Source of the DNA: an uncultured virus (IMG/VR IMGVR_UViG_3300010214_000051)
Taxonomy: Duplodnaviria > Heunggongvirae > Uroviricota > Caudoviricetes
Strand: one strand, 5' to 3'
DNA: 20,000 bases
IMG/VR virus record: IMGVR_UViG_3300010214_000051
Coordinates: 44,536 to 64,535 of that record
In this document: piece after piece, positions 1 to 20,000 of the stretch
Layout of the letters: every line of letters begins with the position of its first letter
Position numbering within the stretch: position 1 is the first letter of the stretch
Translations under genes and position numbers: made by a program
The notes under the pieces: model-generated
What the model saw: only the letters and a program-made list of their open reading frames with translations
The model's database searches: none
What the model was told of the DNA's origin: nothing

Positions 1-201
1 ACGCGAAACGGGCACGGTGTCGGCTTCTGGGACCGCCGCAACTTGAAGGCCGAAACGCCCGAGTCGTTGTGGGTTACCGGACAAGCGGGCGAGGGATGCG
101 GAACCATTGGCGCGGACCTTAGCAACCTTTGCGGCTGGCGCACGGAATGGGGCGAAGTCTCGCCTTACCTGGGCGACGACGGGAAGGTGTATCTGTCATG
201 A
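1..201 (+). CDS. 3' part of conserved phage hypothetical protein (5' truncated by window edge)
   Basis: Frame 1 is open from base 1: TRNGHGVGFWDR...YLGDDGKVYLS*, a motif pattern I recognise from phage hypothetical proteins. Its TGA overlaps the next ATG (ATGA 198-201). Not in the supplied ORF track. Confidence 0.75.
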   Translation, partial: TRNGHGVGFWDRRNLKAETPESLWVTGQAGEGCGTIGADLSNLCGWRTEWGEVSPYLGDDGKVYLS

Positions 202-380
202 GCGGGATCAGACTCACGCCGGGCGCGCGCCTTTGGAATGGCGCCATAGTTACCCCGCAAATGGCGGCCGCCTATAACAGCGCCAGTGAGCGAATCGAGC
301 GCTTTGAAGCGGAGGGCCGCCGGGCGCCGGACAATCTGCTAAACGGCCGCCACAACATCATTGCGGGCGCGCGGCCATGA
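198..380 (+). CDS. Small phage hypothetical protein (60 aa, MSGIRLTPG...)
   Basis: ATG 198 overlaps the upstream stop; its own stop overlaps ATG 377. Confidence 0.65.
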   Translation: MSGIRLTPGARLWNGAIVTPQMAAAYNSASERIERFEAEGRRAPDNLLNGRHNIIAGARP

Positions 381-701
381 CAGACGTTTCCGCCCTTCGC
401 GAACTGGGCCGCGCTTATGCCAACGGCCTCGCGCTTCCCAAGCTGGCGAACGCCATTGCCGCGGCCCTGGGTTACGCCTCGCCGGACGCCCTTCGCGCGG
501 CCGCCATTGTGCGAGAGTCGCCCTCTTCAACGCGAGACCGCGACAAGGTGCACGGCGCCGCGCGGTACGCCCTCGAGGTGATAGAGGCCGCCCATGGCTT
601 GCGTGGCATGGCTCGCCGCCGCGAGCTGGCGCCCTTGCCGCTCGCCCTGGAGTCCATCGTCGCGGCCGCCGTGTATGAGGCCGCGCCATGACAGACGTTT
701 C
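374..701 (+). repeat. 17-bp direct repeat GCCATGACAGACGTTTC at two consecutive gene starts
   Basis: Exact copies at 374-390 and 685-701; both genes start MTDVS. Confidence 0.9.
377..691 (+). CDS. Phage hypothetical protein (104 aa)
   Basis: ATGA-coupled at both ends; helical Ala-rich sequence. Confidence 0.65.
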   Translation: MTDVSALRELGRAYANGLALPKLANAIAAALGYASPDALRAAAIVRESPSSTRDRDKVHGAARYALEVIEAAHGLRGMARRRELAPLPLALESIVAAAVYEAAP

Positions 702-1011
702 ACCAGCGTTCCGCGCCGAGATCCTGGACGCCGTGGCGCTTGCCGGGCTGGACATTCCGCCGCCGGTTTTCAGGGCGAGCGGCGACAATGAGGCAGCCTT
801 CTTTCCAACGCTCGCAAGCGCCGCCGTGTCGTTCCGTGGCGGGCCTATTGAATGGCGGGCGGCCGCATCCGTGGCGCCGCTCTTCGCGGTACACGCGGAC
901 GGCCAAGAAAAGGAACCGCTAGGCCGGGCGTTCGTGGCGTCGCTTCGCAATGCGCTGATATGGCTGGCGCTGTTCTGGGGCGTCTGCGCTCTATTGTCCC
1001 GTTTAAGTTGA
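688..1011 (+). CDS. Phage hypothetical protein with C-terminal transmembrane helix (107 aa)
   Basis: ATGA overlap, GAGG upstream; hydrophobic tail ALIWLALFWGVCALL. Confidence 0.65.
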   Translation: MTDVSPAFRAEILDAVALAGLDIPPPVFRASGDNEAAFFPTLASAAVSFRGGPIEWRAAASVAPLFAVHADGQEKEPLGRAFVASLRNALIWLALFWGVCALLSRLS

Positions 1012-1036
1012 CAAATGCGAATGACTTGCATTTAGT
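1008..1036 (+). promoter_or_regulatory. Putative sigma70 promoter with overlapping operator-like inverted repeat
   Basis: TTGACA 1008-1013, 17-nt spacer, weak -10 TTTAGT; AAATGCGA-N5-TTGCATTT dyad at 1013-1033. Confidence 0.5.
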
Positions 1037-1082
1037 CCGAGTCGCGCCTATGGTTTGAGCGTCGGCGGCATAATCCGCTGAT

Positions 1083-1273
1083 ACGGTTTAGCAGCCGTTT
1101 CAAACCAAAGGCGCCACAACGCGCCATAGGACCGCCCTTTTGGCGCGTTTTTCTATGGCCGGACGGCGTTGGGGAGCCGCAAGGCTCGCCGCTACCTTTG
1201 GGGCGGTCTGCTAACCCGGCGTCGTCCGGTCACCATGTTTAGCAGCGTGGCGGCCGGTTTCTCAATCCAAAGG
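1083..1273 (+). promoter_or_regulatory. c4 target sites a1/b1 and a2/b2
   Basis: GTTTAGCAGC at 1086-1095 and 1237-1246, each in a hairpin loop; CCAAAGG at 1105-1111 and 1267-1273, the latter overlapping the RBS of the gene at 1284. Confidence 0.8.
1156..1232 (+). ncRNA. C4-type antisense RNA
   Basis: Closing stem 1156-1168/1220-1232; GAGCC-GCAA-GGCTC GNRA hairpin 1174-1187; exposed CCTTTGG (1195-1201) and CTGCTAA (1208-1214) are complementary to flanking target repeats; lies upstream of an antirepressor-like gene. Confidence 0.85.
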
Positions 1274-1283
1274 AACCGAAACA

Positions 1284-1871
1284 ATGTCGCCCTATCATTT
1301 CAACATTCTCGCCGTCGACGGCGAGCCGCGCGTTTATGACCTGGACGTCGCGGAGGCGCTCCGATTTGAGCGGCCGCGCAAAATCCGCGACATCATTGAG
1401 CGGAATGCTCTTGAACTTCAACGGTATGGGAATTTGCCCCGCCATGGGGCAAAATCAGGCGGCCGCGGTCGACCCGCTTTCGAATACCATTTGAATGAGA
1501 CGCAAGCCCTTCTTATCGCCATGCTTTCGCGCACCGAACGCGCCGCCGATATCCGGCAAGCCCTGATCACAGCCTTCCTGGACTGGCGCAACGGTAAAAC
1601 CGTACCCGTCCGCGCGCACAATCGGCGACCGCCGTCGGCGCGCGACTCTTATGCGGCCTGGCATGAGGCCGCGACTCTGGGCGATATGCGGGACATTCGC
1701 TTGCGGCCGGACCCTTCTCGGATAGACCGCGCCTTTGACGTCCGGCGCCGCGAACTGGGCGCCTTGCCATATGACCAGGTGCTGGACCTGCTAGCGCGCG
1801 GCCTGGCGCGCCTGGACGACATAGCGCCGGAACCGTTGACCTATGCGCCAGGGCGGCGCGGCGACGTGTAA
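1284..1871 (+). CDS. Putative phage antirepressor / Rha- or Bro-N-like regulatory protein
   Basis: N-terminus DGEPRVYDLDVAEALRFERPRKIRDIIERN...GRGRP..EYHLNETQALLI is typical of phage antirepressor-type DNA-binding domains; AAGGA RBS; c4 leader. Confidence 0.7.
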   Translation: MSPYHFNILAVDGEPRVYDLDVAEALRFERPRKIRDIIERNALELQRYGNLPRHGAKSGGRGRPAFEYHLNETQALLIAMLSRTERAADIRQALITAFLDWRNGKTVPVRAHNRRPPSARDSYAAWHEAATLGDMRDIRLRPDPSRIDRAFDVRRRELGALPYDQVLDLLARGLARLDDIAPEPLTYAPGRRGDV

Positions 1872-1899
1872 GCCGCAATCCACAATCTGACGCCTATCG

Positions 1900-1930
1900 G
1901 GGCCGCTCCTAATCAGGGCGGCCCTTTCTT
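1900..1930 (+). terminator. Intrinsic terminator between convergent genes
   Basis: GGGCCGCTCCT-AATC-AGGGCGGCCC hairpin followed by TTTCTT. Confidence 0.65.
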
Positions 1931-2513
1931 ATGCACGAGGCCAAGATAGATCAGTCGTCGCGAACTCTATGACCTGATCCCCGGCGCGATAAACCGTTAG
2001 GCTCACGCGCGTGACATCCGCGCCCTTGATCCCCGTCAAGGCGCGCCGGGGATTCGTGAAGAAAACCATGTTTGTTGAGCCGTCGCCCGCTCCAATGCCG
2101 CCCAGTGATTGACTGGGGCCGTCGCCGAACCGAACGGGGACGCTGCATTGCTCATAGGAACGGCAAAGGATTTGCCCGTCGCCTAGCAGCTTCACGTATA
2201 CGTCTAGGCCCGCGTTCGGCATATCTCTAACGCATAGCTCCGCGGCGACGGCCCCATAGGGCGCCGGTTGCTGGACCAGGTTGCTAGACCTCACGCAGGC
2301 ATAGCTACGCGGCCTGTCTGTCATGGGGTCCAACTCTTCGCTGTATTCCCACGCCGCGCGCACGGCTGGCGCTTTGCCATATTCAACGCCCGCGACGCTT
2401 TCGGCTATCCTGCGCTGTGTCTCGCTGTATCCGGCGTATTTGTCAGGCGGCGGGGCCTCGCTGCAGGCGGCGAGGGCGAGGGCGGCGGCGAGGGCGAGGG
2501 CGCGGCGTGTCAT
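1929..2513 (-). CDS. Lipoprotein, moron-like (194 aa)
   Basis: Start reassigned to ATG 2513: MTRRALALAAALALAAC signal peptide with lipobox LAAC; four further Cys; opposite strand to its neighbours. Confidence 0.8.
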   Translation of the reverse strand: MTRRALALAAALALAACSEAPPPDKYAGYSETQRRIAESVAGVEYGKAPAVRAAWEYSEELDPMTDRPRSYACVRSSNLVQQPAPYGAVAAELCVRDMPNAGLDVYVKLLGDGQILCRSYEQCSVPVRFGDGPSQSLGGIGAGDGSTNMVFFTNPRRALTGIKGADVTRVSLTVYRAGDQVIEFATTDLSWPRA

Positions 2514-2712
2514 GCCTCGACTATAGGGCGAACGTCGTCCTGCGAGCAACGCCTCGGCGTCTCGGCGCGGCCGGCGGACCGCATCATAAGCAAAAGTTAT
2601 AGCAGGGGCGCGCGGCGACGGCTCGCGTCTGACGCGAGGTTGCATTTAAAAGCGACATCCTATTGCAACTTTTACTGTAACAGCGTCGGCTGCTGATCGG
2701 AAAACGCAATGA

Positions 2713-2779
2713 AATCAAGGCTTTGGGTCCTCTCCGCAGCGCACAACTTTGACGGGAGGGGCGGGGAGCCCGGTTTTCG
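2713..2779 (+). other. Lambda-like cos (packaging/terminus) site candidate with adjacent IHF box
   Basis: GGGTCCT (the lambda cosQ heptamer) at 2725-2731, 23 nt ending ACG, a G-rich 12-mer at 2755-2766, then GGTTTTCG; IHF consensus WATCAANNNNTTR at 2713-2725. Confidence 0.6.
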
Positions 2780-2860
2780 AACGATTCCAAAAGGGGCGGT
2801 AGCACCTAACCTGAGCTTATACGACATTCAGATGCAACTTTTGGAGGGCGGCTGACCAGA

Positions 2861-3284
2861 AAAGTTCGATTTAAATGCAACTTCAAACCTGTTCCGGGGG
2901 TGTTCCACAACCAGTTCCATCTAACCCCTTGTAACCACTATTCTTTTAACCCTCAGAACAAGTGGAACAGGTGGAACAGTAGTATAATGAATGAGAGTGA
3001 AGGAGGTAGGGGTATAGAGGGACTACAACTGGTAGACAGTGAATCACCCCCACGCGACAGTGTATAGGAACCCCCCTGTTCCGGGGGTCCACCCGTTCCA
3101 GCATTGATTTTAAAGGGTTTTTCAGGAACAGGCCCGTTCCACAACCGAAAACCTGTTCCACCCATGCTGATGGCACAAATGCGATTTAAATCGAACTTTC
3201 CGAAAAGTGGCATTTAGATGCAAAAAGACCCGGAAGCCGAGCCGCCGGGTCTCAAAGTGGAAATGCGATTTAAATCGAACTTTC
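2861..3284. repeat. Iteron/inverted-repeat cluster, putative replication origin
   Basis: 11 GTTCC/GGAAC cores at 2891-3159; 24-bp direct repeat 3177-3200/3261-3284; 16-bp inverted copy at 2861-2876; AT-richer and non-coding; directly downstream of the primase-helicase. Confidence 0.7.
3222..3252 (-). terminator. Intrinsic terminator of the primase transcript
   Basis: Minus strand AGACCCGG-loop-CCGGGTCT followed by a T tract, 30 nt past the stop. Confidence 0.7.
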
Positions 3285-5814
3285 AGTCTAGTCCGTTCCA
3301 GCCCTCACGAATAAAGCATCGCTGTTTTCCGTACTGGGCGAAGCGGTGCTGCCCGCCATAAACCCAGCCTTTGACCTTGCGCATCGCGCGGCCCACCATT
3401 TGTGCTTCGCGGTCCGGGTAAACGTGGCGATCGCGGCCCATCATCACCTCCCAGATCTCCATGTAGCAGGTCCGGTTGCGGTAGCGCACCGGCTCGCCCG
3501 GCAACTGGGTAAGCCCGTCCTCCGAGCCGATGGGTGAGTCGAGCCATTCCTCGATCTGGGCGGCCAGCGCGTCGTCGGCGCCGATCTGTCGCCGGCTCTC
3601 CTGGATCTCGCGGGCATAGTCGACGGCGACCTGGCTCTTCATGAACAGCGGCAGCGTGCCGTACGGCTGCTCCGCCCGCATCTTGCGGTACATCGCGGTC
3701 GCCTCGGCCCATATCTGGTCGATCTCCGCCGACAGTCGCGACGTGTCGATTGACGCCACGCGACATTCGACCGGCCAGAACCGTCGGGCGCCGGTGGCGT
3801 CGCGCAGATACTCGCGATCGTTGGTCGAGCCGCCCATGACACACTGCCGGTCGAACTCTTGCGGGTGGCGGGCGTAGGCGAGGCGGACAATGTCGCTCTG
3901 GCGGCTGATGAAGCCCTTGATGGTCTGGACCTCTGCTCGGGAGAAGCCCTGAAGCTCTGGCAGTTCGATGATCCAGGCGCCCTGCATCCGTTCGACCATG
4001 CCCTTGGCGTCGTGGAAGTCGCCCTCCAGTTCGGCGAACCAGTGCCGACCGAGGACCCGGAAGAAGGTAGACTTGCGCACGCCCTGCGCGCCTTCGAGAA
4101 TCGGCACGAAGTCGAACTTGTGGCCCGGCTCAAAGACGCGGACGACCGCGCCCAGAAGCCACATCAGGGCAGCCTCGCGATGGTAGTCGTTGCCCTCGGC
4201 GCCGACGTAGTCGACGAAGAGCGTCGCCGCGCGGTGCTTGCCGTCCCAGGTCAGGCTGTTCAGGTAGTCCCGAATCGGGTGGAAGGCGTGCAGCCGCGCC
4301 ACCTTGTCGATCGCCTCGTCGAGATCCCGCTTGCTGGTCTTCAGCCCGTAGCCGCCCTGGCGTTCCGGGGCTTCCAGGATGATGCGGATGTCGGTCGACA
4401 GGACGTCAGTCCAACGCTTGCCGTTGATGCGATGCCGCTCCTCGGACACGCGCCACATGGCGCCCTCCAACTGGCGGATCGGCTTGGGCGATTCCTTGCG
4501 TAGCGCGAAGCGCTTGGGCTCGGCGCGCTGGACCAGCAGCTGCGAGAACTCGTTGTAGCCGATGACGCCGCGCAGCCGCTTGTCGTTGCGGATGATCAGC
4601 TCGACGTTGTGGACCGTCGGCTTGATGCCGCCGTCCTCGTTGCGCTGCAGATACTGGAACCAGTCGGGGTCGTATTCGACGACGCCCGAACCAGAGGCCG
4701 GCGCCGGGACAGCCGCGCGCTCAGGCTGCGAGAACACGTCCAGCAGGTCCGCCACATCGTCGGTCGGCGCCAGCAGGTCGATCTCGACGGGTTCGGCGGT
4801 CGACACCTCTTCCAGCAGGGCGTGACCCTGGGCGAGGCGATGGTTGGATGCCGCCTGGATCAGGCTCGCCATCCGAATCGGGTTGCGCGTCGATGCTGCG
4901 TTCTTGCCGAAGGAGCGCCAGACGGCTTTGCTGTCCTTCAGGTCGAACTTCTCGGACTGCTTGGACCACTCGCACCAGCGGGTGAAGCCGTTGTCGGCGC
5001 CGCGGTATTCGTGGTGCAGCGCCATGCCGACCTGATACCAGTGGTCCCGGTCCTCGACCCAGTCCTCGGGCAGGTCGGCCAGCGTGGCGGCGATTTCGTT
5101 CTCCGACAGACCCATCGGCTCGGCCCGGTAGAGGGCCATCAGGTCATCGTCGTCGTCACCGAGGTTCAGGTCGTCGCTGGATGCGCCCCAGGAGGCGACT
5201 GTCTCGGGCGCGACCACGGGCGCGATGCCCAGCAGATCGCCGAAGTCGAGCGGGCGCTCCCAGACGTAGGGCAGGCCGGTTTTGTCGTGGATCGACGGCG
5301 GCAGCACGGCCTGTTTGGCGGTGCCGAAGAACTCGATTTCCCAGTCGTGCTTGCGGACGTTCCGCTCAAGCTCGCTGTCGTAGACCATCTCCCAGCCTTC
5401 CGACTTCGCCAGCTTGCGGGTGCGGAAGGGCTTGGTGGTGATCAGATAGAGGTGGCGACTCTCGCCGCCGCTGCCCGAACGGACAGTGGGCGCCAGGCGC
5501 GCATCCGGCCACATGGCGATCAGCGCGTCCCACGCGGCCGCCGCGGCTTCGGGCTTGCGGATGTCTAGGTCGACCAGGTGCAGGTAGCCGCCGGCGACGG
5601 CGCTCACCGCTCCGGGGCGGACCCCCAGATTGTAGCCGCGCTGATATGCTGCGGCGAGGGACTCCATCGTATGAACGGGTTTGTCGGCCCACTTCTCGCC
5701 GACTGGGCGTTTGGTGCGAGGATGCAGCCAGTGGACAGCGACACCCGCCTCGATCAGAGGGCGGGCGGCGTCCAGCATCTCGGCTTCGGACGGTAGATTC
5801 CCCATGTCGGGCAC
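3283..5814 (-). CDS. Primase-helicase: Prim-Pol + PriCT-2 + VirE/VapE P-loop domain (843 aa)
   Basis: AEP motifs LVDLD and SRHLY; PriCT-2 pattern WYQVGMALH...WCEWS...WRSF; Walker A GAQGVRKST; DATGARRFWPV. Confidence 0.92.
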   Translation of the reverse strand: MPDMGNLPSEAEMLDAARPLIEAGVAVHWLHPRTKRPVGEKWADKPVHTMESLAAAYQRGYNLGVRPGAVSAVAGGYLHLVDLDIRKPEAAAAAWDALIAMWPDARLAPTVRSGSGGESRHLYLITTKPFRTRKLAKSEGWEMVYDSELERNVRKHDWEIEFFGTAKQAVLPPSIHDKTGLPYVWERPLDFGDLLGIAPVVAPETVASWGASSDDLNLGDDDDDLMALYRAEPMGLSENEIAATLADLPEDWVEDRDHWYQVGMALHHEYRGADNGFTRWCEWSKQSEKFDLKDSKAVWRSFGKNAASTRNPIRMASLIQAASNHRLAQGHALLEEVSTAEPVEIDLLAPTDDVADLLDVFSQPERAAVPAPASGSGVVEYDPDWFQYLQRNEDGGIKPTVHNVELIIRNDKRLRGVIGYNEFSQLLVQRAEPKRFALRKESPKPIRQLEGAMWRVSEERHRINGKRWTDVLSTDIRIILEAPERQGGYGLKTSKRDLDEAIDKVARLHAFHPIRDYLNSLTWDGKHRAATLFVDYVGAEGNDYHREAALMWLLGAVVRVFEPGHKFDFVPILEGAQGVRKSTFFRVLGRHWFAELEGDFHDAKGMVERMQGAWIIELPELQGFSRAEVQTIKGFISRQSDIVRLAYARHPQEFDRQCVMGGSTNDREYLRDATGARRFWPVECRVASIDTSRLSAEIDQIWAEATAMYRKMRAEQPYGTLPLFMKSQVAVDYAREIQESRRQIGADDALAAQIEEWLDSPIGSEDGLTQLPGEPVRYRNRTCYMEIWEVMMGRDRHVYPDREAQMVGRAMRKVKGWVYGGQHRFAQYGKQRCFIREGWNGLD

Positions 5815-5825
5815 AGGCTCCCGAC

Positions 5826-6083
5826 TTAGGCGTCAGCGATGACGAAACTGATCAGATCTTCGGTCGACAGGCTTCCGCTGGAGTTGTCGATGAGCGCCCG
5901 CGCGGCGCGACTGGGAAGACGGTTCTTCTTCAGCCAGCGGTAGACGGCTGCGCGGGACACTTCCAGCGCGGCTGCGAGGGCTGGGACGTTCAGCCGACCG
6001 CGGTCGAGAAAGTCGGGCAGGCGCTGGACGAGCAGCTTGTAGAGCGGCGTTTCGTAGGACGCCAAACTCGTGGCTTCGGTCAT
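5826..6083 (-). CDS. Cro-like HTH transcriptional regulator (85 aa)
   Basis: HTH VPALAAALEVSRAAVYRW; start reassigned to ATG 6083 (GAGG upstream); co-oriented directly upstream of the primase. Confidence 0.8.
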   Translation of the reverse strand: MTEATSLASYETPLYKLLVQRLPDFLDRGRLNVPALAAALEVSRAAVYRWLKKNRLPSRAARALIDNSSGSLSTEDLISFVIADA

Positions 6084-6108
6084 GGGGAACCTCTCACTGG
6101 ATGAAGCC

Positions 6109-6193
6109 ACCGTAAGCGGAGAGCCGAGTTTCGTCAAATAGAACGAGACGATTGTCCCTTTTAGGTTGACAAACATTCTGAGCCGAGCATCTT
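6109..6193. promoter_or_regulatory. Divergent promoters with central operator
   Basis: Leftward TTGACG(6137-6132)-N17-TACGGT(6114-6109); rightward TTGACA 6166-6171 with a weak -10; GAGAC-GATT-GTCCC dyad at 6145-6158 between them. Confidence 0.6.
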
Positions 6194-6242
6194 AGGGAGG
6201 CCGGGGCGATCCACGCCCACCACCTTTCCCCAAAGGACTACC

Positions 6243-6725
6243 ATGAGCCTGGAAGCCAATATCGCGGCCCTGACTGAAGCCGTCGTCGCCCTGACCGACA
6301 TCACCACCAAACTGCATTCCCTGCGCGCCGACGCCATCGAGCAGGTCACGGCTGCCGCCAAGCCGGGCGCCGCGAAGAAGGCCGCCGCAGCCAAGGCCGA
6401 TGAGCCCGCCGCCGAGCCGAAGGCCGAGCCGAAGGCCGAAGCCAAGGCGGTCGCTCCTGCCGCCGGCGAGCCGACGCCCGAGTTCCTGAAGATGAAGAAG
6501 TCGGTCGCCGATTTCCTGGGCGGCAGTGAGCGCGAGGAAGAGCGCGAGGCCCGCAAGGCGAAGGTGCGCGAACTGCTGGCGAACCCGAAGGTCGCCGCCA
6601 CGAAGCTCGAGGACGTTAAGCCCGAACTCTACCCGGCGATCGAGAGCGCCATGACCCGGCTGATCGCGGCCGGCGACCTCACGAAGCCGGCCGGGGCCGA
6701 GGACCCGCTGGACCTGGGCGTCTGA
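6243..6725 (+). CDS. Phage protein typical of the position upstream of DUF2800 (N-terminal coiled coil, Ala/Pro/Lys linker, helical C-domain)
   Basis: AAGGA RBS; strong GC3 codon bias; MSLEANIAALTEAV start. Confidence 0.8.
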   Translation: MSLEANIAALTEAVVALTDITTKLHSLRADAIEQVTAAAKPGAAKKAAAAKADEPAAEPKAEPKAEAKAVAPAAGEPTPEFLKMKKSVADFLGGSEREEEREARKAKVRELLANPKVAATKLEDVKPELYPAIESAMTRLIAAGDLTKPAGAEDPLDLGV

Positions 6726-6732
6726 TCGCCCG

Positions 6733-6840
6733 CGCCCCTGGCTTCTGCTGGGGGCGTTCTGGCGGACCGGCGGTGCAGGGAGCGAGATCCCCCCGCCTCG
6801 CGCACGGCAACCCCGCGTCGTCGGTCCACCTGAACGCCTC
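6733..6840 (+). ncRNA. Structured intergenic RNA element, copy 1
   Basis: Hairpin 6733-6756 overlaps a long stem 6751-6776/6815-6840; homologous to the 9035-9159 element. Confidence 0.6.
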
Positions 6841-6853
6841 GAGATTGAGTACC

Positions 6854-7114
6854 ATGTCCACCAAGCCCACGATCACAGTCTTCACGACGAAGTACGCCAT
6901 GACGACCGGCCAGGTCTTCGAGACCAAGGTCACGGATCAGGGCAACGGGACGTGCGTGCGTCGCGGCGGCGCGGGCTGGGATTTCTTCAAGTTCGACATC
7001 GACGCCTTCCACACACGCGAAGCGGCCGTGGCCGACGCCGAGAAGCGCCGTCGCCAGCGGATCGAGGACCTGCAACGGCAGATCGACAAGCTGGAAGGCT
7101 TCGATTTTGCATGA
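6854..7114 (+). CDS. Phage hypothetical protein (86 aa)
   Basis: MSTKPTITVFTTKYAMTTG...; C-terminal coiled coil; stop overlaps the DUF2800 start. Confidence 0.75.
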   Translation: MSTKPTITVFTTKYAMTTGQVFETKVTDQGNGTCVRRGGAGWDFFKFDIDAFHTREAAVADAEKRRRQRIEDLQRQIDKLEGFDFA

Positions 7115-8289
7115 TGAAGCACGCACGCATCGGCCCGTCGGCGGCGGAGCGCTGGTTCGTTTGCCTCGGCTCGGTCGCCCTCATCGAAAAGATGGTCGCC
7201 AGCGGAGAGATTGACCCCAACGCACCGAACCCGCCCGCTGACGAAGGCACCGCCGCGCATCATTTCCGTTCCGACGCCCTGTCGCTGGGCATGGACGCCT
7301 GGGACTTCGTGGGGCAGGCGATCACCATCCGCGGCGCCCGCTACGAATGCACTGAGGAGATGGCCGCGTTCCTGCAGCCGGGCATCGACTGGATACGCCA
7401 GCAGCCGGGCAATCGCGTGATCGAGCATCGCGTCGATCTCGGGCGCTGGATTCCCGACGGCTTCGGCACGCTGGACTGCGGCATCATCCACCTGGGTTCC
7501 CGCACGCTGATCATCAACGACCTGAAGTTCGGGTTCGTGCCGGTTGAAGCGCAGGACACTCTGCAACTCAGGATATATGCCCTCGGCGTGCTGGACTACT
7601 ATGACTTGTGGGACAAGATCGACAAGATCGTCCTGGTGATCGACCAGCCGCGCAACGGCGGGCAGAAGCTGTGGTCCGTCACGGTCGAGGAACTGGAACA
7701 GTTCGGCCAGGAGGTCCGTATCGCTGCGGCCCGCGTCAACGAGCCGGATGCGCCGCTGGTCGTGTCGCCCGCCGGCTGCCAGTGGTGCGACGTGAAGCGC
7801 AGCGTCCGGGGTTGCTCGGCCTGGAACGCCCACATGGAGGCGCTGCTCGACGACGCGTCTGACCCGGACCTCCTGACGCCCGAGCGGCGCTGGGAGATCT
7901 GCCAGATCGCGCCGCAGGCGAAGAAGTGGCTGGATCAGATCGTCAGGCAGGCCACTGACGCGGCGGTCGCGGGTAACCCTGATCCCGGCGCCAAGGCGGT
8001 GCCCGGCAAGGCCGGCAACCGCGAATACCGCGACGAGGCGAAGGCGCAGGAGATCCTGGTCGCCGCGCTCGGAGACGACGCTTTCACCCGGCAGCTGAAA
8101 TCGCCGGCCCAGGCCGAGGCGCTGCTGCGTCCGGCGCGCGGGCGCGACGGCGATCCTGCCGCCTGGGCCGAACTGAACAAGATCATCGTGCGTCCGCCCG
8201 GCAAGCCGGTGCTGGCGCCGCTGAAGGACCGGCGCCTGAGCCTGTCCTACCTCGCCAAGGCGATTGACGAGTTCGAAGACCTGAACTGA
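7111..8289 (+). CDS. DUF2800 family Cas4-like PD-(D/E)xK exonuclease
   Basis: HARIGPSAAERW..C, EGTAAH, GFGTLD, INDLKFG, QLRIYALG, CQWC motifs; start reassigned to 7111 (ATGA overlap). Confidence 0.9.
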   Translation: MMKHARIGPSAAERWFVCLGSVALIEKMVASGEIDPNAPNPPADEGTAAHHFRSDALSLGMDAWDFVGQAITIRGARYECTEEMAAFLQPGIDWIRQQPGNRVIEHRVDLGRWIPDGFGTLDCGIIHLGSRTLIINDLKFGFVPVEAQDTLQLRIYALGVLDYYDLWDKIDKIVLVIDQPRNGGQKLWSVTVEELEQFGQEVRIAAARVNEPDAPLVVSPAGCQWCDVKRSVRGCSAWNAHMEALLDDASDPDLLTPERRWEICQIAPQAKKWLDQIVRQATDAAVAGNPDPGAKAVPGKAGNREYRDEAKAQEILVAALGDDAFTRQLKSPAQAEALLRPARGRDGDPAAWAELNKIIVRPPGKPVLAPLKDRRLSLSYLAKAIDEFEDLN

Positions 8290-8305
8290 CCAAGGAGAGT
8301 CGACC

Positions 8306-9028
8306 ATGTCCACGCAGGACAAAGATCCCCGTACCCAAACGCTCAAGGGCGTAATCCTGTCGTTCACCGACGGCATCAAGGAGAAGCGCCTGCCGCGCAA
8401 CGCCGAACCGGGTACGAAGGAGAAGCACAACTTCAACATCATCGTGCCGTCGGGAACGCCGCACACCGAAGAGAACCTGCGCCGCATCGGCATCGCCCTG
8501 AAGGCGGCCGGCGAGAAGCAGTGGAAGGACCCGGACGCCTACCGCAAGATCGCCGAGGACAATCCGAAGCGGGTCACGTTCAAGAAGGGCGAGCGCTTCA
8601 AGAACAAGGAAGGCCAGATTTACGCCGGCTACGAAGGCCACCACGCGTTCGCCGTGTCCGGCCCTGGCGGCGGCGAGCGTCGCCCGAAGCTGCTGGACCG
8701 CTACAAGCGCAAGCTGCGCGAGCAGGCGGACGCCGCCGAGATCAAGGACGGCCGGGTGTTCGAAGAGGGCCAGATCCTCGACATCTTCTATTCCGGCACC
8801 CGCGCTGACGTGATTGTCTCGTTTTATGGGACGGATAAGGGCTCGCGCGGCGTCTTCGCGACGGCGGAAGTCGTTCGCTCGCACCAGGAAGGCGAACGCA
8901 TGGCTGGCGGCTACGTCTTCGACGAGTCGGACATGGATGAGTTCGAGGACTTCGGTGACGACGGGCTGGACGAGATCAGCGCGTCGGAGACGTCGGCGAA
9001 ATCCGACGAGTTCGACCTGGGCATCTAA
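8306..9028 (+). CDS. DUF2815 family (T7 gp2.5-like) single-stranded DNA-binding protein
   Basis: AAGGAG RBS; follows DUF2800; FYSG motif; long acidic C-terminal tail. Confidence 0.85.
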   Translation: MSTQDKDPRTQTLKGVILSFTDGIKEKRLPRNAEPGTKEKHNFNIIVPSGTPHTEENLRRIGIALKAAGEKQWKDPDAYRKIAEDNPKRVTFKKGERFKNKEGQIYAGYEGHHAFAVSGPGGGERRPKLLDRYKRKLREQADAAEIKDGRVFEEGQILDIFYSGTRADVIVSFYGTDKGSRGVFATAEVVRSHQEGERMAGGYVFDESDMDEFEDFGDDGLDEISASETSAKSDEFDLGI

Positions 9029-9034
9029 GCCCGC

Positions 9035-9159
9035 GGATGCTCGGCCGCTTCGGCGGCCGGGTGTTCCGGCGGACCGTCATGGTGTCGTCAGACGCCCGCA
9101 TCGGGCGGCCCTATCCGTGAGGACGGGCTGGCGCTGTGACGGTCCACCCGAATACCTGG
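9035..9159 (+). ncRNA. Structured intergenic RNA element, copy 2
   Basis: C(UUCG)G hairpin 9035-9066 overlaps a long stem 9057-9086/9130-9159 that encloses two small hairpins, one with a GUGA GNRA loop. Confidence 0.65.
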
Positions 9160-9168
9160 GAGACGAAA

Positions 9169-9768
9169 ATGCAGCATGTGATGATCGACCTCGAGACCCT
9201 GGGTACAGCGGTGAACGCGCCGGTGCTCGCCATCGGGGCCGTGTTCTTTGAGCCGTCGACCGGAGAAATCGGCCCGAAGTTCTACGCCGGGATCGACATG
9301 GGCGACGCCTGTCGTTGGGGGCGGCCGAACGGCGACACGATCAAATGGTGGATGGGGCAGAGCGACGAAGCGCGGCGCGCCGCCACTGCTGGCCGCGACA
9401 CGTCGGCGGAGGCCTTCGGGAAGTTCCGCGGCTGGCTCGCGCAAGGCGGACTGGACATCAAGCCGTGGGGCAACGGAGCGTCGTTCGACATCAGCATCCT
9501 CGACTATGCGTTCGCCAGGATCACCGACAAGCCGGCGCCGTGGAAGTTCTGGAATGTGCGCGACTGCCGGACGATTCAGGAACTGGGTCGTCTCGTTACT
9601 GATTACCCCGGAGAGCGTCAGGGCACCCACCACCAGGCGCTCGACGACGCGCTGTTTCAGGCGCAGTGGGTCTCGCACTACTGGCAGGCGCTGACGAAGG
9701 TTTCGGCGGTCCGCGCCGCGCCTCTGCAGGCTGTCGCGTCCACCTCGGCGGTCGATCTGCTGGTATGA
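9169..9768 (+). CDS. DEDDh 3'-5' exonuclease (Rv2179c/exonuclease VIII N-terminal-like)
   Basis: MIDLETLG, WGNGASFD, RDCRT, HQALDDA motifs; GGGAG RBS before ATG 9169. Confidence 0.9.
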   Translation: MQHVMIDLETLGTAVNAPVLAIGAVFFEPSTGEIGPKFYAGIDMGDACRWGRPNGDTIKWWMGQSDEARRAATAGRDTSAEAFGKFRGWLAQGGLDIKPWGNGASFDISILDYAFARITDKPAPWKFWNVRDCRTIQELGRLVTDYPGERQGTHHQALDDALFQAQWVSHYWQALTKVSAVRAAPLQAVASTSAVDLLV

Positions 9769-9953
9769 GCGACTCTCCGCAAGCCTGCGCCGCGCGCGCC
9801 GCAGACCCCCGTTGGCAGGAGGAGCAGCGTCAGAAGAACGCTGCCGCCTCGGCGCGCTTCCGCGCCTATCGCGAGAGCGTCGGGATGCCGATTGAGCGGT
9901 CCAAGACCTCCCGCGTGGCCGGTGACGGCTGGGGCGCGACGAAGGGCGACTGA
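9765..9953 (+). CDS. Small hypothetical protein (62 aa)
   Basis: Fills the gap exactly, with ATGA and TGATG overlaps. Confidence 0.55.
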   Translation: MSDSPQACAARAADPRWQEEQRQKNAAASARFRAYRESVGMPIERSKTSRVAGDGWGATKGD

Positions 9954-10729
9954 TGACTATCGGCGTCTATTGCATCATGCACGTCCCAAGCGGGAAGCGA
10001 TATATCGGCAAATCGGTGAATGTCGAAGCACGCCTGGCGCAGCACAAATACAATCTGACTCAGCTGATTTTCGACCAGAAGAAGTGCAACAGACACCTTT
10101 GGAACGCCGTGCAGAAGTACGGGTGGGACCAGTTTGAGACCTGGATCGTAGAAGCATTCGACAAGATAGATGAAGACTTGATCGCCGAACGCGAACTGCA
10201 TTGGATGGACGAACTGCGGACCTGCGAACGGCCATTCGGGTACAATCTGCGTCGAGATAGTCGGACCAAGATGATCGTCCATGAGGAAACTCGCGCCCTC
10301 ATCTCGGCTCAGGTTTCCGGTCCACTGAACCCGAACTACGGCAACCACTGGACGGACGAGCAGCGGGCGGCGATGTCGGCTAACCGTCGATCCAGAGCGC
10401 ATCGCTATGGGGACGACTGGCGCCGTACCCTGGGCGAGAGGTCGCGGGAGTTTTGGCAGGGCAACCCTGAAAAGCGCGCCGAGATGGGCGCGAAGGTCGC
10501 TGAAATAAAGCGCGTCTACGATTTCCTTCAGTACGACCGGGACGGAAGGCTCGTCCGACGCTGGTCGAGCATGGACGAAATCGTCGCGGCTCACCCGGAC
10601 TTCAAGCGACAGGTCATCTACTCGGTCTGCCACGGCTGGAAGAAGACCTACAAAGGGTTCGTCTGGCGCCAAGAGCGCAAGGCGGAACTCCCGACAGCCA
10701 TGCAACTGCTTCTGTTGGCGGCAGCATGA
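9953..10729 (+). CDS. GIY-YIG homing endonuclease with NUMOD-type DNA-binding tail
   Basis: GVYCI...RYIGKS, R, E and GYN catalytic motifs; NPNYG and YKGFVWR tail motifs. Confidence 0.88.
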   Translation: MTIGVYCIMHVPSGKRYIGKSVNVEARLAQHKYNLTQLIFDQKKCNRHLWNAVQKYGWDQFETWIVEAFDKIDEDLIAERELHWMDELRTCERPFGYNLRRDSRTKMIVHEETRALISAQVSGPLNPNYGNHWTDEQRAAMSANRRSRAHRYGDDWRRTLGERSREFWQGNPEKRAEMGAKVAEIKRVYDFLQYDRDGRLVRRWSSMDEIVAAHPDFKRQVIYSVCHGWKKTYKGFVWRQERKAELPTAMQLLLLAAA

Positions 10730-12666
10730 GCCTCCTGGTCTGCGACATCGAGGTTTATCCCAACCTATTCCTGATCGCGTTCAAGCGGTTGTCGGACGGG
10801 CGTGTCTTCACAATGGAGATGAGCGACCGTTCGCAAATCGACATCCCTCGGCTCAAGAAAATCCTCAAGGCGAATACGATCATAACTTTCAACGGGATGG
10901 CGTTCGACGTTCCGCTGATCTTCTATGCCATCAAGGGCGCGACCACGCGGCAACTGAAGTCTGCGGCGGATAGGATCATCAACGGACGGGTGAAATACTG
11001 GGATGTCGAAGACCTTCTCGGCATCAAGATTCCGCGTGACCTGGACCATCTGGACCTTATCGAACCTCAACCCAACCCGTTCGCCAGTCTGAAGGTGCTG
11101 AACGGCCGGATGCACGGCCGCACCCTGCAAGACCTGCCATACGACCCTGACCGCGTCCTCACACACGATGAGATGGACCAGGTCACTGCGTACTGCATCA
11201 ACGATCTCGCGGCGACCGAGGCGCTTTTCAACGCCATGCGAGAGCCGCTGGAGATGCGTCAGGTCATCGGCGCCGACCTGGGTGTAGACCTGCGTTCTAA
11301 GTCTGACACGCAGATGGGCCTCGCCATCATCAAGAACCGCGCCGAGCGCCTGTTGAGGCGCCGGATTGAGAAAGTGCCTGTGAAGCCCGGAACCGCGTTC
11401 CGGTACAAGCCGCCGACCTACATGCAGTTCGAGACGCCCATCCTGCGGGAAATGCTTGAGCGTGTCCGCGAGCACGAGTTCGTGGTCAAGGATGACGGCA
11501 AGGTGGACCTTCCTTCCTTCCTAGCCGATACGCCCGTGGTGATTGGGGAAACGACCTACGCCATGGGTATCGGCGGGCTCCATTCCACCGAGAGCAACCG
11601 GGCTGTCCATAGCGACGAGGAACACGTCCTCCTGGACGCAGACTGCGCGGGATATTACCCGGCGATCATCCTCACCCTGGGCATGTTCCCGCCCTCAATC
11701 GGCAAGGACTTCCTGCCGATCTTCAACGGCATCCGTGAGGATCGACTGGTCGCCAAGAGCGCCAAGGATAAGGCTCGCGACAAGGGCCTCAAGATCGCCA
11801 CCAATGGCACTTTCGGGTCACTGGGCAACCGCTATTCCTTCGTCTTCGCGCCGCATCTGCTGATCGCGACAACGCTGACCGGCCAGCTTGCCCTTCTGAT
11901 GCTGATCGAACGGGCCGAGCGCGCAGGCATTCAGGTCGTCAGCGCCAACACCGATGGCGTCGTTTTCCGCTGCCCTCGTGAGCACTTCGACGGCGTGGAC
12001 GGTATCCGACTCAACCCCTCGTTCCTCGCCGACCTGACGAGCCAATGGGAGATCGACACCGGCTTCGATCTTGAGTTCGTTGAGTACGAGGCGATCTACA
12101 ATCAGTCTGTGAACTCCTATTTTGCGTTGAAAAAGGACGGCGGACACAAACGCAAAGGCCCCATCGCTAACCCATGGTCGCCGCATCCCGACGACTTCGA
12201 CCCTCGGGGCCAACTGATGAAGAACCCCCAGGCGACGATCTGCTCGGACGCCGCCCTGGCCCTGATCAAGCACGGCACGCCGATCGAAGACACCATCTAC
12301 GGCTGCACGGACATCCGGCAGTTCGTCACGGTCATCAAGGCCGACGGCGGCGCGACCTGGCGAGGCGACTATCTCGGCAAGGTGGTCCGCTATTACTGGT
12401 CGACCGACGGCGACCCGATATTCAAGGCCAAGGCGCACGCGAAGACCGGCAATCACCCGATGGTTCCGAAGACCGAGGGCGCAGCGCCTTGCATGACGTT
12501 GCCCGACGACCTGCCGGACGACATCGACTACGAGCGGTACGTCGCGGTGACGCGCGAGATCCTGATGGACATCGGCTACGCCGAGCGCCCGGAAGTCGTG
12601 AAGCCCATTCGCCTGACCAAGGTGAACCGAAGCTACGTCCTGGGCATGTGGGCCACGGCCGCATGA
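10726..12666 (+). CDS. Divergent family-B-like phage DNA polymerase with 3'-5' exonuclease
   Basis: ExoI CDIEVY, ExoII FNGMAFD, ExoIII YCIND; Pol motifs DCAGYYP, KIATNGTFG, ANTDG. Confidence 0.88.
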   Translation: MSLLVCDIEVYPNLFLIAFKRLSDGRVFTMEMSDRSQIDIPRLKKILKANTIITFNGMAFDVPLIFYAIKGATTRQLKSAADRIINGRVKYWDVEDLLGIKIPRDLDHLDLIEPQPNPFASLKVLNGRMHGRTLQDLPYDPDRVLTHDEMDQVTAYCINDLAATEALFNAMREPLEMRQVIGADLGVDLRSKSDTQMGLAIIKNRAERLLRRRIEKVPVKPGTAFRYKPPTYMQFETPILREMLERVREHEFVVKDDGKVDLPSFLADTPVVIGETTYAMGIGGLHSTESNRAVHSDEEHVLLDADCAGYYPAIILTLGMFPPSIGKDFLPIFNGIREDRLVAKSAKDKARDKGLKIATNGTFGSLGNRYSFVFAPHLLIATTLTGQLALLMLIERAERAGIQVVSANTDGVVFRCPREHFDGVDGIRLNPSFLADLTSQWEIDTGFDLEFVEYEAIYNQSVNSYFALKKDGGHKRKGPIANPWSPHPDDFDPRGQLMKNPQATICSDAALALIKHGTPIEDTIYGCTDIRQFVTVIKADGGATWRGDYLGKVVRYYWSTDGDPIFKAKAHAKTGNHPMVPKTEGAAPCMTLPDDLPDDIDYERYVAVTREILMDIGYAERPEVVKPIRLTKVNRSYVLGMWATAA

Positions 12667-14216
12667 GGCTGACCTACACCCAGGCCCGGTTGATGGCCTT
12701 GGCGACGGACCTGCCGCAATACATGAGCTTCGCGGCGCCGCTCGAGCCCGCGCATCTTTCGCACACGATCCTGCGCGACTACCAGCTCGACATCCTGCAG
12801 CGGGCCGCCGCGCTGTTCCGGGCGGGTTATAGGCGGGTGCTGGTGGTGCTGCCGACCGGCGGCGGCAAGACCGTACTGGCGGGTCAGGCGCTGTTGGCGA
12901 GCCGCGCTGAGGCGTACACCTCGCACTTCTGGGTCCACCGCAAGGAGCTGATCGACCAGACCAGCGATTCCTTCAATGCGATGGGCCTGCCGCACAGTTT
13001 CGTCGCGGCCAAGCGTCCGTTCGACCCGACGGCCGGCACGCTGCTGGCCGGCGTTCAGACACTGGTCAATCGCCTGGACGCGGTTCTGCCGCCGAACCTG
13101 ATCATCGTCGACGAAGCTCACCATGCGGTCGCCGGCACCTGGGCGAAGCTGATGGACGCCAATCCCGAGGCGTTCGTGCTGGGGCTGACGGCCACGCCGC
13201 AGCGCCTGGACGGTCGCGGGCTCATCGAGCATTTCGACGTGATGATCATGGGGCCTACGGTCGCCGATCTGATCGCGCGCGGTTTCCTGTCGCCCTTCGA
13301 ATATTACGGACCGGACGTCCCGGATCTGACGGGGGTGCCGATCAGCGGCAGCGACTACCAGCGGGAATCGCTCGCCGAGGCGATGGATAAGCCCGTGCTG
13401 ATCGGCAACATGGTGGACCACTACCTGCGACTGGCGAAGGGGGAGCAGGGCATCGTGTTCGGCGTCAATCGTCAGCATAGCCGTAACCTGGCCCAGGGGT
13501 TCCGTGACTGGGGCGTGCGGGCGGCGCACGTTGATTCCGACAGCGATGACCGCGAGGACATCGACCGCGCGTTCCGTCGCGGCGAACTCGACATCATGAC
13601 CAACGTCGCCCTGTTCGACGAAGGCTACGATGTCCCCGGCATCGTCTATGTCGGAGACGGCGCGCCGACGCGATCGCTGGTGAAGTTCCGCCAGAAGGTC
13701 GGCCGCGCGCTTCGCGTGATCTACGGCCCCGGCGGGGATCTCGCCTCGGACGCCGGGCGACGCGCCGCCATCGCAGCCGGGCCGAAGCCGTTCGGCGTGA
13801 TCGCCGACCATGCCGGCAACGCCATCACCCACGGGCTGCCGGATGAAGATTATGAGTGGTCGCTGACCGGCCGCGCCAAACGCGCTCGAGGCGCCTGCAA
13901 CGCCGACGCCGATCCCGTGCGGCAATGCCTGGACTGCTACCGTATCTACAAGGCCGTGCTGCGACAGTGCCCCGGCTGCGGCGCATCGGCCACCCCGACG
14001 CCGCGGGAGATCGAGCAGCGAGAAGGCGAACTGGTGAAGCTGGAGCGCGAGGGCCTGAAGCGCGCCAAACAGTTGCGCGAGAAGGCCGAGAAGCAGGCCT
14101 GTCAGTCGTTCGGCGACTTCGAGGCCCTGGCGAGGCAGCGCGGTTACGCGAACCCGCAAGGCTGGGCGCAGGTGCAAATGCAGATGAAGACGAACTATCG
14201 AGGGTTCCGCCGATGA
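12663..14216 (+). CDS. SF2 DEAH helicase (RadD/YejH-like) with C-terminal zinc finger (517 aa)
   Basis: LRDYQ, PTGGGKT, DEAHH, TATP, QKVGRALR, CxxC...CxxC; start reassigned to 12663 (ATGA overlap). Confidence 0.92.
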   Translation: MRLTYTQARLMALATDLPQYMSFAAPLEPAHLSHTILRDYQLDILQRAAALFRAGYRRVLVVLPTGGGKTVLAGQALLASRAEAYTSHFWVHRKELIDQTSDSFNAMGLPHSFVAAKRPFDPTAGTLLAGVQTLVNRLDAVLPPNLIIVDEAHHAVAGTWAKLMDANPEAFVLGLTATPQRLDGRGLIEHFDVMIMGPTVADLIARGFLSPFEYYGPDVPDLTGVPISGSDYQRESLAEAMDKPVLIGNMVDHYLRLAKGEQGIVFGVNRQHSRNLAQGFRDWGVRAAHVDSDSDDREDIDRAFRRGELDIMTNVALFDEGYDVPGIVYVGDGAPTRSLVKFRQKVGRALRVIYGPGGDLASDAGRRAAIAAGPKPFGVIADHAGNAITHGLPDEDYEWSLTGRAKRARGACNADADPVRQCLDCYRIYKAVLRQCPGCGASATPTPREIEQREGELVKLEREGLKRAKQLREKAEKQACQSFGDFEALARQRGYANPQGWAQVQMQMKTNYRGFRR

Positions 14217-14614
14217 GCGCATCTGAGAAGTCCATTCTCAACGACACGCTGGAAGCCCTCTCGGCGCTGCCGGAAACCTTCGTCTGGCGCAACAACACCG
14301 GCCAGGCCTGGCAGGGCGAGCCTGTCAGGGTCATCCCGGGCCGGACACTGATCATGGAGCCGGGCATGGTGATCCTGCGAAATGCTCGCCCAGTGCAGTT
14401 CGGCTTGGTTGGGTCAGGCGACGGCATCGGCGCCCATGCGGGGTATCCGCTGATGATCGAGACGAAATCGGCTCGCGGCCGCCAGCGTGACCAGCAGGAA
14501 AAGTGCGAAATCGCCTGGCGAAAGGCCGGCGGAATCTACGTTCTCGGCAGCGATCCAGAGGAGATCGTGCGCCAGGTTCGCCGCCAAGCCATTCCCGACC
14601 TGCTGCGGCGATAA
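14213..14614 (+). CDS. VRR-NUC domain nuclease (133 aa)
   Basis: WRNNTG, GSGD, IETK...GRQ..QQ, AGGIY motifs; ATGA overlap. Confidence 0.85.
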   Translation: MSASEKSILNDTLEALSALPETFVWRNNTGQAWQGEPVRVIPGRTLIMEPGMVILRNARPVQFGLVGSGDGIGAHAGYPLMIETKSARGRQRDQQEKCEIAWRKAGGIYVLGSDPEEIVRQVRRQAIPDLLRR

Positions 14615-14677
14615 GGCGGCCTTATGAAAAAATAATCGACGATAACTATTATTTCCTCTTGCGCGGTCACGCTAAGT

Positions 14678-14712
14678 GAGACATCAATCGCATGTTAGTT
14701 GACACTTGTCTC
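14678..14712. promoter_or_regulatory. Operator-like sites upstream of the repressor-like gene
   Basis: GAGACATCAATCGC 14678-14691 (half match) and TTGACACTTGTCTC 14699-14712 fit GAGAC-N4-GTCTC. Confidence 0.55.
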
Positions 14713-14732
14713 AATCGGAGGATGATTTTTCA

Positions 14733-15416
14733 ATGGCTGCGAATCAAACCGCTGCTGCTCCGGGTGACGCGGGCCAGAGTGCGGGCGCAGTCCGTCATCC
14801 TGAACTCGCCGCCCGTATCCAGAGGGCTCTCGACATTCACCCCCGGGCGCCGAACGGCCGCGGGCAGTACGCCTGGTTGGTCCGCGAGTTCAAGACACGC
14901 TACGGCATCGAGGTTACGCGCGAGGGCGTGCGGCGCTGGGTCATCGGCGAAGTGGAGCCCAGGTCCGAGCGGCGAGAACAGCTTGCTGAAATCCTCGACG
15001 TGTCGGTCGCCTGGCTGATGTCGGGCTACGATCCGACGCTGACGCCGAAAGTCTCTCGCTCGTCTCAGGAAAACCCTGCTGCGGACATCGTGGCGGGTAT
15101 GCTGAAGCTCAACGGCTGGGTCGCGGCCATGCCCGATAGTCGCCGCGCTGACATTCAGGCGAACTTGCGCGGCCGCCGCTATGAGTTTGAGGTCAAGTCG
15201 ATCCCGGCCGAGAAGCAGGCGGCGTTCGACGTGATGGTCGCGGACGTTGGCGACGTGGTCACCCTGGCGCTAATCGAGCGCGACGGGTTTTCGTTCGACC
15301 TGATCGAGGTCCGCGGCGAGCCCGGCGCAACCGTGAAGGTGCACAAGAAGGCTGACGGCTACGCTGCAACGGGCGGCGAGGTCATCCGCATCACGGATCT
15401 CAAGCGGCCGATATAA
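14733..15416 (+). CDS. XRE-type HTH regulator (candidate repressor) with PD-(D/E)xK-like C-terminal domain
   Basis: HTH VTREGVRRWVIGEVEP...LAEILDVSVAWLMSG; GGAGG RBS; C-terminal ADI...FEVKS. Confidence 0.75.
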   Translation: MAANQTAAAPGDAGQSAGAVRHPELAARIQRALDIHPRAPNGRGQYAWLVREFKTRYGIEVTREGVRRWVIGEVEPRSERREQLAEILDVSVAWLMSGYDPTLTPKVSRSSQENPAADIVAGMLKLNGWVAAMPDSRRADIQANLRGRRYEFEVKSIPAEKQAAFDVMVADVGDVVTLALIERDGFSFDLIEVRGEPGATVKVHKKADGYAATGGEVIRITDLKRPI

Positions 15417-15419
15417 ATA

Positions 15420-15433
15420 GAGACATTCGTCTC
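15420..15433. promoter_or_regulatory. Perfect operator-like dyad GAGAC-ATTC-GTCTC
   Basis: Lies in the AT-rich gap between the repressor and the HNH/MTase operon. Confidence 0.6.
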
Positions 15434-15492
15434 AAAAATAGTGACAAGCAAGAGCGGTGCGGCTAGGGTGGACTCCTTATCGGAGACCGCCC

Positions 15493-15993
15493 TTGCCAAC
15501 ATCTGCCCGCTACGACTTTTTGCCCCCAGGCGTGACCTGTAAGGCCGCGCCTCGCGATATTACCGGAGAACGTTTCGATCGACTCGTTGCACTTCGTTGC
15601 GTCGGCAAACATGAAACCGGGTCGCTTCTATGGGAATGTCGCTGCGATTGTGGCGGGACCAAGGTTGTGCGTTCCAGCCATCTCGTGAACAAGAAGACGC
15701 GCTCATGCGGCTGCTATCGTTCTTATCCGAGGAAGCGGGGACACACGCCTTGGAACAAAGGTTTATCGTATCAAACCAAGGGCGACACCGAGGTTTTCAG
15801 AAGCAAAAAGGCATTCACTGAAGCGGCGCTGCGCCGTTTCGGTAATAAATGCTCGGAATGCGGTTGGGACAAAGGGCGATGTGACGCGCATCATATTGTC
15901 CACAGGTCTAAGGGCGGTCTCAACACAATCGAAAACGCGAAGATTTTGTGCCCCAACTGTCACCGAGTCCACCATGAAAAGGCGGGCTGGTGA
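15493..15993 (+). CDS. HNH homing endonuclease
   Basis: DITGERFDRL...WECRCDCG...SCGC N-domain, PWNKG, CxxC...HHI...N...LCPNCH; lower GC. Start uncertain: TTG 15493 after GGAGA, or GTG 15457. Confidence 0.85.
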   Translation: MPTSARYDFLPPGVTCKAAPRDITGERFDRLVALRCVGKHETGSLLWECRCDCGGTKVVRSSHLVNKKTRSCGCYRSYPRKRGHTPWNKGLSYQTKGDTEVFRSKKAFTEAALRRFGNKCSECGWDKGRCDAHHIVHRSKGGLNTIENAKILCPNCHRVHHEKAGW

Positions 15994-17828
15994 TGCGTTT
16001 CGGCAGTGTTTGCAGTGGCATCGAAGCCGCCTCTATTGCGTTCGCGCCCCTTGGTTGGGAGGCCGCGTGGTTGGCAGAGGTCGACGTGGCTGCGTCGCAG
16101 GTTCTCTCCCATCGGCTCGGTGCGACGGCGCCCGTCTTCCCGCTCAACGGGACAGAGAAGGCAATCTCGCGTCTGAAATGGGGTGGTCGGATCACCAACT
16201 GGGGCGACATGACCCGTGTCGCAGAGATGGTTCGCTCGGGTGAAGCCGAGGCGCCTGACGTTCTGTGCGGAGGAACCCCGTGCCAGTCGTTCTCTATCGC
16301 GGGTCTTCGGCGCGGCCTTGACGACGCGCGAGGCAATCTCGCGCTCGCGTTTATTCAACTGGCGAATGCGATTGACGAACGTCGTGCTGCCGAGGGCAAG
16401 GAGCCTTGTATTGTCATATTTGAGAACGTCCCCGGACTCCAGTCCTCCCATGATAACGCCTTCGGCTGTTTCCTCGCCGGACTTGCCGGGGATGACGACG
16501 CTCTTGAGCCTGGCCCACGACCTGGACCAGCACGGTCCTCTGCCTACTGGACATGGGACAAAAAGGCCGGTCAGCACCGCGCTAAGTGGCCGGACGCGGG
16601 TGCTGCTGTTGGACCCCAGAGGGCAGTCGGCTGGCGGATCGGCGATGCCCAATGGTTCGGCTTGGCCCAACGACGCCGTCGTATCTTCGTTGTCGCAAGT
16701 GCTCGTGAGGGGTTCGATCCCGCAGCAATACTTCTTGAGTTCGACGGCGTGCGCCGGGATTCTCCGCCGAGCCGAGAAACGGGGCAAGAAGTTGCCGGAA
16801 CCCTTGATGCTCGCACTGATGGCGGCGGTTTCCCAGGATCAGACGGAGCCGCACAGTATCACGTCGTCCCTCATGGACTCGGAAGCGGACGACCTGATGG
16901 ATCTGTTGGGCTAGGGTTCGCGGTTGAAGTCTGCCCGACGCNNNNNNNNNNCGCAGGCGGGAACACGACCGGGGGCGATCGTCCGCCTGGCACCGACGTC
17001 GACACAGCTGATAGTCTCATCGTGCAGGCGGTCCCGACCTGGTGGGACGGATCGCCGGTCAGTCAGACGCTCGACGCCGTTCTCTACAAGGGGCAGACGA
17101 TGCCCGAGAAGAACCGCTTCCCGGCGGTGCTTCAGCCGGTCGCGTTCACGCAGAACAGCCGAGACGAAGTCCGCCTCATCAACGGCGACGGGCAGATAGC
17201 AGGGACACTTAGTGCAGAGGGCGGGACGCACCAGACGAACTATATCGCGCAATCCGTCGCCCTCCGTGGTCGAGACGGCGGCGCCACCGCAGAACTTGGT
17301 GGCGAAGCGGCCTATGCGCTGCGGGCGTCCGATGGCGGCGGGAGCGATCCCTATGTGCTGGCGCCGGTGGTCTGCGTCACAGGCGACGTCACCCACACGC
17401 TGAAGGCCGAAGGGTTCGACGCGTCAGAGGATGGCACGGGTCGCGGTCAGCCGATTGTAGCTTTTGACACCTACAATCAATCGACCAGTGATGTGACACA
17501 TACGCTCAGGAATCCGAACGGAACCTTCGGGGACGCACTGCCTGCCGTCTTCAACGGCGCCACCATGGCCGTCCGCCGCCTGATGCCCATCGAATGTCAC
17601 TATCTTCAAGGTTTTCCGGGCGACTGGTGCGCCGTCCTGACCGGGCCGAAGGGCGACAAGATCGCTGCCGACGGCCCGCAATACAAGCAGCTTGGGAACT
17701 CCTGGGCGGTCAATCACGCCCGCTGGGTCGGCTATCGGATCGCCGCGTGGCTCGCCGCGAATCCGTCGCGCCCGGTGATCGAGATGGAGTTCGACGAGAA
17801 CCTGCTGATGTGGGCGCTCGCGGCATGA
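15993..17828 (+). CDS. C5 DNA cytosine methyltransferase with greatly expanded variable region
   Basis: Motif I SVCSGIEA, IV GGTPCQSFS, VI ENVPG, VIII QRRRRIF, IX RRLMPIEC..LQGFP, X LGNS; spans a 10-N gap. Confidence 0.92.
   Translation: MRFGSVCSGIEAASIAFAPLGWEAAWLAEVDVAASQVLSHRLGATAPVFPLNGTEKAISRLKWGGRITNWGDMTRVAEMVRSGEAEAPDVLCGGTPCQSFSIAGLRRGLDDARGNLALAFIQLANAIDERRAAEGKEPCIVIFENVPGLQSSHDNAFGCFLAGLAGDDDALEPGPRPGPARSSAYWTWDKKAGQHRAKWPDAGAAVGPQRAVGWRIGDAQWFGLAQRRRRIFVVASAREGFDPAAILLEFDGVRRDSPPSRETGQEVAGTLDARTDGGGFPGSDGAAQYHVVPHGLGSGRPDGSVGLGFAVEVCPTXXXXAGGNTTGGDRPPGTDVDTADSLIVQAVPTWWDGSPVSQTLDAVLYKGQTMPEKNRFPAVLQPVAFTQNSRDEVRLINGDGQIAGTLSAEGGTHQTNYIAQSVALRGRDGGATAELGGEAAYALRASDGGGSDPYVLAPVVCVTGDVTHTLKAEGFDASEDGTGRGQPIVAFDTYNQSTSDVTHTLRNPNGTFGDALPAVFNGATMAVRRLMPIECHYLQGFPGDWCAVLTGPKGDKIAADGPQYKQLGNSWAVNHARWVGYRIAAWLAANPSRPVIEMEFDENLLMWALAA
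16216..16914 (+). CDS. Nested +1-frame ORF in the MTase gene, M.EcoHK31I beta-subunit-like (start uncertain: 16216/16366/16450/16492/16645)
   Basis: 232 open codons; SLSQVL...QYFLSSTACAGILRRAEKRGKKLP motif; ends DDLMDLLG like other proteins of this phage. Confidence 0.7.
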   Translation: MSQRWFARVKPRRLTFCAEEPRASRSLSRVFGAALTTREAISRSRLFNWRMRLTNVVLPRARSLVLSYLRTSPDSSPPMITPSAVSSPDLPGMTTLLSLAHDLDQHGPLPTGHGTKRPVSTALSGRTRVLLLDPRGQSAGGSAMPNGSAWPNDAVVSSLSQVLVRGSIPQQYFLSSTACAGILRRAEKRGKKLPEPLMLALMAAVSQDQTEPHSITSSLMDSEADDLMDLLG

Positions 17829-18325
17829 CCGTCCTCGTCGTCACCGGCCATCGCCCTCACAAGCTTGGCGGCAACACGCCTCGCGTTCGCCTGGCCCTCG
17901 GTGGACTGGCGACCGAGTATCTGTGCCGCGAGCGGCCGGCGCAGGTCATCACCGGCATGGCGCTCGGCTGGGACCTGGCGGTCGCCGGCGCCTGCGTGGC
18001 GCTCGATATTCCATTCATCGCGGCGGTGCCGTTCGAGGGTCAGGAGATCCGCTGGCCCGACGACGCGCAAACTCGCTACCGGGATATGCTGGCGGCCGCC
18101 AGCGACGTGCAGATCGTTTCCCCGTGGCGGTGCAGCAGCGCCTACCAGGCGCGCAACGAGTGGATGGTGGATCGCGGCGACAAGCTTGCCGCCCTGTGGG
18201 ACGGCTCCTGGGGCGGCACGTTCAACTGCGTGAAGTATGCGCAGAAGCGCGGCCTGCCGATCGACCAGTTGTGGGAACGCTGGACTCTCGATGAAGAGGC
18301 GAGGGCTCTGTTGGGGTCTGTGTAA
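17825..18325 (+). CDS. SLOG family protein (YspA/DUF1273-like, 166 aa)
   Basis: VTGHRP, TGMALGWD, RNEWMVD, WDGS.GGT..CV.YA motifs; ATGA overlap. Confidence 0.88.
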   Translation: MTVLVVTGHRPHKLGGNTPRVRLALGGLATEYLCRERPAQVITGMALGWDLAVAGACVALDIPFIAAVPFEGQEIRWPDDAQTRYRDMLAAASDVQIVSPWRCSSAYQARNEWMVDRGDKLAALWDGSWGGTFNCVKYAQKRGLPIDQLWERWTLDEEARALLGSV

Positions 18326-18327
18326 TG

Positions 18328-18817
18328 TCACCGACGCCGCCGCGCCGGACACGCCTCTTCAATCACGTCGATCTGCTGCCCGGCGCCCGCCAGCGAAAAC
18401 GTGGCCTCCTGGACGCCTCGACCATGGACGCGGATCGCCAGCGGCAGCTCTGACCGAAATGCCGTCAGCATCGCTTCTGCGTCGCGTCCTTGAATCTGCG
18501 CGCTGGTGCCGGACATCAGATGGAAGGTGCTCCGCTTGATCTCCCCATCGCCCACCTTCCAGTCGACATAGACCTGATCCCGCCCGAGGAATGCCGGCCA
18601 CTGGAGGGCCACCTTCCGTCGGTCCGCCGCGCAGGTCAGGATCAACATGGCCTTCTCGGGCCGACCGATGACGTTGATGATCGGTTCGTCCGATTCCNNN
18701 NNNNNNNCCCGCCAGATAGGTTCGCTGCTGGTCGAGCGCAGAGGTGGTGTCGTCGATCAGCCATTCCGTCGGCGCGGTGGTCTGCAGCAGGGCTGCGGCG
18801 ATGAGGGCGGTGAACAT
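18328..18817 (-). CDS. Secreted/periplasmic protein, moron-like (single gene split by assembly gap)
   Basis: Signal peptide MFTALIAAALLQ; after the N gap the frame continues ESDEPIINVIGRPEKAMLILTC...EEAC, joining the two predicted ORFs. Confidence 0.7.
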
Positions 18818-18821
18818 GGTT

Positions 18822-20000
18822 CTACGATAGGCCTTGTTTCTCAGCTTCGTCCAGATGGTTGCTCCACCACGTCATCATCGCGCGGCGCTCTGCTAGATAT
18901 TCCGCCGCATTGTATGCCGACCGCACAGCATCGCCGGGAACGTGGGCCAGTTGGCGTTCGATGACGTCGGCACGAAAGAGCCCGCTCTCGTTCGCCAGCG
19001 TGGAAGCGGTGCCTCGGAAACCGTGCACGGTCGCCCGCGAATGGTAGCCCATCCGATAGAGCGCATAGATCAGGGTGTTGGCGGACATCATGCCGCCCAG
19101 GACGCCAGGCGCGATGTACGCGCTGCCTCTTCCTGCCGCTTTGAGGCGGGCGAGGATCGCCTGCGACTGCGGGGTCAGGGGGACCAGGTGGTCGCGCGAC
19201 ATCTTCATACGTTCGGCCGGGATGCGCCACAGGTCGCCGTCGATCTCCGACCACTCGGCCCCTCGCACCTCGCCGGTCCGCGTCCAGGTGTGGATCAGGA
19301 ACTCGAGCGCCAGCGGCGTGACCGGGTCGCCTTCGTATGCTCGCAACCTGCGGACGAACTCGGGCAGCTCGTTCGCCGGGAGCTTGGCCTGGTGCCGCAC
19401 CCGGGGCGAAGGCTTGAGCGCGCCACGAAGATCTCCGGTCGGGTCACGCTCTGCTCGGCCGGTGGCGATGGCGTAGCGAAACACCTGCCCGCACGACTGA
19501 CGCACGCGCTTCGCCATCTCCAAGGCGCCGCGCTCCTCGATCTTCCTGAGCATCGCCAGCACGTCGGGCGCTCCAATCGAGTCGATGGGCATGTCGCCGA
19601 TGTGCGGATAAACGTCGTCGCGCAGGCGAGACCCGACGCGAAGGGCGTGTGCCGCCGCCCATCGTTCGTTCATGCCGCGCAGCCATTCGTCAGCGATGGT
19701 TCTGAACGTCTCGCCGTCGCCCGCCGCTCGTGCGCCTTCCGCGACCAGTCCGAGCGCAGGGTCAAGGCCGTTCGCTAGTTGGCGTTTCGCGGCCTCTGAC
19801 TTCTCCCGGGCTTCGGTGATCCTGATCGCCGGATACGGGCCAAACGAGAGCAGCTTTTCCTTGCCGTTGAAGCGGTACTTCTGCCGCCACAGACGCGAAC
19901 CGTTGGGCGTGACGTAAAGGTAGAGTCCGCCGCCGTCGGAAAGCTTGTAGGGCTTGTCCCGACCCTTCGCGTTTCGGCAGGTGGCGTCGCTGAGAGGCAT
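18822..20000 (-). CDS. int: Tyrosine integrase, P4/IntA type with arm-binding domain
   Basis: KPYKLSDGGGLYL arm-binding N-terminus; catalytic RTGE, HGFR, LAH, AY. Confidence 0.96.
   Translation of the reverse strand: MPLSDATCRNAKGRDKPYKLSDGGGLYLYVTPNGSRLWRQKYRFNGKEKLLSFGPYPAIRITEAREKSEAAKRQLANGLDPALGLVAEGARAAGDGETFRTIADEWLRGMNERWAAAHALRVGSRLRDDVYPHIGDMPIDSIGAPDVLAMLRKIEERGALEMAKRVRQSCGQVFRYAIATGRAERDPTGDLRGALKPSPRVRHQAKLPANELPEFVRRLRAYEGDPVTPLALEFLIHTWTRTGEVRGAEWSEIDGDLWRIPAERMKMSRDHLVPLTPQSQAILARLKAAGRGSAYIAPGVLGGMMSANTLIYALYRMGYHSRATVHGFRGTASTLANESGLFRADVIERQLAHVPGDAVRSAYNAAEYLAERRAMMTWWSNHLDEAEKQGLS

Follow-up and report, generated by a model that had tools for sequence, protein, structure and literature searches.

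The window analysed here, a 20,000-nt stretch of a 64.5 kb contig from an uncultured virus, carries two copies of a long imperfect RNA stem fused to a terminator-like hairpin. We estimate a probability of about 65%, judged from sequence, that each element is a cis-acting substrate of the host RNase III, whose cleavage would cap the upstream mRNA with a hairpin and free the next ribosome binding site (RBS). The earlier note on this DNA had listed RNase III-type processing among several options, and it is this option that gains support, from covariation in homologues and from testing the register against cleavage rules in the literature. The phage is temperate and Casjensviridae-like, and both elements lie between genes of its early replication operon (Table 1). 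By analogy with phage T7, the virus probably splits one long message into pieces of different lifetimes.

That RNase III can process an early phage operon has long been known from T7; what would go beyond that precedent is the fused hairpin, which could cap the upstream product, and a possible released sRNA. The element represents an RNA family that Rfam 15 does not contain, its sites are predicted to the nucleotide level, and it occurs in cultured phages. Its natural covariation may reveal a preference of alphaproteobacterial RNase III for one good half-site and, next to the cut in G+C-rich RNA, for pyrimidine or C.A mismatches in place of A-U pairs.

Two elements in the early replication operon

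The elements lie in the spacers 6726–6853 and 9029–9168. Their shared arms lie exactly where had been claimed, at 6752–6769 and 9059–9076 on the 5' side and at 6822–6839 and 9140–9157 on the 3' side; none of 200 shuffles gave as many arm matches. The long stems with equivalent mismatches were also recovered, with 9+2+13 bp (U.U, then C.A) in copy 1 and 10+2+17 bp (C.C, then C.A) in copy 2. In the general layout, an outer stem of 9–10 bp and an inner stem of 13–17 bp are separated by 2 bp with a 1x1 mismatch on either side, and the terminator-like hairpin lies 5' of the stem; both upstream hairpins described earlier were found in the predicted folds. The stems alone gave folding z values of −3.4 (copy 1) and −5.4 (copy 2), and copy 1 reached just −1.0 once its upstream hairpin was included. 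A strict geometry scan of the contig returned only these two elements on the + strand and one unrelated intragenic match on the − strand, with none in 12 shuffles.

The product of the first gene had no Pfam or PHROG match; its homologues occupy the same place in relatives and appear in the Atlas as unnamed viral clusters. PF10991 is found in most homologues of the Gp2.5-like ssDNA-binding protein (SSB). The similarity that the earlier note saw reaching into the upstream gene ends is present, but it codes for the residues D-L-G-[VI]-stop at the tail of the proteins; the same end is seen, with no element 3' of it, in a third gene (contig 8939–9265). A consensus promoter scan found no full site at the TTGACA hexamer listed in Table 1, so its role as the operon −35 is unconfirmed.

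Table 1. Elements, genes and predicted cuts in the window (window positions)
Feature	Position	Strand	Basis or detail
Possible operon −35, TTGACA hexamer	6166..6171	+	sequence; in a 23-nt repeat recurring at 993–1015
First gene of operon, 160 aa, Ala/Lys-rich, end DLGV	6243..6725	+	ORF
Copy 1 terminator-like hairpin, 3' side overlapping outer stem	6732..6757	+	folds
Copy 1 5' arm	6751..6776	+	outer stem 6751–6759, U.U 6760, central 2 bp 6761–6762, C.A 6763, inner stem 6764–6776
Copy 1 apical domain, C-rich loop AUCCCCCCGC at ~6787–6796	6777..6814	+	predicted loop
Copy 1 3' arm	6815..6840	+	next start codon 6854
Copy 1 predicted cuts (inferred)	6762/6763 with 6830/6831	+	
86 aa protein, function unknown	6854..7114	+	PHROG match, phrog_22725
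DUF2800 / Cas4-like exonuclease	7111..8289	+	PF10926 E 1e-62, phrog_69
Gp2.5-like ssDNA-binding protein (DUF2815 relatives), end DLGI	8306..9028	+	phrog_112
Copy 2 terminator-like hairpin, UUCG-capped, overlapping outer stem	9035..9066	+	folds
Copy 2 5' arm	9057..9087	+	outer stem 9057–9066, C.C 9067, central 2 bp 9068–9069, C.A 9070, inner stem 9071–9087
Copy 2 apical domain, two small hairpins, without C-rich loop	9088..9128	+	folds
Copy 2 3' arm	9129..9159	+	GGAG starts at last paired base; start codon 9169
Copy 2 predicted cuts (inferred)	9069/9070 with 9148/9149	+	
DEDD-type 3'-5' exonuclease (Rv2179c-like)	9169..9768	+	PF16473 E 4e-53

Covariation and agreement with RNase III substrate rules

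We followed the element to 23 copies across Casjensviridae-like relatives, both phages and prophages; all have sense orientation within this same early replication operon, and the named hosts are all Alphaproteobacteria. Homologous loci were obtained via SSB alignment, single-protein locus searches having given none. The covarying stem proposed from the window alone holds among homologues, with 97% of cells paired and compensatory changes at 18 of 20 pairs, against 41–47% paired in slid controls. The outer stem is merely 5–6 bp in four copies. The element occurs once or twice per genome and is patchy on the tree, with at least five gains or losses; it is absent from several full-length relatives, a point against the RNase III reading. 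At the corresponding sites, relatives without the long stem keep the hairpin by itself, a point in favour of that reading. Which gene follows the element differs among relatives. Copies are present in cultured phages of the Rhodobacter RcD cluster, among them RcPescado with its element at record 4401–4512, and in Rhizobium phage RHph_X2_30.

Four runs of a DNA-pattern scan of viral contigs gave 0 matches, 4 matches all judged to be chance, 1 match at an already known locus, and 12 matches, of which 2 were known, 1 was a new real copy (L077) and 9 had no model support. Blanks in whole-record model searches are not taken as absence, because known copies in G002, G006 and G010 were missed. Searching phages and plasmids with the elements by BLAST was uninformative.

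The stems of the window, at the lengths given above, agree with the rule of a helix of ~22 bp around a 2-bp centre. The two central positions are paired in 23/23 and 22/23 copies and are G-C or C-G in 19/23 each. At the two positions flanking this centre (pb position 4), beside the predicted scissile bonds, G-C or C-G occurs in none of the 23 copies, an absence partly built into the search that supplied 15 of them; both positions are mismatched in 19/23. The outer D' (pb position 2), which the scan did not demand, is U-A in all 23 copies, so that at least one half-site carries an A-U or U-A pair. The arrangement of an optimal double-cut site, with A-U or U-A at pb position 2 of both half-sites, was not found: the inner D is G-C or C-G in 18/23, which counts against the RNase III reading as an antideterminant of binding by the E. 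coli enzyme. In the distal box, J' is G.U in six of the 23 copies, both window copies included, and K' is mostly G-C or C-G.

These features can be set beside the E. coli double-cleavage targets (Altuvia 2018, PMC6212723). In the portions of that study used here, central pairs in vivo are ~90% paired and G-C rich, and D/D' are A-U or U-A; the elements share the ~22-bp helix, the G-C-rich central 2 bp and A-U/U-A at one D. Pyrimidine or C.A mismatches are allowed at B/B' in both sets, and in E. coli nearly all B/B' mismatches are pyrimidine pairs or C.A/A.C (PMC6212723 Table S4). The differences are that B/B' are mostly paired in E. coli (67 and 72 of 86 table counts) whereas both are mismatched in most elements, that the inner D of the elements is mostly G-C, and that their host is alphaproteobacterial. 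The predicted cut-to-cut distance is 68 and 79 nt in the window, near the 58-nt median in the sections of PMC6212723 drawn on here. According to the parts consulted of two further papers, G-C beside the cut blocks catalysis in vitro and one box set is enough (PMC1540722), and S. meliloti RNase III differs from the E. coli enzyme in site choice (PMC6121014). RNase III is encoded in both named host-type genomes.

The published E. coli in vivo matrix was then scanned over 11 registers in 18 copies, 15 of which came from scanning for the mismatch-2 bp-mismatch geometry. With a pseudocount of 0.5, the register of this geometry was best in 16/18 copies; the paper's own pseudocount chose it in just 11/18, window copy 1 favouring +3. 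Pair-permuted controls gave means of 3.7 (core) and 7.7 (full), and 0/1000 reached 16, although these controls overstate significance because the copies are related. In five held-out copies the register was best or tied in 5/5 (core) and 4/5 (full). With the mismatches closed, the count falls to 7–8/18, which indicates that much of the register signal is geometry.

Run on known E. coli sites, the matrix finds that of 17S and misses that of 23S, which lies in a bulged stem and was scored ungapped. Look-alike registers in four alphaproteobacterial rRNA stems were not singled out; the same C.A / 2 bp / U.U geometry occurs in the Plastorhodobacter pre-23S stem, which was nevertheless not singled out, and is lacking in the Sphingopyxis pre-23S stem. 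We also considered, and rejected, the possibility that the core mimics the pre-16S stem of the host: in that stem the matrix favours a different register, and the known E. coli cut is 5 positions off.

Alternative readings of the elements

The mutually exclusive folds described in the earlier note stand in part: hairpin and stem do overlap, but the best predicted fold of copy 1 keeps the hairpin core plus 4 bp of the outer stem. An uncleaved attenuator or translational-coupling switch, in which the folds alternate as set by the ribosome finishing the upstream gene or by a phage protein while the stem hinders loading of the next RBS, would draw on the closeness of the two folds (−5.5 to +3.7 kcal/mol in 21 copies; −0.3 and +1.0 in the window), on an outer-stem extension that covaries although it is also part of the hairpin, and on a Shine-Dalgarno 4-mer starting −2 to +4 nt from the stem end in 14/23. 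We regard it as unlikely. A two-state switch does not appear to be general, since the folds overlap in most copies but coexist in 4/21, with hairpin core and full outer stem together in L017, L018 (two copies) and L019; predicted fold populations also shift with the segment folded. The 3' arm is transcribed later than the hairpin, and the long stem therefore cannot antiterminate it. Both window hairpins, moreover, fail an intrinsic terminator scan (5 T in the 8 nt after the hairpin), and the fixed mismatch-2 bp-mismatch core and invariant U-A pair are left unexplained. Binding of a protein without cleavage, be it a non-catalytic RNase III, the SSB or first-gene product in autoregulation, or RNA polymerase acted on by a put-like RNA, is improbable in our view. 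Tandem pyrimidine and C.A mismatches are plausible for recognition, the inner half carries the antideterminant, and the hairpin beside the stem presumably resembles the HK022 put RNA. Set against this are the avoidance of G-C precisely where catalysis would be blocked, the lack of any Rfam match, put or other, and low sequence conservation beyond the U-A pair, the central pairs being GG, CG, AG, CU, GU, UC and CA. In favour of binding alone, cleavage-resistant RNase III sites exist, according to the passages of PMC1540722 used here.

A role at the DNA level, as a recombination or cassette boundary of the attC-like hairpin or miniature transposon end type, had also been suggested and is now disfavoured to the point of being very improbable. 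The variable gene 3' of the element and its patchy occurrence would fit such a role; on the sense strand, however, the stems hold 16 G.U against 4 A.C, the orientation is always sense with fusion to hairpin and RBS, the mismatches are symmetric without extrahelical bases, the contig has just two copies, and a 1859-nt deletion in a close relative, spanning 6292 to 8152, does not end at the elements.

Compatible with an RNase III site, and extending it, is the possible but doubtful reading that the apical fragment (49–131 nt), once cut out, is the main product, an sRNA with anti-Shine-Dalgarno loops. A C-rich 5-mer lies in 15/23 apical interiors (shuffle mean 9.2; 9/2000 as high; locus background 2.1), and the exact cuckoo motif CCUCCUCCC lies in predicted loops of 2/23 copies (shuffle mean 0.04); the prophage dicF region offers a parallel as an RNase III double-cut target (PMC6212723 Table S5a). 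These C-rich patterns were, however, picked after inspection, just 5/23 copies have an unpaired 6-mer with 5 C or more (shuffled mean 2.4), window copy 2 has no C-rich loop, and no alignable sequence is common to the apical domains. We hold it equally tentative that the element is a three-in-one cassette, in which cleavage would cap the upstream mRNA with a refolded hairpin, open the downstream RBS and free a structured 50–130 nt sRNA whose cuckoo-like C-rich loop would pair with host or phage Shine-Dalgarno sequences. If so, these phages would carry a mobile scaffold delivering varied sRNA cargo from early-operon spacers.

Known RNA systems and predicted course of processing

No Rfam 15 family reached its gathering score in the window, in both spacers or in 8 homologous loci, where only sub-threshold hairpin matches were seen. 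The DUF2800 RNA motif (RF02960), which we take to sit upstream of phage DUF2800 genes, had been named as a candidate; it gave no match in the contig at E up to 10 (cut-off 60.2 bits). The cuckoo/ar14 sRNAs (RF02344) share with the elements an alphaproteobacterial setting and, in 2/23, the CCUCCUCCC hairpin loop, which alphaproteobacterial cuckoo sRNAs carry according to the portion of PMC4615179 used here. Cuckoo RNAs have 2–4 adjacent hairpins, each with this motif, whereas those two elements have one loop apiece inside a closing stem and neither window copy has any; the ar14 score was 17 bits against a cut-off of 58.8, and we do not assign the elements to this family.

The T7 early region has five RNase III signals (R0.3, R0.5, R1, R1.1 and R1.3; PMC3867540). 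There too, stems that resemble one another separate genes of a single early polycistronic transcript, each just 5' of an RBS. In predicted folds, each T7 site is a short hairpin whose internal loop is asymmetric and which no upstream hairpin overlaps, unlike the elements with their two 1x1 mismatches around 2 bp, 40–120 nt apical domain and fused terminator-like hairpin, and the element model R1 found no T7 match. In the literature searched we found no description of the element and nothing joining Casjensviridae and RNase III, and a term search of the RcD genome paper found nothing on terminators, stem-loops or intergenic elements; the supplementary candidate sets of PMC5737381 and PMC10690425 may include the motif.

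In the RNase III model, RNA polymerase would read through the weak terminator-like hairpin that follows the first gene and the one that follows the SSB gene, and the long stem would form when the 3' arm is transcribed, partly displacing the hairpin. RNase III would then cut around the central 2 bp on both strands or one (Table 1). The released 5' arm could refold into the hairpin and shield the upstream mRNA at its 3' end, and the downstream mRNA would begin with ~20 nt of unstructured leader and have its RBS open. Lifetime and translation of the two upstream genes would thus be controlled separately from those of the nucleases and polymerase, with a downstream effect, taken in the earlier note as a lowering of expression, that may be up or down. 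Folding of the predicted products gave a hairpin-capped upstream RNA and a downstream leader of about −2 kcal/mol.

The two window copies and their setting

The provirus record is 64,535 bp long and the window takes up its final 20 kb; the closest named relatives of the virus are the Rhodobacter RcD phages (Casjensviridae; 43% SSB identity). In both spacers of the operon, the arms lie where the earlier note had placed them, and they match above chance (as many matches in 0/200 shuffles). The stem comprises 9+2+13 bp with U.U and C.A mismatches in copy 1 and 10+2+17 bp with C.C and C.A mismatches in copy 2. A strict geometry scan of the contig returned elements 1 and 2 alone on the + strand and one match, within a gene, on the − strand; 12 shuffles of the contig gave 0 matches.

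The similarity reported for the upstream gene ends is present and encodes a protein tail, D-L-G-[VI]-stop, but a third gene shares this tail without an element. Similar acidic C-terminal tails occur in many SSB homologues. An acidic D-L-(G/L)-(V/I/G) tail ends the first-gene protein, the SSB, the 232-aa ORF product and the proteins of window 9169–9768 and contig 8939–9265, and is perhaps a shared docking peptide. A close relative in public sequencing run X19 lacks 1859 nt (window 6293–8151), which joins the first-gene start to the DUF2800 end.

Features of the window (window coordinates)
Feature	Position	Remarks
23-nt repeat	993–1015; 6151–6173	91% identical, ends in TTGACAAA; copies precede C4 module and replication operon, respectively
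C4 antisense RNA	1062–1237 (+)	66.8 bits, over cut-off
Rha/Ant-like gene	1284–1871	downstream of C4 antisense RNA
AT-rich TCGATTTAAAT-type motifs, repeated	2851–2896; 3166–3198; 3250–3295	near primase end
160-aa Ala/Lys-rich gene	6243–6725	first gene of rightward operon; then element 1
Element 1	hairpin 6732–6757; arms 6751–6776, 6815–6840	predicted cuts 6762/6763, 6830/6831
phrog_22725, then DUF2800 exonuclease		rightward operon, between element 1 and SSB gene
gp2.5-like SSB	8306–9028	rightward operon; element 2 follows
Element 2	hairpin 9035–9066; arms 9057–9087, 9129–9159	predicted cuts 9069/9070, 9148/9149
DEDD exonuclease, GIY-YIG endonuclease, DNA polymerase, helicase, in this order		rightward operon, 3' of element 2
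GIY-YIG endonuclease	9953–10729	C-terminus LLLAAA
DNA polymerase	10726–12666	C-terminus MWATAA
Methyltransferase	15990–17828	C-terminus LWALAA
232-aa ORF	16216–16914	wholly inside methyltransferase gene, different frame; C-terminus DLMDLLG

Conservation and distribution of the element

The element is a real, conserved phage RNA element. Homologous loci came from an SSB alignment (37) and from GenBank records, which added ten phage stretches, T7 among them. Our set of 18 copies combined 15 anchored copies from the geometry scan with three found by eye, and excluded near-duplicates (L006–L008, L026, L033, L066) and intragenic or purine-mismatched scan matches (L016, L017:771, L019:8381, L031:843, L034 and the L009/L010 leader stems). 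Covariation in homologues, one of the checks named in the earlier note, was found in 17 of these copies (L038, with a long insert, was omitted): 97% of cells were paired, as against 41–47% in slid controls, and 18/20 pairs showed compensatory change. The model from this alignment picked up five more copies (L012, L027, L017, L077 and Rhizobium phage RHph_X2_30), which served as held-out tests. The element matched no Rfam family, the DUF2800 motif included, and the match that would have removed its novelty did not appear.

All 21 copies tabulated are on the sense strand, 33–78 nt 3' of a stop and 15–31 nt 5' of a start. They follow the first gene or SSB, or directly precede DUF2800, and the following gene differs. 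The excess of G.U over A.C pairs in the sense-strand stems (16 vs 4) points to action as RNA on that strand. No copies were found in Phobos, DSS3-P1, pCB2051-A, AchV4, N133, APSE-7, T7 and several full-length relatives. On the SSB tree, the element occurs in 20/34 rows with at least five gains or losses, the 14 rows without it including some short fragments. A plain hairpin occupies these positions in relatives that lack the stem.

Two further stems were observed. The leader 5' of the first gene in L009:541–637 and L010:427–523 has a second mismatch/2 bp/mismatch stem (A.G, U.U), which could be a further site or an operator palindrome. A long stem 3' of SSB at L031:1290–1395, with a big apical domain, one mismatch and no model match, is possibly an independent RNase III-type site.

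Agreement with RNase III rules

Among the options raised earlier, an RNase III-type processing site is favoured by the central 2 bp, the U-A pair and the register test. Across 23 copies, the two central positions are paired in 23 and 22 with variable sequence, mismatches occupy the flanking positions in 20 and 21, with G-C at neither in any copy, the second pair outward is always U-A, and eight inner-stem positions are each paired in 22–23. In vivo, E. coli sites are ~90% paired and G-C rich at the two positions between the cuts and carry A-U/U-A at D/D', with pyrimidine or C.A core mismatches commonest at B and B' (18 and 13 counts, Table S4; PMC6212723); in vitro, catalysis is blocked where G-C adjoins the scissile bond, binding is prevented by G-C at pb2, and a single box set suffices (PMC1540722). 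Compared with RNase III substrates, the element agrees in four sequence/structure respects and lacks the optimal two-half-site arrangement. RNase III is encoded in both named host-type genomes. Against this reading, however, stand the inner D pair, G-C/C-G in 18/23 copies, and the site choice of S. meliloti RNase III, described in PMC6121014 as unlike that of E. coli.

We scored 11 registers (placements of the dyad) per stem with Table S4 of PMC6212723, an E. coli matrix applied to alphaproteobacterial hosts. In this test, which is partly circular because mismatches belonged to the search criteria, and among mutually related copies, the dyad scored best on the central 2 bp in 16/18 copies at pseudocount 0.5, and in 11/18 (full) or 13/18 (core) at the paper's 0.01, with which copy 1 favoured register +3. 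Within-stem pair permutation gave mean best-register counts of 3.7 (core) and 7.7 (full), reaching 16 in 0/1000; closing the mismatches in silico lowered the count to 7–8/18. The held-out copies agreed in 5/5 (core, one tie) and 4/5 (full). By the method of that paper, the mean element score was −23.6, and the window copies (−26.1, −20.6) fall in the range of true sites in the listed part of Table S5a. The matrix recovered the E. coli 17S site and not the 23S site, and the stems of host rRNA did not clearly back the register. The Plastorhodobacter pre-23S processing stem (L085:2655–2682 with 5503–5530) has element-like geometry, C.A/2 bp/U.U, with its U-A on the inner side.

Proposed function and other features

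During transcription, the hairpin would fold first and the long stem next. Their energies are near-equal (−5.5 to +3.7 kcal/mol, 21 copies). In four copies the hairpin directly adjoins a 5–6 bp outer stem and both coexist, and a mixed fold leaves the proximal box paired in many other copies. For these reasons, what is conserved does not appear to be a strict switch. Judging by sequence, the likeliest reading is a site of RNase III processing joined to a 3'-protecting hairpin. A double cut would leave an upstream RNA ending in the hairpin and a downstream RNA with a nearly unstructured leader; a Shine-Dalgarno 4-mer begins −2 to +4 nt from the stem end in 14/23 copies. Protective 3' hairpins left by single-strand RNase III cuts are known (PMC3867540). 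First-gene and SSB mRNA would likely be stabilised, and nucleases and polymerase tuned separately. The T7 early RNase III signals may be functional analogues but show no homology.

An anti-Shine-Dalgarno-like C-rich 5-mer lies between the predicted cuts in 15/23 copies, the C-rich patterns having been picked after inspection of the apical sequences. Exact CCUCCUCCC, known from the loops of cuckoo sRNAs (PMC4615179), occurs in the apical loop of two of the 23 copies (L005:2375–2390; L077, reverse). The loop-based test is weak (5/23 vs 2.4 shuffled) and copy 2 has no C-rich loop; we consider it an improbable lead that such cuckoo-like loops of the excised part are functionally meaningful.

Elsewhere, the C4 antisense RNA, the isrK-like stretch immediately 5' of it and the Rha/Ant-like gene form a P1/P4-type antirepressor control module, and the 23-nt repeat is likely a promoter/operator common to this module and the replication operon. 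The AT-rich repeats are a possible replication origin. Three proteins have Ala-Ala C-termini, which we take to resemble alphaproteobacterial ClpXP degradation tags.
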